NCBI GenBank assembly: GCA_043780615.1
Contig: JAYWDN010000064.1
Location: 3,985-67,984 of the forward strand
Direction: 5' to 3'
From: Bacteroidota bacterium
Lineage (GTDB): Bacteria > Bacteroidota > Bacteroidia > Cytophagales > Cyclobacteriaceae
Length of the DNA stretch: 64,000 bases
In this document: positions 1 through 64,000 of the stretch, in pieces
Layout of the letters: each line of letters begins with the position of its first letter
How positions within the stretch are numbered: the stretch's first letter is position 1
Made by a program: the position numbers and the translations under genes
The notes under the pieces: generated by a model
What the model was told of the DNA's origin: nothing
What the model saw: the letters and a program-made list of their open reading frames with translations, nothing else
Database searches by the model: none

Positions 1-269
1 TAAAGCAAGTTGATAACATGGTTGTACTCTTCGTGCGACCCTATCCAAAACCAAATTATAGTTGTTTTGGTTTTTATTCCTAGTGCGCGATAGTTTAAAT
101 CAATTCGAACTGAATAGACTGGTTCAGATGAGTGTATCTTCTTAAAATTAAGAGATGGATGCGAAGAATCCAGCTCCCATCGACTATATGCTGTTCTTGC
201 TTTTTGCTGAATGGCGCGAGGCAACAAACTGAATGCTTTACGAAACCGTTCAGTAGTAACAGATTTCAA
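1..269 (-). CDS. RelE/ParE-superfamily type II toxin (89 aa; stop codon cut by window edge)
   Basis: Not in the ORF track. Hand translation from TTG at 269 gives MKSVTTERFRKAFSLLPRAIQQKARTAYSRWELDSSHPSLNFKKIHSSEPVYSVRIDLNYRALGIKTKTTIIWFWIGSHEEYNHVINLL. HPSLxFKK, SVRI-x3-YRA and WFWIGSHxxY motifs are typical of this toxin family. It lies 5 bp downstream of a small antitoxin-like gene. Confidence 0.8.
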   Translation of the reverse strand, partial: MKSVTTERFRKAFSLLPRAIQQKARTAYSRWELDSSHPSLNFKKIHSSEPVYSVRIDLNYRALGIKTKTTIIWFWIGSHEEYNHVINLL

Positions 270-274
270 AACGA

Positions 275-472
275 CTAAAGCTCAAGTGATTTTGTAGCTC
301 CTTTTTTATACTCTACCAATGCTTCCTCAGCTAATTTAGAGAGCTGTGGTTGAGAAAAAGAAAACGACTGATTCCAAGCCAATTCATCCAAAATAATATT
401 GGCTACTGCTTTTTGGTCTTTGCTCGAGAGCTGATCCGCTTTCTTTACAGCATTTTTTAATTCGGAAACCAT
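275..472 (-). CDS. Small antitoxin partner of the toxin at 1-269
   Basis: 65 aa. The C-terminal LSKLAEEALVEYKKGATK resembles antitoxins paired with this toxin type. It precedes the toxin, and a -7-like box (TAATTTCG on the minus strand) lies just upstream. Confidence 0.7.
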   Translation of the reverse strand: MVSELKNAVKKADQLSSKDQKAVANIILDELAWNQSFSFSQPQLSKLAEEALVEYKKGATKSLEL

Positions 473-502
473 AACTCGAAATTACATAAACTTCTTTTCA
501 TC

Positions 503-2548
503 TCACTTCTTCAAAATCTTAAACTCTACTCTTCGGTTTTGTCTTCGGTCTTCTTCGGTAGTACCTTTGGCCACAGGCCTTGTGGCGCCATAGCCTTGCG
601 CGGTGATGCGCCCTTTGTCGATGCCGTGCGCCACTAAATATTGCGATACCGTTTGCGCTCGCTCTTCCGAAAGTTTTTGCAGCACATCGGCACCACCAAA
701 ATTGTCAGTGTGGCCTTCCAACTGAATGTAGATGCCACCATTTTCTTTTAAGATAGTTACGAGGCGATCGAGCTCTGGAAAAGATTCAGGCTTCAACGTA
801 CTTTGGCCAGCAATAAAAAATACGTTGTTCAATTTTATGGTCTCGCCAATTTCGATCGGCACGAGCATCAAATCTTTTTCAATTTCATTGTAATCGCTTG
901 ATGTTTTGAGCTCAAGGCTTTCATGCACCGAATAAAAACCAATGGTGAGCGCGCGCACACCATAATGAGAACCGAACGGAAGAATGATTTGATACGCACC
1001 TGTCTTGGGGTCAGAGCGTGCCTCGCCCACCTCTGTGCCCGTCTCTAAGTTTTCGAAATGGACAAAAGCGGCCAAAGGCAATTTGGTTTTTGAACTCAGC
1101 ACTTTTCCTTTTACCAAAGTTACGGCTTGCGGCCTTACCTCATCGTGCAATTTGATCCGAAAAATATCGGCTTTGCCAAAGCCCCTGTCGTAGCTCACAA
1201 AGTAGGCGTAGTCGCCTGCGGCCGGCACGGTGTAGTAAGCATCGAAGTAAGGTGAGTTGATGCCTGCGCCAAGGTTCTCGGGCTTCGACCAATCGGCCCA
1301 ACTTTCAGATTGCCGTCTAACCACAAAAATATCTTGGTCGCCATAGCCCGGCCTGCCGTTGGTAGAAAAATAAAGTGTCTTGCCATCGGCCGAAAGAAAG
1401 GGAGAGGTTTCTTCTCCGGCTGTGTTGATTTTCTTTCCGAGATTGATCGGTGCCGACCATTTGTTTTTTTCTTTCACGCATACATACAAGTCGCCATCGT
1501 CTTCTTTTTTCGGATCGTAAAAAATATTTTCTTTCAGCTTGGCGCTAAAGATCACGGCTTTGCCATCGGCTGTGAGGCTCGCCACAAAATGATCCAATTC
1601 ATTTTTGAAAGTAAGGCCGAGTTTTTCCATGGCCGACCAGCCCGTTTCGTTGCGGTGGCGCATCACCAATTGGTTCTCTTCGTCAAACATCAGCGAGTTG
1701 TTGTCGGCACTTACGGCCAACAGGTTGTCGGTTTGTGTCGTGTTCACTGCGCGCCCCATATTTTTTGCTTTGCTCCACCTTCCATCTTGCCATTCGCTCA
1801 TCCACACATCTTCGTCATCGTTTTTGCCACCAATATTTTCGGGCACATTTTGCCGTGCAAACAAAATCACTTTTCCATCGGCAGAGATCACGGGGCCAAG
1901 TTCATCTTCGGCCGTGTTGATGGCAGGGCCAATGTTTTCTTTTTTGAAAGGTGATGTTTGGCCAGAGGGAAGTTCAATAACTTGGTTTTGAGAAAAAATA
2001 AAATTGTCAATGACTAATCGCATTTGCGTGAACGCTGTGAAGCCTATCGAATATCCATAGATGGGAAACGGTTTGTGCTCTTCGATCCTCACTCCGTTGA
2101 TAAAAAAATTCACCTTGCCGCCCACCGATTCTATTTTCAATTGATTGGGGTTGCCCATCGGCTTGATGGCATCCGAATGTTTTCCTTTTTTTAATTTGGA
2201 AAGATCGCCACTGTACACCACGTAGTCGCCTGCCGAAGAGATTAAAAAAATATTGAAATCGTTTTTGCTGGAGCCCCACATCAATCCAAAACTGTTGTCG
2301 TCAAGGCCATTTTGTTGAACGAAGTCTGCCGAGATAATAAAATCTTGTTGGGGATCAATAAAAAAATTGATGAGCGATTGGTCCCCGTCTTCAGTAGCGT
2401 TGATCGCGTATGTGCCGTTGGCGATCGACTTGGTTTTATCTTCGTCCCAACCAAATTTGTTGGATGAGAAATCGTCTTTGATAAGAGTGGTTTGCGCAAA
2501 CAATGTGGAGCTTGTTGCAATCAACCCGATGAGCAGAATGTTTTTCAT
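503..2548 (-). CDS. OmpA-family peptidoglycan-binding protein with PD40 beta-propeller repeats (PorE-like architecture)
   Basis: Signal peptide, PD40 repeats (GPVISADG, SPFLSADGKTLYFS), carboxypeptidase-regulatory-like segment, and a C-terminal OmpA domain (LEGHTDN...LSEERA...NRRVEF). Confidence 0.9.
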   Translation of the reverse strand: MKNILLIGLIATSSTLFAQTTLIKDDFSSNKFGWDEDKTKSIANGTYAINATEDGDQSLINFFIDPQQDFIISADFVQQNGLDDNSFGLMWGSSKNDFNIFLISSAGDYVVYSGDLSKLKKGKHSDAIKPMGNPNQLKIESVGGKVNFFINGVRIEEHKPFPIYGYSIGFTAFTQMRLVIDNFIFSQNQVIELPSGQTSPFKKENIGPAINTAEDELGPVISADGKVILFARQNVPENIGGKNDDEDVWMSEWQDGRWSKAKNMGRAVNTTQTDNLLAVSADNNSLMFDEENQLVMRHRNETGWSAMEKLGLTFKNELDHFVASLTADGKAVIFSAKLKENIFYDPKKEDDGDLYVCVKEKNKWSAPINLGKKINTAGEETSPFLSADGKTLYFSTNGRPGYGDQDIFVVRRQSESWADWSKPENLGAGINSPYFDAYYTVPAAGDYAYFVSYDRGFGKADIFRIKLHDEVRPQAVTLVKGKVLSSKTKLPLAAFVHFENLETGTEVGEARSDPKTGAYQIILPFGSHYGVRALTIGFYSVHESLELKTSSDYNEIEKDLMLVPIEIGETIKLNNVFFIAGQSTLKPESFPELDRLVTILKENGGIYIQLEGHTDNFGGADVLQKLSEERAQTVSQYLVAHGIDKGRITAQGYGATRPVAKGTTEEDRRQNRRVEFKILKK

Positions 2549-2588
2549 AAAAGCGAAAGGAGTTATTAACTAAAAATACAATTTCATT

Positions 2589-3374
2589 TTAAAGACTGCC
2601 CGTGCGGCCACCATCCACAGGCAAACTTACGCCATTGATATAGCCTGCAGCAGGCGATGCAAGAAAAGCAACCGCGGCAGCCACTTCGCTGGCCTCGGCC
2701 ATGCGGCCAGCGGGGATCTCGTCAATCATTTCTTGACGGATTTCATCTTCCGTTTTCCCGGATTTTTGCGAGCGTGTTTGTATCAATGATTCTATTCTTC
2801 CGGTTTTTGTGCTGCCCGGCAAAATATTATTTACTGTAATTCCAAAAGGAGCAAGCTCAAGAGAAAGCGTTTTCGACCAACTGGCCATCGCGCCACGAAC
2901 GGTGTTGGATACGCCCAATCCTTTGATCGGAATTTTCACCGAAGTAGAAATAATGTTGACGATCCTTCCGTAATTATTTTTTTTCATTGTGGGCACACAA
3001 GCCTGAACAAGGATATGACTGCAAATCAAATGCGCATGGATGGCGTTCAGAAAGTCTTCCGGCTTTGAATCAATGGCTTGGCCTGCGGGTGGACCTCCGG
3101 TGTTGTTGATGAGAATGTGAATGTCTTTTGCTGAAATCAATTTTTGAACAATATTTTTTACCTGATCAGGGAAATTAAAATCAGCCGTGATGAAATTATG
3201 CTTTTGTCCTTGCACAGAAGAAAGTTCGTTCAACGTAGATTTTAATTTGACTTCATCACGAGCGAGCAAAGTAACGCTCGCCCCAAGCGATGCCAACTCA
3301 ATAGCCGTGGCTTTGCCAATGCCTTGCGTGCTTCCGCAGACCAAAGCATTTTTCCCGATAAGGTTTAAATCCAT
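2589..3374 (-). CDS. SDR family oxidoreductase
   Basis: GSTQGIG nucleotide-binding motif, NNTGGP, and a C-terminal INGVSLPVDGG. Confidence 0.9.
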   Translation of the reverse strand: MDLNLIGKNALVCGSTQGIGKATAIELASLGASVTLLARDEVKLKSTLNELSSVQGQKHNFITADFNFPDQVKNIVQKLISAKDIHILINNTGGPPAGQAIDSKPEDFLNAIHAHLICSHILVQACVPTMKKNNYGRIVNIISTSVKIPIKGLGVSNTVRGAMASWSKTLSLELAPFGITVNNILPGSTKTGRIESLIQTRSQKSGKTEDEIRQEMIDEIPAGRMAEASEVAAAVAFLASPAAGYINGVSLPVDGGRTGSL

Positions 3375-3413
3375 AAAATGATTTTCTGTAAAGATAAAAG
3401 ACCAGTCGATTAA

Positions 3414-4784
3414 CTAAAGAAGTTGCGAAGAAGGTGTCAAGACACCTTTGTTGATTTTCTCTTTCCATCTTCCCGACTTCATATACCAAAACGACATCGA
3501 AAACATGCCCGCCCAATAGACGAGCTCACTGGCCCAGCCCCAGGTGATGGACAAGTTCCATGTTTCAAGTACAAGATAAACGTAAACGCTGTAAACAATA
3601 ATCGTGATCGACTCGATCATCAGGTTCACTATGGTATTGCCCGTGCCGGTAACGGCATTGAGCCACACGGCCGAGAATGACATCATCAACAGTGCGATGG
3701 AGACAATGCGGATAACAGGAATTGCTTCCACAATAAAAGATTCATCTTGGCCATAAAACGAAAGAAAAATTTCTGGGCCAAGATTTAGTAAAACAGTGAG
3801 TATGACAGAGCAACTTAAACTTAGGATGACAATGCGCCTGACCAACGGCAAAACTTCTTCTTGTTTTTGCTGACCGATTACGTTGCTCACCATCGTGTTT
3901 GCGGTGGCGGCAAACGCCCAGGCGAAAACGCCAAAAATCCCGAAAATATTTCGCATGGTGTTGGAGATGGCCAGCGCACGGTCGCCATGATGTTCGATCA
4001 AAATGTAAAAATATTCCCACGTGATGATGCTGATGGCGTATTGCAAAATCAGGGGAGAAGATTTGTATAGGACATGCCGGATGGTTTCAAAATTGATCTT
4101 CCAATTTTCAAACAATGAAAAAGCGCGGTTGATGCCTTTGAAATGAATGACGATAAAAATCACCAGCAGGCCTGACCCTTCGGCAATAATGGATGCGTAG
4201 GCAGCTCCATTGAATCCAATCTTAGGAAACCCAAAGTGACCGTAGATCAATGCATAGTCAAAAAATATGTTGACAACCGTTTCCGCCAACGTGCCCCAAA
4301 TCAAAAGTTTGGTTTGATTCGTTCCCACCAGCAGCGCATTAAGCATTACATACAAATAAAGGAACGGTAAGCCCCAGATTCGGATAAGGGAAAAACTTAT
4401 TACTTGATCATAAATAACCGTGTTGTGAATTGTGGCTCTTAAAATAATTGGCGCCATGGTGTACGTGAGCAGAATGCCAACCAATGCAATGACAACAGAA
4501 ATCCACACGCCATGAAAAAACAGGTGGCCGATTTCTTTGGGATTGTTTTCACCTGCCTTTCTGGCGATCAACGACTGTAAGCCGTTGTTGAGGCCGTTGC
4601 CGATCACTGCGAAGATCAGATAATAAACTCCAGTGATGCCCGCTGCGGCAAGGGATTGCTCGCCAAGCCCACCCAAAAAAATATTGTTGGTGATAAAATT
4701 GATCTGCGGAACTAAGATGGCCAGCGAGATGGGCAGGGCCATGCCAAGGATTTGTTTGTAGCCAGTCTGTAGTCGTAAATCCAT
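3414..4784 (-). CDS. MATE family efflux transporter
   Basis: About 12 hydrophobic segments with MATE motifs (NIFFDYALIYGHFGFPKIGFNGAAYAS). Confidence 0.9.
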   Translation of the reverse strand: MDLRLQTGYKQILGMALPISLAILVPQINFITNNIFLGGLGEQSLAAAGITGVYYLIFAVIGNGLNNGLQSLIARKAGENNPKEIGHLFFHGVWISVVIALVGILLTYTMAPIILRATIHNTVIYDQVISFSLIRIWGLPFLYLYVMLNALLVGTNQTKLLIWGTLAETVVNIFFDYALIYGHFGFPKIGFNGAAYASIIAEGSGLLVIFIVIHFKGINRAFSLFENWKINFETIRHVLYKSSPLILQYAISIITWEYFYILIEHHGDRALAISNTMRNIFGIFGVFAWAFAATANTMVSNVIGQQKQEEVLPLVRRIVILSLSCSVILTVLLNLGPEIFLSFYGQDESFIVEAIPVIRIVSIALLMMSFSAVWLNAVTGTGNTIVNLMIESITIIVYSVYVYLVLETWNLSITWGWASELVYWAGMFSMSFWYMKSGRWKEKINKGVLTPSSQLL

Positions 4785-4868
4785 AAATACTCACTTCAAA
4801 AGTGGAACAAAAAATAGAGGGGAATGAGTGCGGTGCGCGTAGGGGGTTAGCGGAACATTGAAACAGCA

Positions 4869-5516
4869 TCATGCTTTTAAGGATAAAAATATCTTGGAAG
4901 GCTTTAGGGTTGCCTCTTGAATGCGCTTTTTGATTTGGGCCAAGGAAATGGGGTTGATCAATTTGGGCGGGTCAATGTTTTCGTCTATCTCATCAAAAAA
5001 ATTCAAGGCCTTCATCGCAATCATAGGGTTACTGAAACTATATTTTCGGGTAAAGAATTCGAGCATTTGCGCCATGCTGAAGTGCTGCAATAAATAATGC
5101 ACGTCAATAAAATCTTTCAGTCGCTTGCCGCTTTGCACAATGGCATGAAACTTCATGGCCGCAATATCTTCCTTGCTCAAAAACGTAATGCCTTCTTCGG
5201 TAATGGGCGGGAGAATAAGTGGATAGCTATGTTTTATGAAACCCGTTTTGATATTGTTGATTAATGAGATGATCGTATTTTTTCTGCGAAAAATTTCCTT
5301 TACTTCATATTTTGGGTTTAAAAGATTTAAAACAAAATCTTCTTCAAAATCGCTTTGCGTAAATAAGTCAATGTCTATAGAATTGCGATGGCCTAACTGT
5401 AATGCCAAGGCCGTTCCTCCAACTAAATAAAAACCCTTCAATTCGGGTAGCTGTTGAAGCTCTTGAATTAGCCTGAATGTTTTGGGTGAAATAATGACGG
5501 GTGCCTTATGCAGCAT
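4869..5516 (-). CDS. AbiEii/AbiGii-type nucleotidyltransferase toxin (type IV TA)
   Basis: LVGGTALALQLGHRNSIDIDLF nucleotidyltransferase motif and K..A...R...KDFIDV motif. Overlaps the upstream small gene by 11 bp. Confidence 0.85.
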   Translation of the reverse strand: MLHKAPVIISPKTFRLIQELQQLPELKGFYLVGGTALALQLGHRNSIDIDLFTQSDFEEDFVLNLLNPKYEVKEIFRRKNTIISLINNIKTGFIKHSYPLILPPITEEGITFLSKEDIAAMKFHAIVQSGKRLKDFIDVHYLLQHFSMAQMLEFFTRKYSFSNPMIAMKALNFFDEIDENIDPPKLINPISLAQIKKRIQEATLKPSKIFLSLKA

Positions 5517-5766
5517 GAAGAAATTCGGAGGCTAAAAAGAATTTAGAAAAATCTTTGTCTCGTTGATCCAGTTGCGCACTCCAGGAAATTGTTTCCAAAA
5601 TTTGCTCTTGTTTATAGAACTTGACCATGTTGCGCCACTCTTCCAGGTTGCCCAATTGCAAAACCCGCTCGATCACAATTTTGTACGATTTCTCATAATT
5701 GAAGGTGTCCACATCATACTCCCAGAGCAGGGCGGTGTTGATGATATGCGGCTTGGTCTTTAGCAT
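5506..5766 (-). CDS. Small putative antitoxin (DUF6922-like) partner of AbiEii
   Basis: LLWEYD...VIERVLQLGNLEEWR motif, which I recall in partners of AbiEii toxins. Translationally coupled to the toxin. Confidence 0.7.
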   Translation of the reverse strand: MLKTKPHIINTALLWEYDVDTFNYEKSYKIVIERVLQLGNLEEWRNMVKFYKQEQILETISWSAQLDQRDKDFSKFFLASEFLHAA

Positions 5767-5928
5767 AGTTTCTCCCCTTAAATTTACAATATTATGGGCT
5801 GATAAACTACCAAAAAAGTGTACAAGATATACGCGGTCTCGAAAACTATTGTGAATTTAAAAACAAGAATGAAAGTCGCATGGTGTTGTTTGCGCCATGG
5901 AAAAGCGATCCGGCAACTAAGAACTTAT

Positions 5929-5960
5929 AAAAAAAAGAAGGCTCTCGAAAGAGAGCCTTC
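5929..5960 (-). terminator. Intrinsic terminator after katA
   Basis: Minus strand GAAGGCTCTC-TTTC-GAGAGCCTTC followed by a T run. Confidence 0.85.
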
Positions 5961-5984
5961 AATTGACTAAAAATATTATTTAAA

Positions 5985-7505
5985 TCAAGCATTGGTTGCT
6001 TCGTGCTTCATTTCTTTCATCACAGCATCCACATTCACACCAAGGCCTTTGGCAATTGCCGTTCCGAGATTAACATCGGCACGGAAGAAGTGGCAAAGCT
6101 GACGGTTGACGATCAGGTCTTTCTTCGGGCCAGAGATTCCGCTCATCGCACCGATGATGTTGCTGATGGTATTTTTCTTGTGCTCATCATTCATCACATC
6201 GCGGAAAAGATTTCCCGGCTGTGTGTAATGATCGTTTTCACCTTCGGCATTGCGTTCGTACCAATCGGCAATGGTACTTTCTAATTGCCACGCTGGTTCT
6301 TTATAAGAAGAGTCTGCAAAAATTCCATCGAAACTATTGGGCCAATAATTGGGAGCACTTCCTCCGTTGCCATTCACTGCCATCGCACCATCGCGCTGAT
6401 AATTGCTCACCAAGTACGGGCAGCGATTTACAGGAATCTGTTCATAGTTTCCACCTAACCGGTGACGATGCGCGTCTGAGTAAGAAAGCAAACGGCCTTG
6501 CAACATTTTATCGGGCGAATAGCCAATGCCATCAACGATATGAGCGGGAGCAAATGCTGATTGTTCTACTTCCGCAAAATAGTTTTTAGGATTCTCATTC
6601 AGTTCAAGAGTGCCTACATCAATCAACGGAAAATCTTTGTGCGGCCAGATTTTGGTAAGGTCGAAAGGATTCCATTTATATTTCTTGGCTTGCTCGTCTG
6701 TCATCACTTGAATCTTTAAAGCCCACTGTGGAAAATGGCCGTTGTCAATGGCTTCCACTAAATCGCGCTGCGAGAAATCAGGGTCTTTGCCTTTCATTTC
6801 TCCAGCTTCATCGTTCTTAAAATTTTTAATCCCTTGTTTTGTTTTGAAATGAAATTTCACCCACACGCGTTCATTTTTCGCATTGATCATAGAGAACGTG
6901 TGGCTTCCATAACCATTCATAAAGCGATAACCAAGAGGTGTTCCCCGGTCGCTCATTAAGATCATCACCTGATGCAAGCTTTCGGGGTTGAGGCTCCAAT
7001 AATCCCACATCATGGTTGGGCTTTTGCAGTTGGTGTAAGGATCGCGTTTTTGTGTGTGGATAAAGTCGCCAAACTTTTTTGGATCCTTGATAAAGAAAAC
7101 TGGTGTGTTATTTCCTACCAGATCCCAGTTGCCATCCTCGGTATAAAATTTCAGCGCAAAGCCACGTGGGTCGCGCTCGGTATCGGCACTTCCTTTTTCG
7201 CCACCCACGGTGGAGAAGCGCAAGAATGTTTTTGTTTGTTTCCCGATTTTGCCGAACACTTTGGCTTTGGTGTATTTGCTGATGTCGTGCGTGACGGTGA
7301 ATGTTCCGTAGGCAGCAGAGCCTTTGGCGTGCACTACTCTTTCCGGGATGCGCTCGCGGTTGAAGTGCGCCATTTTCTCGTGAAGGATGTAGTCTTGCAA
7401 TAAAAGCGGGCCACGTGGGCCTACGCTTTGCGTGTTTTCATTTTCAACATACGGCCGGCCGGAGGCGGTAGTCAGTTTTTCGTTTTTCTCTTTTCCGTTG
7501 TTCAT
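5985..7505 (-). CDS. katA: Monofunctional heme catalase
   Basis: FNRERIPERVVHAKG proximal motif and RLLSYSDAHR heme-ligand motif. Start placed at ATG 7505 (MNNGKEK) because the 7634 start overlaps oxyR. Confidence 0.95.
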   Translation of the reverse strand: MNNGKEKNEKLTTASGRPYVENENTQSVGPRGPLLLQDYILHEKMAHFNRERIPERVVHAKGSAAYGTFTVTHDISKYTKAKVFGKIGKQTKTFLRFSTVGGEKGSADTERDPRGFALKFYTEDGNWDLVGNNTPVFFIKDPKKFGDFIHTQKRDPYTNCKSPTMMWDYWSLNPESLHQVMILMSDRGTPLGYRFMNGYGSHTFSMINAKNERVWVKFHFKTKQGIKNFKNDEAGEMKGKDPDFSQRDLVEAIDNGHFPQWALKIQVMTDEQAKKYKWNPFDLTKIWPHKDFPLIDVGTLELNENPKNYFAEVEQSAFAPAHIVDGIGYSPDKMLQGRLLSYSDAHRHRLGGNYEQIPVNRCPYLVSNYQRDGAMAVNGNGGSAPNYWPNSFDGIFADSSYKEPAWQLESTIADWYERNAEGENDHYTQPGNLFRDVMNDEHKKNTISNIIGAMSGISGPKKDLIVNRQLCHFFRADVNLGTAIAKGLGVNVDAVMKEMKHEATNA

Positions 7506-7559
7506 GGCGTTGGATTTTGATTGGAGATCAATAGTACGCATTGCCCATTCATCAATCAA

Positions 7560-7595
7560 ACTGATATTTTCTATCTTGCAATAGATTTTATCTAT
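7560..7595. promoter_or_regulatory. Candidate OxyR binding site between katA and oxyR
   Basis: Perfect ATAG-N7-CTAT at 7581-7595, plus a degenerate half-site ending in CTAT at 7571-7574. Matches the established OxyR motif. Confidence 0.6.
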
Positions 7596-8532
7596 GAACT
7601 TACAACAGCTTGAATACATCGTAGCCGTGGACACCTGGCGTCACTTTTCCGCTGCAGCAGAGAAATGTCACGTTACGCAGCCCACGCTGAGTATGATGAT
7701 CCAACGACTGGAGCAAGAATTGGATATCAAAATCTTTGACCGCAGCAAGCAGCCGGTGATCACCACTGCCATCGGCAGTAAAATTGTTGAACAAGCACGC
7801 ACAATCTTGAGCGAGACAAAGCAACTAAAAAAGATGGTGGCTGAACAAAAAGGAGAAGCACAGGGCGATTTGCACATTGGCATCATTCCAACAGTTGCAC
7901 CGTATCTTTTGCCACTATTTCTTAATGGGTTCTTAAAAAAATACCCGAATATCAAACTAAAGATTTCAGAATTCACAACGGATCAGATCATCACGCAACT
8001 AGAAAAGCAACATCTTGATGCCGGCATTTTGGCAACTCCTTTAAAAATGGCCTCGGTAAAAGTACAGCCATTGTTTTACGAACAATTTGTGGTCTATGCT
8101 TCGCCCGATGAAAAAATGATGAAGAAAAAATATTTGCTGGCGGATGACATTGATGTAAATCATTTGTGGTTGTTGGAAGAAGGTCATTGCCTGCGATCAC
8201 AAATTGTAAACCTTTGCAAACTCAAACGAAAGGAATCGTTGATGCAAAACCTCGACTATCAAGCGGGAAGTATTGAAACACTAAAAAAGATGGTGGACAT
8301 GAATAACGGCATCACCATTTTGCCCGAACTGGCTTTGCGCGATTTAACCAAAAAGCAACAAAAAAATATCCGATATTTCCGGTCGCCAGCCCCGGTGCGC
8401 GAGGTCAGTATTGTTACCTATCGTTATTTTATAAAATACAATTTGATCGAGATGCTGAAAAAAGAAATTTTAGCAAGCTTGCCCACGGGAATGAAAGAAG
8501 CCGGAAAAAATCAAATCACTCAAATCGATTAA
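7594..8532 (+). CDS. oxyR: LysR-family peroxide sensor OxyR
   Basis: LysR HTH (FSAAAEKCHVTQPTLS) and the redox Cys pair LLEEGHCLRSQIVNLC. Divergent from catalase. Confidence 0.93.
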   Translation: MNLQQLEYIVAVDTWRHFSAAAEKCHVTQPTLSMMIQRLEQELDIKIFDRSKQPVITTAIGSKIVEQARTILSETKQLKKMVAEQKGEAQGDLHIGIIPTVAPYLLPLFLNGFLKKYPNIKLKISEFTTDQIITQLEKQHLDAGILATPLKMASVKVQPLFYEQFVVYASPDEKMMKKKYLLADDIDVNHLWLLEEGHCLRSQIVNLCKLKRKESLMQNLDYQAGSIETLKKMVDMNNGITILPELALRDLTKKQQKNIRYFRSPAPVREVSIVTYRYFIKYNLIEMLKKEILASLPTGMKEAGKNQITQID

Positions 8533-8542
8533 TAAATTTCTC

Positions 8543-9718
8543 ATGGATATTTTTAATACCCCAGCCCGCATCATCATCACTTGCAACAAGCGCCTTTCTT
8601 CGTATTTGGAAAAGGAAGTAACCGAACTTGGATTTATAGTCAAAGACACATTTGTGACCGGAGTGGAATTGAACGGCACAGTCAACGATTGTATTTTGTT
8701 GAACCTTAATTTGCGCTGTGCCAGTCAAGTGTTGTACTCATTGACTTCGTTCAAATGCGATGGCCCTGTAGAACTGTACGATCAACTATTGGCCTACGAA
8801 TGGGAAAAAATCATTTCTGCTGACGGCTATTTTTCGGTAACGAGTCATGCCGAACACTTTACCGTCAACAATGAAATGTTTGTGAATGTAAAAGTGAAAG
8901 ATGCGATCGTTGATCGGATGCGCAGGGAGTCAAGCGGCCGCCCCGATTCGGGTTCGGATACGAGCAAAGCGGTGTTCCATTTATATTGGAAAGATGAACG
9001 TGCGGAAATATTTCTTGACACCTCAGGCGAAACCTTGGCCAAACACGGCTACCGAAAAATCCCGGGCCGCGCACCGATGCTCGAAGCCTTGACAAGCGCC
9101 ACACTTTTGGCCACGAAGTGGGATCGGCAGTCGCCATTTGTAAACCCAATGTGCGGCTCATCGACCGTTGCCATTGAAGCCGTGATGCTTGCCACCAATA
9201 GAAGGCCAGGGCTGTGCCGAAAGAATTATTCGTTCATGCATGTGCTGGGCTTCGATGAAAAATTCTATCAAATCGAGAATGAAAAATTAAGGAAGCAAAT
9301 TATTGATGTGCCCGGTTTAAAAATTATCGCTACTGACATCAACCAAGACGCCATTGATATTTCTAAAATAAATGCAGGCGTTGCAGGCGTTGAATCGCTG
9401 ATCGATTTTCAAGTTTGTGATTTTGAAGCGACCGAAATCCCTTCTCCTCCCGGAGTGGTTTTTCTTAATCCCGAATATGGAGAACGCATGGGTGAAGTTT
9501 CTGAGTTGGAAACGACCTATGCGCGCATCGGAGATTTTTTGAAAAAGAAATGCCAAGGCTACACCGGCTATATTTTCACAGGCAACCTTGATCTGGCCAA
9601 AAAAGTAGGCTTGAAAGCAAGCCGGAGAATAGAATTTTATTCCGCCAAGCTTGATTGCAGGTTGTTGGAATACGAACTCTACTCTGGAAGCCGCAGAGAA
9701 CCTAAGCCGATAGCTTAA
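8543..9718 (+). CDS. THUMP-domain class I SAM-dependent RNA methyltransferase (RlmL-like)
   Basis: N-terminal THUMP-like region, GYRK...APMLEALT, NPMCGS and NPEYGER motifs. Confidence 0.88.
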   Translation: MDIFNTPARIIITCNKRLSSYLEKEVTELGFIVKDTFVTGVELNGTVNDCILLNLNLRCASQVLYSLTSFKCDGPVELYDQLLAYEWEKIISADGYFSVTSHAEHFTVNNEMFVNVKVKDAIVDRMRRESSGRPDSGSDTSKAVFHLYWKDERAEIFLDTSGETLAKHGYRKIPGRAPMLEALTSATLLATKWDRQSPFVNPMCGSSTVAIEAVMLATNRRPGLCRKNYSFMHVLGFDEKFYQIENEKLRKQIIDVPGLKIIATDINQDAIDISKINAGVAGVESLIDFQVCDFEATEIPSPPGVVFLNPEYGERMGEVSELETTYARIGDFLKKKCQGYTGYIFTGNLDLAKKVGLKASRRIEFYSAKLDCRLLEYELYSGSRREPKPIA

Positions 9719-9741
9719 CAATAAAATAATCTCAAAGATAG

Positions 9742-9774
9742 TATGCGCGCATAACAAATTTTTTTATATCTTCG
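9742..9774 (+). promoter_or_regulatory. Palindromic operator (TATGCGCGCATA) and -7-like box upstream of marR-fad operon
   Basis: Perfect 12-bp palindrome at 9742-9753 and TATCTTCG at 9767-9774, upstream of a MarR regulator. Confidence 0.55.
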
Positions 9775-9789
9775 TCTCCCTTTTATGAT

Positions 9790-10239
9790 ATGAAAAGAGA
9801 AGAGACCATCGACCACCATGTGCGTATAGCGTGGCACGGCATATCGCGGATATACAATCAACAGGCGGCAAAATACGGAGGCACCATGTCGATCGGGTTT
9901 GCGCTGCTCAGCATCCACACCGATGAGGGGACACCGGCCACAAAGATTGGCCCACTGATGGGCTTGGAGCCAAGGAGTCTTTCACGGTTGTTGAAGTCAA
10001 TGGAAGAAAAACATCTGATCAAGCGAGTATCCGACAAAAACGACAAACGCACGGTTCGCATCATGTTGACCAAAGAAGGGAAGAAGAGAAGAGACCTTTC
10101 TAAAAAAATTGTTCTTCGCTTCAATGAAGCGGTACGTGCAGAAATTCCACAATCAAAACTCAACGTGTTTTTTGAAGTCATTCAGAGCATCAATCAATTG
10201 GTAGAAAAAAATAATATTTTACGAAAAGTAAATGTTTAA
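9790..10239 (+). CDS. MarR-family transcriptional regulator heading the fatty-acid degradation operon
   Basis: wHTH motif (SLSRLLKSMEEKHLIKRVSDKNDKRTVRIMLT). Confidence 0.9.
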   Translation: MKREETIDHHVRIAWHGISRIYNQQAAKYGGTMSIGFALLSIHTDEGTPATKIGPLMGLEPRSLSRLLKSMEEKHLIKRVSDKNDKRTVRIMLTKEGKKRRDLSKKIVLRFNEAVRAEIPQSKLNVFFEVIQSINQLVEKNNILRKVNV

Positions 10240-10395
10240 ATTTTCAGTAGGGAAACATTTACAGTCTCAAAACTGGCCAAACTGCCGAAGGAAAAACGTA
10301 AGGAAGTACTTATTTCGCAAGCTCTTGAAGAAGGGTTTCAAATAGTAACAAAGGACAAAGAAATAAAACAATATTCCATCAAAACCATCTGGTAA
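10240..10395 (+). pseudogene. Start-less remnant of a PIN/VapC toxin C-terminus
   Basis: The frame 10240-10395 reads ...VLISQALEEGFQIVTKDKEIKQYSIKTIW*, matching the VapC-type ending (LIAQA..E.L.IVT.D..I.QY...TIW). It has no start codon and no DPFDR motif. Confidence 0.6.
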
Positions 10396-10397
10396 AT

Positions 10398-12797
10398 ATG
10401 AATCGTTCCATCAAAAAAATTGCAGTCCTTGGCTCTGGCATCATGGGCTCGCGCATCGCCTGTCATTTCGCCAACATTGGTTGTGAAGTCTTGCTGCTCG
10501 ACATTGCACCCAACCAACTCACCGATGACGAGAAGAAAAAAAATCTAACGATCGGCCATCCGGCTGTAAAAAATCGAATTGTTAACGCAGCCTTCGAAGC
10601 TACGCTCAAAGCAAATCCGGCTCCGCTCTTCAGTAAAAAATTTGCCTCGCGTGTAAAGCTTGGGAACTTTACGGATGATATGCCGAAGATCAAAAACTAC
10701 GACTGGACGATTGAAGTAGTGGTAGAAAACCTCGACATCAAAAAGAAAGTGTACGAGGAAGTAGAGAAATACAGAACACCCGGAACGCTAATTACTTCAA
10801 ACACTTCAGGCATCCCCATCCACTTAATGGCCGAAGGCCGAAGCGAAGATTTTCAAAAACATTTTGCGGGCACGCACTTTTTCAATCCTCCCCGTTATTT
10901 GAAACTTCTCGAAATCATTCCCACCGCAAAAACGGATTCTTTGGTCACCAATTTTTTAATGCACTATGGCGACCTCTTTTTAGGAAAGACTACGGTGCTT
11001 TGCAAGGACACACCAGCATTCATTGGCAACCGCGTTGGTGTTTGGGGGTTGTTGAAGGTGATCGACTCCATGAAAAAGTTTGATCTCAATGTAGATGAAG
11101 TGGATAAACTTACCGGCCCAGTTATTGGCAGACCCAAGTCGGCTACGTTTAGAACCTCGGATGTGGTTGGATTGGATACGCTCGTGAAAGTGGCCAACAA
11201 TCTTTATGCTGGATTGCCAAAAGACGAAGCACGTGAAATATTTAAGTTGCCCGAAGTAGTTGAAAAGCTCGATAAAAATAAATGGCTTGGCGATAAAACA
11301 GGTCAAGGTTTTTATAAGAAGACAAAAAACGCAAAAGGCGAAACGGAAATCCTTACGCTCGATCTTAAAACATTAGAATATAAAACAAAAACCAAAGCAA
11401 AGTTTGCCACACTGGAAACCACCAGGGCGATCGACAATTTAAAAGATCGTTTCAAAGTGTTGTTGTCAGGCAAAGACAAAGCAGGAGATTTTTATCGCGA
11501 TTGTTTTTATGGGTTGTTTCAATACGTCACCAATCGCATCCCCGAAATCAGTGATGAACTTTTCCGCATCGATGATGCCGTGAGCGGTGGCTTTGGTTGG
11601 GACCTTGGCCCATTCGAAACTTGGGATGCTGTTGGCGTAGAGAAAAGCCTTCCGCTGATGGAAGCAGCCGGATACAAACCCGCGCAATGGGTTTATGATA
11701 TGATCGCTTCGGGCAACAAATCATTTTACAAAAGTGATGCAGGTCAGAAAAAATATTATGACATCCCCACAAAGTCCTATAAGTCGATCCCCGGAAGGGA
11801 AAGTTTTGTCATCCTCGAAAACAAAAGTGAAAATGTGGTTTGGAAAAACCCCGGCTCAAAAATCACCGACCTAGGCGATGGTGTACTCAACTTTGCGTGG
11901 CATACCAAGAGCTATACGCTTGGCAGTGAAGTGATCGAAGGGTTAAACAAAGCGATTGACTTGGCCGAAAAAGATTATCGTGGCCTTGTAGTTGGGCATC
12001 AAGGTGCTGATTTTTCGCTTGGCGCTAATTTGGGCTTGGTGTTTATGTATGCCATCGAACAAGAATATGACGAGATCGATTTCATGATCAAGCATTTTCA
12101 AAATTCGGTGATGCGCATTCGCTATTCTTCGGTGCCGGTGGTGGTTGCTCCGCATAGCCGCACACTGGGCGGTGGTTGCGAAATGACCATGCATGCCGAC
12201 ATTGCTGTGGCGGCTGCCGAAACCTATATCGGCTTGGTGGAAGTTGGTGTTGGGCTCATCCCCGGGGGTGGTGGCACAAAAGAATTTACCAAAAGGGTAA
12301 GCGATGCCATCCAAGAAGGCGATGTTGAATTGAACGCATTGCAAAATGCATTCATGAATATTGCTACGGCAAAAGTGGCGACCTCGGCAGAAGAAGCACG
12401 TGAGATTGGCATCTTGAAAAAACTCGATCGCGTGTCGATGAACAAAGACCGTCAGATGGCCGATGCAAAAGAAGCGGTGATTGAGTTGGCGGATGCCGGT
12501 TATACCATGATGCCACAAGCAAAAAATATTAAAGTACAAGGCCGAACAGGGCAGGCTTTATTCCTTGCGGGACTTCAAGGCATGTTGATGGGGAAGTATA
12601 TTTCTGAACATGATGCCAAGGTAGCCAAGTGGATTGCCAACGTGATGTGCGGTGGTGACTTGACTTCGCCCCAAGAAGTGAGCGAGCAATATTTATTGGA
12701 TTTGGAACGCGAAGCATTTTTATCCCTCACCGGTGAGAAGAAAACGTTAGAAAGAATTCAAGCGATATTGACGGGAGGACGACCACTTCGTAACTAA
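10398..12797 (+). CDS. fadN: 3-hydroxyacyl-CoA dehydrogenase/enoyl-CoA hydratase (FadN-type)
   Basis: GSGIMG Rossmann motif, SNTSG and THFFNPP, and a C-terminal crotonase domain (LGGGCE, GLVEVGVGLIPGGGG). Confidence 0.92.
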   Translation: MNRSIKKIAVLGSGIMGSRIACHFANIGCEVLLLDIAPNQLTDDEKKKNLTIGHPAVKNRIVNAAFEATLKANPAPLFSKKFASRVKLGNFTDDMPKIKNYDWTIEVVVENLDIKKKVYEEVEKYRTPGTLITSNTSGIPIHLMAEGRSEDFQKHFAGTHFFNPPRYLKLLEIIPTAKTDSLVTNFLMHYGDLFLGKTTVLCKDTPAFIGNRVGVWGLLKVIDSMKKFDLNVDEVDKLTGPVIGRPKSATFRTSDVVGLDTLVKVANNLYAGLPKDEAREIFKLPEVVEKLDKNKWLGDKTGQGFYKKTKNAKGETEILTLDLKTLEYKTKTKAKFATLETTRAIDNLKDRFKVLLSGKDKAGDFYRDCFYGLFQYVTNRIPEISDELFRIDDAVSGGFGWDLGPFETWDAVGVEKSLPLMEAAGYKPAQWVYDMIASGNKSFYKSDAGQKKYYDIPTKSYKSIPGRESFVILENKSENVVWKNPGSKITDLGDGVLNFAWHTKSYTLGSEVIEGLNKAIDLAEKDYRGLVVGHQGADFSLGANLGLVFMYAIEQEYDEIDFMIKHFQNSVMRIRYSSVPVVVAPHSRTLGGGCEMTMHADIAVAAAETYIGLVEVGVGLIPGGGGTKEFTKRVSDAIQEGDVELNALQNAFMNIATAKVATSAEEAREIGILKKLDRVSMNKDRQMADAKEAVIELADAGYTMMPQAKNIKVQGRTGQALFLAGLQGMLMGKYISEHDAKVAKWIANVMCGGDLTSPQEVSEQYLLDLEREAFLSLTGEKKTLERIQAILTGGRPLRN

Positions 12798-12828
12798 AAG
12801 TAGGCAGTAGGCAAAAGCAGTAGGCAAT
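12797..12828 (+). repeat. Left heptamer-repeat arm (AGTAGGC x3) of four-helix-bundle cassette
   Basis: AGTAGGC-AGTAGGC-AAAAGC-AGTAGGC-AAT immediately before the ATG at 12829. Confidence 0.8.
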
Positions 12829-13230
12829 ATGAATGATTCAAATCAAAGCTTCAGAGACTTGACAGTTTATAAGAAAGCATTTGAAATGGCTATGGAAATA
12901 TTTGAGGTTTCAAAAACATTTCCAAAAGAAGAACGGTATTCCTTGACAGATCAGATAAGAAGATCGTCTCGTGCTATTTGTAGTTGCATTGCTGAAGCAT
13001 ATCGCAAGAGAAATTATCCGGCTTATTTTGTAAGTAAATCTTCTGACGCCGACATGGAGAATAGTGAAACGCAATCCTGGCTTGATTTTTCTCACGCTTG
13101 CAACTATGTTGATGATGATAAATTCAAAGGTTTATTGACGAAATCGGAAGAGGTAGGAAGAATGCTCAATCACATGGTTGAAAATCCCGAAAAGTATTTA
13201 AGGAAAAAAGAGAATGTCACAGATCAGTAG
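12829..13230 (+). CDS. Four helix bundle protein (bAvd-like / 23S rRNA IVS protein-like family)
   Basis: FRDLTVYKKA...FPKEERYSLTDQIRRSSRAI...IAEAY...F......E.SETQSWL signature. Confidence 0.92.
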   Translation: MNDSNQSFRDLTVYKKAFEMAMEIFEVSKTFPKEERYSLTDQIRRSSRAICSCIAEAYRKRNYPAYFVSKSSDADMENSETQSWLDFSHACNYVDDDKFKGLLTKSEEVGRMLNHMVENPEKYLRKKENVTDQ

Positions 13231-13257
13231 CCTTTGCCTATTGCAATTGCCTACTTT
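13230..13257 (+). repeat. Right arm (GCCTAYT units), inverted complement of left arm
   Basis: TTTGCCTATTGCAATTGCCTACTTT. ATTGCCTACT is the reverse complement of AGTAGGCAAT, and TGCCTACTTT is the reverse complement of AAAGTAGGCA. Confidence 0.8.
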
Positions 13258-13282
13258 AAAGAATATTATAAACTCAAACACT

Positions 13283-14458
13283 ATGGACGCATACATTGTA
13301 GCTGGTTTTAGAACTGGCGTAGGAAAAGCAAAAAAAGGTGGCCTTCGTTTTACACGGCCCGATGATTTGGCAGCCGATGTGATCAAGCATCTTGTGAAAT
13401 CAATCCCGGGATTGGAAAACAAAATGGTCGATGACCTGATCGTAGGCAATGCCGTGCCCGAAGCAGAACAAGGTATGCAAATGGGCCGCATGATTTCGTT
13501 GCTCGCGCTGGGCATCGATGCGCCAGGCATGATCGTGAATCGCTATTGCGGATCGGGAGTGGAAACAATCGCTATCGCGAGCCATCGCATTCAAGCAGGT
13601 CAAGCCGACATTATTATTGCAGGGGGAACTGAATCCATGTCGTTGGTTCCTGTGATGGGATTTCGCACGGCACTTAACTACGCTATCGCGAAAGACACGC
13701 CAACTTATTATACCAGCATGGGCTTGACGGCCGAGGAAATCTCTAAGCAATATAAAGTTTCTCGCGAAGAGCAAGATCAGTTCTCGTACGAATCGCACAT
13801 GAAAGCTGCGGCCGCATGGAAGGAAGGGAAATTCAAAGATGAAATTGTGGCCATCACCGTAAAAGAAGTTTATGTGGATGAGAACATGAAAAAGAAAACA
13901 CGTGAATATATCCATGACAAAGACGATGGCATTCGTGCCGATACAACGGTGGAAGGTCTCTCAAAACTGAAAGCGGTTTTTGCAATTGGAGGAACGGTAA
14001 CAGCAGGCAACTCTTCACAAACTTCAGATGGTGCAGCATTCGTTGCTGTAATGTCTGAGCGGATGGTGAAGCAACTCAACCTGAAACCAATTGCAAGAAT
14101 GGTGAGCTATGCCACCGCAGGGGTTGATCCGCGTATCATGGGCATTGGGCCTGTGGCCGCAATTCCGAAAGCATTAAAAAATGCAAACTTGAAATTGAAC
14201 GACATCGATTTGATCGAACTCAATGAAGCATTCGCGGCACAATCATTAGCAGTAGTAAAAGAATTAGGGATAGACAGAAAAAAATTAAATGTAAATGGAG
14301 GAGCAATTGCGGTTGGTCATCCTCTCGGATCCTCCGGGGCAAGATTATCTGTTCAGCTTTTTAATGAGTTGAGAAGACAAAAGAAAAAATACGGAATGGT
14401 AACGGCATGCGTTGGTGGAGGCCAAGGCGTGGCAGGAATTTATGAACTCCTCAATTGA
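13283..14458 (+). CDS. fadA: Acetyl-CoA C-acyltransferase (thiolase)
   Basis: NRYCGSG active-site Cys, NEAFAAQ, GHPLG and CVGGGQG. Start moved to ATG 13283 (MDAYIV). Confidence 0.95.
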   Translation: MDAYIVAGFRTGVGKAKKGGLRFTRPDDLAADVIKHLVKSIPGLENKMVDDLIVGNAVPEAEQGMQMGRMISLLALGIDAPGMIVNRYCGSGVETIAIASHRIQAGQADIIIAGGTESMSLVPVMGFRTALNYAIAKDTPTYYTSMGLTAEEISKQYKVSREEQDQFSYESHMKAAAAWKEGKFKDEIVAITVKEVYVDENMKKKTREYIHDKDDGIRADTTVEGLSKLKAVFAIGGTVTAGNSSQTSDGAAFVAVMSERMVKQLNLKPIARMVSYATAGVDPRIMGIGPVAAIPKALKNANLKLNDIDLIELNEAFAAQSLAVVKELGIDRKKLNVNGGAIAVGHPLGSSGARLSVQLFNELRRQKKKYGMVTACVGGGQGVAGIYELLN

Positions 14459-14524
14459 CAGTTCACAAAAGTCAGTTGACAAAATTTTGTCAACTGACCC
14501 GAAGGGATTTGTCAATTGTCAACT
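14453..14524. repeat. Palindromic heptamer-repeat element (apparently empty cassette)
   Basis: Perfect 28-bp palindrome GTCAGTTGACAAAATTTTGTCAACTGAC at 14471-14498, inside outer arms 14453-14469 and 14508-14524 (14/17 complementary). Confidence 0.85.
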
Positions 14525-14559
14525 TGTAGAATAGAATCAAAACCAAATTAGAAAAGAAC

Positions 14560-16362
14560 ATGGCAACAGCAACACAAACTAAACACGCAATCAAAGGCGG
14601 GGAATTTTTGATCCGCGAAACACAAGCCCACGAAATCTTCATCCCCGAAGAATTCAACGAAGAGCAAAAAATGATCAAGCAGCAGTGCAAGGATTTTTTG
14701 GCGAAAGAAGTTTGGCCTAGGCTCGATGAAATCGATTCGCAAAAAGACCCTAAACTGATGCCATCCATTATGGACAAGGCCGGTGAACTCGGACTGCTCG
14801 GCACTTCTGTGCCTACAGAACTTGGCGGGTTTGGTATGGATTTCAACACCACGATGTTAGTGGCCGAAGTGATTGGCGCGGGCCATTCTGTGGCCGTTGC
14901 GCTTTCGGCTCACACCGGCATTGGCACGCTGCCAATTTTGTATTACGGAAGTGAAACACAAAAGAAAAAATACATTCCCAAGTTGGCGAGTGGCGAGTAT
15001 AAAGCAGCGTACTGCTTGACCGAGCCCGATTCTGGATCAGACGCCAACTCTGGAAAAACAAAAGCTGTGTTGACGCCCGATGGAAAACATTATCTCATCA
15101 CCGGACAAAAAATGTGGATCACCAACGGTGGCTTTGCCGATGTGTACGTAGTGTTTGCAAAAATCGACAATGACAAAAACCTTTCGGCCTTCATTGTAGA
15201 GAAAGCATTTGGTGGCATCACCATGAACGAGGAAGAAAAAAAGATGGGCATCAAGGGTTCTTCCACCCGTCAGATTTTCTTCAACGATTGCAAAGTGCCT
15301 GTCGAAAATTTGTTGAGTGAGCGCGAAAACGGTTTTAAGATTGCGGTAAATATTTTGAACATCGGAAGGATAAAATTAGGGGTGGCCGCTGTGGGTGGAT
15401 CAAAAGCTACGATTAGCCAAGCGATAAAATATTCTAAAGAGCGCAAACAGTTTGGCACAGCCATCTCCAACTTTGGTGCGATCAAACATAAGATCTCGGA
15501 AGTGGTCACAAAAATTTTTGCATCCGAATCGGCCCACTATCGTGCCTCACAAAATATTGATGATGCTTACAACGCATTTGTAGCCGGTGGAATGGATTCC
15601 GCAAAAGCGCGATTGAAAGCACTCGAAGAATTTGCGATCGAGTGCGCGATCTTAAAAGTACATGGCTCTGAAGTATTGGATTTTTCTGTCGATGAAGGCG
15701 TGCAGATTTACGGAGGCATGGGCTTCTCGGCCGAAGGCCCGATGGATCGTGCTTACCGCGATGCCCGCATCAACCGCATCTTCGAGGGCACCAATGAAAT
15801 CAACCGATTGCTCACCATCGACATGCTGATGAAGCGCGCCATGAAAGGCACCATCGACTTGATGACACCCGCCATGGCGGTGCAAAAAGAATTGATGGCG
15901 ATTCCAGATTTTGGTGCCAGCGATGACACCGCCATTTTCGCGAAAGAGAAAAAAGCATTGGCCAACTTGAAGAAAGCCGGGCTGATGGTATCGGGCGCGG
16001 CCGCGCAAAAATTTATGATGAAACTTTCGGACGAGCAGGAAGTGCTGATGAACCTGGCCGACATGTTGATCGAAGGGTATGTGGCCGAGTCCGTTCTTTT
16101 GCGCGTAGAAAAATTGATTGGCGTGAAGGGAGAGAAGGCCTGCGAGATTCAAAAAGAGATGGCCATCATTTATTTGCACTTTGCCATTGAGAAAGCCGCC
16201 TCAGCCGGAAGGCAGGCGATCTACGCTTTTGCCGAAGGCGATGAACTGCGCCTGATGATGCTCGGCCTGAAACGCTTCACCAAAATTGATCCGTACAACT
16301 TGAAAGAAGCGAGGCGCAAAGTGGCGAACTACGCGATTGAAAAAGGAGAATATCCGTTTTAG
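14560..16362 (+). CDS. fadE: Acyl-CoA dehydrogenase
   Basis: YCLTEPDSGSDA, GQKMWITNG, QIYGGMG and RIFEGTNEI motifs. Confidence 0.93.
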   Translation: MATATQTKHAIKGGEFLIRETQAHEIFIPEEFNEEQKMIKQQCKDFLAKEVWPRLDEIDSQKDPKLMPSIMDKAGELGLLGTSVPTELGGFGMDFNTTMLVAEVIGAGHSVAVALSAHTGIGTLPILYYGSETQKKKYIPKLASGEYKAAYCLTEPDSGSDANSGKTKAVLTPDGKHYLITGQKMWITNGGFADVYVVFAKIDNDKNLSAFIVEKAFGGITMNEEEKKMGIKGSSTRQIFFNDCKVPVENLLSERENGFKIAVNILNIGRIKLGVAAVGGSKATISQAIKYSKERKQFGTAISNFGAIKHKISEVVTKIFASESAHYRASQNIDDAYNAFVAGGMDSAKARLKALEEFAIECAILKVHGSEVLDFSVDEGVQIYGGMGFSAEGPMDRAYRDARINRIFEGTNEINRLLTIDMLMKRAMKGTIDLMTPAMAVQKELMAIPDFGASDDTAIFAKEKKALANLKKAGLMVSGAAAQKFMMKLSDEQEVLMNLADMLIEGYVAESVLLRVEKLIGVKGEKACEIQKEMAIIYLHFAIEKAASAGRQAIYAFAEGDELRLMMLGLKRFTKIDPYNLKEARRKVANYAIEKGEYPF

Positions 16363-16391
16363 ATATTAGATTCGAGACATAAGTAATAAGA

Positions 16392-16423
16392 AAAACCCGA
16401 AAGAGATTTCGGGTTTTATTTTT
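16392..16423 (+). terminator. Intrinsic terminator of fad operon
   Basis: AAAACCCGAAA-GAGA-TTTCGGGTTTT followed by a T-rich tail. Confidence 0.85.
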
Positions 16424-16488
16424 ACTAAACCAATTTGCAAGGTGAAAGCCGATGCCCTAAATTGGAAAGCCAAAACAGTCGATCGATC

Positions 16489-17997
16489 ATGACAAAAGCA
16501 ATACGGCCACTCGTTCAGCAAACCGATGTGGTGCTGATGGGTGCAGGAATAATGAGTGCCACGCTGGGCATTATGCTCAAAGAACTTAACCCCAACATTA
16601 CCATTCAAGTTTTCGAGCGCTTGGATGAAGCGGGCATGGAAAGCTCTGATGCGTGGAACAACGCGGGCACGGGGCACTCCGCTTTCTGCGAACTGAACTA
16701 TACGCCACAAAAGCCCGATGGCACGGTGGATATTTCTAAAGCCATAAAAATTGCCGAGCAGTTTGAATTGTCGAAAGAGTTTTGGGCGTACACCGTACAG
16801 CAAAAATATTTTACCGATCCATCCAATTTTATTTCGGCCATACCGCACATGAGCTTGGTTTGGGGCGCAGAGAATGTTGCGTATTTAAAAAAACGTTTTG
16901 ATTTATTGAAAAGCAATCCGCTCTTCAAAGACATGGCTTACACAGAAGACCGCGAACAGATCGAACGATGGGTACCGCTTGCCATGAACGGACGCAGCAA
17001 CGATTTGCCTGTGGCGGCCACCCGCATAGAGATCGGCACGGATGTAAACTTTGGGACACTCACCCGTGGTTTGTTTGCGCAACTGAACAAGATGCCGGGC
17101 GTAACGATCCATTACAATGTTGAAGCCCTCGACCTCGACCCTGATGGCAAAGGCGGATGGGATGTGTTTATAAAAAATTTGTTGAGCAAGGAGAAGAAAA
17201 AGGTGAACACCAATTTTGTTTTCATTGGTGCGGGCGGAGCCACGCTGCATTTGCTCAAGCGGGCTGAGATCAAAGAACGCAAGGGCTATGGTGGATTTCC
17301 GGTGAGCGGGCTTTGGCTGAAATGCCTTAACGAAAAATTGATTCAACAGCATCACGCAAAAGTGTATGGCAAAGCAAGCGTAGGTGCTCCGCCCATGTCG
17401 GTGCCGCACATTGACACGCGCATGATCGATGGAAAGAAAGAACTTTTGTTTGGCCCCTTTGCAGGATTCTCTACCAAGTTTCTAAAAAATGGATCGCTCA
17501 TGGATTTGCCAAAATCCATCCGCCCCGACAATGCCATCCCCATGATTTTTGCTGGGCTGCACAACTTGTCGCTCACCAAATATTTGATCGTTCAAGTGCG
17601 GCAATCACCCGAAGATAGATTGGCAGCACTGCGCGAATATGTGCCCAATGCACAACTTGAAGATTGGGAACTCAAAGAAGCCGGGCAACGTGTGCAGGTG
17701 ATTAAGAAAGATAAAAAAGAAGGCGGTGTTTTAGAATTTGGAACAGAAGTGGTCGTCTCTGAAGACGGAACGGTAGCGGCACTGCTCGGTGCATCGCCCG
17801 GGGCGAGTACGGCTGCTGCCGTGATGCTTGGCCTGCTTCCTAAATGTTTTAAGAAAGACAACCAAGGCGAGGAGTGGCAAAACAAATTGAAAGAAATGTT
17901 TCCGTCTTATGGCTTGGACTTATCGCAAGACGAAAAACTTTTGGAGAAAACAAGAAAGCGCACTGGCACTATTTTGGGGTTAGAAAAAAATAGTTGA
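16489..17997 (+). CDS. mqo: Malate:quinone oxidoreductase
   Basis: GAGIMSATLG, WNNAGTGHSAFCELNY, GAPPMSVPHIDTR and LLGASPGAST. ATG start at 16489. Confidence 0.95.
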   Translation: MTKAIRPLVQQTDVVLMGAGIMSATLGIMLKELNPNITIQVFERLDEAGMESSDAWNNAGTGHSAFCELNYTPQKPDGTVDISKAIKIAEQFELSKEFWAYTVQQKYFTDPSNFISAIPHMSLVWGAENVAYLKKRFDLLKSNPLFKDMAYTEDREQIERWVPLAMNGRSNDLPVAATRIEIGTDVNFGTLTRGLFAQLNKMPGVTIHYNVEALDLDPDGKGGWDVFIKNLLSKEKKKVNTNFVFIGAGGATLHLLKRAEIKERKGYGGFPVSGLWLKCLNEKLIQQHHAKVYGKASVGAPPMSVPHIDTRMIDGKKELLFGPFAGFSTKFLKNGSLMDLPKSIRPDNAIPMIFAGLHNLSLTKYLIVQVRQSPEDRLAALREYVPNAQLEDWELKEAGQRVQVIKKDKKEGGVLEFGTEVVVSEDGTVAALLGASPGASTAAAVMLGLLPKCFKKDNQGEEWQNKLKEMFPSYGLDLSQDEKLLEKTRKRTGTILGLEKNS

Positions 17998-18001
17998 GCA
18001 T

Positions 18002-21000
18002 TCAATTTCCCATCATCACAAACGCGCCCCAGTAGTAAGGGTTGGTGTACTTACCTTTTAATTGCAGTTGTGCCTGACGAAAAGCCTCGGCCTTCGTGGC
18101 TCCGCCCATCCAGTTTTGATAGAATGCAGTCATCAATTCTTGGGTGGCCTCGTCATCGACTTTCCACAAACTCATAATGATGGCTTGCGCACCTGCCGAC
18201 TGAAAGGCACGCTGCAAGCCGTACACGCCCTCACCGTTTTGAACTTCACCCTTGCCCGTCTCGCAGGCACTGAGCACCACCAAGTCCGTGTTGTCTAAGT
18301 TGAGGTTGGCCGCTTCGTAGGCCGTGAGGATTCCGTTTTCATCTTCGAGCCGCACATTGTTTTGAATGAAGTTGGAAGCACCACTCAACAAGAGGCCAGA
18401 TCGCAGCAAAGGATTTTGCCGAGCGTACTCCGTTGCCGCCCCCACTTTGAAAGTGGAAGAAGATTCGTTCTCATCAACAAAAAAACCATGCGTGGCAATG
18501 TGCAGCACACGTGGGTAGTCCACGGCCTTCAGTTCTTTTTCGGATGCATTTTCATCTGTAAAATAATTGGTCTGCCAATGATGCGAGGCGAGAATATTTT
18601 TTATTTGAGCAATTTCAGTTTGCGTGCCGGGCAGCTCGGCAATGCCTGTGGCATCGAGTTCGTCTATCGAGGCCGCATCAACATCGCGCTTCTGTTTTTT
18701 TAATTTTTCTTGAATGCGCGCTTTGCCCATAAAATATTTTGGGTAACCAAAGAGTGAGGCGGTGGTGGAGGTAAACCGGCTGGCTCGCTTGCCCTTGAGC
18801 TGCAAGAGATCTTTGGTGTTTGAGAGGATGGTGAGGTTTTTACTTTCCACCAAAAATTTACCATCGGCATCGGCCAAGGTGTTGAGGTTGATTTGGTTGT
18901 ACACGCCATCGAGTGAAAGATAAATGCGCGTTTTGTTTTTGACTACGGCATCAAGCGGAGCCCAAAAATTAGTGTACGAAAGTTGATCGTCTATTTTGGC
19001 AGTGATGGCATTTTTGTAATAGCGGAGTGCGCGGCCTTCCAATAATTTTCCGTTGGGCAACACCACCAACTTGGGGTTTAGTTTTGTTTCGGCAGTCAGC
19101 ACCAAGGCAGCATAAACAACACTGTCGCGCAGGTAGCGGTCGTAGTGACGATAGCGAATAATCTCAATGGCGGCCTCGGTGGGCAACAGTGCGCGCTGCA
19201 CTTCTTTCCAAGTGACGAGCTTGCTCTGCCCGCCTTTGTCTTGCGCCAAATCTTCGGCAGAGATATTTAACTCTTTTTCACTGTTTTTAGAAATCGTCTC
19301 CAACGAATCCACCAATTGTTTTTTGTTTTTTAATTCCGAATCGGAAGACGTGTAGAGCTGCGCCAACTTTTCGCGTGTCTCCATCCAATGGTAATAGTGG
19401 TTTACCATGGCGGTGTCTTTGCTGGTGAGGATACGTTTTTTGATTTTGTTGGAAGCACTCAGCAAGATGGCTTTGGTGGCCAATTGATTGTTGTACATCT
19501 CGCCAAGGATGGCGGGGTTTTGCGGAGCGCGCAACACCGCAAACGTGTTGAAGTATTCAAAATCACTTTTGATGCCTTTCCAAAATTGTGATTTCTCCTC
19601 ATCGCTCATAAAGTAAAAATTTTCGCGCGTGTAGGTCAGTAAGTTTTGAATCACATCCAGCCAATATTTTTCGGCCTTGTCGAGCTTGCCCCAGGCCTGA
19701 TAGAGCGAAGCATAGTTGTCGGTGACGATGGCATACGCCCGAGGGTCTAATTTGACATCTAATTCTTTTCGCAACGCGGCTGCTTTAATCAAAAGGTCTT
19801 CGGTGGCGGCAAAATCTCCTTTGGCAAGTGTGGCTACCGAAAGGTTGTTGAGCGAAGTAGCATAAGGAGCAGATTTTTTAGTGCTATTCAATTCGCGCAT
19901 TTCAAGGCAGTACTTGAAGTGCTTGGCCGCAGCATCAAAGTTTTTTTGATCCAATTCGGCAAGGCCCATCAGGTTGTGCACGTCAAGGATCAAATAATTG
20001 TCGCGCGACAATTCGCCTTCAAAATAAGTGAGCAGGTCATTGCCTAAGTTAATGGCCTGAACGAACTTATCGGAACTGTAATAGGACGACAAAAGATATA
20101 AATTTTTTGTGGCGTAATTAAAATCTTTGCCCGAGCGCCCTTCCACCAACGCGATCACCTCTTTGCGAAGTTTTTCTACGCGATTGAATTGCCCCAGTTT
20201 CTCATAGAAGTCTGCCAGGGCTTCTGCGGCATCGAGATAGGTATAAAAAAAATCTTCTTTGTTGACACCCATGATGGCCACGGCTTGGGTCAAAAATCCT
20301 TCAGCTTCTTTGTTTTTGTTACGTGCCGAAAGAATCTTGCCCAATAGGATAATGTGGCTCGCGTAGGATTTACTGTTCTTGCCATAAGCACTGGCAGCAA
20401 GAATGCTGCTGGACTTGACTGCGAGTGGCTCGGCTTCCGAAAGTTGATTCACATTAAAATAAAAGTTGGCTAAGTCGAAAACAAAGGAGGCGTAGCTAGG
20501 GTGCGTTTCGCCATAAAATTGTTTCGCGGTTTCTGCCGCGAGTTTGTACAAACTTTCTGCTGCCTTTCTTTTTCCAAGATTGAAATTGATGGTGGCGAGC
20601 TTGTAGGTGGTGTTCAGGTAATTATTGGATTGCGTTCCTTCATCAGGGAGAATCAGATCGCGAAACTGAATGTACAAGCCTTCTGCTTTCTGGTACTCGC
20701 CCTGATCAAAATAGCAAGAGGCGAGATTGCGCACAGCAAGAAAATACTGTTGATTATTTTTTCCTACAGATTTTTCGAACCCCGCCATGATCTGCTGAAA
20801 AACTTTAACGGCATCGCTGTAAAGACTGCGCTCGTTGTAATAGTAAGCGAGCGAAATTTGAAAATTGAGATAGGTAATACTTTCGGTGCCAAATGCTTTC
20901 TCTATAATGCCCAACGCTTTCAGCAGTAATCGTTCAGCATTTTCATAATCGGCAAGCTTACGGTAACTGATGGACATATCGCGAAGGAGGTCTGCAGTGG

Positions 21001-24000
21001 TGAACGGGTTTTCGCTCATATTTTTTTCAAAATAGTTGAGTGCTCTTTCGTTGCATTGAATGGATTCTTTATGCTGCCCAAGATCGCGCTTGATGTCAGC
21101 CATTGCATTGAGTGCATCCACATAAATCTTTCCTCGTACAGCGTTGGGCGTGTCTCCCAATGTATTTAGAACCGTATCTAATAGCACTATGCCTTTGTCG
21201 TAGGCAGATTGATCTGTGTAGATCGTTGCCAATACCACCATCGATTGCAAGTAAGGTCGGCTCGTTTCTCCATTGACTTGCTTTGAGAGTGCCAGCCCTT
21301 GCGTATAAAAATCAACAGCCTCGGCAGGCTTGTTCATTTCGTTGTAAAGCAAACCAAGCCCGCACAGCACATCAGAGTACAAGCCGGTATTGGTGTCGCC
21401 AATTTTCTCCAATATTGTTTTGGCTTGAATCCAATCGGTCAATGCCTTTTGATTTTCTGAATTACTTCGATAGACGCCTGCGCGGCCATCAAGCAGATCG
21501 CTGTGGAAACGTGTGTTCAACAGATTGTGTGTCGTGATTACGTTCAGTATTTTGGTGTAAGTCTGCAAGGCACTGTCTAACGCATTTGCGTTGTTGTATT
21601 GATTGGCAAGCGAACTAAGTGTGGTTTGATAATCTAAAAAAGAGGGAATATTATTTTCTTCAGCTAAAAACTGATAATGTTTAAACCACCAGATCGCTTG
21701 AGGCTGGTGACTCAGTGCTTGATTGCAGTAGGCAATGAAGTATGCGCAGGCCATCACCATTTTATTTTTTGCATCGATGGCCCGCATATCGTTCATTAGA
21801 TTTTTAAAAAGGGGGATTGCTTTTTCGTAATTGCCTTGTGCATAGTGAAAGTCTGCTTCTTTTTTGCGTGCGGCCATCACATCAAGTTGATCTTTGCCTT
21901 CGCTTATCTGCCTTTTTATTTCGATTGTAAAGAGGCTGTCAGCTTCGTTCTTCCGCTTGATTTCATACAGCGTGATGCCCTTGTTGTACAAGGCCGTCAG
22001 ATAAAATTCTTTGTCAGTTTCTAACTTGCGTGTGCTTGCCATGAGCGTGTCATAGATAACCAACGATCGCTCGTATTGTTTGATGCCTGAGTAGGCATTG
22101 GCCAAATCATTAAGTGACGACCGATAATTATAGGAAGTTCTGCCTTCGTACTTCTCTACCAATTTGCGATATTCTTGAAACCACGGAAGCGCCTGTTGGG
22201 CTTGGGCTTTTCCGTATAGAAGGATATACCCGTACAGATAAAAAGGCAGCGCGTAACTCTTGTGCTCTTTGGGGTATTCGCGCTTGATCACTTTCTTTTC
22301 CCAACTGACAGCCTCCCATGCTTTGTCAAATTGTTTGCCTTTCACCAAGGCATAAATGCTGTCGCGGATATTGTAGGGCTCTTCTTGCCAATCCAAAAAA
22401 TAGTACTTCGCTTTTTCTTTTTTGCCTTGTGCCGTCCAATAGTTCCACTTGCCTTGGTGCTCATTTTTTACGAGCAGTCCTTGTGCTGTTTTTTTTGCGG
22501 TGAGCGAATCGTAATAATTCCAGATCCCTTCACCAAGGTCATTGGTATTGTTGCCTGCGCTTTTTAGTTGACCGTTGGCGAAGTAATATTTTGTGGGGCC
22601 ATGTTTTTTTCCGTGAAGGCCCGTGCCCTCTGATTTTATTTTTCCGTTGATGAAGTAGTTCACATACGCGCCTTCGAAGAGACCATCGGTATAAAAATAG
22701 TTTGACTCGATTTTTCCGTTATCGTAATACCAAACCCAAGCACCTGTTCGCTTTCCATTTTTGTAAAAACCCCTTGCCTCGGGTTCCCCATTGTAGAAAT
22801 ATGAAATAAATAAACTGTCGCGATTGCCCGCTATGAAAGAGGACTCGTCTTTCAATTTTCCATCGGGATAAAAATTAATAGCCTTTCCTAGCAGCGTGCC
22901 ATTCACCAATATTTCTGTGCCATCGAGTGCGCCCCCTTCAAAATAGTAGCTCCACAATCCGTCTTTATTGCCGCGATTTTTTTTTCCTTTGGCCAACACG
23001 TTCCCGTTATCGTAATAGCTGACAAACGCACCATGAATTGTGTCGCGCTCATACAGGGCAATGGATTCCAGCTTTCCATTGGGCTTGTACATTTTTATTT
23101 CGCCTTCGTAAAGCCCCTTTCGCAGCGCTCCCTCTACTTTGAGTGTGCCGTCTTCGTAATAAAATCTCCAATCGCCAATGTTGGAGCCGTGAAGCATTTC
23201 GCCTTCCGATTTTTTGTTGCCATTGGTAAAGTAGTAAGCCCAGTGGCCTGTCTCTTTTCCGGCACTGTCATACGCCCCCTTTTTCAGTAGCGTCTTGCCG
23301 CCATCATTATACACCGTCCAGTTTCCAAACTGCTTGTCATTTAGATAAGAGCCGGTCTCCTCCAAAACACCCTCTTGATTGTACCATTCCCACGCTCCGT
23401 TTTTCAAATCGTTGGTGTAAAAAGTTTTGCTGTGACGGTTGCCATTTTCATAAAAGGTCAACCATAGCCCATCGATTTTATCTTTTACTTTATATCCCGT
23501 TGATTTTAATTGACCGTTGGCGTGAAACTCCGTCCAGGCCTCACGTTGTTTGCCATGCTTATCAATTTCCAACCAACGGTAGCCTTCTTCTCTATAATAA
23601 TTGAATTTGCCCACGGCCGAGTCTTCCTTCATCATCCCTTGCGACAATAGTTTTCCATTGACCGAGTATTCGGCAAAGGGCCCATCGAATTTTCCCTTCA
23701 CGTAAACGGCTTTGTATTTTACTTTTCCGTTTTCGTGATAGTTGATTCCTTCGACATCGATTACATCGGGGATCATCGACAACAAATATCCTTCCCATTG
23801 TTTTTGTCCCGTGCGGTAGAAGTCGCGCACTTTGCCTGTAGGTATGCCCGCCTCGTAGCGCAACAAGCGATAGTACCGTGCTGAGTCAGGATTTTTTAAT
23901 TCCTTTCGAAAGGCGCTATCAAACAGCAGAGTCCAGTGGCCGGTGCGTCTGCCCTTCTCATCGAGTTTGTTGGGCGAGACCGGAAATTGCGATTGCGAAA

Positions 24001-24046
24001 AAAATGGGAAAAGAAATAGGACAGCGAAAGCACGGAGTAGCTTCAT
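18002..24046 (-). CDS. Secreted MORN-repeat / TPR / CHAT (caspase-like) domain protein, 2014 aa
   Basis: Signal peptide, about 550 aa of MORN/YwqK-like repeats (G.W..YY.NG......G.Y), long TPR region, and a C-terminal CHAT domain with LHIATHG and LSACETG. Confidence 0.9.
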   Translation of the reverse strand: MKLLRAFAVLFLFPFFSQSQFPVSPNKLDEKGRRTGHWTLLFDSAFRKELKNPDSARYYRLLRYEAGIPTGKVRDFYRTGQKQWEGYLLSMIPDVIDVEGINYHENGKVKYKAVYVKGKFDGPFAEYSVNGKLLSQGMMKEDSAVGKFNYYREEGYRWLEIDKHGKQREAWTEFHANGQLKSTGYKVKDKIDGLWLTFYENGNRHSKTFYTNDLKNGAWEWYNQEGVLEETGSYLNDKQFGNWTVYNDGGKTLLKKGAYDSAGKETGHWAYYFTNGNKKSEGEMLHGSNIGDWRFYYEDGTLKVEGALRKGLYEGEIKMYKPNGKLESIALYERDTIHGAFVSYYDNGNVLAKGKKNRGNKDGLWSYYFEGGALDGTEILVNGTLLGKAINFYPDGKLKDESSFIAGNRDSLFISYFYNGEPEARGFYKNGKRTGAWVWYYDNGKIESNYFYTDGLFEGAYVNYFINGKIKSEGTGLHGKKHGPTKYYFANGQLKSAGNNTNDLGEGIWNYYDSLTAKKTAQGLLVKNEHQGKWNYWTAQGKKEKAKYYFLDWQEEPYNIRDSIYALVKGKQFDKAWEAVSWEKKVIKREYPKEHKSYALPFYLYGYILLYGKAQAQQALPWFQEYRKLVEKYEGRTSYNYRSSLNDLANAYSGIKQYERSLVIYDTLMASTRKLETDKEFYLTALYNKGITLYEIKRKNEADSLFTIEIKRQISEGKDQLDVMAARKKEADFHYAQGNYEKAIPLFKNLMNDMRAIDAKNKMVMACAYFIAYCNQALSHQPQAIWWFKHYQFLAEENNIPSFLDYQTTLSSLANQYNNANALDSALQTYTKILNVITTHNLLNTRFHSDLLDGRAGVYRSNSENQKALTDWIQAKTILEKIGDTNTGLYSDVLCGLGLLYNEMNKPAEAVDFYTQGLALSKQVNGETSRPYLQSMVVLATIYTDQSAYDKGIVLLDTVLNTLGDTPNAVRGKIYVDALNAMADIKRDLGQHKESIQCNERALNYFEKNMSENPFTTADLLRDMSISYRKLADYENAERLLLKALGIIEKAFGTESITYLNFQISLAYYYNERSLYSDAVKVFQQIMAGFEKSVGKNNQQYFLAVRNLASCYFDQGEYQKAEGLYIQFRDLILPDEGTQSNNYLNTTYKLATINFNLGKRKAAESLYKLAAETAKQFYGETHPSYASFVFDLANFYFNVNQLSEAEPLAVKSSSILAASAYGKNSKSYASHIILLGKILSARNKNKEAEGFLTQAVAIMGVNKEDFFYTYLDAAEALADFYEKLGQFNRVEKLRKEVIALVEGRSGKDFNYATKNLYLLSSYYSSDKFVQAINLGNDLLTYFEGELSRDNYLILDVHNLMGLAELDQKNFDAAAKHFKYCLEMRELNSTKKSAPYATSLNNLSVATLAKGDFAATEDLLIKAAALRKELDVKLDPRAYAIVTDNYASLYQAWGKLDKAEKYWLDVIQNLLTYTRENFYFMSDEEKSQFWKGIKSDFEYFNTFAVLRAPQNPAILGEMYNNQLATKAILLSASNKIKKRILTSKDTAMVNHYYHWMETREKLAQLYTSSDSELKNKKQLVDSLETISKNSEKELNISAEDLAQDKGGQSKLVTWKEVQRALLPTEAAIEIIRYRHYDRYLRDSVVYAALVLTAETKLNPKLVVLPNGKLLEGRALRYYKNAITAKIDDQLSYTNFWAPLDAVVKNKTRIYLSLDGVYNQINLNTLADADGKFLVESKNLTILSNTKDLLQLKGKRASRFTSTTASLFGYPKYFMGKARIQEKLKKQKRDVDAASIDELDATGIAELPGTQTEIAQIKNILASHHWQTNYFTDENASEKELKAVDYPRVLHIATHGFFVDENESSSTFKVGAATEYARQNPLLRSGLLLSGASNFIQNNVRLEDENGILTAYEAANLNLDNTDLVVLSACETGKGEVQNGEGVYGLQRAFQSAGAQAIIMSLWKVDDEATQELMTAFYQNWMGGATKAEAFRQAQLQLKGKYTNPYYWGAFVMMGN

Positions 24047-24168
24047 GTAGCGTGGGATAGATTACAGAAAGATAAAGTGAAAGAATTTAGCACGTGCAGC
24101 TTTTGTACAAAATGTTTGGAGCGATATTGAAGTGCGGAGTCGATTAGTTCAATTACTTTTACACCACC

Positions 24169-24660
24169 ATGCGCTTTTTTTTTATTTTAATTGTTTTGTT
24201 TGCTTCGTCTTGTGGAGGTTCACTCTCGAGCGAGCAACGAAAAAAAATTCGTGAGAACATGGAAGCCAAGGCCATCAAAAAGATTTCGGATGCCGAACTC
24301 ACCGAAGCTGCGCTGGCGTATGCGCGTCCATTGGCCACATTGATCGAAGCACGTGACAAAGACTTGAGCAACCGTCCTTACTTGGATTCGCTTGAAAAAA
24401 AATTTGGCGTGCAAATACTTGCGATGCAGCCCACCGACTCTATGCTGCGCGGAGTGGAACGGAAGATTATTGAGGCCTACACGTCCACTTTGGGTGCAGG
24501 GGTGGTAAACTTAGGCGACAACCTTCAAAGAATGGGCAACGACTCGCTGCTGTACACCAAGCCGTTGATGAAAGAGCTGCCCGATGGGTCGATCGCTTTT
24601 ACCAAGGCACTTGGTGTGAGGATACCAAAAAAGCAAATCATCTTGTCGATCAAAGACTGA
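24169..24660 (+). CDS. Lipoprotein, DUF3365/Tll0287-like but lacking CxxCH
   Basis: Lipobox FASSC. The segments E.KIIEAY, N.Q..G....LYTKP and ..IPKK resemble my recollection of DUF3365 proteins. No CxxCH motif is present. Confidence 0.5.
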   Translation: MRFFFILIVLFASSCGGSLSSEQRKKIRENMEAKAIKKISDAELTEAALAYARPLATLIEARDKDLSNRPYLDSLEKKFGVQILAMQPTDSMLRGVERKIIEAYTSTLGAGVVNLGDNLQRMGNDSLLYTKPLMKELPDGSIAFTKALGVRIPKKQIILSIKD

Positions 24661-24773
24661 ATATAAGAATCGTCATCACATGAATTTGTGAGTAGTGATC
24701 CTTTGCAATACAAAAAAATAGACGCACTTTTCGGTTTCCATCGATGCCTTTTTAGGATAAATAAAAGGTTAGT

Positions 24774-24802
24774 TTTGCGAGTAAATAATATTTGTAGCTT
24801 TG
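24774..24802 (+). promoter_or_regulatory. Bacteroidota sigma-70 promoter upstream of terC
   Basis: TTTG (24774-24777), 17-nt spacer, TAGCTTTG (24795-24802). Confidence 0.6.
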
Positions 24803-24858
24803 AGTTCTTTTGGTGTCTTTAATATTGGAATTTAGACTTTTTGAACCCTTTTAATTTC

Positions 24859-25878
24859 ATGGGCATACTCCTCTTCTCTTTGTTCAGAAGTAATAGCCAA
24901 ACCGAGACAATTCTTTTTGGGGTATTTGCCACCGTCATCTTTACTTTCTTGATTATCGACTTGGGGGTTTTCAATAAAAGCGCCAAGAAAATCTCAACAA
25001 AGTCTGCGCTCATTCAATCCATCTTTTGGGTCATCGTCAGTTCTATCTTCGGCTACCTCGTTTATTATTTTGATAAAGACGGAGCGGCAAGCGGTAACAG
25101 TTTTGATAAATCCATCGAATTTTTCTCCGCTTACCTTACGGAATACGCCCTCTCGGTCGATAATATTTTTGTGATCCTTTTGATCTTGAAATATTTTTCT
25201 GTCAAAGAAGAATATTATCACAACGTGCTCTTTTGGGGAATCCTTGGAGCGGTGGTTTTTAGAGGTGTTTTCATTTTTGTGGGAGCCTTGCTCATTGGCA
25301 AATTCCATTGGATATTATATGTTTTCGGTGTCTTCTTGATTTATTCGGGCGTCAAAATTTATTTTGAAGACAGCGATGAAAAAATCGATCCCGAAAAAAA
25401 CCCGATCCTAAAACTTTGCCGTAAATATTTGCCCATTACCAAAGATGAAATGGGCGGGAAATTCTTGATTTCTCAAAATGGCAAATGGATGTTCACCCCA
25501 CTTTTTTTAGTTATCGTATTGATCGAGACTACGGATTTGATTTTTGCAGTGGATTCAATTCCGGCTGCCTTCGCCATCACTCAAAATGAATTCTTGATTT
25601 ACACGTCCAATATTTTTGCTGTGATGGGCTTGCGAGCCATGTTCTTTTTGTTGGCAGGCATCATCGACAAGTTTTATTTGCTGCAAAAAGGACTGTCGAT
25701 CATCTTGTTTTTCATCGGTGCCAAAATGCTGTTGGAGATTGTTCCTATTGAATTGAGCCCAACCCTTTCGTTCACCGTGATCATTGTCACACTCACGCTC
25801 TCCATTATTTTTTCGGTGGTCATCCCCAACAAAGACAAGGATGAAGAAAGCCAAGAAGCAGAGGAAGTGAAAAGTTAG
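24859..25878 (+). CDS. TerC/Alx family metal-homeostasis membrane protein
   Basis: EYALSVDNIFV, VLFWGILGAVVFR and ETTDLIFAVDSIPA motifs. An alternative TTG start lies at 24841. Confidence 0.92.
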   Translation: MGILLFSLFRSNSQTETILFGVFATVIFTFLIIDLGVFNKSAKKISTKSALIQSIFWVIVSSIFGYLVYYFDKDGAASGNSFDKSIEFFSAYLTEYALSVDNIFVILLILKYFSVKEEYYHNVLFWGILGAVVFRGVFIFVGALLIGKFHWILYVFGVFLIYSGVKIYFEDSDEKIDPEKNPILKLCRKYLPITKDEMGGKFLISQNGKWMFTPLFLVIVLIETTDLIFAVDSIPAAFAITQNEFLIYTSNIFAVMGLRAMFFLLAGIIDKFYLLQKGLSIILFFIGAKMLLEIVPIELSPTLSFTVIIVTLTLSIIFSVVIPNKDKDEESQEAEEVKS

Positions 25879-27143
25879 CGCGTATTCAACTCGGCAAAAA
25901 AATTAGCGGGTAATATTTTTAGGAGCATAGGCAGCGTGAGGAACCGTTGCGGCAAAGAGATAATCACCAGTGTTGGGATCGTCTTTAGCACGGCAATCAA
26001 GAGTTGCTTCATCCGTATTTTTTCTTCTTCGGTAAGTTCGTTGGCTTTCGATTTTTTCAACAACGGCATCAGTTCGTCACTTTCTTGTACCTCCTTCATC
26101 AAACGGTTTTTGTTGTTGTCGGTGATGCGTGCCAGCCGCTTTACAAATTGCTCACTTACTTGATTATAGTCTTGTTTGTTTTGCAAATAGTCAAGGTCTT
26201 TCCAATGTTCTAACACGAATCCTTCAATGGCCATCATGCTGTTCTCAAGGTCATCTTCGCTAAAGCCCATGTAGGCACAGAGCTTAACCAAAAAAGCCTG
26301 CTCGTTGTTTTCTACTTTTTTGTCTGACCAAATGGTGAGGATGGCGATCTCTAAAAAGTATTTTTTCAGTATCCACGAATTGTTGGTGGGCAGGTTTATT
26401 TCTTCGATGTCGATGCCGTCTTCAAAAATTTTGAAAGCTTCTTTTTTGCGCTCGCTGCTCAAGCCGGCACTTTGCAAAAAATATTCTAACAGTTTGCGTT
26501 CTTCGGGCTCGATGGTGGTATTGGCGTGGGCTGCGGCAGCCATTACTTTCACCACCGAAAACCGCAACTCCTCCCTTTCGTACTTAAAGAAATCGGCCAC
26601 GATGCGATCCGCATTGGTGTGGATCCATTGACCAAATATAAAAATGTCGAGGAAGAGCAAACTGTTGTGAAAAAACTGAACCCAAAAATTTTGACTTAGC
26701 TCTTTCGAGTATTCGATCCGCTTGTCTAAGATGCGTTCGGCCAACTCCAACGGAGTTTTTTTTCTGCCAAACAATGTTTTAGCGGACGTGGCCAGTTCTG
26801 GAAAGACATGGTTGTAAAAGTTGCCAATGTTTTCAATGGTTTTCATGATCACCCCCGAGAGTTCGTCAGGGCTTTTGATGGGCTTGTCGTGAAAAAGCAG
26901 CGAACTGCTGATGAGACTTTCGGCCAACAATATTTTCATCCGGTCCTTGGCCGCCCAGGGGCCGTGGCCATTGAGCTCTTCGGCACCAATGGACTGGCCG
27001 TACATCAGCCCCGTGGGTTGGATCACGCGGTATAGCGACTGCTCGGGGTGCGCACCGTTTTTTATTTCCGATGTCAAATCCTTGAGCAACTCCTTGCGGA
27101 ACTCAAGGTACTGCATCAACCAACCTTTTTCTGCGGGCTTCAT
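25875..27143 (-). CDS. TerB-like / LETM1-related protein
   Basis: Central TerB-like pattern (AAAHANTTIEPEERKLL; IWSDKKVENNEQAFL) and a C-terminal LKTIP..VI..LP segment reminiscent of LETM1-related bacterial proteins. Confidence 0.6.
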   Translation of the reverse strand: MKPAEKGWLMQYLEFRKELLKDLTSEIKNGAHPEQSLYRVIQPTGLMYGQSIGAEELNGHGPWAAKDRMKILLAESLISSSLLFHDKPIKSPDELSGVIMKTIENIGNFYNHVFPELATSAKTLFGRKKTPLELAERILDKRIEYSKELSQNFWVQFFHNSLLFLDIFIFGQWIHTNADRIVADFFKYEREELRFSVVKVMAAAAHANTTIEPEERKLLEYFLQSAGLSSERKKEAFKIFEDGIDIEEINLPTNNSWILKKYFLEIAILTIWSDKKVENNEQAFLVKLCAYMGFSEDDLENSMMAIEGFVLEHWKDLDYLQNKQDYNQVSEQFVKRLARITDNNKNRLMKEVQESDELMPLLKKSKANELTEEEKIRMKQLLIAVLKTIPTLVIISLPQRFLTLPMLLKILPANFFAELNTR

Positions 27144-27219
27144 GGCTTAAAAATGACCGAGAAGTTACGCTTTTTTTTGAGGAATGAAAGCAGCAACAAA
27201 AGCAGCACCTATGTCAAGT

Positions 27220-27299
27220 ATCGTCTCCCGCTTTCGGGGACGACACGCTGTATTTTAATTGCGAATAAATGTCACATCGTCCCCAAGGCGGGAGACGAT
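27220..27299. repeat. Inverted REP-like doublet
   Basis: ATCGTCTCCCGCTTTCGGGGACGA (27220-27243) and TCGTCCCCAAGGCGGGAGACGAT (27277-27299) are near reverse complements, and each is itself an imperfect hairpin. Confidence 0.75.
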
Positions 27300-27348
27300 G
27301 TGAGACAGGATAATCAATGGCAGAATTGCAGACGGTTTAATTGCTCAT

Positions 27349-27864
27349 TTACAAATTCATCTTCCGCCACCCCTTGCTTTCAATTTCCTTAAAAGACTCT
27401 TCCACTTTTTTTTGCATTGCGCTTTTGAAGTGGTCTAATTTTTTTGCCAACGCTTTATCGGTGGTGCCTAAAATTTGTGCGGCCAGAATCCCCGCGTTCT
27501 TTGCTCCGTTTAATGCAACAGTTGCCACGGGCACACCCGAAGGCATTTGCAAAATCGACAAGACCGAGTCCCATCCGTCTATGGAGTTGGACGATTTGAT
27601 GGGCACACCAATTACGGGTAACGAGGTGAGCGAGGCCACCATGCCGGGCAAATGTGCTGCACCGCCAGCTCCTGCAATAATAACTTTTAACCCACGGCCA
27701 CGCGCAGCTGACGCATAATCCACCATGCGCTTGGGTGTGCGGTGGGCCGACACTACCGTCAGTTCGAAAGGGATTTTCATTTCATCCAAAAACTCGGCCG
27801 CCTCTTTCATGATTTTTAAATCCGACTGGCTGCCCATGATGATGCCAATGATTGGTTTGCTCAT
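27349..27864 (-). CDS. purE: N5-carboxyaminoimidazole ribonucleotide mutase
   Basis: IMGSQSD, SAHRTP and [15 protein letters not shown]. Confidence 0.96.
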
Positions 27865-29000
27865 GTGGTTATTTTCAATGTTTGCTTTACAAAGTTGGCT
27901 TTCTTTTTCAAATTTTCGATGCTGCTGTCGGTAATGGTCACGTGGCCCATTTTGCGGAAGGGCTTGGTGATTTTTTTTCCATACAAATGCACATGCACGC
28001 CAGTCAGTTTCAAGACTTCCTCTAGGCCATTGTATTTTGCTTGACCAGTGAAACCCACTTCGCCCAGCAGGTTCACCATGGCACTGGGGCGGATGTTGGA
28101 CGTATCGCCCAACGGCAAATTTAAAATGGCGCGGAGGTGCTGTTGGTATTGCGAAGTCACGTTGGCCTCAATGGTTTGATGGCCGCTGTTGTGCGGGCGC
28201 GGGGCAATTTCGTTCACCAAAACTTTTTGATCTTTGGTCACAAACATTTCTACGGCAAGTAGCCCTACCATTTTCAAATCGGTGATTATTTTTTTTGCCA
28301 CTCGATCAGCTTCTTGGGCAACCGCGTCATTTAATTCCGCGGGAGAAAATAAATAGTCAACGAGATTGGCTTCGGGATGAAAAACCATCTCCACCGCAGG
28401 AAAAGTTTTCGTCTCGCCACCTTCGTTGCGCGCCACGATAACGGAGATCTCTTTTTCAAAATCAATTAACTTTTCTAACAGGCCAGGCGCATCAAATGCC
28501 TTGTCCAGATCTTTTTCCGTTCGCAGCAGTTGCACGCCCCGGCCATCGTAGCCTTCGCGGCCGAGTTTGTTCACTGCGGGGAGAAAAGATTTATTCGCGA
28601 TAACATCTTGTTTGTTTTCTGTGAGGATAAAATCTGCGGTGGGGATTTGATGATTGATGTAAAATTTTTTCTGCGAACGCTTATCTTGAATGAGTTCGAT
28701 AACATCAGGCTGAGGGAAGACTTTTTTTCCTTGCCGTACCAATTCTTTCAAGGCGGCCACATTCACATTTTCGATTTCGATGGAGACGAGGTCGCACGAT
28801 TGGCCAAAGTCAACAACCGTTTGAAAGTCGGTAAGGTTTCCGGTTTTGAATTCGGCAATGGAGAAGCACGGTGCAGCGGGGTCTGGATCGAGCACCGAAA
28901 AATTGATATTCCAATCCATCCCCGATTGAATGAGCATGCGGCCGAGTTGGCCTCCACCTAAAATGCCAAGTTTAAATTGCTGATAAAATTTTTGCGACAT
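27861..29000 (-). CDS. purK: N5-carboxyaminoimidazole ribonucleotide synthase
   Basis: [26 protein letters not shown] and RKMGHVT. Confidence 0.96.
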
Positions 29001-29008
29001 GGCAGTGA

Positions 29009-29389
29009 TCAGTCGGCAAGCTTGGCCGCGGCCACCACATCATCGAAATCGATGTCTGCCATTTTTATGGAATACAACAACAGCCTTACTTCTTTGACGT
29101 GAACGCTACCATCGATTTGGCTGATTTTATAAAGATGAACGAGGGCACGTTTTTTTTCTTCATCGTTGCACGAGTTGATCAGCTCAAGACTCTTCACATA
29201 AATATCTTTTAGTTTGCTGAACTTAACGGTGCGCTGGAATTCATTGAAAACCGAATCGGAAATTTTTTCTTTGTCCCTGATTTTTATCAACGTGTTCTGC
29301 TCACTTTCATTGACAATACCATCGGCATTGATGAGCAGGTGCACCAAATACAGAAGCCCAAGCTGATAGTTTTTATTGTCCACCGACAA
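29009..29389 (-). CDS. TerB-family helical protein
   Basis: LINADGIVNESE and SQIDGSVHVKE paired TerB-like motifs. The start codon is uncertain (TTG or GTG). Confidence 0.7.
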   Translation of the reverse strand: MSVDNKNYQLGLLYLVHLLINADGIVNESEQNTLIKIRDKEKISDSVFNEFQRTVKFSKLKDIYVKSLELINSCNDEEKKRALVHLYKISQIDGSVHVKEVRLLLYSIKMADIDFDDVVAAAKLAD

Positions 29390-29449
29390 AATATTTCTTT
29401 AAAGATAAATGAATTGCCACTAACGAGGAAACAGTAACACGACTTCTTG

Positions 29450-31567
29450 CTAAGAAAGAAATTGATAAACTGCGAGTGCTGAAAAATAAGCCAGCGCAGT
29501 CATGTACGCCAACTGGATCATCGGCCATTTCCAACCTTTGGTCTCGCGCTTTACCACCGCCAGCGTGCTCATGCACTGCATGGCAAAGGTATAAAACACA
29601 AGCAACGACATCCCCACGGCCAGCGTGTAGCGTGGCCCGCCAGTTTCAGGGTTGATCTCGGATTTTAATTTTTGTTTTATCGTAGATTGGTCTTCACTGC
29701 TGGCAATGCTATAGATGGTGGCGATGGTGCCCACGAATACTTCGCGCGCAGCAAATGAAGTGACCAGTGCAATGCCAATCTTCCAGTCGAAGCCAAGGGG
29801 TTTGATCACGGGCTCTAACACTTTCCCCAGCTGGCCAGCATACGAATGCTCTAACTTGTAAGCGGCCAGGCGATCATGCAGCATTTGTTCCGTAAGGTTT
29901 TGGTTGGCGGTTTCTTTTCGCACTGTTTCTTTGGCCGCGTTCATCACATCACGTGGCCCGTAGCTGGCCAGCACATACAAGATGATGGAGATGGCAAGAA
30001 TTGTTTTGCCGGCTTGAAACACAAATGCTTTTGTCTTTTCGATAATTTGATAGCCCACGTTGCTCCACTTGGGCATTCTATAGGTGGGCAGTTCCATGAT
30101 GAGGTAGCTGCGCTCTTTCACGTTGATCAAAAACTTCATGGCCAGCGCAGAGAAGAGGGCAGCCAAAAAACCTAACAGATACAGGCCCATCAGCACTAAG
30201 CCCTGGTAATTAAAAAAGCCAAAAACTTTTGTGTCGGGGATGATGAGCGCCACCAAAATAGTGTACACAGGCAACCGTGCCGAGCAACTCATCAATGGCG
30301 TAACAAAAATAGTGATGAGCCTGTCTTTCCAGTTTTCGATGGTGCGTGTGGCCATGATGGCCGGGATGGCGCAAGCCCAGCCCGACATCAGCGGCACAAC
30401 GCTTTTTCCGCTCAGTCCAAATTTGCGCATGAGCTTGTCCATCATAAAAACCACGCGCGCCATGTAGCCGGTTTCTTCCAGCACCGAAATGAACGCAAAC
30501 AAAATGGCGATCTGTGGAATGAAAATCACAATGCCCCCAATGCCGGGCACAATGCCGTGCGAAATCAGTTCAAAAAACGGACCTGCGGGCAACACGTGAT
30601 CGAGCTTATTGCCAAGCTGTGCAAACGTGGTGTCGATAAAATCCATCGGGATCTGCGCCCACGCAAAAATGGATTGGAAGATCAAAAACAAGATCAAAAA
30701 GAAAATCACATAGCCCCAGATTTTGTGCGTGAGCACGCGGTCGATGCTGTGCGAGACTTTTTTCCAACCTTCGTTTGAAGAGCGAAGAATCACTTCGTTC
30801 AGCAGGTCTTGGATAAAGCCATAGCGCATGATTGTTTCTGCGCCTTGGTATTTGTAGGCAAAGAAATTGTTTTGTTTGGCGTTGGCGCGGATAAATTCTC
30901 GATCGCGCTCAGGCAAAAAAACCAAATTGTCGGACTGCTGCAAAAACTGATAGGCTTCATAGTCGGAGGTGAGGGCAAACCGTTCTTTTATGGTTTCGAT
31001 GAGCGGCTTGCTCTCGTCATCGGCACGATAAATAGTTTTGCTGCTGGGCTTCAGGGGGCTTGCCAAAATAGTCCGCAGTTTATCGATGCCTGTGCCGTTG
31101 CGCGCGTTGATGAGCACCACAGGCATGTCCAATTTTTTTTCTAATTTTTTCAAGTCAATGCTCTGCCCCGATTTGGCGGCAAGGTCCACCATGTTCAACG
31201 CCAACACCGTGGGCAGCCGCAAGTCCATCAATTGCGTGAGCAACAGCAAACAATTTTTTAGATTGGTGGCATCGGCAACGAGCACCACCTTGTCGGGATA
31301 AAAATTCCCTTTTTGGTCTGTAAAAATTTCGGCCACTACTTTCTCATCGAGCGTGCGCGGGTAGAGACTGTACGTGCCGGGCAAGTCGATGATCTCGGCA
31401 ACGGTGTGGTCGTCAAGTTGGCAAGTACCCGTGCGCTTGTCCACGGTTACGCCTGGGAAGTTTCCAATTTTTTGGTTGAGGCCCGTCAGTTGATTGAACA
31501 AAGAAGACTTGCCCGAGTTGGGCTTGCCAGCCAATGCGATTTTTAGTTTTCGCTCCGATGCCATCAA
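29450..31567 (-). CDS. feoB: Ferrous iron transporter B
   Basis: GKPNSGKS, NFPGVTV and DLPGTYS GTPase motifs, plus membrane domain. Confidence 0.96.
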   Translation of the reverse strand: MMASERKLKIALAGKPNSGKSSLFNQLTGLNQKIGNFPGVTVDKRTGTCQLDDHTVAEIIDLPGTYSLYPRTLDEKVVAEIFTDQKGNFYPDKVVLVADATNLKNCLLLLTQLMDLRLPTVLALNMVDLAAKSGQSIDLKKLEKKLDMPVVLINARNGTGIDKLRTILASPLKPSSKTIYRADDESKPLIETIKERFALTSDYEAYQFLQQSDNLVFLPERDREFIRANAKQNNFFAYKYQGAETIMRYGFIQDLLNEVILRSSNEGWKKVSHSIDRVLTHKIWGYVIFFLILFLIFQSIFAWAQIPMDFIDTTFAQLGNKLDHVLPAGPFFELISHGIVPGIGGIVIFIPQIAILFAFISVLEETGYMARVVFMMDKLMRKFGLSGKSVVPLMSGWACAIPAIMATRTIENWKDRLITIFVTPLMSCSARLPVYTILVALIIPDTKVFGFFNYQGLVLMGLYLLGFLAALFSALAMKFLINVKERSYLIMELPTYRMPKWSNVGYQIIEKTKAFVFQAGKTILAISIILYVLASYGPRDVMNAAKETVRKETANQNLTEQMLHDRLAAYKLEHSYAGQLGKVLEPVIKPLGFDWKIGIALVTSFAAREVFVGTIATIYSIASSEDQSTIKQKLKSEINPETGGPRYTLAVGMSLLVFYTFAMQCMSTLAVVKRETKGWKWPMIQLAYMTALAYFSALAVYQFLS

Positions 31568-31797
31568 TTCAAAATTGAAATAGTTGCAGCTTCTTCCAAC
31601 CGAAGCGAAAGATCATAGCCCGAAACACTCACACAAACCGGGTCGCCAAAAGGCGCGGTAAAATTGAAACGAACTGCGGTGCCAGGCAAAAAGCCCATTT
31701 CTAAAAGCTTCACCGAAATTTCTTCGTCAGTGAAACCCGAGATCACCGCAGTTTCGCCCGGGATCATTTGAGCAACAGTTTTGAAGTTGGTTTGCAA
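31564..31797 (-). CDS. feoA: Ferrous iron transport protein A
   Basis: KLLEMGFLPG...APFGDP motif, coupled to feoB. The start may be ATG 31767. Confidence 0.92.
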   Translation of the reverse strand: MQTNFKTVAQMIPGETAVISGFTDEEISVKLLEMGFLPGTAVRFNFTAPFGDPVCVSVSGYDLSLRLEEAATISILN

Positions 31798-31799
31798 TC

Positions 31800-31822
31800 T
31801 TATTTAGATTAATTTTAAATAA
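31800..31822. promoter_or_regulatory. Candidate Fur-type iron-response palindrome upstream of feoA
   Basis: TTATTTAGATTAATTTTAAATAA is a near-perfect 9-5-9 inverted repeat directly upstream of feoAB. It resembles the ATTTAGAATnATTCTAAAT box I recall for Flavobacteriia Fur. Confidence 0.55.
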
Positions 31823-31914
31823 CGCGAATATATGTGCCTTGCTTTGTAATGCAAAGACGATAGGCCTAAATGTTTGATCACAAAACCATAATGATGAAAG
31901 ATAGGGTTCGGTCA

Positions 31915-32058
31915 ATGAAGAAGAAACCGAAAGACGAAAAGCCGATTCCAAAAAAAATGGAAAAACCATTGGCGTCTTCCGAAACCGACAAAACGACAAC
32001 TTTTGACTTTGGCGGCTTGCCCGCCCGCGACCTGAAGAAAAACTTGGGCTGTGGATGA
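31915..32058 (+). CDS. Small hypothetical protein ending FDFGGLP-x4-KKNLGCG
   Basis: Lys-rich low-complexity N-terminus and a distinctive C-terminus. The start could be 31870, 31891 or 31915. Confidence 0.55.
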   Translation: MKKKPKDEKPIPKKMEKPLASSETDKTTTFDFGGLPARDLKKNLGCG

Positions 32059-32135
32059 AAGTCATAAAATGGGCAGCACCACCTTACTTTTGAAAATATT
32101 TTTTTACTTTTACTTAAACTATTAAACCACACTTC

Positions 32136-32780
32136 ATGAAAACTAAAGTTATTATCGTTTGCCTGGCTTTGATTTTTTCCGGCATGCAAGTTTTCGCACA
32201 ACTTTCTAAAGCCGAAAAAAAGGAATGGAAAAAGAAAGCCAAACAATATGCCAAGAACCCGGCCAGCTTAAAAACACTTATCGAGACCAAGCAGGTTGTT
32301 GAAACCGACAACTCTTCGCTCAAAGGCCAAGTGAGCACACTCAATGGCCAAATCAGTGATAAGAATTCGCAGATCGCAGACCTTGAAGATCAGATCTCAA
32401 AAATGCGCAGCGACCTCACCGCTACCAAAGCAGCGTTGGCGCAGTTGAAAGAAACACCGCCCGCACCAAGTCCTATGGACTTTTCCAAGGGTGTGGTTTT
32501 CAAAGTGCAGATCGGGGCCTTTAAAAACAAGGACCTTTCAAAATACTTTGAGAACAATCCCAACTTTGGTGGTGAAGCCTCTGAGAAGGGCGAACAGAAA
32601 TTTACCATCGGTGTGTTTCGCGACTATTGGGAAGCCGACAAGTTTAAAAAATATTTGCGCGAGATGGGCGTGAAAGATGCGTGGATTGTGCCCTTCAAAG
32701 ACGGGCAGCGCGTAGAGATCAAAGATGTGCTGGAGGGTGTAGTGGCCGACAAGGCCGAGAAAGCACAAGGCACAAAATAA
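32136..32780 (+). CDS. Secreted coiled-coil protein with C-terminal SPOR-like domain
   Basis: Signal peptide, coiled coil, then VVFKVQIGAF...IGVFRDYWEADKFKKYLREMGVKDAWIV. Confidence 0.75.
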   Translation: MKTKVIIVCLALIFSGMQVFAQLSKAEKKEWKKKAKQYAKNPASLKTLIETKQVVETDNSSLKGQVSTLNGQISDKNSQIADLEDQISKMRSDLTATKAALAQLKETPPAPSPMDFSKGVVFKVQIGAFKNKDLSKYFENNPNFGGEASEKGEQKFTIGVFRDYWEADKFKKYLREMGVKDAWIVPFKDGQRVEIKDVLEGVVADKAEKAQGTK

Positions 32781-32787
32781 AAATCAT

Positions 32788-32882
32788 TTAAGGGCATCTC
32801 TAAAACCCCGCCACACCTTCTCTTCCGGAGAAGGGGAAGGGGTTGAGGTAGTCAAAGGCAAGGTTTTTAGAGATGCCCTTAA
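32788..32882. mobile_element. MITE-like element with 18-bp perfect terminal inverted repeat
   Basis: TTAAGGGCATCTCTAAAA ... TTTTAGAGATGCCCTTAA, with an internal hairpin CCTTCTC-TTCCG-GAGAAGG. Confidence 0.7.
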
Positions 32883-32888
32883 GAAACT

Positions 32889-32922
32889 AAGAGCCACGCT
32901 AAACACGTGGCTCTTTTTTTTA
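32889..32922 (+). terminator. Intrinsic terminator
   Basis: AAGAGCCACG-loop-CGTGGCTCTT followed by a T run. Confidence 0.85.
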
Positions 32923-32960
32923 ACTAAACCTCCTTTCAAGTTTGTTCTTATTTTTGTCCG

Positions 32961-33743
32961 ATGCTTAGAACCACCTTACTCATTTTCACTTTCACATGTA
33001 TTGCTTTCGCAAGTTGGTCTCAAATCCGATTGAGCAAATTGATTATTGAAACCAAAGAACACTACTCCATTTTGTCCACTGATATTCTGGTGGTCGATAC
33101 ATTGGTCATGCGCGATTCGTCATCGATTATTCTGAATCCCACGAAGAAGGAAAATTTTATTCACGCCAAGGTGGCGATCATCGGCCAAGACTGTTCAATC
33201 ATCGGCCATGGAAAGAATGGACAAAAAGGATTGAACGGAGAAAATGGAACAACCCAATCCGCTCCGTGCAGAAACGGAGCGCAGGGCTTTGACGCTTACT
33301 TAGGCGAGCATGGAAAAGAGGGACTGAATCTTTCGCTGTACGTAACGCAACTGCGCATCAATGGCTCACTCATCATCAACTTGAACGGTGGCGATGGTGG
33401 CGATGGCGGCAAGGGCGGGCGAGGTGGCGATGGCGGCTCAGGTACGCGCGTGTGCCCGGCTGGCGATGGTGGTAAAGGTGGGAATGGGGCTGCCGGTGGC
33501 GATGGCGGCAACGGTGGTGCGCTCAGCATCACTTGCAAACAATGCCCTGATCTCCACTTGCTCATGGGCGAAAAATTGATCGCAAAAAACTACGGTGGCT
33601 TTGGCGGGCTCGGAGGCGATGGCGGCTTTGGCGGCCAAGCCGGGCTTGGCCCTGTGAGGGATGGCCGAAACGGACAACGTGGACTGGAAGGCACAAAGGC
33701 TGAGCAAGGCAAAATTGGAATTGTAAACCTGATCGGGGAATGA
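32961..33743 (+). CDS. Secreted glycine-rich (Gxx/GGx repeat) protein
   Basis: Signal peptide, then GKNGQKGLNGENG, GGDGGDGGKGGRGGDGG and GGFGGLGGDGGFGG blocks. Confidence 0.8.
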   Translation: MLRTTLLIFTFTCIAFASWSQIRLSKLIIETKEHYSILSTDILVVDTLVMRDSSSIILNPTKKENFIHAKVAIIGQDCSIIGHGKNGQKGLNGENGTTQSAPCRNGAQGFDAYLGEHGKEGLNLSLYVTQLRINGSLIINLNGGDGGDGGKGGRGGDGGSGTRVCPAGDGGKGGNGAAGGDGGNGGALSITCKQCPDLHLLMGEKLIAKNYGGFGGLGGDGGFGGQAGLGPVRDGRNGQRGLEGTKAEQGKIGIVNLIGE

Positions 33744-33744
33744 C

Positions 33745-35445
33745 ATGGAAAAACGCTGGACTTACCAAGTCGTTCCATCGCCAGAAAAAATAACTGAGCT
33801 TGGAAAAGCCCTGAACATCAACGCTTACCTCGCGGCAATTTTATTGCAGCGTGGCATTGATGATTTTGAAACCGCTAAAAATTTCTTCAGGCCTTCGCTA
33901 TCGCACCTCCACGATCCTTTTTTAATGAAAGATATGGCGCAAGCAGTAGCGCGATTAAAAAACGCAATTGACAACAATGAAAAGATACTGATCTATGGCG
34001 ACTACGATGTGGACGGCACCACGGCCGTGTCGCTTGTTTATAGTTACCTCAAAAGTTTTTATCCGCATTGCGACTTCTACATTCCCGACCGCTACACCGA
34101 AGGCTACGGAGTTTCAGAGGCGGGGATCAAGTGGGCAGAAAAAAATGGCTTTACATTGGTCATCGCCTTGGACCTCGGCATCAAGGCCAGCGACATGGTG
34201 GCGCTGGCCAGCATCAAGGGCATCGACTTTATTATTTGCGATCATCATTTGCCCGGTGGCGAAATTCCCAACGCGGTGGCCGTGCTCGACCCCAAGCGTG
34301 AAGATTGTAATTATCCATTTAAAGAACTGAGTGGTTGCGGCCTTGGATTTAAATTGATTCAGGCTTTCGCAAAAAAATTCAAGGACGAACAAGAAACGTT
34401 TCACTACCTCGACCTTGTGGCGGTAAGCATCGCCTCAGATATTGTGCCGATCAATGGCGAGAACCGCACCCTTGCCTTTTTTGGTTTGCAAAAACTAAAT
34501 AGCAACCCGTGCCCTGGCCTCAAGGCATTAAAAGAAATTGCCGCCATCAAACATGACTTAGATGTGTCGGGTGTGGTGTTCACGCTCGGGCCGCGCATCA
34601 ATGCGGCCGGGCGCGTGGCGCATGCGCGCGGGGCAGTAGAGCTTTTGATTTCGCAAAGCGAAGAAGACGCCAATGCGTTCGCAGAAAAAGTGAACATCAA
34701 AAATGATTTGCGCAGAGAATTTGATTTGAGCATCACCGAAGAAGCCTTGGCGATGATCGAAACCGATGTGTCGATGCGCACTGCAAAATCAACCGTGCTA
34801 TTTAAAAGTACTTGGAACAAAGGCGTGATCGGCATTGTGGCCTCGCGCTGTATCGAAAAATATTATCGCCCCACGATTATCCTCACGGAATCAAACGATA
34901 AAGTCTCGGGTTCGGCACGAAGCGTAAAAGGTTTTGATTTGTACAAGGCATTAGAAAATTGTAGCGACTTGCTCGAAAAATTTGGAGGCCACAAATATGC
35001 AGCAGGTCTTACGCTTGATAAAAGTAACTTGAGGGCTTTTCAAAAACGGTTTGAAGAAGTAGTGTCGGCTTCCATCACCGAAGAAATGCAAACGCCAGCA
35101 GTGGAGGTGGACATTGTCATTCCGCTTGACGCGATCACGGGAAAATTTTTCACCATCTTAAAACAAATGGCACCCTTTGGCCCAGAAAACCCCAAGCCAG
35201 TATTCGAGGCAAGGAATTTGTATGTAGCCAACTCGCTGTCGAATTTTAAAGACAGGCATGTTCGTTTTTTGGTAGGGCAGAAGGGAAGTGAAAGTGTTTT
35301 TCAAACCGTGGGCTTTGATCTGGCCGATCATTATAAAAATTTGGCCAGCGGAAATAATTTTAAGATGGCTTTTACAATCGATGAAAATAGTTACAATGGC
35401 ATCACGTCCATCCAACTGAGGGCAAAAGAGATTAAATTTGAATAA
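33745..35445 (+). CDS. recJ: Single-stranded-DNA-specific exonuclease RecJ
   Basis: [20 protein letters not shown] and FGGHKYAAG (DHH/DHHA1). Confidence 0.96.
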
Positions 35446-35446
35446 C

Positions 35447-36193
35447 ATGGTTTTGCGTGCCGAACATTTGATTAAAAAATATAAGAAACGCACGGTGGTG
35501 AACAACGTGTCGGTGCACGTGGGCCAAGGGGAAATTGTGGGGCTGCTCGGCCCCAATGGTGCGGGCAAGACCACAATCTTCTATATGATTGTGGGGTTGA
35601 TCAAACCCAACGAAGGCAATATTTTTTTAGATGAAGAAAACATCACCAGCCTGCCCATGTACAGGCGTGCAAAATTGGGCATCGGTTATTTGGCGCAAGA
35701 AGCGTCTGTGTTTAGAAAGCTAACGGTGGAAGAAAACATCATGGCTCCGTTGGAGATGCGCGACATGAGCAAAAAAGACCGCAAGGAAAAAGTAGAGAAG
35801 TTGCTGGTAGAATTCAGTCTCACACACGTGCGAAAAAATTTGGGCATGGTGCTATCGGGTGGTGAAAGACGGAGGACAGAGATTGCACGTGCCCTGGCAG
35901 TCGATCCGAGTTTTGTTTTGTTAGACGAACCCTTTGCGGGCGTTGACCCCATTGCGGTGGAAGAAATTCAAGGCATTGTAAGCAGGCTCAAAAAGAAAAA
36001 CATCGGCATCCTGATCAGCGATCACAACGTGGACGAAACCCTTGCCATTACCGACCGTGCTTACTTGATGGTGGAAGGAAAACTTTTTAAAGCAGGCACA
36101 GCACAAGAACTTGCCGATGACCCTTTGGTTCGAAAAGTTTACCTCGGACAAAATTTTCAGTTGCGCAGAGCAAACGTGGAAACTCATCCGTAA
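35447..36193 (+). CDS. lptB: LPS export ABC transporter ATP-binding protein
   Basis: [26 protein letters not shown] and DEPFAGVDP. Confidence 0.95.
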
Positions 36194-36271
36194 CTGCTTT
36201 TTTCTATCGTTTCGTATTCTTTTTGTTTGGAGATTACCGCCAAGCCCTGCTATTTTTGATTTTATTGCAAT

Positions 36272-37792
36272 ATGCAACTGATCAACTCCATCCTCACTTG
36301 GGTAATGAAAAAGCGGATCCACCAGATCGAGCTCTTCATGAAGTACCCGCACGAGGTGCAAGACGAAGTGCTTAAACGATTGCTCGCCACCGCCACAGGC
36401 ACGGAGTTTGGCAAAAGCTTTTCGTTCGAAGACATTGTCAACTACGAAGATTTTAAAAGACGCGTGCCAGTTCATACGTACGAACAACTTTTTCCGTACA
36501 TCGACCGGCTCATGCATGGAGAGCAAAATATTTTGTGGCCTTCCGAAATAAAATGGTTTGCCAAATCGAGTGGCACCACCAATGCACGTAGCAAATTCAT
36601 CCCGGTTTCTGCTGAAGCAATTGAAGAGTGCCATCTCAAGGGTGGCAAAGATTTGCTTTCGATCTATGTCAACAATTTCCCGGAAACAAAAATATTTGAT
36701 GGCAAGGGGCTCGGCATAGGTGGAAGCTATCAGGTGAACGAGTTTGACCCCACGGCTTCTTCGCACTATGGCGATGTCTCGGCAGTGATTATGCAAAACT
36801 TGCCTCCATGGGCAGAGTTTATTCGCACGCCCAGTTTGGAAGTGGCGCTGATGGGCGACTGGGAAGAGAAGATTGATAAGATTGCCATCAGTACCGCCAA
36901 AGTAAACGTGGCGCACGTGGCCGGAGTGCCCACGTGGACGGTGCTGTTGTTACAGCGTATCCTCGACCTCGAAAAGAAAAATAGCATTCTTGAAGTGTGG
37001 CCCAACTTGGAAGTTTTTTTTCATGGCGCGGTAGCCTTTAAGCCTTACAAAAATCTTTTCAAGTCGCTGATCCCTTCTGACCAGATGCGTTATTGGGAAA
37101 CCTATAATGCGAGTGAAGGCTTTTTTGGAATTCAAGATCAGAAAGATTCAGACGAATTATTATTGATGCTCGACTACGGTGTGTTTTATGAATTCATCCC
37201 CATGGAAGAATGGGACAAAGAATATCCGGATGCGATCAACTTAGCCGATGTGGAGCTTGGAAAAAACTATGCCGTAGTGATTTCTACCAACGCTGGGCTG
37301 TGGCGCTACAACATTGGCGACACGGTTAAGTTTACGTGCCTTGCACCGTACCGCATCAAAATATCGGGGCGCACCAAACATTTTATAAATGCCTTTGGCG
37401 AAGAGGTGATCATCGAAAATGCCGACACCGCCATTGCCTACGCCTGCGATCAAACCCATGCGGTGATCGACAATTACACGGCAGCCCCGATTTATTTGGA
37501 GAAATCAAAACGCGGTGGGCACGAGTGGATCATTGAATTTAAAAAACAACCGGAGAGCCTTGAGCAATTCACGCAAGCATTGGACGACATGCTGCGCAAA
37601 GTCAACTCCGACTACGATGCCAAGCGTGCGCACAACATTGCGCTTGTAGCACCAAAGATCCACAGCGTGGCAGAGGGAACATTTTATAATTGGATGAAAA
37701 AGCGCGGCAAACTTGGCGGTCAAAACAAAGTGCCAAGACTTAGCAACTCAAGGGAGTTTGTGGATGATATTTTGTCAGTGCAGAGTACTTGA
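36272..37792 (+). CDS. GH3-family acyl-acid amido synthetase-like protein
   Basis: FAKSSGTT, ETYNASEG, GLWRYNIGD and GGQNKVPRL. Confidence 0.9.
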   Translation: MQLINSILTWVMKKRIHQIELFMKYPHEVQDEVLKRLLATATGTEFGKSFSFEDIVNYEDFKRRVPVHTYEQLFPYIDRLMHGEQNILWPSEIKWFAKSSGTTNARSKFIPVSAEAIEECHLKGGKDLLSIYVNNFPETKIFDGKGLGIGGSYQVNEFDPTASSHYGDVSAVIMQNLPPWAEFIRTPSLEVALMGDWEEKIDKIAISTAKVNVAHVAGVPTWTVLLLQRILDLEKKNSILEVWPNLEVFFHGAVAFKPYKNLFKSLIPSDQMRYWETYNASEGFFGIQDQKDSDELLLMLDYGVFYEFIPMEEWDKEYPDAINLADVELGKNYAVVISTNAGLWRYNIGDTVKFTCLAPYRIKISGRTKHFINAFGEEVIIENADTAIAYACDQTHAVIDNYTAAPIYLEKSKRGGHEWIIEFKKQPESLEQFTQALDDMLRKVNSDYDAKRAHNIALVAPKIHSVAEGTFYNWMKKRGKLGGQNKVPRLSNSREFVDDILSVQST

Positions 37793-37794
37793 CT

Positions 37795-38157
37795 TCACAG
37801 CGGCAACTTGGCTTCCCTCCACGCGTTCAGTCCGCCCTTAAGTTGGTACACTTCTTTGAAGCCTTTCGCTTTCATTATCTCAGCCGCCTTGGCACTGCGC
37901 TTGCCTGCGGCACAATAAACAAAAACTGGAGTTTCAGCAGATAGCTTTTCAAGCTTGTCAGCGAAGGCGTTGTCGTAAACAATATTTTGAGAGCCCGCGA
38001 TTGTTCCTTCTTTCACTTCGGCCTCTGTGCGCACGTCAAGTAAAACAGCATTGACTGTGCTTCTATATTTCGAATTAAAATCTTGTGGCGAAAGCGATGT
38101 TTCGGTTTTCTGCTCACTACAAGCAACAAGCAATAGAAGTACAAGAAGTTTTTTCAT
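37795..38157 (-). CDS. Rhodanese-like domain lipoprotein
   Basis: Lipobox LLVAC, LLDVRT.AE and active-loop YCAAGKRS. Confidence 0.88.
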   Translation of the reverse strand: MKKLLVLLLLVACSEQKTETSLSPQDFNSKYRSTVNAVLLDVRTEAEVKEGTIAGSQNIVYDNAFADKLEKLSAETPVFVYCAAGKRSAKAAEIMKAKGFKEVYQLKGGLNAWREAKLPL

Positions 38158-38220
38158 GGCATTTGCATTTACTTTAAAGTTAGCACAAAATGCCACGGAT
38201 TGTACAGATTCACTCAGAAG

Positions 38221-39330
38221 TTAGAAAGGCTGGCCATGCGTTTTTGAAATCAAAAATTTTGCAACTGGCCTTACATTTCTCGCCAGGGTCACAGCAAAGT
38301 CTGAGGCACGCACGCTGCCAAAGAGTTTTTGAATCTGCCGCCCCGCCCAAAGGCGCTTGGCAAAATGCGAATTCCATTGCTGCGAATATTTCTTCTCCAG
38401 TTCTGGGCGCGAAATTTCCTCACAACAAAAATCCTTGATGAGCCCACTCATGATTTTTGCTGAATGAATGGCTATGGCCATGCCGTTGCCACATAGCGGA
38501 GTGATCATGCCCGCAGCATCTCCACTCATTAAAATATGATTTTCAACAGGCTTTTTTGATTCGAAAGAAATTTCGTTGATCGTTTCGGGTGTGTCGAATA
38601 AAAATTTAGAAGAAGAAAAAATAGATTTTAGATAGGGATTTTTAAAAAGCACGTTTTGCTCCATGGCTGGGATGCTTCCAAATGCTTTAAGGTTATTGCG
38701 ATGAGAGAGGTAGCACAAGCAGCTTTTGCCATCTTCAACATTGCTGATGCCGCAGTATCCATCTTGAAAATTGTGAAGCGAAATTAAATCAGCAGGGTGG
38801 TTTGTTTTAATGTGGTATTTCACTCCAAGGTAAGGCGAACGCTGGCGAATAAATTTTCGGTTGAGAGTCACGTCTAATTTTGAACGCTTGCCGAAAGTGC
38901 CAATTACCAAATCGGCTTGAAGTGCTTGATCTCGAGTTTTAATTTTGAAACCATCGTTGATATAGTGAATGGATTCCACTTCAGTGTTTACTATAAATTC
39001 AGCACCGTAAGATTTTGCTTTTTGGTAAAGAAACTGATCGAACGCATACCGGCTGATGCCAAAGCCGCCAAGGCCTAAGGGCAATTCGGCCGATTTTCCG
39101 TTGACTGACGTGAGCTGAAATCGTTTGATTAGCGGTGGATTGAACTCTTCGGGAAAGAGCCCGAAGGATTTGAGGAAGGGTACGGTTTCGTTGGAAATGT
39201 ATTCGCCACAGACCCGGTGAAATGGATATTCTTTTTTTTCGATGACCGTACAGGCAATACCCGCCTTGGCCAAGATGGTTGAGGTCACCAATCCTGCCAG
39301 TCCTCCGCCAACGATCACAATTTTTTTCAC
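38221..39330 (-). CDS. NAD(P)/FAD-dependent oxidoreductase (geranylgeranyl-reductase/halogenase-like)
   Basis: GGGLAG, RVCGEYIS and GDAAGMITPLCGNG. Confidence 0.85.
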   Translation of the reverse strand: MKKIVIVGGGLAGLVTSTILAKAGIACTVIEKKEYPFHRVCGEYISNETVPFLKSFGLFPEEFNPPLIKRFQLTSVNGKSAELPLGLGGFGISRYAFDQFLYQKAKSYGAEFIVNTEVESIHYINDGFKIKTRDQALQADLVIGTFGKRSKLDVTLNRKFIRQRSPYLGVKYHIKTNHPADLISLHNFQDGYCGISNVEDGKSCLCYLSHRNNLKAFGSIPAMEQNVLFKNPYLKSIFSSSKFLFDTPETINEISFESKKPVENHILMSGDAAGMITPLCGNGMAIAIHSAKIMSGLIKDFCCEEISRPELEKKYSQQWNSHFAKRLWAGRQIQKLFGSVRASDFAVTLARNVRPVAKFLISKTHGQPF

Positions 39331-39454
39331 GGTTCTACTTTCGTATGGATAAAAATGATCAAACTTTTAAAATATACCGAGAAAATGGGTTACTGAAATT
39401 GAAACTTTTTAATCTACAATTGGTTACACCTAAAGTTATTATTTCACAAAAGCC

Positions 39455-39910
39455 ATGACCAAAGAGGAGATAAATGTGTTGATGATCGGCAACAACCCAT
39501 TGGAGTTAACAAAGGTATTTGATTTCTTAATGAAAGTTCCAAGCAAAAGCGTGAACACAGAAATCGCATTTGACCTGAAAAGCGTGAAAGCATTGCTGGC
39601 CAAGTTCAGTCCAAATTATATCCTCATTGACGACAACATGGGTAGGCTTGAGCTCGCAAATGTTGTGAACTTGTTTGCGCGCTTTAAAAAAACAAGGAAT
39701 GTTCCCATCACCATTCTAAAAAATTCCAATTACGAGGAAGCTTTTGGAGGTGTGGCTATGAATTACATCTTGAAAGAAAACCTATCGGTAGAGTTGCTTT
39801 TCACAACATTAAAAAATTCATTTGTCTCTTCAAGGGCGCAACGCTATTTAAAAAACATTTATAAAAAGAGGAGAGGGCAACGGTTTCGAATATTGTCAAC
39901 TGCTTCTTAG
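39455..39910 (+). CDS. Hypothetical protein, degenerate receiver-like domain
   Basis: Alpha/beta pattern (VLMIGNN...PNYILIDDN...VPITIL...A..YILK) resembles a CheY-like fold without canonical acidic pocket residues. Confidence 0.5.
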   Translation: MTKEEINVLMIGNNPLELTKVFDFLMKVPSKSVNTEIAFDLKSVKALLAKFSPNYILIDDNMGRLELANVVNLFARFKKTRNVPITILKNSNYEEAFGGVAMNYILKENLSVELLFTTLKNSFVSSRAQRYLKNIYKKRRGQRFRILSTAS

Positions 39911-41139
39911 ATTTCCTCTACCAGCGTAAATTCCTTCTCGATCACTACAGTGCCGCGCAGCAATCTCATGGTAACCTTTTTTCCTGGTTTGGTTGCAAAA
40001 TAACTATTGAGTTCGCTTAAGCTCATATTAAACGTTGAGGTTTCATTAATAGCAAGAACCTTGTCGCCAACTTGAACTCCTGCCAAATGTGCTGGTGAAG
40101 TTGCCCTTACCCTAGAAACCTCAAAGTCATGTAACCGCTCACCAATGGCCCTCACCGTCAAGCCAGTCATATCGTAGTAAGGCTTCTTTTTGAAAGACGC
40201 GTTCGATTTTACAAATATCTTTTCATGGGGGAAATCAAAAATGATATTGAATCTACTTAGAACATCACCGCCCAATGACCCGTTTCTATAAACGTTTGAT
40301 TTTGCAGATCTTAAAGAATCAAAATAGCTATTGGGGTCTGGGAAACTTGCGATCATATCAGTAATTATATATCGACCAATAGATAGGCTGTTGATACGCC
40401 CGATCCGTCCATTAATGTCGCCCCCTAGCCCTTTGCCAAGAACACAATTCAAATTTTTTTGAGGGACAATGATTTTTTTGTTTGACTCCGTATCCAAAAA
40501 AAGCCCTTGACTTGCACCAGTATCGATCAAGAGCTTTGCACTAATACTAGTGGTGTCGTTCAATTTTAATTCAGCCACATAGTAAGGTTTTGTGTCTTCT
40601 ACGGTGATTGGCAAGCGCGAGTATTTTCGTGAAGGTTTAAATTTTTTTGGGAGCATTAACGTAAGAACCTTGGCTTGATAGTTTATTTTTATGACAAAAC
40701 GGCTAAAAAGCTCGTAGCCTAAAATTCCATGCACTTCCGAGCCTAGAGAATGCCTTAGCTCTAAATAATCTTTTTCTAATACTAGCATGGCATGACCTCG
40801 GCCATGCACACCTGGCATATCGATCGTAACATTATTGGTGATATAAGCGCTAAGCAGATTCTCACCACCAAGGGCCGAAATAGTGAATTTTTTAGAATAG
40901 GTTAAATGTAAAATATCACTGTAGATTTTCTCAGTAAGAATTGTTGTCCTTACCCCTGTGTCCAAAATAAACTTTAATGGCAATTGGTTATTTATAACCA
41001 CTGGCACCACCACCAAATTGTTGTGAATTTCAATGGGGATGTCTACCCTTGTGGCGCCATCGGCCAAAGAAAAACCAAGTTGGGCAAAAGTGGAATCGAC
41101 AGCGACCGACAACAGTAAAATGAGAATGAAACGCTTCAT
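39907..41139 (-). CDS. Secreted aspartyl protease with two DTG/A motifs and C-terminal PDZ domain
   Basis: FILDTG and LLIDTGA, plus PDZ-like SPAHLAGVQVGD. ATG start at 41139. Confidence 0.88.
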   Translation of the reverse strand: MKRFILILLLSVAVDSTFAQLGFSLADGATRVDIPIEIHNNLVVVPVVINNQLPLKFILDTGVRTTILTEKIYSDILHLTYSKKFTISALGGENLLSAYITNNVTIDMPGVHGRGHAMLVLEKDYLELRHSLGSEVHGILGYELFSRFVIKINYQAKVLTLMLPKKFKPSRKYSRLPITVEDTKPYYVAELKLNDTTSISAKLLIDTGASQGLFLDTESNKKIIVPQKNLNCVLGKGLGGDINGRIGRINSLSIGRYIITDMIASFPDPNSYFDSLRSAKSNVYRNGSLGGDVLSRFNIIFDFPHEKIFVKSNASFKKKPYYDMTGLTVRAIGERLHDFEVSRVRATSPAHLAGVQVGDKVLAINETSTFNMSLSELNSYFATKPGKKVTMRLLRGTVVIEKEFTLVEEI

Positions 41140-41185
41140 AAGTGTTACCAATAAAGCTAACGAAAAAAGCAAGAAAGAAGATGGC

Positions 41186-41728
41186 TTACAATGGATTTAC
41201 CCCAAGCAAGGTGAGGAGCTTTTTCGGGTCTTCAGCGATTTTTATCGAGTGTAAATTCTGTGTTCTCAAAAATCCATCGTCACTCATTTTTGTCATTTGT
41301 GCCAACAGTGTATCAAAAAATGAATTGATATTGAGTATGCCAACAGGTTGGTCGGTGAGCTTTAATTGTTTCCAACTTAATATTTCGGCCAACTCATCCA
41401 GTGTGCCCCAGCCCCCGGGCATGGCTATAAAAACATCCGACAGATCGGCCATCCGTTTTTTTCGTTCGTGCATAGAGTTCACCATCTCTAATTGATGAAT
41501 GCCAGTATGCCCTACTTCCATTTTCATCAAAAATTCTGGAATCACCCCGATCACTTTACCGCCATGAGCCATTGCTTCATCGGCCAAGATGCCCATCAGG
41601 CCTACGTTGCCCCCTCCGTAAATTAATGTGGATTTACTTTGTGCAATGCACACGCCCAATTCTTTTGCCGCAGCCGCGTAAACCGGATTTGTTCCGGTAC
41701 TCGATCCGCAAAAGACACAGACGTTCAT
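41186..41728 (-). CDS. LOG-family nucleotide phosphoribohydrolase (TIGR00730-type)
   Basis: VFCGSS, YGGGNVGLMG, MHERK and PGGWGTLDEL. Confidence 0.93.
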   Translation of the reverse strand: MNVCVFCGSSTGTNPVYAAAAKELGVCIAQSKSTLIYGGGNVGLMGILADEAMAHGGKVIGVIPEFLMKMEVGHTGIHQLEMVNSMHERKKRMADLSDVFIAMPGGWGTLDELAEILSWKQLKLTDQPVGILNINSFFDTLLAQMTKMSDDGFLRTQNLHSIKIAEDPKKLLTLLGVNPL

Positions 41729-41740
41729 TTTGTTAATCGC

Positions 41741-41848
41741 TTAGTGCTTCACATCATGCTCGTTGTCGCTCACTTTACTATTTGGGAATAGCCAAATGGA
41801 AACGATGGCAAGGATGAACAAGGCGATAACAACTCCAAAAACAGGCAT
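41741..41848 (-). CDS. Unannotated 35-aa single-pass membrane peptide
   Basis: Hand translation gives MPVFGVVIALFILAIVSIWLFPNSKVSDNEHDVKH*. The stop lies 12 bp before the LOG start. Confidence 0.55.
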   Translation of the reverse strand: MPVFGVVIALFILAIVSIWLFPNSKVSDNEHDVKH

Positions 41849-41944
41849 GGTAAAAAATTTATGGTTCAAAAATAGATTTCGCTTTCTAAATATGTGCAAT
41901 TTGGAGTAGAAAAATTACAAGCCCGAGCTTAATTAAATCTTTTT

Positions 41945-42493
41945 ATGAAAAAAGTAGTCATCATCCTTGGAATTGCATTGGTGCTGGTGGTAGTTTATTT
42001 GGCCTACTACATGATGTTCTATACTAAAACCTTCAGCCCAGAGGCCAACGTGGATTTCACCGATGGCAGTCTGAAGGTGCATGTATTCTATAACCGGCCA
42101 TACAAAAAGGGACGCGAGATTTTTGGCAACCTCGTGCCTTATGGAAAAACCTGGCGCACTGGTGCCAACGAAGCCTCAGTCTTTGAAACTACTAGCGACT
42201 TGAAATTTGGCGATAAGGAATTGAAAGCAGGCAAGTACAGTCTTTGGACTGTGCCGGGCGAGCAAACCTGGCAAGTGATTTTTAATTCTGAAATCCCCTG
42301 GTGGGGAATGAATTTTAATGGCCTTGTAAACCGAAACCTTGCCACCGATGCTTTGATTGTGGAGGCGCAGGTTCATCCACAAGAAAAAGAGTTTGAGCAG
42401 TTTACTATTTTAGTTGAAAAAGGGAGCGATGGGTACGAATTGAATTTGATATGGGACAAAACGTTGGTGAATGTTCCGTTCACGATCAAATAA
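41945..42493 (+). CDS. DUF2911 domain protein
   Basis: YNRPYKKGREIFGNLVPYGKTWRTGANEA and AGKYSLWTVP. Confidence 0.88.
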   Translation: MKKVVIILGIALVLVVVYLAYYMMFYTKTFSPEANVDFTDGSLKVHVFYNRPYKKGREIFGNLVPYGKTWRTGANEASVFETTSDLKFGDKELKAGKYSLWTVPGEQTWQVIFNSEIPWWGMNFNGLVNRNLATDALIVEAQVHPQEKEFEQFTILVEKGSDGYELNLIWDKTLVNVPFTIK

Positions 42494-42530
42494 AGTAATT
42501 AGGCCACATTGAATTAAAAGTTCAAATCTT

Positions 42531-43274
42531 ATGATCCAAGTAATCCCTTCCATTGCATTACGTCATGGCCAAGTTGTAAAAATGCGGAAGGGCGATCCAC
42601 AAAGTGAGAAGGCTTATGACGAAAATCCACTTGACCTCGCGAAGCGGTTTGAAGACCACGGCATTGAAGTGGTTCATTTGGTTGACCTTGATGGGGCCGA
42701 GCGAGGGAGCCCCAAAAACTACCATGTACTCGAAGCCATTGCCGGCCACACCGATTTAAAAATAGATTTCACAGGAGGCATTTCGGCCGATGGGGACATT
42801 GGCAAAGCATACGAGTTCGGTGCAGACTACATCACCGCTTCAAGCATTGCCGTTACCAAGCCCGAGCTTTTTGCATCGTGGATTGTTTCTTACGGCCGCG
42901 AAAAAATAACGTTGGGTGCCGATGTCACCGATATCAAGAGCAAGATTATTGCCTTTCGGGGTTGGCAAAAAAAATCGGAAGTGCATTTGTTCGATCACCT
43001 TCAATATTTTTACGACCGCGGATTGAAGTACGCAAAGTGCACTGACATCTCGCGCGATGGCGTTTTGGAAGGCCCAGCTTTTTCATTTTATCAAGAAATC
43101 CTCGACAAGTTTTCCGAATTGAAAGTGCTTGCCAGCGGTGGTGTGCGCGGGGTTGACGACATCAAGAAACTTAATGACATGGGCATCTTTGCCGTGATCT
43201 TTGGCAAGGCCTACTACGAAGGTATTCTTAAACTCAAAGACCTTGAGCAGTTTCTGGTGAAGAAAGAAAATTGA
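42531..43274 (+). CDS. HisA-like TIM-barrel protein (stand-alone; first catalytic Asp replaced by Ala)
   Basis: HLVDLDGA, GGI, TDISRDG and ASGGV motifs of HisA. The N-terminus reads PSIAL instead of PAIDL. Confidence 0.8.
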   Translation: MIQVIPSIALRHGQVVKMRKGDPQSEKAYDENPLDLAKRFEDHGIEVVHLVDLDGAERGSPKNYHVLEAIAGHTDLKIDFTGGISADGDIGKAYEFGADYITASSIAVTKPELFASWIVSYGREKITLGADVTDIKSKIIAFRGWQKKSEVHLFDHLQYFYDRGLKYAKCTDISRDGVLEGPAFSFYQEILDKFSELKVLASGGVRGVDDIKKLNDMGIFAVIFGKAYYEGILKLKDLEQFLVKKEN

Positions 43275-43352
43275 TTTTTTTAACTGATTTTACGCAAAGG
43301 CTCAAAATTTAATCTCCAAGACTACTTCGTGCGTAAGCCCAGTTAACTAAAT

Positions 43353-43718
43353 TCAGTCATCCAAAATGTCGGAGATCTTGAATTTTTTGATGATGAAATA
43401 AAGGAAATTGAACGAAAGCGGGTCTTCTGTTTTATCAGCAGCCGATGGTGAAGGTTTGGGTTGGTTCTCTTGCTTCTTTGCCTGAATAGTTTGATTGGTT
43501 ACGTCTCTGTTTGTCGATAGGCCTTTAGTGGGCCTGGCATCATCGAACAACAACGTCTTGTCATCGTTCAAATTCAATTCGGGGTGGTTGTTCAACTCTT
43601 GAATTTCAGATGCAGGGTGATCTCCCTCTTGCGCAAAGACAATAGTTGCAGACAACCAAACGGTCAACAAAAGAGCCAATGAAAATTTTAATTTTACGTG
43701 CATTTGAATGTGAAGCAA
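43353..43718 (-). CDS. Hypothetical exported protein
   Basis: Signal-peptide-like segment, disordered middle and a hydrophobic C-terminal motif (SFNFLYFIIKKFK). Confidence 0.6.
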   Translation of the reverse strand: MLHIQMHVKLKFSLALLLTVWLSATIVFAQEGDHPASEIQELNNHPELNLNDDKTLLFDDARPTKGLSTNRDVTNQTIQAKKQENQPKPSPSAADKTEDPLSFNFLYFIIKKFKISDILDD

Positions 43719-43763
43719 CGTGATTACTTTCGAGTTGGTTGGGCAAGCTAATAAAAAAATAAT

Positions 43764-44096
43764 ATGATTTCATGGGAAGACTTCAATAAAATTGAGCTAC
43801 GAGTGGGCACTATTGTCAAATCAGAGCCCTTTGAAGGATTGCGAAACCCAGCGATCAAACTTTGGGTGGACTTGGGACCAGAATTGGGCGTAAAAAAATC
43901 GAGTGCTCAGATCACTCATCGCTATTCGCCAGAAGAACTTATCGGCAAACAAGTAGTGTGCGTTACCAACTTTCCACCCAAACAGATTTCCGATTTCATT
44001 TCTGAAATATTGGTCACCGGTTTCCCCGATGAAGAAGGTCGCGTGATACTTACTGCAATCGATAAGCCAGTACCCAATGGAGCCAAACTTTTTTGA
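43764..44096 (+). CDS. csaA: tRNA-binding protein / secretion chaperone CsaA-like
   Basis: ELRVGTI, KKSSAQIT and NFPPKQI...SE.LVTG. Confidence 0.88.
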   Translation: MISWEDFNKIELRVGTIVKSEPFEGLRNPAIKLWVDLGPELGVKKSSAQITHRYSPEELIGKQVVCVTNFPPKQISDFISEILVTGFPDEEGRVILTAIDKPVPNGAKLF

Positions 44097-46534
44097 CGAT
44101 GAATTTTTCTGAACTCGAAAAAATAACCGGAGGGAAAATCATCCAGCTTGCAGCCGATCGGTTAGTGGCAAACTTGGTGATCGACAGCAGGAAGGCAATA
44201 ATTGATGAAGCCTCTGTATTTTTTGCGATGGCTGGCCCGAGGAACAATGGCCACGATTACCTATCAACATTGTACCAACTTGGGTTGCGGCAACTTGTGG
44301 TTGAAGGAAAAATAGATTCGAATGAATTTCCGCTCGCCAATATTTTGCAAGTCGATTCTTCTGTGCGTGCCCTGCAAGCAATTGCAAAAACCCACCGCAG
44401 CAATTTTACATTTCCGGTAGTCGGCATTACGGGTAGCAATGGCAAAACGATTGTCAAAGAATGGTTGTACCAATTGTTGTCGCCCGATTATAGTATTGCA
44501 AAAAACCCGGGCAGTTACAATTCTCAAGTGGGCGTGCCGTTGTCTGTTTGGGCGATGCAAGCCCATCATCAATTTGGGATTTTTGAGGCGGGCATTTCGC
44601 AACCCAATGAAATGCAACAGTTAGAAAAAATCATCCAACCAACACTTGGAATTTTTACCAACATTGGCACCGCCCACGATGAAGGTTTTAAAAATGCGCG
44701 ACAGAAAATCGAAGAGAAGCTGAAACTTTTTCAACACGTAAATAAATTGATTTATTGTGCGGATCATGTTTTGGTTGACGATGCCATCAACAAATTGGGG
44801 ATCCCTAAACTTTCGTGGGGGAAAGAAAAAAACGCAGACATCTTAATAACGCAGACACCTTCTGGTTTTCATTTTTCCTTCAACGAAAAACAGTTTGATC
44901 TTTTTTTCCCATTCAGTGATGCCGCCTCGATTGAGAATGCAACGCACGGGGTGGCGCTGATGCTGCACTTGGGTTACAAAACCGAAACAATTCAAAAAAG
45001 AATCAATGAGCTAAAACCTGTGGCCATGCGCTTGCAGTTGAAGGAGGGGATCAATCAATGTCAAGTGATTGACGACACCTACAACAATGACTTGGCGGGG
45101 CTACAGATCAGCCTTGATTTCTTGCAAGCACAACAAAAACAGAAAAAGACGGTGATTCTTTCTGACCTCCTTCAATCGGGGATGAGCGAGGACGCACTTG
45201 CGGGAACGATTGCATCGATGCTTTCCAAAATTCAAGTTTTCAACTTTATAGGCATTGGGCAGTCGCTGATGAAGCACAAAAAATATTTTTCATCAATACC
45301 TTCCGCCCAATATTTTTCAAGTACCGAAGAATTTTTAAAATCGTTTGATTTTAAATCTATTCAAGATGAAATGCTGTTGGTAAAAGGCGCGCGCGTTTTT
45401 CAATTTGAAAAAATTGTTCAGCACCTGCAACGTAAGGCACACGGCACAGTGATGGAAATCGACTTGGGCAAAATGATGCACAATCTAAATTACTTCAAAT
45501 CGAAATTGAAGCCCGGTGTAAAATTAATGGCCATGGTGAAAGCCTTTGCTTACGGAAGTGGCAGCGAGGAAGTGGCCAACCTATTGCAATATCACAAAGT
45601 CAATTACCTGGGTGTGGCCTATGCCGATGAGGGTGTAGCGCTGAGAAAGAAAAACATTTCGTTGCCCATCATGGTGATGAACCCATCGGAAGAAAGTTTT
45701 GCGATGGTGCTTTCGCATAATCTTGAGCCAGTGATTTACAATTTAAAAATGCTTCACGCTTTAGTCTTTTTTTTAGAAGGCCGGGATTGCCCCATCCATA
45801 TTGAGGCAGAGACGGGTATGCAGCGGCTTGGACTGAGCATAGACGAATTGCCAGCCGTGGTTGAAATCTTAAAGAAAAACACAAACCTGCACGTGAAGTC
45901 AGTATTCTCGCACTTATCTGGAGCGGATGAAAAAGCGCACGACAGTTTTTCGGGTAAGCAATTTGCTTTTTTTCAAAAGTTTTATTCGCAGCTCACCTCG
46001 TCATTGCCCATCAAACCCCTTCGCCACATTCTCAACTCGGCTGGCATCCTTCGTCTCCCCGATTTTCAAATGGACATGGTGCGGTTAGGTATTGGTCTGT
46101 ATGGAATTGACCCAACCCAAGAAAATGATAAGGCACTTCAGTCGGTAGCCACATTGAAAACAGTGATCTCGCAAATCAAAAAAATAAACAAGGGGGAAAC
46201 TGTTGGCTATGGCCGAATGGGGGTAGCTGAACGAGAAACGACAATAGCGACACTTGCCATTGGCTATGCCGATGGGTTTAGCCGCAGTTTCAGTAAAGGA
46301 AAAGGAATGGTGTCAGTGCATGGACAGCGGGCGCGAGTTATTGGAAATGTGTGCATGGACATGACCATGGTGGACATTACGAATATACCCGCAAGGGAAG
46401 GCGATGAGGCAATTATTTTTGGAGATGGACTTCCCATTCATGAAGTAGCAGCAAGCATCGGCACGATTGCTTACGAGATTTTAACGAATACTAGCGAACG
46501 AGTAAAACGTGTTTTTGTTGCCGATGGAGTTTAA
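44093..46534 (+). CDS. alr: Bifunctional MurF-like ligase / alanine racemase
   Basis: GITGSNGKT and DDTYNND (Mur ligase), fused to MVKAFAYG (PLP Lys) and GYADG (racemase). Confidence 0.93.
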   Translation: MTMNFSELEKITGGKIIQLAADRLVANLVIDSRKAIIDEASVFFAMAGPRNNGHDYLSTLYQLGLRQLVVEGKIDSNEFPLANILQVDSSVRALQAIAKTHRSNFTFPVVGITGSNGKTIVKEWLYQLLSPDYSIAKNPGSYNSQVGVPLSVWAMQAHHQFGIFEAGISQPNEMQQLEKIIQPTLGIFTNIGTAHDEGFKNARQKIEEKLKLFQHVNKLIYCADHVLVDDAINKLGIPKLSWGKEKNADILITQTPSGFHFSFNEKQFDLFFPFSDAASIENATHGVALMLHLGYKTETIQKRINELKPVAMRLQLKEGINQCQVIDDTYNNDLAGLQISLDFLQAQQKQKKTVILSDLLQSGMSEDALAGTIASMLSKIQVFNFIGIGQSLMKHKKYFSSIPSAQYFSSTEEFLKSFDFKSIQDEMLLVKGARVFQFEKIVQHLQRKAHGTVMEIDLGKMMHNLNYFKSKLKPGVKLMAMVKAFAYGSGSEEVANLLQYHKVNYLGVAYADEGVALRKKNISLPIMVMNPSEESFAMVLSHNLEPVIYNLKMLHALVFFLEGRDCPIHIEAETGMQRLGLSIDELPAVVEILKKNTNLHVKSVFSHLSGADEKAHDSFSGKQFAFFQKFYSQLTSSLPIKPLRHILNSAGILRLPDFQMDMVRLGIGLYGIDPTQENDKALQSVATLKTVISQIKKINKGETVGYGRMGVAERETTIATLAIGYADGFSRSFSKGKGMVSVHGQRARVIGNVCMDMTMVDITNIPAREGDEAIIFGDGLPIHEVAASIGTIAYEILTNTSERVKRVFVADGV

Positions 46535-46535
46535 A

Positions 46536-47027
46536 TCAAAGCAAGTCGTTCACGGCTTCCCAAACTGCCTCGGGTTCATAACCTTTGCCAATCACAAAAC
46601 GCGCAATGGTGTTCTTCTTTTTAAAGAGATTTTCTTCAGTTGTGAGGTTCGATTTTTTTTTGATCAACCCATGCAATGTTTTCGAATAATCTGAAGCGTT
46701 GATCTCGGCAAGCCCACGAGCAATGCATTTTGGTGTGAGCCCCGCCATCTCCAACTCGCGTTGGATTTTTAATCGCCCCCACTTCATCATTCGAAATTTT
46801 CCTCCGGCAAATGCTTTGGCAAAACGCTCTTCGTTGAGAAAGCCCTCGGTGATCAGGTGGGCAAGCGTTTCGTTCACCTCGTCCGATCGCAAACCGTATC
46901 CGTACAATTTATTTTTTACCTCTTTGTGCGAGCGCTCTTGATAAGCGCAATAGCGATGAATTTTTGCCTTGGCTTCTTCTATGCTGATGGGTATAGGCGG
47001 GTTGTCATTTTGATGTTTAGGGTTCAT
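46536..47027 (-). CDS. recX: Regulatory protein RecX
   Basis: YCAYQERSHKEV, FLNEERFA and KWGRLKI. Confidence 0.92.
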   Translation of the reverse strand: MNPKHQNDNPPIPISIEEAKAKIHRYCAYQERSHKEVKNKLYGYGLRSDEVNETLAHLITEGFLNEERFAKAFAGGKFRMMKWGRLKIQRELEMAGLTPKCIARGLAEINASDYSKTLHGLIKKKSNLTTEENLFKKKNTIARFVIGKGYEPEAVWEAVNDLL

Positions 47028-47065
47028 AACACATCACGCCTATGGCGATAATCCACAACGATATT

Positions 47066-47560
47066 TTATTTCACCAACCCTTTGTTTCTAAGGATGCTCA
47101 ATACGAATTTCCGCTCGTTGTCGGTATTGAAAATTTTGAAAGGCAAGTAAATCAACTGGGCCTTGTTGATGAAAAGCACAAAAAAATCCTTGCCTACTTG
47201 CGCGCGCTTGATCTGGTCCCACTTCATGGGCATGCCTTCGCGCGGGTTGATCTTCATCACAATTTGCTGACTATTGATTTCGTATGAAAAGCGTTCGAAC
47301 AACATTTTGCCTTGCTCCAGTTGTGTGACGCCATAAAATTGGATCCACCAGAAAAGTAAAAAAAGCCCGGCACCAAAAAAAGCGGCAAAGAACCACCACC
47401 CGCTTGCGATCCACACATAGCCGAGGCAGATGGCCAGCGCAATCAGGCCGGCCCACCATTGTCTTTTCAACACGCTGAAGAAGGCGGTGCGGATGTATGT
47501 CTTTTTTTCTAGACGATAATTTTTTGTTTTGACGAGCATACGGTTAATAATTGACCGCAA
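47066..47560 (-). CDS. YcxB-like membrane protein
   Basis: Two TM helices followed by a PH-like tail (WDQIKRA...QLIYLP..IF). Confidence 0.65.
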   Translation of the reverse strand: MRSIINRMLVKTKNYRLEKKTYIRTAFFSVLKRQWWAGLIALAICLGYVWIASGWWFFAAFFGAGLFLLFWWIQFYGVTQLEQGKMLFERFSYEINSQQIVMKINPREGMPMKWDQIKRAQVGKDFFVLFINKAQLIYLPFKIFNTDNERKFVLSILRNKGLVK

Positions 47561-47596
47561 AAGTAATCGTTTCCCTACAAAGGCGTTTTAATTTTT

Positions 47597-48490
47597 TTAA
47601 ACGATTTTATAGTTCTTGTATTCTCCGATTCGGTAGCCCGTAAATGAATAGACAAACCGTTTTATTTTTTCTTTAAGAGAATATTTTTTCTTGGCAAGAT
47701 CATATTTGAATCTCCAGTTTATCTGATGGATCCGTGCACGCAGTGCCATGGGGTGTGTGCCATCAAACAGTTCGAGCGAATCGATATTGCTGTAATCAAA
47801 TGCCTCTGCCTTTACCACGTTTTCATTTATCCACTGATCATCGTGATAGAACTTTGTCCAGTCTTGCTGCTTGTGCTGCATGGCACGTGGGTCTTTCACC
47901 CAGCCATAGTGATAGATAAATGCATCGATCAATTTCACACGCAATTTTTCGCTTGCCTGCCGGTAGGCAGGGTTTGGTTTTTTGCGAAAGCCCTGTGCAT
48001 CGCGGTAAGAAAAAATGTTTTTATTGTTTCGCACAATTCGGATTTCCCTTCGGTACCAGCGCCACGACTCGCCCACGTAATCATACGAGCCATAAAAATG
48101 TTTGTAGTTGAAGAGCAGGCCATCAATTGATCGGTCGTCTTTGTATTTCTCCATTGCCTCGCGAATGGCAGGAAAATATTTTTCATGCACCGCCTCATCG
48201 GCCTGAACATAAAACGCCCAATCGCTGTCGGGTGAGATGGCCCGAAAAGCCTTGTCTGTTTCCAAAGCAAACGTCCTGCCGCCTTCGCGCAGGTTGTCAT
48301 CCCAAATCGTTTCAATGATTTTTATTTTGGGAGAATTGATATTACGGATCAACGCCATCGTATCGTCAGAAGAATTGCCTACGGCCACCACGAACTCATC
48401 ACAAAGGGGAAGCACGGAAGAAATGGCCTCCACTACTGGATAATCATATTTTACCGCATTGCGGATAATAGTAAAGCCACTGACTTTCAT
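47597..48490 (-). CDS. Glycosyltransferase family 2 with 7-aa in-frame insertion
   Basis: SGFTIIRNA..YDYP, QADE and YHYGWV. Contains PAYRQAS, encoded by a palindromic element. Confidence 0.85.
   Translation of the reverse strand: MKVSGFTIIRNAVKYDYPVVEAISSVLPLCDEFVVAVGNSSDDTMALIRNINSPKIKIIETIWDDNLREGGRTFALETDKAFRAISPDSDWAFYVQADEAVHEKYFPAIREAMEKYKDDRSIDGLLFNYKHFYGSYDYVGESWRWYRREIRIVRNNKNIFSYRDAQGFRKKPNPAYRQASEKLRVKLIDAFIYHYGWVKDPRAMQHKQQDWTKFYHDDQWINENVVKAEAFDYSNIDSLELFDGTHPMALRARIHQINWRFKYDLAKKKYSLKEKIKRFVYSFTGYRIGEYKNYKIV
47951..47971. repeat. 21-bp REP-like palindrome within coding sequence
   Basis: Minus strand CCTGCC-TACC-GGCAGG-CAAGC is a hairpin exactly 7 codons long. Confidence 0.7.
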
Positions 48491-48572
48491 GAGCCCAAAA
48501 AAACAAAGTTAATATCAGCCGAACTAAAAATAGTTTGTTTTTAGAATACTTTATTTTGTTCTTTGAAACGAA

Positions 48573-49469
48573 ATGATTGTAGGCACAGAAATAGCTCAGG
48601 TCAAGAAATCGAATAGTAAGGATCGATTATTTTCTATTTTGATTCCCTCCTGGAACAACTTGCCCTACTTGAAATTGTGTGTCGAAAGCATTCGCAAAAA
48701 CTCTACGTTTTCCCACCAGATAATAGTTCACGTCAACGAAGGCAGAGATGGTTCGCTGGAATGGGTGAAAGAACAACCCGATCTTGATTTTGTGCACAGC
48801 GACAAAAACATTGGGGTTTGCTATGCGCTGAATGGATGCCGCTCGTTGGTGGACACCTCCTACATTTTGTTTATTAACGATGACATGTATGTTTGCCCCA
48901 ATTGGGACAAATACTTAAAGGAAGAGATCGATAATATTGGGCATCACTATTTTTTTCTTTCCTCTACCGCTATCGAGCCCGTCTTTAGTAGCAATTGTGC
49001 CATTCAAAAAGACTATGGCCGCACCATCGAAACTTTTGATGAGAAAAAACTCCTCGAAGAATTTGAATCGTTGCCAAAAAAAGATTGGCTCGGTGCAACA
49101 TGGCCACCCAATGTGGTTCATGTAAATGTGTGGGATATGGTGGGCGGTTACAGCGCGGAGTTTTCACCCGGTCTTTATTCTGACCCCGATTTTTCAATGA
49201 AACTTTGGAAGATGGGTATCCGGTTTTTCAAAGGAGTGGGCAAGAGCAGGGTTTATCATTTTGGCTCTAAGTCGGTAAAGCGAGTGAAAAGGAATGCGGG
49301 GTATTATAAATTCATTTCAAAGTGGGGAATAACTTCGAGTACGTTATCCAATCAATATTTGCACCGAGGCAAACCTTTTACGGGTTATCTTTTTAAACCA
49401 GTGATTGGATTGGATATTCGATTCAAGAATGTTTTGAAGAGGATGGGCGCGGTATTCAGGCGAGCTTAA
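48573..49469 (+). CDS. Glycosyltransferase family 2
   Basis: SILIPSWNN, FINDDM and SDPDFSMKLW. Confidence 0.85.
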   Translation: MIVGTEIAQVKKSNSKDRLFSILIPSWNNLPYLKLCVESIRKNSTFSHQIIVHVNEGRDGSLEWVKEQPDLDFVHSDKNIGVCYALNGCRSLVDTSYILFINDDMYVCPNWDKYLKEEIDNIGHHYFFLSSTAIEPVFSSNCAIQKDYGRTIETFDEKKLLEEFESLPKKDWLGATWPPNVVHVNVWDMVGGYSAEFSPGLYSDPDFSMKLWKMGIRFFKGVGKSRVYHFGSKSVKRVKRNAGYYKFISKWGITSSTLSNQYLHRGKPFTGYLFKPVIGLDIRFKNVLKRMGAVFRRA

Positions 49470-49489
49470 CCGAGCTGGGTGTCCGTAAA

Positions 49490-50416
49490 TCAGATTAGCG
49501 TAAAAAACATTTTTACACAAAAGAGAACCTTTCGAAATGGTGACCTTTTTTTTGTTGCTAACAATTCGTCTTTAAATTTTAAAAAAGTAATCATTCTCAA
49601 AAAATTAGTAGAAAGAGAAAAGTTAGTATAACTTTTCGTCAGGCTTCTTAAAACTTTTTTTGCTTCAACAGAATCAGGACATGTTACGTAAAACAGAGAA
49701 ATCCGATTCCGGATTATGGTAAGCTTATTGATTTTGTCTTCGTCCTTCTTCCTCCCTTTTATTTTTATAGCACCAATTACATTTCCGGTATGCTGTCGGT
49801 ATTTCACCAATGGTTGATCCACAAATTGAATAACCCCTTGCGTAGAGGCTACGAACGCCAACCACCAATCATGGATAATGAAAGTTGGAAACGGCATCGC
49901 TTTTGTCGCTAATTTTTTTGTAAAGATGGCAGCGTGTCCTGATACCGTGTTGCCGATTATAAAGGGCAAAGGATTAGTATAGGTAGCAAGGTTTTTGATA
50001 TCAGAAATTCTTCTTCCTAAACTCTTCCCCTCACTATTAATGAATATCGAATCACAATAAATAATTACAGTATTTTCCTTCCAAGAATTCATCAATACGG
50101 AAACCTTGTTTTCAGCCCACACATCATCCTGATCGCACAAGGAAATAAATCCCCCACTACAGAGTTTGATCCCACGCTCGAAGGTTTTTGAAGGCCCGCA
50201 GTTTATTTCATTTTCGTAAACTTTAAAATTGGGATGAAGCAATTCATATTCTTTCAATATCACTAAAGTGGAATCAGATGAACAATCATCCACGGCAATA
50301 ATTTCTAATGGAGCGTAGGTTTGAGCAAATAAACTATCAAGTTGCTCGCGCAAAAACTTTGCGCCATTGTAGGTGGCAATAACAATTGAAACTAGTGGAG
50401 TGTTGGATGCAGGCAT
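49490..50416 (-). CDS. Glycosyltransferase family 2
   Basis: IATYNG, DDCSSD, LCDQDDVW, HDWW and YRQH. Confidence 0.9.
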   Translation of the reverse strand: MPASNTPLVSIVIATYNGAKFLREQLDSLFAQTYAPLEIIAVDDCSSDSTLVILKEYELLHPNFKVYENEINCGPSKTFERGIKLCSGGFISLCDQDDVWAENKVSVLMNSWKENTVIIYCDSIFINSEGKSLGRRISDIKNLATYTNPLPFIIGNTVSGHAAIFTKKLATKAMPFPTFIIHDWWLAFVASTQGVIQFVDQPLVKYRQHTGNVIGAIKIKGRKKDEDKINKLTIIRNRISLFYVTCPDSVEAKKVLRSLTKSYTNFSLSTNFLRMITFLKFKDELLATKKRSPFRKVLFCVKMFFTLI

Positions 50417-50518
50417 TGGTAAGCTTTGTTATTCCAAATTTGAAGTTAATAGGTTTGGAAACAACATTCTCTGAAAAAAAAACTGCCGGTTTTTATGATA
50501 GTTTTTTTCGATGGAAAC

Positions 50519-51331
50519 TCAATTTGAATTTGCTCCAACCATTCTTTCTGCCGTAAGAACATGGAAGCGGTTGTTAATCGGGGAATACTTGGTTCGATAG
50601 CCTAACGACTGTAGATAATTATTAAAATAGGTAATGTTATTCTTCTCCTCATCTACATCATGCACTTCAATCATCATCTTTTTTATTCGTCTGATGTGCT
50701 CGGGATCTGTATTGTAGAGAATATCAAACTCACTTCCCTCACAATCCATTTTCATAAAATCAATCTGTTCCAAATTATTTTGAATGATTATCTGAGAAAG
50801 CGTAGTGCTTTCTACTATAATTTTATTGGCATGGCTTTTTTCAAAACCAGAAAAAACAGAAGCGTTTTGTGTAAGCTCTTTTTCGCTATCCAAGTAAAGG
50901 GTGATGCCATCCATAGGTTTTCCGGTTACCGCCTTCCCCTGCAAGTCTATTTTTTCTTGTAATAATTTATTATCGGCTACGATTTGTTTCAAGGTGTCAA
51001 TGTTCACGGGAATCGGCTCGAAAGCGTAGATTTTCTTCACTGGCCCTTTGGAAACTATCAATGCACTAAAAAATCCAACATTGGCACCGATATCAAGTAG
51101 TACGGAATCAGGGGAAAGCCCTTTGATCAATTCATCAACATCGTAAACATCCGACATAAATATTTCCTTGAAGATCAGCAGGAGCCTTCTCGGCACACGG
51201 ATTTTCAGGGCACGCGGTTTTGTAATAAAAATCAGTTCATCCCTGCGCTTGATTTTATCAAAAAAGTAAGGCAGCGGATTTTGAATGTTCTTGAAAAGCC
51301 TAATGTATCTACTGAACCCTTGAACTGGCAT
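50519..51331 (-). CDS. FkbM-family methyltransferase
   Basis: LDIGANVG, FEP and KMDCEGSE. Confidence 0.9.
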   Translation of the reverse strand: MPVQGFSRYIRLFKNIQNPLPYFFDKIKRRDELIFITKPRALKIRVPRRLLLIFKEIFMSDVYDVDELIKGLSPDSVLLDIGANVGFFSALIVSKGPVKKIYAFEPIPVNIDTLKQIVADNKLLQEKIDLQGKAVTGKPMDGITLYLDSEKELTQNASVFSGFEKSHANKIIVESTTLSQIIIQNNLEQIDFMKMDCEGSEFDILYNTDPEHIRRIKKMMIEVHDVDEEKNNITYFNNYLQSLGYRTKYSPINNRFHVLTAERMVGANSN

Positions 51332-51439
51332 TTCTGTTTAAATTTATTTGAGCCAAGGTAAAAAAAATATCAATAGCTGCGACCAAGACTTTAACGCCAA
51401 ATTTCACTTTAACCCAGTTGCTTGCAAACTTGTAAGCAA

Positions 51440-51469
51440 ATAAAAACTGCCAGATTTCTCCGGCAGTTT
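51440..51469 (-). terminator. Intrinsic terminator after vWA gene
   Basis: Minus strand AAACTGCCGGA-GAAA-TCTGGCAGTTT followed by TTATTT. Confidence 0.75.
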
Positions 51470-51489
51470 CATGCAACCGTTTAAATTAT

Positions 51490-53376
51490 TTATTTACTGA
51501 CCACCAACCGATCAGCTTTCACCAAGCTGATGAACTCTGTGCGATAGCCCTCTTTGTCTACACCTTTGGCTCCTTGCGCAAGATTTAAAATTCTGTCTTC
51601 GGTGAAGGCATTTAAATATTCTGATTGGCGCAGCAACATGCCAAACGATGCCACCGAGGTTGCCCATCTAAAGTTGTCAGAAGTTTTTTCGATTGAAATG
51701 TTGTTGTCAATCAACGGGTGAACGATCAACTGGCTCACTTCGCCATCTGGTTTTTTGTAACGGAATTTTACCGTCATCAATTCATTGCCGCTTTTTGTTT
51801 TCGGATCAAGTTTTAATGTTTGGTATTTTAATTCGTCAACCTTAAAAAATTTGCTCTCTACTCCCACCGGAATGATTTCGTAAAGTGCCGTCACAGTGTG
51901 GCCGCTGCCCAGCTCGCCTGCATCTTTTTTGTCGTTGTTGAAGTCCTCGCTTTTCAGCATCCGGTTTTCGTAGCCGATCAACCGGTAAGCTTGTACCTTG
52001 GCGGGATTAAATTCGATCTGCAACTTCACATCTTTGGCGATGGTGAAAAGTGTGCCACCAAATTCGTTCACCAATGCTTTCTGCGCTTCAAGAATCGAAT
52101 CGATGTATAAATAATTTCCATTGCCCTTGTCGGCCAGCGTTTCCATTTTAGAGTCTTTGTAGTTGCCCATGCCAAAGCCCATCACCGTAAGGAACACCCC
52201 CGTTTGTCTTTTTGCTTCGATCAGCCGCTCCATGGCATCATCGCTCGACTCGCCAATGTTGAAGTCGCCATCGGTGGCCAAGATCACACGGTTGTTTCCC
52301 TCCTTGTTAAAATTTTCTTTGGCTACTTCATAAGCCAAGCGAATGCCCTCGCCCCCGGCCGTTGAGCCTCCTGCTTGTAAGTTATCGAGTGCGGCAATTA
52401 TTTTATTTTTTTCAGCACCCGAAGTGGAAGGCAACACCAAGCCAGCGGCACCGGCATACACCACAATGGCCACATGGTCTTGCTCGCGCAACTGCTGCAC
52501 TAATAATTTAAAAGAAGATTTCAACAACGGCAATTTATTGGTGTCGCTCATCGAACCCGATACGTCAATCAAGAAAACCAAATTAGTAGGAGGCAACTTT
52601 TCGGTAGGGATTATTCTGCCTTGCAGGCCAATGAGCACGAGTTTATGTTTTTCATTCCATGGCGCAGTAGAGATTTCAGTGTTGATTGAAAACGGATCTT
52701 CGTTTTTGGGCTGTGGATAATCATAATGAAAATAGTTTACCATTTCTTCGATGCGCACCGCACCTTGTGGCGGGCGTTGGCCACTTTGCAAAAACCTGCG
52801 CACGTTACTGTACGAAGCCGCATCTACATCGATTGAGAAAGTAGAGAGCGGACTGCGTGTGGCATCGTGAAAAATATTTTCGGTGATGCCGTTGTACGCT
52901 TCGGTGTTGAATTGCTCTTCGGCTTCGTACCGATCGCCAATCGATGGCTGATAGGCCTGGTCCATCGGGGCATACGACTGGTCATATTTTTTCTCTTTAA
53001 CGTATTGGCCAACGCCTATGGGTTTGGTGTGGTTCGTAATTTTCCCTTGGCCAGAGCTCACTTCGCTAAGCGCAACTGTTCCGTTTTCCATGACCACATC
53101 GATCCGGTTCTTTGTTCCAACTTTTACTTCTTTCGTTTTCAATCCGATAAAAGAAAAAACCAATACACCACCTTGGTCGGGCACGGCAACCAGATAGTTG
53201 CCCTGCACATCGGAAACGGTAGCAACGCTCGTTCCCTTGAGTGCGATGTTGACACCCGATAGTGGCTTGCCATCCACGGCAAAGGTTATTTTACCAGCAA
53301 TGGTGCGTGCTGGCATGAGTCGAAAGCTGGTGAAGATAAGAGCAACCATCACGAGCATAGAGATTTTTGTTTTCAT
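51490..53376 (-). CDS. YfbK-like vWA domain protein (CarboxypepD_reg + vWF_A + VWA + DUF3520)
   Basis: Signal peptide, STFSIDVD.ASY, MIDAS DVSGS, LATDGDFN and ADKGNGNY. ATG start at 53376. Confidence 0.9.
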   Translation of the reverse strand: MKTKISMLVMVALIFTSFRLMPARTIAGKITFAVDGKPLSGVNIALKGTSVATVSDVQGNYLVAVPDQGGVLVFSFIGLKTKEVKVGTKNRIDVVMENGTVALSEVSSGQGKITNHTKPIGVGQYVKEKKYDQSYAPMDQAYQPSIGDRYEAEEQFNTEAYNGITENIFHDATRSPLSTFSIDVDAASYSNVRRFLQSGQRPPQGAVRIEEMVNYFHYDYPQPKNEDPFSINTEISTAPWNEKHKLVLIGLQGRIIPTEKLPPTNLVFLIDVSGSMSDTNKLPLLKSSFKLLVQQLREQDHVAIVVYAGAAGLVLPSTSGAEKNKIIAALDNLQAGGSTAGGEGIRLAYEVAKENFNKEGNNRVILATDGDFNIGESSDDAMERLIEAKRQTGVFLTVMGFGMGNYKDSKMETLADKGNGNYLYIDSILEAQKALVNEFGGTLFTIAKDVKLQIEFNPAKVQAYRLIGYENRMLKSEDFNNDKKDAGELGSGHTVTALYEIIPVGVESKFFKVDELKYQTLKLDPKTKSGNELMTVKFRYKKPDGEVSQLIVHPLIDNNISIEKTSDNFRWATSVASFGMLLRQSEYLNAFTEDRILNLAQGAKGVDKEGYRTEFISLVKADRLVVSK

Positions 53377-53399
53377 AATTTTTTGAGTTTTGAGGTTAG

Positions 53400-53422
53400 G
53401 ATGTTGGCGGCATCGGTTTTCC
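53400..53422 (-). promoter_or_regulatory. Possible ECF-sigma promoter for the vWA gene
   Basis: Minus strand GGAAAAC-N12-CATC, resembling ECF -35/-10 pairs. Inference only. Confidence 0.35.
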
Positions 53423-53515
53423 ATAAAAACCTTGAAAAAAAATTTTAACTGGCCTTATGCAAAATAGTAACGTCTTTGTCCAAAGGGATGCCTTTGGCAC
53501 GAGCACAGCGGTAGG

Positions 53516-53624
53516 GTCGTGCGATGGCGCGAAGCAATCTGTTTAGGGATCGCTTCGCCTCACCACTTCCTCCTCAGGTGCCTGCCTTTGCCGAAGCGGC
53601 TACGCGCAGTCAGGCTCGCGATGC
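53516..53624. repeat. Degenerate composite REP-like element with nested CCTGCC..CAGG unit
   Basis: CGAAGCAATC...GATCGCTTCG...CTCGCGATG matches the element at 59252-59335. A nested CCTGCCTTTGCCGAAGCGGCTACGCGCAGTCAGG lies at 53581-53614. Confidence 0.6.
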
Positions 53625-53670
53625 GTCAAATTATTAGTTTTGCGTATGATCACATTTTAACTTGTTGCCA

Positions 53671-54219
53671 ATGGTCAATGAGCAACCCGACAATGAACTT
53701 GTGCAACGCTATAAAGAGACGGGCGATCTCTTGTTGATTGGGGAACTGTACACCCGCTACACGGCTTTGGTTTATGGAGTGTGCTTAAAATATTTAAAAG
53801 ACCGAGAGGAAGCAAAAGATGCGGCCATGCAGGTTTTTGAAAAATTGATTTCAACTTTAAAAAACCATGACGTAGAAAATTTCAGAAGCTGGCTGTACGT
53901 ATCGGCACGCAACCATTGCCTGATGCACATCCGCAGCAAAAAAGGTAAATTCAACCAAGATATTTTTGCAGGGGGTGTGGAAAACCAATTTGTTCTGCAT
54001 CCTGAAGAAGAAAGCAGTTTGGAAAATGATTTGGGAAGGTTGGAAGCCTGCATTAATAAACTAATGGAAGGGCAACAACAATGTGTGCGTTTGTTTTATT
54101 TAGAAGAAAAATGCTACAAAGAAATTGCTGAAAGCACGGGCTTTGACTTGAACGCGGTGAAAAGCTTTATCCAAAACGGAAAACGGAATTTAAAAATTTG
54201 TATGGGAGCAAATGGATAA
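53671..54219 (+). CDS. ECF RNA polymerase sigma-70 factor
   Basis: EAKDAAMQVF, FRSWLY..ARNHC and region 4 (CYKEIAESTG...VKSFIQNGKRNLK). TAGTTTTG promoter at 53635-53642. Confidence 0.93.
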   Translation: MVNEQPDNELVQRYKETGDLLLIGELYTRYTALVYGVCLKYLKDREEAKDAAMQVFEKLISTLKNHDVENFRSWLYVSARNHCLMHIRSKKGKFNQDIFAGGVENQFVLHPEEESSLENDLGRLEACINKLMEGQQQCVRLFYLEEKCYKEIAESTGFDLNAVKSFIQNGKRNLKICMGANG

Positions 54220-55255
54220 CCCCTCAGACGATAGTGTCAAATACAAAAAAGGCGAGATGAGCCCGCAACAAATGCACGCATTTGAAAAGCGAGCATTGAG
54301 CGATCCTTTTTTGGCAGAAGCACTGGAAGGTATTGAAAACATTAGCGATCAGGAGTTATCGAAAGATGTTTCTGCGATCAATGAAACTGTATTGGGCAAA
54401 AAGAAAGTCATCATCTTCACACCCTTGCGCATTGCAGCCGGCTTAGCATTATTGGTTTCGTCAATATTTTTGGTTTATCAATTTACTCCCCAACCAGAAA
54501 TGCTTGCCTTGAAAACTGAAAAACAAAAACCTGAAGCGAAAAAAAATGAGAGCCCTCAATCTGAAAGCAAGGCAACGGAAACAGAAATAGTAAAACAGAA
54601 AGCAGCAACGGGCATAGCATCGATTAAAAATCAAAAACCTAAAGTTGACGACCAGAAACAACCGGCTCTCAATCGGCCGTTGGATGCACCTGCACCGTTG
54701 CAAGAAATAGTCTCTGCTGAGCCACAACAGGTAAAAGCAGATTTAAGAGAAGAGGAAAAACAAACCGATCTTGCCAAAGGACAGGTTCAAAATTCTGGAG
54801 AGCAAGGAGTAATCAACGAAAAGAAAAAAGAATCATTTTCAAAATCGGAAACGAGCAATAGCAGGGCGGCAAAAAGATTGAAGAAGGATGCTCCCCTTGG
54901 TAAAGGAGAGATGACGGATGTAGCAGCCGATAAAAATGGAGAAACAGTTTTAGGTCCATCGCCACTTGGTGGCAGGCAAGCATTTGATAAATATTTAAAA
55001 GACAACCTACATTATCCCACCGATGCACTGAAAAACAAAATTGGAGGAGCAGTGGTCATTCAATTTAATGTTCGGCCTGATGGCAGCACCGAAAATTTTG
55101 TGGTTGCCAAAAGTATTGGGTATGGCTGCGATGAAGAAGCAGTTCGATTGGTGAAAGAAGGCCCGAAGTGGATTGCCGTAGTTGAGGGAAGCAAGCCCGG
55201 ATTGAACAAGACCCAAGTAAAAATTATTTTTGACCACTCAGAGGCGAACCGTTAA
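54212..55255 (+). CDS. Anti-sigma-like membrane protein with C-terminal TonB domain
   Basis: N-terminal H.FEK.AL.DPFLAEALEG, one TM helix, a charged linker, and TonB_C (L.YP.DA...G.V..QF.V...G....GYGCDEEA.RL). Confidence 0.8.
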   Translation: MDNPSDDSVKYKKGEMSPQQMHAFEKRALSDPFLAEALEGIENISDQELSKDVSAINETVLGKKKVIIFTPLRIAAGLALLVSSIFLVYQFTPQPEMLALKTEKQKPEAKKNESPQSESKATETEIVKQKAATGIASIKNQKPKVDDQKQPALNRPLDAPAPLQEIVSAEPQQVKADLREEEKQTDLAKGQVQNSGEQGVINEKKKESFSKSETSNSRAAKRLKKDAPLGKGEMTDVAADKNGETVLGPSPLGGRQAFDKYLKDNLHYPTDALKNKIGGAVVIQFNVRPDGSTENFVVAKSIGYGCDEEAVRLVKEGPKWIAVVEGSKPGLNKTQVKIIFDHSEANR

Positions 55256-55334
55256 TAGCCAACCAAATAAAAAGTTCCTTTTCACTTCCATTATTATTTA
55301 TACTTTTGGGCAACATAGACATAACACTATTTTC

Positions 55335-56813
55335 ATGGGTTTATTTATTAAGAAGCCACTCGCACAACTTTTAGCTCAGGCTGCCGATTCGGGACAGACA
55401 TTAAAAAGAACACTGGGTGCGGGCAACCTTGTGGCACTGGGAGTTGGTGCGATCATCGGTGCGGGCCTCTTTGTACGCACAGCAGCAGCAGCAGGCCAAG
55501 CAGCCGGGCCGGCCGTGGTGGTCTCGTTCATCATCGCAGCTGTGGGCTGCGCCTTTGCGGGGTTATGTTATGCCGAATTTGCCTCGATGATCCCTGTGGC
55601 GGGCAGTGCCTATACTTATGCCTACGCCACGATGGGCGAAATTGTGGCCTGGGCTATCGGTTGGTCGTTGGTATTGGAGTATGCACTCGGGGCAGCAACT
55701 GTTGCCATCTCATGGAGCCAGTATCTAAATAATTTGATGGGTGGATCAATACCGTATGAGTGGTGTCACTCACCACTTGAGAATAACGCTAATGGAGTTT
55801 ATGGAATTATCAATTTACCGGCATTGGTCATCCTTACCATTATCACCTTGATTTTGATCAAGGGCACACAAGAATCTGCTTTTATAAATGCAATTATTGT
55901 TGTCGTAAAAATTACGATTGTTCTTGTATTCATCGCACTCGGCTGGCATTTCATCAACCCGGCCAACTATGTGCCATTCATGATCCCTGCCGATGCCGCA
56001 AGTGTCACTGCTCAAAATGGTGTTGTTCATTCCTATGCACCGTTCTTCAACCACGGCATAGGTGGTGTGTTGCACGGAGCGGCCATTGTTTTCTTTGCCT
56101 TCATTGGCTTCGATGCCGTTTCAACAGCAGCACAAGAAACCAAAAACCCAAAACGCGATATGCCCATTGGCATCCTCGGCTCGCTGGCTATTTGCACTGT
56201 GCTTTATATTTTGTTTTCACACGTACTCACGGGTGTAGCCCCTTATACTGATTTTATAAAAGGAGGGAGCGAAGCTTCAGTGGCTTATGCGATCAAAAAC
56301 TATATGCCTGGATTTGGTTGGCTTGCCACGTTGGTCAGTGCGGCAATCCTTGCGGGGTTTTCAACCGTGATCTTAGCCATGCTTTACGGACAGTCGCGTG
56401 TGTTTTTCTCGATGTCGAACGATGGATTATTGCCCAAAGTTTTTTCAGAACTTCACTCCGAGTTCCGCACTCCATACAAATCCAATCTTATCTTGTTGTT
56501 GTTCACGGGTGCTATCGCGGGCTTTATCCCAGAAAGCCTAACGGGTACACTCACCAGCATCGGTACCTTATTTGCATTCGTGTTGGTCTGTGCCGGCATT
56601 TGGATAATGCGAAGAACTGATCCTAAAACAGAAAGACCTTTCCGAACCCCATTAGTTCCGCTCGTCCCAATTCTTGGGATGGTGGTGTGCACCGTATTAA
56701 TCGTGGCTTTGGACACCATGACACAAGTGGTTGCTCTTGTTTGGTTGCTGATTGGCTTGGTGGTGTACTTTATGTACAGCAAAAAGAACAGTACGCTGCG
56801 CAATCAGAAGTAA
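55335..56813 (+). CDS. APC-family amino acid permease
   Basis: GVGAIIGAGLF, CYAEFASMIPVAGSAY and FFAFIGFDAVST. ATG start at 55335. Confidence 0.93.
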   Translation: MGLFIKKPLAQLLAQAADSGQTLKRTLGAGNLVALGVGAIIGAGLFVRTAAAAGQAAGPAVVVSFIIAAVGCAFAGLCYAEFASMIPVAGSAYTYAYATMGEIVAWAIGWSLVLEYALGAATVAISWSQYLNNLMGGSIPYEWCHSPLENNANGVYGIINLPALVILTIITLILIKGTQESAFINAIIVVVKITIVLVFIALGWHFINPANYVPFMIPADAASVTAQNGVVHSYAPFFNHGIGGVLHGAAIVFFAFIGFDAVSTAAQETKNPKRDMPIGILGSLAICTVLYILFSHVLTGVAPYTDFIKGGSEASVAYAIKNYMPGFGWLATLVSAAILAGFSTVILAMLYGQSRVFFSMSNDGLLPKVFSELHSEFRTPYKSNLILLLFTGAIAGFIPESLTGTLTSIGTLFAFVLVCAGIWIMRRTDPKTERPFRTPLVPLVPILGMVVCTVLIVALDTMTQVVALVWLLIGLVVYFMYSKKNSTLRNQK

Positions 56814-56827
56814 CACTGATAATTTAT

Positions 56828-56867
56828 CATTAGGCGTCTGATACTGAAAGGTGTCTTACGCCTTTTT
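56828..56867 (+). terminator. Probable terminator between convergent genes
   Basis: AGGCGT...GATACT-GAAA-GGTGTC...ACGCCT followed by a T run. Confidence 0.55.
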
Positions 56868-57289
56868 TAATTGATGATCTCGTCAGAGATTTTTAATGTA
56901 GTGCCGTTCAACTCCACTCGGTATTGGATAAGTGCACGCGTTGCGGGGCCGCCCGATGGTTGACCATCTGAAAAATTATAACTGGAATTACAGCATCGGT
57001 CGGTCATAAACAAAGTTGAGCCGTCCACTTGCACGATGGCACAGTTTGCACCCGGGTGGTATGGACAAGCGCGCTCATAAGCGAGGTATGAGTTTTCGTT
57101 GGCACGGTATAAAATGATGCCGCGCAATCCCCCGCCATCAATGTACTTGTAGCCGCCATCCAATTTCAGACTTTGGTACTGCGGATAATTCAAGTTGACG
57201 GTGATCTCCGAAAAAGCAGCTTGCGCATTTGCGTGAAGTGATGCAGCAACAATCAAGACAACAACGCAAACAATTTTATTTTTTTTCAT
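56867..57289 (-). CDS. Exported Rieske-like small protein (non-canonical ligands)
   Basis: AYERACPYH...DRCCNSSY...G.P..GPA...L..Y, a Rieske-fold pattern. Confidence 0.65.
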   Translation of the reverse strand: MKKNKIVCVVVLIVAASLHANAQAAFSEITVNLNYPQYQSLKLDGGYKYIDGGGLRGIILYRANENSYLAYERACPYHPGANCAIVQVDGSTLFMTDRCCNSSYNFSDGQPSGGPATRALIQYRVELNGTTLKISDEIIN

Positions 57290-58133
57290 AATCGTAATAT
57301 CCTTTTCCTGTTTTCTTTCCTAATTGCCCTGCCCGTACTTTTTCTTCTTGGATGCGGCTCGGCTTGAAGCGCGGCACACGGCCAAAGGATTCGTACATCA
57401 AGCGGCTCACTTCCAAGTTTACATCGTTGCCAATCAAGTCCATCAACTCGAAAGGCCCGAGCTTAAACCCAGCCGATCGCATCAAAGCATCAATTGTGCC
57501 AATGTCTGCTGCGCCTCCTTCCAATAACCGAAACGCCTCCAAATAATAATGCCGTGCTACACGGTTAACGATAAACCCCGGAGAATCTTTTACCACTACT
57601 GGAATTTTTTCAAGATTCTTTACAAAGGCAACCATTGGTGCGATCAAACTTTCATCTGTCAGGTTGCCCGCAATTACTTCCACCAACTTCATCACGTGAG
57701 CCGGATTGAAAAAGTGCAATCCCAAAAAACGGTTTTGATGAGTGAGTGCCGAAGCGATTTTGGTGATCGAGAGCGATGACGTGTTGCTGGCAAAAACCGT
57801 CTCTTGCGAATTGATTTTTTCGAGTTCTAAAAAAATAGCTTGCTTCACCTCCAGTTTTTCGATCACCGCTTCAATGATCAAGTCAGCCTTGAGTTGATCA
57901 AGGGCCACTGATTTTATTTTTACAAGAGCAGCAATCTTTTTTTCTTCGGTCGATTTTCCTTTGGCAATAGCCTGGTCAAAATTCTTTTCAATAAGTTGAA
58001 TCCCCCTGACAACAGTTTTCGAATCCACATCATATAATAAAACTTCATAACCGGCAGCAGCACACACTTGCGCAATGCCTTGCCCCATTGCACCTGCGCC
58101 CACCACGCCCACTTTTTTGATGGCGTGCATCAC
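57276..58133 (-). CDS. 3-hydroxybutyryl/3-hydroxyacyl-CoA dehydrogenase
   Basis: GAGAMGQG, SNTSSLS, GLHFFNPA and GPFELMDLIG. Confidence 0.9.
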   Translation of the reverse strand: MMHAIKKVGVVGAGAMGQGIAQVCAAAGYEVLLYDVDSKTVVRGIQLIEKNFDQAIAKGKSTEEKKIAALVKIKSVALDQLKADLIIEAVIEKLEVKQAIFLELEKINSQETVFASNTSSLSITKIASALTHQNRFLGLHFFNPAHVMKLVEVIAGNLTDESLIAPMVAFVKNLEKIPVVVKDSPGFIVNRVARHYYLEAFRLLEGGAADIGTIDALMRSAGFKLGPFELMDLIGNDVNLEVSRLMYESFGRVPRFKPSRIQEEKVRAGQLGKKTGKGYYDYEKK

Positions 58134-59152
58134 ATCACCGGTTTAAATTGTTTGAGGAAACGCACATCGTTTTCGGAATACAGCCGCAGGTCGTTCACCT
58201 GATAAAGCAATTGTGTTACCCGCTCGATGCCCATGCCAAATGCAAAGCCTGTATATTCTTCAGGATCGATACCACAATTCTTCAGCACGTTGGGGTGTAC
58301 CATGCCCGAGCCGGCAATCTCTACCCAGCCACTGTGCTTGCAAATGTTGCAGCCCTTGCCTTTGCAAATCAAACAGGAGATGTCGATCTCAGCACTTGGT
58401 TCGGTGAACGGAAAGTACGAAGGCCGGTACCTGATCTTGATGTCTTTGCCGTACATCTCTTGCGCAAAATGATAAAGCGTTTGCTTTAAATCGGCAAAGC
58501 CCACGTTCTTGTCCACATACAATCCTTCCACTTGATGAAAGAAGCAATGGGCGCGTGCCGAGATCGCCTCGTTGCGATAAACGCGTCCGGGCATGATCGA
58601 GCGGATCGGTGGCTTCTGCTGTTTCATCAACCGCACTTGCACGTTTGACGTGTGGGTGCGCAAAAGAATGTCAGGGTTTTTTTCGACAAAGAAAGTGTCC
58701 TGCATTTCGCGTGCAGGATGGTTCGCAGGAAAATTGAGTGCCGTGAAGTTGTGCCAATCGTCTTCCATCTCGGGGCCATCGGCTAAACTAAAACCGAGCC
58801 GCTCAAATATTTCGATGATGCGGTAGCGCACCAAGCTGAGCGGATGTTGGCTGCCCAATTTATTAGGGACAACAGGCAGCGACAAATCAATATCTTGATT
58901 GCCTTCGGGCGAAGTATTTTCTAATTCCTCTTGTGCGGCTTTAAATTTTTTTTCGGCCAACTGTTTCAGATCGTTGAGCGGCTTGCCCACTTTCTTTTTC
59001 TCTTCGGCAGGTGCTTGCCTCATCGCATCAAACAATGCAGGGATCAATCCTTTCTTGCTGATGAACTTCAACCTGAAATCTTCCAATGCTTCTTTCGAAA
59101 CGACAGAAAACTGGTTTACCGCTTCTTCAATTGATTTGATTTTCTCTTCCAT
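58130..59152 (-). CDS. pheS: Phenylalanine--tRNA ligase alpha subunit
   Basis: HPAREMQDTF, RTHTS, FFHQVEG, YFPFTEPS and GFAFGMGIER. Confidence 0.97.
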   Translation of the reverse strand: MEEKIKSIEEAVNQFSVVSKEALEDFRLKFISKKGLIPALFDAMRQAPAEEKKKVGKPLNDLKQLAEKKFKAAQEELENTSPEGNQDIDLSLPVVPNKLGSQHPLSLVRYRIIEIFERLGFSLADGPEMEDDWHNFTALNFPANHPAREMQDTFFVEKNPDILLRTHTSNVQVRLMKQQKPPIRSIMPGRVYRNEAISARAHCFFHQVEGLYVDKNVGFADLKQTLYHFAQEMYGKDIKIRYRPSYFPFTEPSAEIDISCLICKGKGCNICKHSGWVEIAGSGMVHPNVLKNCGIDPEEYTGFAFGMGIERVTQLLYQVNDLRLYSENDVRFLKQFKPVM

Positions 59153-59221
59153 GTGGATATAATTATCGACCGCGTAGCTACAGTCCTCAAAATTAGCAGA
59201 TCATTTTGTTTTGCAACGACC

Positions 59222-59354
59222 TTAAGTACATCTCTAAAAACTTAAAATTGACGTCATTGCGAGGGAGGGACGACCGAAGCAATCTCCAATTGAGTGCTTC
59301 AAATGGGGATTGCTTCGCTAACGCTCGCAATGACGGTTAGATTTTTAGAGATGC
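59222..59354. mobile_element. MITE-like element with CATCTCTAAAAA TIR enclosing GTCATTGCGAG...CTCGCAATGAC palindrome
   Basis: TIR at 59229-59240 and 59342-59353 (12/12). Inner IRs at 59252-59263 / 59324-59335 (12/12) and 59275-59288 / 59304-59317 (13/14). Confidence 0.75.
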
Positions 59355-59405
59355 TGATTTAATTTTTTCTGCGTTATGATCTCAATACTACTTGGGATAT
59401 TTTTT

Positions 59406-59439
59406 AAAAAAAAGAGGAGGCTACTTGCCCCCTCTTTTT
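59406..59439 (-). terminator. Intrinsic (possibly bidirectional) terminator after M1 peptidase
   Basis: AAAAAGAGG...CCTCTTTTT stem with A and T tails on both sides. Confidence 0.8.
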
Positions 59440-59457
59440 GATTGAGTTGTTGGTGAA

Positions 59458-61689
59458 TCAATTCTTCTTCAAGAGATCAAATTTATTTTCTGCGGGTTTC
59501 TTTGGGAAAGAATTATCGGCCAGGTTCACATCGGCAGAATCGTTGTTCGGGTCGATCACCACTTTGGTCACCTCCTTATCTTTTACAAATACCTTCTTCA
59601 CTTCGTTTTCGTTTACGCGCCAAATCTCTGCTGGGATTTTTTCAATCTCGGTAGTGCCATCGGCATAAGTCCACTCTATAATTACAGGAGTAACAAGCCC
59701 GCCTTTGTTTTTCAAACTAAGTTCATACATGTTCTTGCCCTTTAGTTTTTGGCGTACTGCTTCATCGTTGATCTTGTTTTTGAATTCCCCACTAAGATTA
59801 TCGGGCGTGTTCAGCAGCGTGATCTCTTGTGCGCCTTTGCTGAAGTCGGTGGCCTTCTCTTTATTTTTTGCAGCGGTCGATACCAGGTCTCCGGTGGCCG
59901 CCTTCACGTTTTTATTTTCTAAATCTTTTTGTTCCGATTTCACACGAAACCATTTGACCTCATCGAGTTCTACATCCACATTGTCCACGCTGTAAAACCA
60001 TCCACGCCAAAACCAATCGAGGTCAACAGCCGAGGCATCTTCTAACGTGCGGAAAAAATCGGCAGGCTTGGGATGTTTGAATGCCCAGCGTTGGGCATAC
60101 TCTTTAAACGCTTTGTCAAACAACTCAGGCCCCATCACGGTCTCGCGCAAGAGCGTGAGCGCAGCCGAAGGTTTGCCATAAGCATTCGGGCCAAAATCGT
60201 TTCCGGGGATGTTGTCCGAATCCCACATGATCGGGCGCATTCTGTTTTTGTCTCCTTTCATATATCCGGCCATGCCTTTGGGCGAGCCCCAGCTGATGTT
60301 CACATTCGGGTAGCGCTCACGTTTGGTCTCGCGTTCCAAAAACGAATTCAAGCCTTCGTCCATCCAACTCCACTGACGTTCGTCTGAATTGACAATCATC
60401 GGAAAGAAATTGTGACCCACCTCGTGGATGATCACGCCTACCATGCCTTCGTAAGTTCCTTGTGAAAACGTGCCATCGCTTTTTGGGCGACCACCATTGA
60501 AACAGATCATGGGGTACTCCATGCCTTGATTGGCAGTATGCACAGAGAAGGCCGTTGGGTAAGGGTAATCCAAGGTGCGCGAAGAATAAACTTCGAGCGT
60601 ATTTTTTATAGCCATGGTCGATTCTTTGCCCCAAAGCGGGTTGCCTTCTTTGGGATACATGGATTGGGCCAGTGGGGTTTTGTCGTTGAGCTTCACCGCC
60701 ATCGCATCCCAAATAAATTTGCGCGAAGTGGCAAAGGCAAAGTCGCGCACATTTTCTGCATAGAATTCCCACGTGCTTTTTTTAGAAGAATGTTCCTTTT
60801 CTTTTTTACGCACTTCTTCTTCGGTTACAATCACTACTGGCTTGTCAAAAGTCTTCTTCGCCTTTTCAAAACGCTCGATTTGCTCTGGGCTCAAAACTGT
60901 TTTTGGATTTTGCAGCACGCCCGTTGCGCCTACAATGTGATCGGAGGGCACGGTGATGCGCACACGGTAATTACCGAAAGTCAATGCGAACTCGCCTTGG
61001 CCAAGGAACTGTTTGTTTTGCCAACCTTCGTAGTCGTCAAACACGCACATGCGTGGAAACCATTGCGCTTCGGTGTAGAGATAGTTTCCATCTTCTGGAA
61101 AAAATTCATAGCCACCGCGTTCGCCAAATTTCGAGCGGTCTTTTTCATTGTAGCTCCATTCAATTTTGAAACTGTATTTATCGCCTGTCTTCATGGCCAC
61201 GGGCAAGTCGATGCGCATCATGGTGTAGTTGACGAGGAACGAAAGGTCTTTGCCCGATACGGCATCTTTCACCGATTTGATTTTGAAGCCGCCTTCGTAG
61301 TCGTAGGTGCTTGCTGTCAATGGGAAGAAACGAGTCGGCACAGAGTCTTGCACGCGGTTGGTTTTTGTTTGCGCAGTCATATTGCCTTTAGAGAGATTGT
61401 TCTGATCTAACTGCAGCCACACATACTTCATCGTTTCAGGTGCGTTGTTAAAATAAGTGATGGTTTCTTTACCCGTAACGAGTTGGGTTTCGTCATTCAA
61501 TTCTACATCGATGTCATAGTCGGCACGCTGTTGCCAGTAGTTGACACCGGGTGCGCCCGAAGCAGCGCGGTAGCTGTTGGGCGTAGGCAAAATTTGATCA
61601 AGTTGTTCAAACTTGCCCGTCCATTTTTTGTCTTGGGCCATCGCAGCGAAGGCAAAGAACAGGAGAAGTACACTAAAAACATTTTTCAT
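59458..61689 (-). CDS. Secreted M1-family zinc metallopeptidase (paralog 1)
   Basis: Signal peptide, GMEYPM, and HEVGH-x18-E (WMDEG). Confidence 0.92.
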   Translation of the reverse strand: MKNVFSVLLLFFAFAAMAQDKKWTGKFEQLDQILPTPNSYRAASGAPGVNYWQQRADYDIDVELNDETQLVTGKETITYFNNAPETMKYVWLQLDQNNLSKGNMTAQTKTNRVQDSVPTRFFPLTASTYDYEGGFKIKSVKDAVSGKDLSFLVNYTMMRIDLPVAMKTGDKYSFKIEWSYNEKDRSKFGERGGYEFFPEDGNYLYTEAQWFPRMCVFDDYEGWQNKQFLGQGEFALTFGNYRVRITVPSDHIVGATGVLQNPKTVLSPEQIERFEKAKKTFDKPVVIVTEEEVRKKEKEHSSKKSTWEFYAENVRDFAFATSRKFIWDAMAVKLNDKTPLAQSMYPKEGNPLWGKESTMAIKNTLEVYSSRTLDYPYPTAFSVHTANQGMEYPMICFNGGRPKSDGTFSQGTYEGMVGVIIHEVGHNFFPMIVNSDERQWSWMDEGLNSFLERETKRERYPNVNISWGSPKGMAGYMKGDKNRMRPIMWDSDNIPGNDFGPNAYGKPSAALTLLRETVMGPELFDKAFKEYAQRWAFKHPKPADFFRTLEDASAVDLDWFWRGWFYSVDNVDVELDEVKWFRVKSEQKDLENKNVKAATGDLVSTAAKNKEKATDFSKGAQEITLLNTPDNLSGEFKNKINDEAVRQKLKGKNMYELSLKNKGGLVTPVIIEWTYADGTTEIEKIPAEIWRVNENEVKKVFVKDKEVTKVVIDPNNDSADVNLADNSFPKKPAENKFDLLKKN

Positions 61690-61773
61690 AAGGGGAAATT
61701 AAATTTAGAGAGTTGTAAAAGTAAAAACAGTTGTGGCGTCAATTATTAGTTTTGCGTAACATCAATTACATTG

Positions 61774-64000
61774 TTAATTCGTTTTCTTTTTCAGTTCGTC
61801 AAACTTAGAAGGTAGCACTACGCGCGGAAACATATTATCGTCAGGCGAGATGTCAGAAGTTTCTTTTTGTGGATCGACCAAAACACTGGCCACTTCTTTT
61901 TCTTTGGCAAATACTTTGGTCACCTTCGATTCATTGATGCGCCAGATTTCGGCTGGGATGCGGTCGGTTTCTTTGGTGCCGTCTTTGTAGGTCCACTCAA
62001 TGATCACGGGCATCACCAAACCGCCCTTGTTGCTCAAGGTGATCTCATAAAAATTCTTGCCTTCCAACTTGGTCACCACGGCCTTGTCATCGGTTTGATT
62101 TTTAAATTCACCACTAAAGCGTGCATCCGTAGGGATCACGCTAAAGTACTTGGGGCCGCTGCCAAAATCTTCTGCGGGCTTTTCGTCTTTTGGATTGGCC
62201 AGGTCACCTTTGGCAACAGTTTTTTCTTTTCCTTCGAGGTTGGTCTGTGCCGTTCTTAGCTTGTACCACTTCACTTGGTCAAGCGACATGTCCACGTTGT
62301 CGGTAGTATAAAACCAGCCTTTCCAAAACCAGTCGAGGTCAACAGCAGAGGCATCTTCCATCGTGCGGAAAAAATCAGCAGGCTTAGGATGTTTGAATGC
62401 CCAGCGTTGTGCATATTCTTTAAATGATTTGTCGAACAGTTCGTGGCCCATCACTGTCTCGCGCAAAATAAATAAAGCTGTAGCTGCTTTTTGATATTGC
62501 TCTGCTCCAAACTGAATGATTTGTTCTGAGTTGGTCATTAGTGGGCGCATGATGGCCTTATCGCCTTTCATATAATTTACAAGCCCCGCAGGTTTGCCAC
62601 GGCTAAAATCTAATGCAGGATACCGCTCAAGTTCTGTGAGCAATTGAACAAAGCTATTGATGCCTTCGTCCATCCAAGTAGTTTGGCGCTCATCGTTGTT
62701 GATGATCATCGGAAAGAAATTGTGGCCTACTTCGTGGATCACCACACCGAGCATGCGTTGCAAAATTTGGTTGTCATAAGTGCCGTCTTTCTTTGGTCGG
62801 CCAAAGTTGAAGCAGATCATTGGGTACTCCATGCCAATGCTGGCAGCGTGCACGGATGTGGCTTGAGGATAAGGATAGTCAACGGTGTATTTTGAATAAA
62901 CCTCCAATGTATTTTTCACGGCCAGTGTCGATTCTTTTTCCCACAACGGGTTGCCTTCTTTGGGATAGTACGACATGGCGAGCGGAGTGCTGTTGCCAAC
63001 TTTCACGGCCAAGGCATCCCAAATAAATTTGCGTGATGAAGCAAAAGCGAAGTCGCGCACATTGGTTGCCTCAAACAGCCAAGTTTTTTTGCTGGTTGAT
63101 TTTGTTTTTTCTTTTTCGATGGCTTCGGCTTGAGTAACAATGATCACGGGCTTGTCGTAAGTTGTTTTTGCTTTTTCAAAACGCGCAATCTGCTCGCTCG
63201 TCAAAACTTGTTGCGGGTTTTTCACCATTCCCGTTGCCGCCACGATGTGGTCGGCAGGCACGGTGAGGGTTACTTTGTAATTCCCGAAAGGGAGCGTGAA
63301 CTCGCCACGGCCAAGAAACTGTTTGTTTTGCCAGCCCACCACGTCATCGTACACGCACATGCGTGGAAACCATTGCGCCACCGTGTACACATAGTTGTTG
63401 TCGTCAGGGAAAAACTCATAGCCAGTGCGCGCAAAAGTTTGGTTGCGGTCAAGCACGTTAAATGCCCATTCTATTTTCAACGAATATTTTGCACCCGACT
63501 TCAACACTTGTGGCAAGTCCACACGCATCATGGTTTTGTTGATGGTGTAGGGCAGGTCTTTGCCCGTTGCATCTTTTACCGATTTGATTTTGTAACCGCC
63601 ATCGTAGTCCCACAGGTTGAGTTGAGAAGCCACCTGTTTTGTAGCGGCTGAGTCTTTCACCGAGTTGGTCGATGTTTTGGAAGTATTGTTGTCTTTGGCA
63701 AAAATATTTTGCTCGAGTTGCAGCCATAAATATTTCAACACATCGGGCGAGTTGTTCGTGTAGGTGATCGTTTCGCTGCCGGTGATGCTTTGGTTGGCAT
63801 CGTTCAACTCCGCTACGATGTCGTAGTCGGCTTGTTGCTGCCAATATTTTTGGCCGGGTGCGCCCGAGCCCGTGCGGTATTCGTTGGGCGTGGGCAGCAT
63901 TTGATCCATCTGTTCAAACTTGCCTTTCCATTGGATGGCATCGGCCTTGGGTTTGTCTTGGGCCATCGCGGCAAGCGAACCCATCGCAAAAAGAAGAAGT
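61774..64000 (-). CDS. Secreted M1-family zinc metallopeptidase (paralog 2; 5' end beyond window)
   Basis: GMEYPM and HEVGH-x18-E. The frame stays open to the window edge (LLLFAMGSLAAMAQ). Confidence 0.92.
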   Translation of the reverse strand, partial: LLLFAMGSLAAMAQDKPKADAIQWKGKFEQMDQMLPTPNEYRTGSGAPGQKYWQQQADYDIVAELNDANQSITGSETITYTNNSPDVLKYLWLQLEQNIFAKDNNTSKTSTNSVKDSAATKQVASQLNLWDYDGGYKIKSVKDATGKDLPYTINKTMMRVDLPQVLKSGAKYSLKIEWAFNVLDRNQTFARTGYEFFPDDNNYVYTVAQWFPRMCVYDDVVGWQNKQFLGRGEFTLPFGNYKVTLTVPADHIVAATGMVKNPQQVLTSEQIARFEKAKTTYDKPVIIVTQAEAIEKEKTKSTSKKTWLFEATNVRDFAFASSRKFIWDALAVKVGNSTPLAMSYYPKEGNPLWEKESTLAVKNTLEVYSKYTVDYPYPQATSVHAASIGMEYPMICFNFGRPKKDGTYDNQILQRMLGVVIHEVGHNFFPMIINNDERQTTWMDEGINSFVQLLTELERYPALDFSRGKPAGLVNYMKGDKAIMRPLMTNSEQIIQFGAEQYQKAATALFILRETVMGHELFDKSFKEYAQRWAFKHPKPADFFRTMEDASAVDLDWFWKGWFYTTDNVDMSLDQVKWYKLRTAQTNLEGKEKTVAKGDLANPKDEKPAEDFGSGPKYFSVIPTDARFSGEFKNQTDDKAVVTKLEGKNFYEITLSNKGGLVMPVIIEWTYKDGTKETDRIPAEIWRINESKVTKVFAKEKEVASVLVDPQKETSDISPDDNMFPRVVLPSKFDELKKKTN

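What the first reader, a model, noticed from the sequence alone, without database searches (positions are those of the whole stretch)
12797..13257. Four-helix-bundle gene bracketed by inverted heptamer-repeat arms inside the fad operon
The bAvd-like gene fills the fadN-fadA junction. Upstream is AGTAGGC-AGTAGGC-AAAAGC-AGTAGGC-AAT-ATG. Downstream of the stop is TTTGCCTATTGCAATTGCCTACTTT, its inverted complement; the mismatch allows G-U pairing, which hints at selection at the RNA level. In the mRNA the arms could close a stem around the whole ORF, like the rRNA intervening sequences where this family was first seen. Family relatives (Avd) bind RNA in diversity-generating retroelements. Hypothesis: a transposase-free mobile or excisable mRNA intervening cassette whose product recognises the repeats. 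I know of no mechanistic description.
Basis: partly seen in the sequence, partly recalled or inferred. Interest (0 to 1): 0.8.

Follow-up and report, generated by a model that had tools for sequence, protein, structure and literature searches.

The report
IVS-type four-helix-bundle cassette inside an operon
A small gene of the family first found inside ribosomal-RNA "intervening sequences" sits here between two fatty-acid-oxidation genes, bracketed by mirror-image arrays of 7-base repeats. The same gene-plus-repeats package comes and goes at operon junctions across several bacterial phyla, so it looks like a widespread, undescribed kind of mobile insert.

Summary
Window 12829-13230 encodes a 133-aa PF05635/TIGR02436 four-helix-bundle (4HB) protein between a fadN-like gene and a thiolase. 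It is bracketed by 12797-12828 (AGTAGGC heptamers) and the complementary arm 13231-13257. The arm duplex is -32.3 kcal/mol, against -9.5±4 for background.

The pattern is general. Among 117 non-identical 4HB genes from several phyla, 64% have inverted arms above the 95th percentile of 499 control genes, with 7-nt periodicity. The arm sequence tracks the protein clade.

A true 23S rRNA intervening sequence (IVS) from Azospirillum, and the published Coxiella IVS, show the same design.

In an unbiased sample of relatives, the fadN-fadA junction carries a 4HB gene in 31 of 75 loci. Other loci are empty or hold gene-less heptamer hairpins, and at least six cassette types use the two fad junctions. 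The protein is under purifying selection (dN/dS about 0.05-0.1).

The G-U argument for RNA-level selection fails (59 G·U versus 53 A·C mismatches). RNase III processing and protein-arm binding remain untested, because no RNA data could be obtained.

Best reading: an IVS-type, evolutionarily mobile cassette co-transcribed with the host operon. I found no published description.

The parts
12797..12828 (+). Left arm: AAAGTAGGCAGTAGGCAAAAGCAGTAGGCAAT. It holds three AGTAGGC heptamers (12799, 12806, 12819) and one degenerate unit (AAAAGC). It starts on the last base of the fadN stop codon (TAA, 12795-12797) and ends 0 nt before the ATG.
   Evidence: The same TAGGCA-type arm is seen in orthologous cassettes.
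12829..13230 (+). 133-aa four-helix-bundle protein gene (PF05635 23S_rRNA_IVP / TIGR02436). It has no promoter or terminator of its own that I could detect, and it is co-oriented with the operon.
   Evidence: PDB 2RLD and 2GSC by sequence; dN/dS about 0.05-0.10
13231..13257 (+). Right arm: CCTTTGCCTATTGCAATTGCCTACTTT, the complement of the left-arm units (TGCCTAC/TGCCTAT). It is one heptamer shorter than in the closest relatives, for example L181.
13258..13282 (+). A-rich leader between the right arm and the thiolase start codon (ATG at 13283). It resembles the whole 12-nt spacer of empty junctions (AATATTAAAACT).
10398..12797 (+). Host gene upstream: a fadN-type 3-hydroxyacyl-CoA dehydrogenase / enoyl-CoA hydratase. 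Its stop codon abuts the left arm.
13283..14458 (+). Host gene downstream: acetyl-CoA acyltransferase (thiolase, fadA type).
14456..14521 (+). Gene-less relative of the same kind of element in the fadA-fadE spacer. TTGACA-type inverted heptamer arms (outer 14456-14469 / 14508-14521) enclose a perfect hairpin (14471-14498). The arms begin on the thiolase stop codon TGA. Relatives carry a second 4HB gene, or the same gene-less hairpin, at this junction.
   Evidence: (z = -4.1)
16392..16417 (+). The only terminator-like hairpin of the operon, after the acyl-CoA dehydrogenase gene. The cassette therefore lies inside one predicted transcription unit.

Best explanation
The locus is one copy of a widespread class of small cassettes. 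They are the same kind of element as the ORF-bearing intervening sequences (IVS) of 23S rRNA, but here the element is lodged between two cistrons of a protein-coding operon.

A cassette has three parts: a left array of about 3-4 heptamers, a promoterless 4HB (PF05635) gene, and a right array of the complementary heptamers.

Proposed mechanism:
1. The cassette is transcribed as part of the host operon.
2. In the transcript the two arrays pair into a stem of about 22-30 bp whose loop is exactly the ORF.
3. As in rRNA IVSs, that stem is the expected substrate of RNase III. Cutting it would separate the cassette RNA from the fadN and fadA messages, so the insert is tolerated.
4. The left arm supplies or abuts the stop codon of the upstream gene. 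An A-rich leader follows the right arm for the downstream gene.
5. The 4HB protein is functional and, like its relative Avd (a pentamer that grips an RNA stem-loop), most likely binds the repeat stem of its own cassette.

Over evolutionary time the cassettes are gained, exchanged between phyla together with their arms, and lose their ORF by internal deletion to leave gene-less heptamer hairpins. They are finally lost.

**Shown here:** the anatomy, its generality, the match to a real IVS, presence/absence turnover, the link between arm type and protein clade, purifying selection, and co-orientation with host genes.

**Inferred:** stem formation in vivo, RNase III cleavage, protein-arm binding, and the insertion mechanism, which is unknown.
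For: **Anatomy and statistics of this copy:**

**Generality**
- 117 non-identical 4HB cassettes have a median gapped inverted-repeat score of 27, against 14 for 499 control genes. 64% exceed the control 95th percentile and 47% the 99th (Mann-Whitney p=2e-28).
- Lag-7 self-similarity is 0.64 upstream and 0.60 downstream, against 0.39-0.45 at other lags.
- 42% of period-7 tandem arrays lie within 120 nt of a 4HB gene, a zone holding 7.8% of the bases. Period-6 arrays: 7.6%.
- Arms are a median 29 nt long and 86% complementary, with a duplex energy of -39.8 kcal/mol.

**Same design in rRNA IVSs**
- L186 is an LSU rRNA gene (Rfam 2150 bits). It contains a 4HB ORF between AGAGGACGGATGACAGAGGACGGAGGACAG and CCGTCCTCTGTCTTCTGTCATCCGTCTTCT, which fold into a closing stem.
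- The Coxiella IVS has a 28-bp terminal stem cut by RNase III and 2-3 GACAGAT heptamers upstream of the ORF (PMC4990558). In another register that unit reads ATGACAG, one base from the TTGACAG unit seen here.

**Other phyla**
- Cyanobacterial plasmid copies have GCAGGGG/CCCCTGC and GGAGATA/TATCTCC arms, one of them between cmr2 and cmr3.

**Turnover**
- In 80 loci sampled by thiolase similarity (83-97% aa), fadN-fadA carries a 4HB gene in 31 of 75 and fadA-fadE in 24 of 71.
- True empty junctions are 2-14 nt long.
- At least six cassette types, each with its own heptamer, use these two junctions. A decay series runs from 169 to 110 to 95 nt.

**Arm type follows protein clade rather than host or locus**
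- Proteins at least ~70% identical to this one have TAGGCA arms, both in Cytophagales (fadN-fadA) and in Ignavibacteria (before a geranylgeranyl reductase gene).
- Proteins 67-69% identical, at the same fadN-fadA junction, have TTGACA arms.
- The Jaccard index of repeated arm 6-mers rises from 0.003 to 0.29 with protein identity.

**Other support**
- Compensatory changes: 6 of 27 pairs; double-change cells 16 against 7.2 in shuffles (0 of 500).
- dN/dS median 0.10, and 0.05 at dS<1.
- Co-orientation with neighbours: 79 of 85 on each side, against a 76% baseline.
- The only terminator-like hairpin predicted along the fad genes lies after fadE.
- Insertion contexts are housekeeping operons: murD-ftsW, after prfA, dnaG or recQ upstream of a geranylgeranyl reductase gene, and gmk-nadD in Flavobacterium columnare (PMC5524665).
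- The Avd pentamer binds an RNA stem-loop with all five protomers (10.1101/2023.10.23.563531).
Against: - No RNA data could be obtained for this or any related locus, so the stem, the cleavage and even co-transcription are predictions.
- Mismatch types give no sign that pairing is selected on the sense RNA strand: G·U 59 against A·C 53. Complementarity could equally be kept at the DNA level.
- The whole-region fold is not unusually stable (z = -1.07). Only the arm duplex is.
- About a third of cassettes lack clear inverted arms, and a few have direct rather than inverted arrays (Emticicia, L063, Oscillatoria L187).
- This protein is not basic (pI 5.8), unlike Avd.
- The covariation test used arms pre-selected for complementarity, from related sequences.
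- No target-site duplication and no enzyme for insertion were found.
- Turnover was seen between genomes only about 83% identical in DNA, not between strains.
Confidence: 0.6

Rival explanations
1. The element acts at the DNA level. The arms are terminal inverted repeats, or a single-strand DNA hairpin, used for transposition or recombination. The enzyme would be the 4HB protein itself or one supplied in trans. This resembles the way REP/REPIN hairpins are mobilised by the RAYT gene that they flank. RNA pairing would be incidental.
For: - There is no G·U over A·C excess in the arms.
- Gene-less hairpins with the same units exist beside gene-bearing copies.
- Arm type co-varies with the gene it flanks, which is the hallmark of RAYT/REP pairs (from my own knowledge of Nunvar 2010 and Bertels & Rainey 2011; the latter is PMC3116915, listed but not read).
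- In the source metagenomes the assembly breaks at the left arm. Two further unitigs carry a near-identical left arm with other flanks, at similar depth.
- At least six types have entered the same two junctions.
Against: - No transposase, recombinase or reverse transcriptase lies in or beside the cassettes.
- No consistent target-site duplication was seen.
- PF05635 has no known catalytic activity.
- 93% co-orientation with host transcription is not expected for a DNA transposon that does not depend on transcription.
- In the homologous rRNA elements the arms are a proven RNase III substrate (PMC4990558).
Confidence: 0.25
2. The cassette is a domesticated regulatory module of the host operon. 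The arms form an intercistronic RNA structure, and the 4HB protein binds the heptamers. Together they set the relative stability or translation of fadN, fadA and fadE messages. The cassette would be kept because it benefits the host, not because it is selfish.
For: - Purifying selection on the protein is strong.
- The gene and its arms are conserved at this junction across several Cytophagales families.
- Heptamer arrays immediately upstream of start codons have been proposed as sites for post-transcriptional regulators in Beggiatoaceae (PMC4679880).
- An IVS-family gene changes expression in Flavobacterium psychrophilum biofilms (PMC5787105).
Against: - Distribution is patchy among close relatives. 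The nearest thiolase relatives (96-97% aa) lack the gene at this junction.
- The same junction hosts unrelated cassette types.
- The same cassette type sits in unrelated operons and phyla, including fad, murD-ftsW, prfA, cmr and a plasmid conjugation operon.
- Decayed copies are frequent.
Confidence: 0.1
3. The flanking repeats are ordinary slippage-prone microsatellites or chance matches, with no link to the gene.
For: - Heptamer repeats are over-represented among long simple repeats in many bacteria, and polymerase slippage has been proposed as the cause (PMC4692102).
- Unit number varies between relatives. The window's right arm is one unit shorter than in L181.
Against: - Chance is excluded for this copy and for the family.
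- Slippage does not explain mirror-image arrays on the two sides of one gene family, fixed polarity, or arm type following protein clade across phyla.
Confidence: 0.03

Closest known systems
ORF-bearing intervening sequences (IVS) of 23S rRNA (Leptospira, Coxiella burnetii, and here Azospirillum lipoferum AZO_p2, L186)
   Same: - Same protein family (PF05635).
- Same layout: the ORF is the loop of a stem of about 25-30 bp formed by terminal inverted repeats.
- The arms are built from tandem heptamers: Coxiella GACAGAT, Azospirillum GAGGACG/GATGACA, here AGTAGGC. Relatives here use TTGACAG.
- Sporadic distribution and evidence of horizontal transfer.
- ORF-less derivatives exist.

Sources.
   Different: - The host transcript is a protein-coding operon, not rRNA (no rRNA in the window).
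- The insertion point is an intercistronic spacer at a stop codon, not helix 25 or 45.
- The ORF here is under strong purifying selection, whereas the Coxiella ORF is reported to be decaying and probably untranslated.
- RNase III excision is proven for IVSs and untested here.
Avd, the accessory protein of diversity-generating retroelements (DGRs)
   Same: - Homologous four-helix-bundle fold (PF22296 hit at 42.6 bits).
- Avd is a pentamer that binds an RNA stem-loop with all five protomers.
- DGR RNAs also have a duplex formed between sequences flanking the template region.
   Different: - The Avd-specific model scores 34.6 against a cut-off of 80.
- There is no reverse transcriptase, template/variable repeat pair or target gene nearby.
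- This protein is acidic to neutral (pI 5.8), not basic.
RAYT genes and their REP/REPIN hairpins
   Same: - A gene flanked by inverted copies of a short repeat.
- The repeat family is specific to the gene clade.
- Many gene-less hairpin doublets of the same repeat sit in intergenic spacers.
   Different: - The gene is not an HUH/Y1 transposase.
- The arms are arrays of heptamers, not a single REP palindrome.
- 4HB genes are multi-copy, each with its own arms.
- The comparison rests on my own knowledge of RAYT/REPIN systems. No RAYT locus was examined here.
Unexplained intergenic heptanucleotide repeats: cyanobacterial STRR, Beggiatoaceae/Bacteroidetes TAACTGA, Xanthomonas GGGAATC, Nostoc GGGGA(C/T)T
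   Same: - 7-nt period and intergenic position, often ending just before a start codon.
- Occurrence in Cyanobacteria, Bacteroidetes and gamma-proteobacteria.
- In Xanthomonas there are about 70 convergent (inverted) pairs per genome (PMC4679880, PMC4692102).
- Cyanobacterial 4HB genes examined here are flanked by such arrays.
   Different: - Those papers do not connect the repeats to PF05635 genes. A term search of PMC4679880 finds no mention of S23, four-helix or intervening sequence.
- Whether most such repeats derive from 4HB cassettes is untested.
Integron gene cassettes
   Same: Small, promoterless, co-oriented ORFs that depend on outside transcription and carry an imperfect inverted repeat.
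   Different: - There is no integrase, attI or attC.
- The repeats bracket the ORF instead of following it.
- Insertion is into many different operons, not into one array.

Membership tests
PF05635 / TIGR02436 four-helix-bundle (23S rRNA IVS protein) family | Profile score above the curated cut-offs over the full domain | tested here: met
   PF05635 scores 110.9 bits (cut-off 33.8) over residues 9-114. TIGR02436 scores 97 bits (cut-off 24).
PF05635 / TIGR02436 four-helix-bundle (23S rRNA IVS protein) family | Relatives with solved four-helix-bundle pentamer structures | tested here: met
   Sequence matches to 2RLD (E=2.5e-7) and 2GSC/XCC0516 (E=3.9e-7), each deposited with 5 chains. No structure was predicted, and the oligomeric state of this protein was not tested.
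rRNA intervening sequence (IVS) | Lies inside an rRNA gene (helix 9, 25 or 45 of 23S) | tested here: not met
   No Rfam family, and in particular no rRNA, is found anywhere in the window. The flanks are fadN and thiolase genes.
rRNA intervening sequence (IVS) | Terminal inverted repeats that pair into a long stem closing the element | tested here: met
   A 22-nt stem at 86% complementarity, with a duplex energy of -32.3 kcal/mol. It is present in both the MFE and centroid folds. The true IVS L186 is comparable.
rRNA intervening sequence (IVS) | Tandem heptamers upstream of the ORF (noted for Coxiella) | tested here: met
   Three AGTAGGC units at 12799, 12806 and 12819. For Coxiella see PMC4990558.
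rRNA intervening sequence (IVS) | Excision from the transcript by RNase III | not testable with these tools
   No RNA run holds this or a related locus.
DGR accessory protein Avd | Score above the cut-off of the Avd equivalog model | tested here: not met
   NF033474 scores 34.6 bits against a cut-off of 80.
DGR accessory protein Avd | Adjacent reverse transcriptase and template/variable repeats | tested here: not met
   The neighbours are LysR, RlmL, MarR, FadN, thiolase, acyl-CoA dehydrogenase and Mqo. None has a reverse-transcriptase domain.
Insertion sequence / MITE | A transposase gene (autonomous) or target-site duplication flanking terminal inverted repeats | tested here: inconclusive
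   No transposase lies in or next to any cassette examined. Comparing filled with empty junctions gave no consistent duplication. The apparent TAA/TTA at the ends is part of the inverted repeat.
RAYT / REPIN system | The flanked gene encodes an HUH Y1 (IS200-like) transposase | tested here: not met
   Only PF05635 and PF22296 match.
Anti-phage defence system component | Match to a PADLOC model | tested here: not met
   The only hit is a spurious 14-bit match to GajB.
Intrinsic terminator / attenuator | A local G+C-rich hairpin followed by a T run at the arms | tested here: not met
   No terminator-like site lies at 12797-13282. The only terminator-like hairpin of the operon is at 16392-16417.

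The most novel reading that the evidence does not exclude
PF05635 proteins and their cognate inverted heptamer arrays form an autonomous, transposase-free class of mobile element. The classical rRNA IVSs are only its rRNA-lodged minority. In this reading the pentameric protein reads the 7-nt periodic repeats of its own stem, as RNA or as single-stranded DNA. It either drives spread of the element or recruits processing that makes the element harmless. The enigmatic heptanucleotide repeat families (STRR, TAACTGA, GGGAATC) would largely be its footprints, and DGR Avd would be a recruited descendant or sibling of this repeat-binding module.
Probability: 0.3. Interest if true: 0.9.

Novelty: new variant of a known kind. 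Interest (0 to 1): 0.8.

Why it matters
- **An old open question becomes testable.** The ORF-bearing IVSs of 23S rRNA have been known since about 1990, with no function assigned to the ORF and no known origin. If the same element routinely lives between cistrons of housekeeping operons in Bacteroidota, Ignavibacteria, Cyanobacteria and Proteobacteria, it can be studied in ordinary operons of cultivable bacteria. Cognate and non-cognate arm/protein pairs are available as natural controls.
- **It gives a candidate partner for unexplained repeats.** The intergenic heptanucleotide repeats described in cyanobacteria, Beggiatoaceae and Xanthomonas would gain a candidate protein partner.
- **It explains misleading gene neighbourhoods.** PF05635 genes turn up inside CRISPR-Cas loci, for example between cmr2 and cmr3, and inside regions listed as phage sequences. 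These would be insertions rather than functional partners.
- **It informs DGR biology.** It hints at where the RNA-gripping Avd subunit of DGRs came from.
- **Practical use.** A self-insulating, stem-bracketed cassette that is tolerated inside operons could serve as a design for expression inserts.

Tried and rejected
- **RNA evidence.** Four searches for sequencing runs found only DNA metagenomes or nothing: the window twice, then L141 and L123. No transcript ends could be examined.
- **Locus scans.** Scans with the broad alignments A1 and A2 failed for lack of a conserved stretch. The narrower A3 worked. The family sample is therefore biased toward proteins at least 59% identical to this one, plus paralogues found in flanks and plasmid copies.
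- **G·U versus A·C asymmetry** as a test for sense-strand RNA selection was negative.
- **Target-site duplication.** None was consistent.
- **Phage carriage.** There was one weak hit among the viral contigs.
- **Defence-system models.** Nothing matched.
- **Rfam.** No known RNA family lies at the arms or anywhere else in the window.
- **Residues separating TAGGCA-clade from TTGACA-clade proteins.** Only N5A, S79T and Q82R discriminate, which is not informative.
- **Three-frame stop codons in the left arm.** They are enriched (64% against 29%) but not universal, so I treat this as a side observation.
- **HEPN link.** I recalled a possible link of PF05635 to the HEPN superfamily. The HEPN survey (PMC3710099) does not mention the family, so I dropped it.
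- **Ralph & McClelland 1993** (PMC47033) is not held.
- **Literature searches** for any description of 4HB genes flanked by heptamer arrays found none. The library lacks most subscription journals, so a prior description cannot be excluded.

Full report
**1.

Window 12797-12828 reads AAAGTAGGCAGTAGGCAAAAGCAGTAGGCAAT and runs straight into the ATG at 12829. The ORF 12829-13230 encodes 133 aa. It matches PF05635 (23S rRNA IVS protein) at 110.9 bits and PF22296 (bAvd-like) at 42.6 bits. It matches TIGR02436 'four helix bundle protein' at 97 bits, but only 34.6 bits against a cut-off of 80 for the DGR Avd equivalog. By sequence it matches two solved structures, 2RLD and 2GSC.

After the TAG stop comes CCTTTGCCTATTGCAATTGCCTACTTT (13231-13257). 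Arms 12806-12827 and 13234-13255 are 22 nt long and 86% complementary.

- AGTAGGC occurs 12 times in the window against 2.3 expected, and four of these lie in the arms.
- The arm duplex is -32.3 kcal/mol. Equally spaced random pairs give -9.5±4.0, and 1 of 5000 is as low.
- It is the second-best inverted repeat within 600 nt in the 64-kb window.
- The MFE and centroid folds both close the ORF with this stem.

The neighbours are a fadN-type dehydrogenase/hydratase and a thiolase. The only terminator-like hairpin along the fad genes follows the acyl-CoA dehydrogenase gene at 16392-16417. Only one 4HB gene lies in the window.

**2. Orthologues keep the arms; a second junction shows other cassettes**

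The exact protein is on metagenomic contigs with the same gene order. Proteins 71-97% identical come from Cyclobacteriaceae and other Cytophagales. They sit at the same fadN-fadA junction with TAGGCA-type arms.

Many of these relatives carry a second, distantly related 4HB gene (25-40% identity) between the thiolase and the acyl-CoA dehydrogenase genes. Its arms have unrelated sequences but the same design, for example GTATTGAGATTTGAGAT / ATCTCAAATCTCAATAC.

In the window that second junction (14456-14521) has no gene. It does have TTGACA-type inverted heptamers around a perfect hairpin (z = -4.1).

**3. The design is a property of the family**

A scan of one genome per species returned 80 loci with relatives 59-86% identical. 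They come from Cytophagales, Ignavibacteria, Chitinophagaceae, Bacteroidales, Saprospiraceae, Flavobacteriales and Cloacimonadota. Nearly all show tandem heptamers upstream and their complement downstream.

| Measure | 4HB cassettes | Controls |
|---|---|---|
| Median gapped inverted-repeat score, 80-nt flanks | 27 (n=117) | 14 (n=499 genes) |
| Share above control 95th / 99th percentile | 64% / 47% | by definition 5% / 1% |
| Self-match at lag 7 (upstream / downstream) | 0.64 / 0.60 | 0.39-0.45 at other lags |
| Period-7 arrays within 120 nt of a 4HB gene | 42% | 7.8% of bases; period-6 arrays 7.6% |
| TNRRCA units per 180 nt of arm | 5.1 | 0.96 background |

The Mann-Whitney p value for the score difference is 2e-28. 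Arms above the control threshold are a median 29 nt long and 86% complementary, with a duplex energy of -39.8 kcal/mol. They lie a median 18 nt before the ATG and 5 nt after the stop.

The upstream units of the clade around the window protein follow the consensus TNRRCAR: TAGGCAG, TTGACAG, TTGGCAG, TCGGCAG.

Cassettes are co-oriented with both neighbours in 79 of 85 cases, against a 76% baseline. The median gaps are 59 and 79 nt. They sit in housekeeping operons: murD-ftsW, after prfA, and dnaG or recQ upstream of a geranylgeranyl reductase gene. In Flavobacterium columnare the context is gmk-4HB-nadD (PMC5524665).

**4. The design is that of a real rRNA IVS**

A tblastn search of plasmids found 28 records. 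One, on Azospirillum lipoferum AZO_p2 (L186), is an LSU rRNA gene (Rfam 2150 bits). There a 4HB ORF (32.5% identical to the window protein) lies between two arms:

- left: AGAGGACGGATGACAGAGGACGGAGGACAGAAAGGCAG
- right: CCGTCCTCTGTCTTCTGTCATCCGTCTTCTGA

These are inverted heptamer arrays that fold into a stem of about 25 bp closing the ORF.

The published Coxiella IVS has a 28-bp terminal stem cut by RNase III. It also has two or three GACAGAT heptamers, varying between strains, just upstream of the ORF (PMC4990558). Read as ATGACAG, that unit is one base from the TTGACAG unit of Cyclobacteriaceae cassettes.

Cyanobacterial plasmid copies have the same layout:

- GCAGGGG / CCCCTGC in Nostoc punctiforme and N. 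flagelliforme.
- GGAGATA / TATCTCC in Picosynechococcus, where the cassette sits between cmr2 and cmr3.
- A purine-rich / pyrimidine-rich pair in Leptolyngbya.

There are exceptions. Nostoc PCC 7120 alpha has only the downstream array. Oscillatoria, Emticicia and L063 have direct rather than inverted arrays.

**5. Gain, exchange, decay and loss**

I sampled relatives by the thiolase alone (83-97% aa identity, 80 metagenomic loci), so the sample is not conditioned on the 4HB gene. With L124 corrected by eye, the fadN-fadA junction carries a 4HB gene in 31 of 75 loci. The fadA-fadE junction carries one in 24 of 71.

The nearest thiolase relatives (96-97% aa, about 83% nt) do not have the window's cassette:

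- L098 has a 5-nt spacer (TAA TAACT ATG).
- L097 and L100 have gene-less hairpins of two other unit types.

True empty spacers are 2-14 nt long. The other gene-less junctions hold one of the following:

- 70-110-nt inverted heptamer hairpins of the TTGACA, TAGGCA, TAAGAC, GTTCGTT/AACGAAC or GAGTCCT types;
- single arms (L117, L146);
- cassettes with internally deleted ORFs (L154, L143, L134, L175);
- a size series of 169, 110 and 95 nt with the same arms.

At least six cassette types occur at these two junctions, each with its own unit and its own protein subfamily. L052/L140 has a TAGGCA remnant abutting a TTGACA cassette.

Arm type follows the protein clade rather than host or locus. Proteins at least ~70% identical to the window's have TAGGCA arms, both in Cytophagales (fad operon) and in Ignavibacteria (a different operon). 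Proteins 67-69% identical, at the same fad junction, have TTGACA arms. The overlap of repeated arm 6-mers rises from 0.003 to 0.29 with protein identity.

The left arm often supplies or overlaps the upstream stop codon, as in aatTGAcagttgaca and aatTAGtaggcag.

In the source metagenomes the assembly breaks at the left arm. Two further unitigs carry a near-identical left arm with different flanks, which suggests more copies nearby in sequence space. Phage contigs hardly carry this subfamily.

**6. RNA or DNA?**

An alignment of 16 TAGGCA-type arm pairs gives a 27-pair consensus stem. Six pairs show compensatory changes. 95.2% of cells are paired, against 92.5% in shuffles (0 of 500 reach the observed value). 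Double-change cells number 16 against 7.2. So mirror symmetry is maintained position by position. The arms were pre-selected for complementarity, however, and the sequences are related.

The test that could single out the sense RNA strand is negative. In 60 cassettes there are 59 G·U-compatible mismatches and 53 A·C mismatches (p=0.64). Mismatches mostly reflect the mixing of CAGT and CAAT unit variants.

The RNA reading is favoured by three things:

- homology with IVSs, where RNase III cleavage of this stem is experimentally shown (PMC4990558);
- strong co-orientation with transcription;
- arm lengths of at least two helical turns, the size RNase III needs (established knowledge).

**7. The protein**

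dN/dS among 31 TAGGCA-type genes has a median of 0.10, and 0.05 for pairs with dS<1. The protein is therefore functional. This differs from the Coxiella ORF, which its authors consider decaying.

The family is large: 8301 representative clusters at E≤0.001 from this single query. Its relative Avd is a pentameric barrel. In a cryo-EM structure it binds an RNA stem-loop with all five protomers, each using the same residues on flipped-out bases. DGR RNAs also pair sequences on either side of the template region (10.1101/2023.10.23.563531). That makes binding of the repeat stem by the 4HB protein a reasonable inference, but no more. This protein is not basic (pI 5.8), and I found no informative clade-specific residues.

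**8. What is known and what is new**

- The IVS literature treats the element as an rRNA parasite of unknown origin, and speculates that the ORF might serve mobility (PMC4990558).
- Papers on TAACTGA repeats (PMC4679880) and on GGGAATC and GGGGA(C/T)T repeats (PMC4692102) describe intergenic heptamer arrays, including about 70 convergent pairs per Xanthomonas genome. They do not link them to this protein family.
- A survey of cas loci found PF05635 genes inside all CRISPR-Cas types, for example between cmr3 and cmr2, and took this as an association (PMC3936711). The present data suggest these are insertions.

Seven full-text searches found no description of 4HB genes bracketed by inverted heptamer arrays in operons. 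The library is incomplete, so this absence is provisional.

**9. Verdict**

The finding is real. It is one instance of a general and apparently undescribed pattern: an IVS-type cassette made of a 4HB gene between inverted heptamer arrays, living inside protein-coding operons and turning over on evolutionary time scales.

The mechanism I commit to is co-transcription, followed by pairing of the arms into an RNase III-type stem that insulates the host messages, with the protein acting on its own repeats. I hold it at about 0.6 overall:

| Claim | Confidence |
|---|---|
| IVS-type cassette that is evolutionarily mobile | about 0.85 |
| RNA stem and RNase III processing | about 0.5 |
| Protein-arm recognition | about 0.4 |

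The main rival is a DNA-level, REPIN/RAYT-like mechanism (about 0.25).

Noticed in passing
window 14456-14521: The fadA-fadE spacer holds a gene-less inverted heptamer element of TTGACA type that starts on the thiolase stop codon TGA. It folds with z = -4.1. Relatives have a second 4HB gene, or the same hairpin, at this junction.
   Followed up: yes
window 12796-12829 (metagenome runs X1-X4): The Logan assemblies break at the left arm. Two further short unitigs carry a near-identical left arm (one extra T after 12814, or one substitution) with different flanks (...GCCAATAAA before, AAAAAAGATG... after). Their depth is similar to the genome's, so more TAGGCA-armed elements probably exist in the same genome or community.
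   Followed up: partly
window 32788-32882 and 59229-59353: Two intergenic palindromic elements share the termini (G)CATCTCTAAAA...TTTTAGAGATG(C) but differ inside. The second contains CGTCATTGCGAGG...CTCGCAATGACG, which also occurs in the fadA-fadE spacer of L137. They look like a separate family of small hairpin repeats.
   Followed up: partly
L188 (Picosynechococcus sp. PCC 7003 plasmid) 1198-1554: A 4HB cassette with GGAGATA/TATCTCC arms sits between cas10/cmr2 and cmr3 of a type III-B operon. This probably explains why PF05635 has been reported as 'associated' with CRISPR-Cas loci (PMC3936711).
   Followed up: partly
L052 about 4905-4990 (same in L140): A remnant of a TAGGCA left arm (TAGTAGGCAGTGGGCAGAAAGCAGG) lies directly upstream of a complete TTGACA-type cassette at the fadN-fadA junction. 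One cassette type seems to have inserted next to, or replaced, another.
   Followed up: partly
left arms of many cassettes, e.g. L047, L061, L112 (aatTGAcagttgaca) and L010, L124 (aatTAGtaggcag): The stop codon of the upstream host gene is part of the first heptamer. Because 7 is not a multiple of 3, three units place a stop in all three frames. 64% of cassettes have stops in all frames within 50 nt upstream, against 29% of control genes.
   Followed up: partly
L012/L019 about 1467-1543 and L072 about 3312-3794: Inverted arrays of GATCGTT/AACGAAC-type heptamers lie between the MarR-like gene and fadN, with no 4HB gene between them. A third junction of the same operon therefore also collects these elements.
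   Followed up: no
window about 4869-5766 (- strand; L001 2041-2938): An AbiEii-like toxin gene with an adjacent DUF6922 gene lies between a catalase gene and a MatE transporter gene. It looks like a toxin-antitoxin pair.
   Followed up: no

What the first reader, a model, noticed from the sequence alone, without database searches (positions are those of the whole stretch)
47951..47971. 21-bp palindromic element apparently inserted in frame in a glycosyltransferase gene
The protein reads QGFRKKPN-PAYRQAS-EKLRVK, whereas homologs as I recall them run directly FRK..N-EKL.VK. The extra 7 codons are a GC-rich hairpin, CCTGCC-TACC-GGCAGG-CAAGC. A related CCTGCC...CAGG unit occurs in non-coding DNA at 53581. 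This looks like a very small selfish element that enters genes without breaking the frame, analogous to Rickettsia palindromic elements, and adds peptide loops to proteins.
Basis: partly seen in the sequence, partly recalled or inferred. Interest (0 to 1): 0.7.

Follow-up and report, generated by a model that had tools for sequence, protein, structure and literature searches.

The report
Tiny hairpin element inserted in-frame
The seven extra codons in this glycosyltransferase gene are a copy of a 20-base GC-rich hairpin element found almost unchanged in bacteria of many phyla; it normally sits beside a small GIY-YIG nuclease gene at tRNA genes and has entered this gene at the same spot at least four separate times.

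Summary
Window 47951-47971 is a clean 21-bp, 7-codon insertion (PAYRQAS) in a GT-A-fold glycosyltransferase, absent from syntenic orthologs.

The hairpin alone is not unusual. The comparative evidence is. The insert is a copy of a discrete 20-nt element, CCTGCC-T(G/A)CC-GGCAGG-CAGG, made of a 6-bp hairpin (with covariation) plus a CAGG tail. Copies have sharp edges and unrelated flanks in Bacteroidota, Patescibacteria, Omnitrophota, Planctomycetota, Chloroflexota, deltaproteobacteria and phage contigs.

In about 50 sites that can be checked against an uninterrupted sequence, all non-coding, the insert is exactly 20 nt in about 44, never 21, and has no target duplication. Verified copies inside genes (this gene, TrpRS, MiaA) are 21 nt. 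Most read CC-N-TGCC, with one extra base, so frame preservation looks like a selection filter rather than a design feature.

Five of about 176 homologs carry the insert at the same codon. They fall in four separate clades, which points to an insertion hotspot.

Of 80 small GIY-YIG nuclease genes, 61 have the element about 47 nt upstream, inside a duplicated tRNA 5' fragment, with an intact tRNA just downstream. That nuclease is the candidate mobiliser, but this is inferred, not shown.

I found no published description.

The parts
47951..47971 (-). 21-nt insert, a copy of the dispersed hairpin element. Gene-sense sequence: CCTGCC (47971-47966) / loop TACC (47965-47962) / GGCAGG (47961-47956) / tail CAAG+C (47955-47951). 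It encodes PAYRQAS. It may equally be 47952-47972, that is CC-C-TGCCTACCGGCAGGCAAG inserted between the 2nd and 3rd base of an Asn codon.
   Evidence: sequence. (clean 21-bp gap against syntenic orthologs). (the same 16-20-mer with sharp edges in at least 120 genome loci). (fold).
47597..48490 (-). Host gene: a 297-aa GT-A-fold (GT2-like) glycosyltransferase. Orthologs are 290 or 286 aa. The insert is residues 174-180, in a coil between helix 162-165 and strand 185-194.
   Evidence: AlphaFold model (pLDDT below 50 at residues 176-178). Foldseek hits to SunS (7msp, E 4e-11), SpsA, TarS and WrtF.
47972..47992 (-). Upstream target flank, gene-sense GGCTTTCGCAAAAAACCAAAC (codons G F R K K P N). 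It is A-rich and highly conserved at the protein level. Insertion occurred at or inside the Asn codon (AA^Y) in all five carriers.
   Evidence: 10-sequence DNA comparison.
46536..47560 (-). Downstream neighbours used to establish orthology by synteny: a YcxB-like membrane protein (47066..47560) and a RecX-like protein (46536..47027).
   Evidence: The same order GT-YcxB-RecX is seen in the insert-free loci L216 and L220.
53581..53614 (+). It shares the arms CCTGCC...CAGGCAGG with the 20-mer but has a different, longer interior. It lies in a GC-rich non-coding block (about 53500-53625) upstream of a sigma-70-type gene.
   Evidence: (35 nt at 91% identity in L037, a deltaproteobacterial MAG). (L037 copy nested in another hairpin; a 30-nt relative lies in-frame in the L048 kinase).

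Best explanation
Window 47951-47971 is a copy of a 20-nt GC-rich hairpin element. The consensus is CCTGNC-T(G/A)CC-GN'CAGG-CAGG, a 6-bp stem, a 4-nt loop and a 4-nt tail. The commonest form is the perfect palindrome CCTGCCTGCCGGCAGGCAGG. The window carries the TACC-loop form with one substitution in the tail.

The element is a non-autonomous selfish DNA that is pasted into new sites without target duplication. It is found nearly unchanged in many bacterial phyla and in phage contigs.

Its apparent home is a stereotyped cassette: [5' fragment of a tRNA gene interrupted by the 20-mer] - about 25 nt - [75-85-aa GIY-YIG nuclease ORF] - 2-35 nt - [intact tRNA gene]. Because tRNA genes are conserved across phyla, such a cassette could cross them and carry the hairpin along. 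Solo copies are scattered elsewhere, often in loops of larger hairpins and rarely in genes.

A 20-nt insertion shifts the reading frame. Only rare 21-nt versions survive inside genes, typically CC-N-TGCC..., with one extra and variable base at a fixed junction. Here such a 21-mer entered between the 2nd and 3rd base of an Asn codon (AA^C) and added seven residues to a disordered surface loop of a GT2-like glycosyltransferase, which evidently tolerates it.

The same bond was hit independently in at least four lineages of this gene, so the site is an insertion hotspot.

Shown:
- the clean indel;
- the identity of the insert with a dispersed element that has sharp edges;
- 20 nt in non-coding sites against 21 nt in coding sites;
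- no target duplication;
- stem covariation;
- the polyphyletic distribution of carriers;
- the linkage to the GIY-YIG/tRNA cassette.

Inferred:
- that the element is actively mobile (about 0.85);
- that the four gene copies are independent insertions rather than allele transfer (about 0.7);
- that the GIY-YIG nuclease binds or cleaves the hairpin and mobilises it in trans (about 0.45);
- that the extra base is added at the joining step (about 0.4).
For: Clean 21-bp indel against syntenic orthologs. Confirmed in independent metagenome runs.

The 16-mer core was found in at least 120 genome stretches. Chance alone could give a few hundred 16-mer hits in 596 Gb, but the flanks show a discrete unit. 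C is at -2 in 92% and at -1 in 77%, and G is at +16 in 91% and at +17 in 94%. Beyond that the flanks are random. 88 of 127 hits have the full CC...GG, against about 0.5 expected.

The 20-mer occurs in 12 viral stretches (TACC form) and 35 (perfect form).

There are 151 sites at up to 4 mismatches in 810 kb of loci and none in shuffles.

Stem positions 5 and 12 covary: C:G 210, T:A 22, A:T 2, G:C 2, non-Watson-Crick 8.

Removing the element from pseudo-tRNA copies restores an ungapped match to the neighbouring tRNA. The insert is 20 nt in about 44 cases, 16 nt in 4, 18 nt in 2, and never 21. There is no target-site duplication.

Gene copies give exact 7-residue gaps: TrpRS against 2a4m and MiaA against 2qgn/3d3q. 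The CC-N-TGCC form is enriched in ORF copies, 6/20 against 9/121, p = 0.008.

Five carriers among about 176 homologs sit in four clades, each with closer insert-free relatives at 85%, 89%, 88.5% and 84% identity.

The inserts of WIN, L001 and L003 differ at 1-2 of the 20 element positions (2-3 of 21 counting the trailing base), while the genes are 28-29% diverged and third codon positions are about 50% identical.

The trailing base of the insert matches the Asn codon of the nearest insert-free relative in 3 of 3 cases.

Cassette: 61 of 80 GIY-YIG loci carry the element, 70 of 80 have a tRNA within 300 nt, and the element starts a median 47 nt (IQR 41-52) upstream of the ORF. In the reverse direction, all 6 GIY-YIG ORFs in about 0.9 Mb of element-centred loci lie within 400 nt of a copy, and 16 of 31 tRNAs do too.

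The GIY-YIG domain is confirmed by Pfam PF01541, E 1e-12 to 1e-17.

The insert lies in a coil with low pLDDT.
Against: No transposition event, cleavage or binding has been observed.

The window holds a single copy and no GIY-YIG gene or tRNA, so the enzyme and the copy are not shown to coexist in this genome.

Only 1 of 47 viral loci with the element has a GIY-YIG gene nearby. The cassette link could therefore mean that the hairpin serves the cassette (operator, mRNA end, anti-recombination spacer), or that pseudo-tRNA is simply a favoured target.

All four GT gains are the minority TACC form (about 25% of copies) in the same orientation. This is unexpected for fully independent events.

No clear target consensus explains the hotspot. 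The preference for hairpin loops is only modest: 67/139 against 48-61 in permutations.

The origin of the extra base N is unexplained.

Genome-wide copy numbers could not be measured.
Confidence: 0.75

Rival explanations
1. There was one origin followed by lateral spread of the allele. The 21-bp insertion arose once in this glycosyltransferase gene and moved between Cytophagales lineages by short-patch homologous recombination or gene conversion. On this view the insertion is not recurrent.
For: All five carriers have the same minority variant (TACC loop), the same orientation and the same codon boundary, while the perfect form is about 3 times commoner. The flanking protein sequence is nearly invariant, which offers some homology. 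The carriers come from similar sediment and freshwater metagenomes.
Against: Synonymous differences begin 3-10 nt from the insert on both sides. For example, WIN against L001 reads CCA/CCT and CGC/AGA upstream and TTG/TTA downstream. A conversion tract would therefore be under about 35 bp.

The extra base N differs between carriers (C, A, T, G/T).

The trailing base tracks the local relatives' Asn codon in 3 of 3 cases.

Each carrier gene as a whole groups with insert-free relatives.
Confidence: 0.15
2. The seven residues are ancestral to the family and were precisely deleted many times. The resemblance to a dispersed repeat would be secondary.
For: Palindromes are deletion-prone. The P0147/P0149 pair shows that the insert can persist and evolve as ordinary coding sequence.
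Against: About 171 of 176 homologs lack the insert, and the carriers are nested in four places. This would need many identical, precise 21-bp deletions with no flanking direct repeat.

The insert is far less diverged than the genes.

The sequence is identical to an element found in unrelated genes and phyla.
Confidence: 0.03
3. The element is mobile but is moved by something other than the GIY-YIG nuclease. Candidates are a REP-type Y1 (RAYT/IS200-like) transposase encoded elsewhere, or host replication/repair acting on hairpin DNA. The GIY-YIG cassettes would merely collect it, because their pseudo-tRNA fragment is neutral, structured DNA, or would use it as a regulatory or stabilising hairpin.
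For: The anatomy (short hairpin plus an unpaired 4-nt tag, no target duplication) resembles tagged REPs (PMC3733652). Most solo copies are far from any GIY-YIG gene. Copies also occur in other hairpin loops and in a phage tRNA variable loop.
Against: No Y1 transposase, or any other recurrent enzyme family, appeared in about 0.9 Mb of flanks.

76% occupancy at a fixed distance from the GIY-YIG start, across cassettes at different tRNA species, is hard to explain as passive accumulation.

The tag is CAGG/CCTG, not GTAG or CGTC.

REP families are species-specific, whereas this one is shared across phyla.
Confidence: 0.25
4. It is an ordinary lineage-specific indel whose palindromic look is a coincidence.
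For: GC-rich 6-bp hairpins are not enriched in the window (8 against 4.6), and the motif is single copy there.
Against: The same 20-21-mer with sharp boundaries occurs in more than 120 unrelated genomic contexts, and in four further homologs at the same codon.
Confidence: 0.01

Closest known systems
Rickettsia palindromic elements (RPE)
   Same: Selfish palindromic repeats that are found inside protein-coding genes in frame, adding peptide segments to otherwise conserved proteins, as well as in non-coding DNA. This is from established knowledge and is also mentioned in PMC3733652 and PMC1779305.
   Different: RPEs are about 100-150 bp and confined to Rickettsia and close relatives. This element is 20 nt (21 in genes), shared almost unchanged across phyla, and linked to a GIY-YIG/tRNA cassette. 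I found no sequence similarity.
REP elements (GTAG- and CGTC-tagged repetitive extragenic palindromes) and their RAYT transposases
   Same: They are 20-40-nt GC-rich hairpins with an unpaired tetranucleotide at one end and no target duplication. They are mostly intergenic. Some lie inside ORFs, even at about the same site in orthologs of two Xanthomonas species, and some supply stop codons (PMC3733652). Here the L045 copy supplies a TAG stop.
   Different: The tag is CAGG/CCTG, not GTAG or CGTC. No RAYT/Y1 transposase was found nearby. The associated gene is a GIY-YIG nuclease. The sequence is shared across phyla rather than being species-specific. The 'home' copy interrupts a tRNA fragment.
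GC clusters of yeast mitochondrial DNA and double-hairpin elements of Allomyces/chytrid mitochondria
   Same: Short GC-rich palindromes scattered in AT-richer DNA. They are optional between strains, occasionally inserted in frame in genes (for example var1), and found near mobile endonuclease ORFs. This is from my own knowledge and was not checked here.
   Different: They are organellar, about 30-50 bp or longer, and some classes have short target duplications. None is known to have a cassette at tRNA genes, and none is distributed among bacterial phyla.
Free-standing GIY-YIG homing endonucleases at tRNA genes (phage T4 SegB)
   Same: A GIY-YIG nuclease gene embedded among tRNA genes and associated with duplication or amplification of tRNA segments (PMC2988022; PMC13096335, seen).
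   Different: SegB is a larger, phage-borne enzyme with DNA-binding modules. No dispersed 20-nt hairpin is known to accompany it. The proteins here are 75-85-aa bare catalytic domains in bacterial chromosomes.

Membership tests
Rickettsia palindromic elements | Length about 100-150 bp with a long palindromic stem | tested here: not met
   The unit is 20 nt (21 in genes).
Rickettsia palindromic elements | In-frame presence inside conserved protein genes, absent from orthologs | tested here: met
   GT, TrpRS, MiaA.
Rickettsia palindromic elements | Restricted to Rickettsia/Rickettsiales | tested here: not met
   Hosts include Bacteroidota, Patescibacteria, Omnitrophota, Planctomycetota, Chloroflexota and others.
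REP / RAYT system | Short (20-40 nt) GC-rich imperfect palindrome forming a stem-loop | tested here: met
   6-bp stem and 4-nt loop with covariation at stem position 5:12. Fold.
REP / RAYT system | Unpaired GTAG or CGTC tetranucleotide at one end | tested here: not met
   The unpaired tail is CAGG (CCTG on the other strand).
REP / RAYT system | Cognate Y1 (RAYT) transposase gene flanked by the repeats | tested here: not met
   Clustering of all ORFs in about 0.9 Mb around 140 copies gave no transposase family. Only a GIY-YIG nuclease recurs. A RAYT elsewhere in the genomes cannot be excluded.
REP / RAYT system | High copy number within one genome, with a species-specific sequence | tested here: inconclusive
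The sequence is not species-specific.
MITE (miniature inverted-repeat transposable element) | Terminal inverted repeats flanked by a target-site duplication; about 50-500 bp | tested here: not met
   No target-site duplication. Length is 20 nt.
GIY-YIG homing-endonuclease cassette (for the associated gene, not the window insert) | GIY-YIG catalytic domain | tested here: met
   PF01541, E 1e-12 to 3e-17, above the curated cut-off.
GIY-YIG homing-endonuclease cassette (for the associated gene, not the window insert) | Sequence-specific cleavage of an insert-free target allele and copying of the cassette into it | not testable with these tools
   Only the architecture is seen: tRNA 5' fragment + hairpin - ORF - intact tRNA.
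Glycosyltransferase family 2 (host gene) | GT-A fold | tested here: met
   Foldseek hits to SunS, SpsA, TarS and WrtF, E 4e-11 to 1e-7. The model's mean pLDDT is only 69.
Glycosyltransferase family 2 (host gene) | Match to the Pfam GT2 model PF00535 | tested here: not met
   No Pfam family at E <= 0.01 for the window protein. A few homologs carry a precomputed PF00535 hit, and several are named GT2 by NCBI.

The most novel reading that the evidence does not exclude
The 20-nt hairpin and the 75-85-aa GIY-YIG protein together form a previously unrecognised kind of bacterial mobile system. It would be a nuclease-only selfish cassette that homes to tRNA genes across phyla. It would also disperse its own 20-nt recognition hairpin through host genomes by a cut-and-join reaction without target duplication, occasionally adding one untemplated base. 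That would make this the smallest known mobile DNA, a recurrent source of 7-residue loops in essential proteins, and a source of extra arms in tRNAs.
Probability: 0.35. Interest if true: 0.9.

Novelty: new variant of a known kind. Interest (0 to 1): 0.8.

Why it matters
If this holds, a 20-base sequence is one of the most widely shared mobile DNAs in bacteria. It reaches from Bacteroidota to the candidate phyla radiation and their phages, and it has gone unnamed.

It offers a natural experiment on how proteins tolerate random loop insertions. The same 7 residues appear in TrpRS, ValRS, MiaA, DNA ligase and glycosyltransferases.

It gives a clean example of selection filtering 20-nt insertions down to 21-nt ones.

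It points to a function for the very abundant but uncharacterised stand-alone GIY-YIG genes that sit next to tRNA genes.

Practically, it explains a class of spurious 'LPAGRQ/PTGRQA' peptides and odd pseudo-tRNAs in annotations. The hairpin could also serve as a marker of recent insertion events in metagenomic populations.

Tried and rejected
- **Motif in the window.** I counted it with up to 5 mismatches and found only the one copy. GC-rich hairpins in general are not enriched. Local GC peaks were uninformative at 44% GC.
- **Metagenome pattern scan.** A pattern of GT flank plus element found nothing.
- **Pairs of copies 1.6 kb apart.** In L045 and L081 they enclose ordinary genes, not a transposase.
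- **All-against-all clustering of flanking ORFs.** No transposase or recombinase recurred, only sensor kinases (common) and the GIY-YIG gene.
- **Target-site duplication and flank complementarity.** Both absent.
- **Template-switch or local donor origin.** Insert-free orthologs have no GC-rich half-site at the position.
- **Hairpin-loop targeting as the cause of the GT hotspot.** The A-rich flanks form at best a weak 5-bp stem in the window and none in L001. Across all copies the enrichment is modest.
- **Rfam.** No family covers the hairpin or the cassette apart from tRNA.
- **Literature.** Searches for the sequence, the encoded peptides, GIY-YIG with tRNA, and COG2827/YhbQ gave nothing on this element.
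- **Orientation column.** It is unreliable because the two orientations differ by only 2 nt. It was recomputed.
Full report
**1. The observation**

The ORF at 47597..48490 (minus strand, 297 aa) reads ...DAQGFRKKPN-PAYRQAS-EKLRVKLI... The seven extra codons are CCT GCC TAC CGG CAG GCA AGC, which is window 47971->47951.

On its own this is unremarkable. The window contains 8 GC-rich 6-bp hairpins against 4.6 in shuffles, and no second copy of the motif even at 5 mismatches.

The protein has no Pfam hit. Its AlphaFold model (mean pLDDT 69) matches GT-A glycosyltransferases: SunS at E 4e-11, then SpsA, TarS and WrtF. NCBI names several homologs 'glycosyltransferase family 2'. The insert occupies residues 174-180, in a coil between a short helix and a strand, with pLDDT below 50. 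That fits a surface loop.

**2. The indel is real and clean**

Of the 120 best homologs, 117 are 290 or 286 aa and run FRKKPN-EKLxVK without the seven residues.

Orthology is supported by synteny. The insert-free loci L216 and L220 have the same order GT - YcxB-like - RecX as the window. DNA alignment shows an exact 21-bp gap.

Contigs from two sediment-metagenome runs reproduce the region with no differences. A contig from another study covers the site with three substitutions and no gap. It is therefore not an assembly artefact.

**3. Other carriers, and a hotspot**

Four more homologs carry seven extra residues at the very same codon boundary:

| Homolog | Inserted residues |
|---|---|
| P0057 | HAYRQAG |
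| P0108 | LAYRQAG |
| P0147 | RAYQQVG |
| P0149 | LAYQQAG |

With the insert columns removed, the carriers fall in four separate places in the family. Each has closer insert-free relatives:

| Carrier | Nearest insert-free relative | Identity |
|---|---|---|
| WIN | P0004 | 85% |
| P0057 | P0128 | 89% |
| P0108 | P0148 | 88.5% |
| P0147 + P0149 (sisters, 91.6%) | P0155 | 84% |

The carriers are only 69-76% identical to each other across clades. The insert-free relatives of the 286-aa clade share synteny with the carriers: GT - sigma-70 - 88 aa - guanylate kinase.

The inserts at the DNA level are:

| Locus | Insert |
|---|---|
| WIN | CCTGCCTACCGGCAGGCAAGC |
| L001 | CATGCCTACCGGCAGGCAGGT |
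| L003 | CTTGCCTACCGGCAGGCAGGC |
| L221 | CGTGCCTACCAGCAGGTTGGT |
| L222 | CTTGCCTACCAGCAGGCAGGT |

The genes of WIN, L001 and L003 are 28-29% diverged, with about 50% identity at third codon positions. Their inserts differ at only 1-2 positions. The inserts are therefore much younger than the split of the genes. The sister pair L221/L222 shows an older copy decaying like ordinary loop sequence.

Four gains at one bond is far more parsimonious than many precise deletions. No flanking direct repeat exists to drive such deletions.

**4. What the insert is**

A 16-mer could occur a few hundred times there by chance, but the flanks settle it:

- C at -2 in 92% of hits and at -1 in 77%.
- G at +16 in 91% and at +17 in 94%.
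- A weaker C at -3 and C/T at +18.
- Random composition beyond that.
- 88 of 127 hits carry the full CC...GG, where about 0.5 would be expected.

So there is a discrete 20-nt unit, CCTGCCTACCGGCAGGCAGG, embedded in unrelated sequence.

Hosts include Chitinophagales, Sphingobacteriales, Bacteroidales, Flavobacteriales, Ignavibacteria, many Patescibacteria, Omnitrophota, Planctomycetota, Chloroflexota, Nitrospirota and deltaproteobacteria. Cultured isolates are among them: Olivibacter oleidegradans, Terrimonas sp. NS-102 and Thermobacterium salinum. Several genomes gave two to four hits.

The exact 20-mer also occurs in 12 viral stretches, and its perfectly palindromic sibling CCTGCCTGCCGGCAGGCAGG in 35. 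One 29-kb viral contig holds six copies.

Across about 122 copies collected later, the family reads CCTG-N-C / TGCC (105) or TACC (13) / G-N'-CAGG / CAGG. N:N' covary as C:G 210, T:A 22, A:T 2 and G:C 2, with only 8 non-Watson-Crick pairs. This supports a 6-bp hairpin plus a 4-nt tail rather than a plain 20-bp palindrome.

**5. Copies inside other genes**

Only 25% of copies lie within long ORFs, against 72% of random positions in the same loci. The element is therefore depleted from genes.

Genuine in-gene copies do exist:

- tryptophanyl-tRNA synthetase (L047);
- MiaA (L030);
- valyl-tRNA synthetase (L014);
- ATP-dependent DNA ligase (L012);
- RsmH (L057);
- trigger factor (L074);
- a histidine kinase (L048);
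- a GAF protein (L049);
- a T9SS sorting domain (L010).

The reading frames used give LPAGRQ, LPTGRQ, PAYRQAG, CLPAGR or CLPVGR. The sixth frame contains TAG, and in L045 it supplies the stop codon of a nitroreductase gene.

Alignment to solved structures shows gaps of exactly seven residues at the element in TrpRS (2a4m) and MiaA (2qgn, 3d3q). RsmH is inconclusive, because the region is variable there.

**6. 20 nt outside genes, 21 nt inside**

Next to GIY-YIG genes (section 7) the element interrupts a copy of a tRNA 5' part. The intact tRNA a few hundred bases away serves as the 'empty site'. Removing the element restores an ungapped match. The insert is exactly 20 nt in about 44 independent cases, 16 nt in four, 18 nt in two, and never 21. 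There is no target duplication.

All verifiable in-gene copies are 21 nt. Most have the form CC-N-TGCC..., with an extra, variable base after the first two Cs:

- MiaA, RsmH, the GAF protein and the T9SS domain have N = T.
- ValRS and trigger factor have N = A.

This form is enriched among ORF copies: 6/20 against 9/121, Fisher p = 0.008.

The five GT inserts fit the same scheme. If the insertion is placed between the 2nd and 3rd base of the Asn codon (AA^Y), all are CC-N-TGCCTACCGGCAGGCAGG, with N = C, A, T, G and T. The trailing base then matches the Asn codon of the nearest insert-free relative in three of three cases: AAT for L224/L001, and AAC for L220/WIN and L223/L003.

I conclude that frame preservation is not a property of the element. 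It is a filter: 20-nt insertions in genes are lost, and the rare 21-nt ones survive. Where the extra base comes from is unexplained. Because it can be any base, it is not simple slippage, which suggests junctional addition at the joining step (inference).

**7. The associated gene**

No transposase recurs near the copies. However, all six small GIY-YIG ORFs found in about 0.9 Mb of element-centred loci lie within 400 nt of a copy. Likewise, 16 of 31 tRNA genes do, where about 10% would be expected.

The results:

- 61 carry the element.
- 70 have a tRNA gene within 300 nt.
- The element starts a median 47 nt (IQR 41-52) upstream of the ORF.

The architecture is stereotyped: [tRNA 5' part, often with a few bases of its upstream flank, interrupted by the hairpin, mostly in the D-arm/D-loop] - about 25 nt - [75-85-aa GIY-YIG ORF] - 2-35 nt - [intact tRNA]. 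The tRNAs seen are Leu (five anticodons), Arg (four), Asn, Lys and Met.

This looks like a selfish nuclease cassette that lives at tRNA genes. tRNA genes are conserved across phyla, which would explain how an identical 20-mer reaches such distant hosts (inference).

That the nuclease recognises the hairpin and spreads solo copies is the most economical hypothesis, but it is not shown. The hairpin might instead serve the cassette, for example as an operator, an mRNA 5' structure, or a spacer that breaks homology between the direct tRNA repeats. Only 1 of 47 viral loci with the element has the gene nearby. The window itself has neither a GIY-YIG ORF nor a tRNA.

**8. Target choice**

Flanks fold somewhat better than permuted flank pairs: mean -7.5 against -6.0 to -6.6 kcal/mol. 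The junction falls in a hairpin loop in 67/139 cases, against 48-61 in permutations. About twenty copies clearly sit at the tip of terminator-like hairpins, for example L053, L061 and L056. Nested copies occur in L013, L036 and L052.

No sequence consensus explains the GT hotspot, which is A-rich (AAAAAACCNAA^YGARAA).

All four GT gains are the TACC form, which makes up about a quarter of copies, and all are in one orientation. This is an unexplained regularity. It could reflect lineage-specific source copies, selection on the peptide, or some allele transfer. I give the allele-transfer rival about 0.15, because synonymous differences start within 3-10 nt of the insert and N differs between carriers.

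**9. Comparison with known systems**

The element works like Rickettsia palindromic elements, in that it produces in-frame peptide insertions. It also works like REPs: a short tagged hairpin, no target duplication, mostly intergenic, sometimes inside ORFs and even at the same site in related species (PMC3733652).

It fails the defining features of both. It is about six times shorter than an RPE and is not rickettsial. It lacks the GTAG/CGTC tag, a RAYT and species specificity.

Yeast mitochondrial GC clusters and Allomyces double-hairpin elements are close functional analogues (from my own knowledge). T4 SegB is a precedent for a GIY-YIG nuclease among tRNA genes that drives segment duplication (PMC2988022, PMC13096335).

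Searches of the paper library for the sequence, its peptides and the cassette found no description. Rfam has no model for it. The library is not exhaustive.

**10. Verdict**

The finding is real and more interesting than a single-gene curiosity. The idea that it is built to keep the frame is not.

I classify it as a new variant of a known kind (REP/RPE-like palindromic mobile repeats). I give about one chance in three that, together with the GIY-YIG cassette, it represents a new mechanism of mobility.

Noticed in passing
L136-L215 (e.g. L209 640-1075, L142 1930-2305); also L065 7290-7760, L046 1250-1835, L017 3440-3890, L090 2570-3050: A stereotyped cassette: tRNA 5' fragment interrupted by the 20-nt palindrome, then a 75-85-aa GIY-YIG ORF, then an intact tRNA (Leu, Arg, Asn, Lys or Met). 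There are at least 556 relatives in JGI metagenomes. It looks like an undescribed tRNA-gene-associated selfish nuclease element.
   Followed up: partly
window 53581-53614 (within GC-rich non-coding block 53500-53625, upstream of a sigma-70-type gene starting about 53663): A 34-nt unit, CCTGCCTTTGCCGAAGCGGCTACGCGCAGTCAGG. It has a 91%-identical copy in a deltaproteobacterial MAG (L037 3730-3764), nested in the loop of a ccctctcc/ggagaggg hairpin. A 30-nt relative lies in frame in the L048 histidine kinase. The block also holds other GC-rich hairpins, e.g. gcgaagcaatctgtttagggatcgcttcgc.
   Followed up: partly
L249 2239-2330: ARAGORN predicts a 92-nt phage tRNA-Met with the perfect 20-mer exactly in the variable loop, which would mimic a long variable arm. 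It may still be a working tRNA.
   Followed up: no
L089 2369-3200: A tandem array of tRNA-fragment plus GC-rich hairpin units lies upstream of a tRNA-Met and a GIY-YIG gene. Downstream is a degenerate tRNA copy stuffed with several different hairpins, including the 20-mer in the T-arm.
   Followed up: no
L013 5390-5440, L036 2950-3000, L052 7940-7990, L102 3500-3560: Nested copies: one 20-mer sits inside the centre of another, a net gain of 20 nt. There are also inverted doublets separated by about 20 nt (L075, L116, L065), reminiscent of REPIN-like pairs.
   Followed up: no
L045 5138-5153: The element supplies the TAG stop codon of a nitroreductase-like ORF (...EPACR*). This is the one reading frame of the element that is closed.
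   Followed up: no
flanks of copies in L011, L037, L048, L071, L077, L078, L079, L121: Other short GC-rich hairpins recur next to the element in unrelated phyla: ccctctcc-N-ggagaggg and cgcgggaatgac types. This suggests a wider set of dispersed hairpin elements shared across phyla.
   Followed up: no
L141, L156, L158, L183 (upstream of the GIY-YIG ORF): A 16-nt short form, CCTGCCGGCAGGCAGG (or CCTGCCTGCCGGCAGG), differs from the 20-mer by one 4-nt unit. This is consistent with slippage in the CCTG/CAGG periodicity.
   Followed up: no
window 44093-46534 (+): An 813-aa ORF that looks like a MurF-type ligase fused to alanine racemase, judged by eye from the translation. Such fusions are known in Bacteroidota.
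   Followed up: no
window 48573-49469 (+), 49490-50416 (-): Two further GT2-like ORFs lie next to the host gene, so the insert sits in a polysaccharide-type glycosyltransferase cluster. The insert-free relatives have GT and methyltransferase neighbours as well.
   Followed up: no
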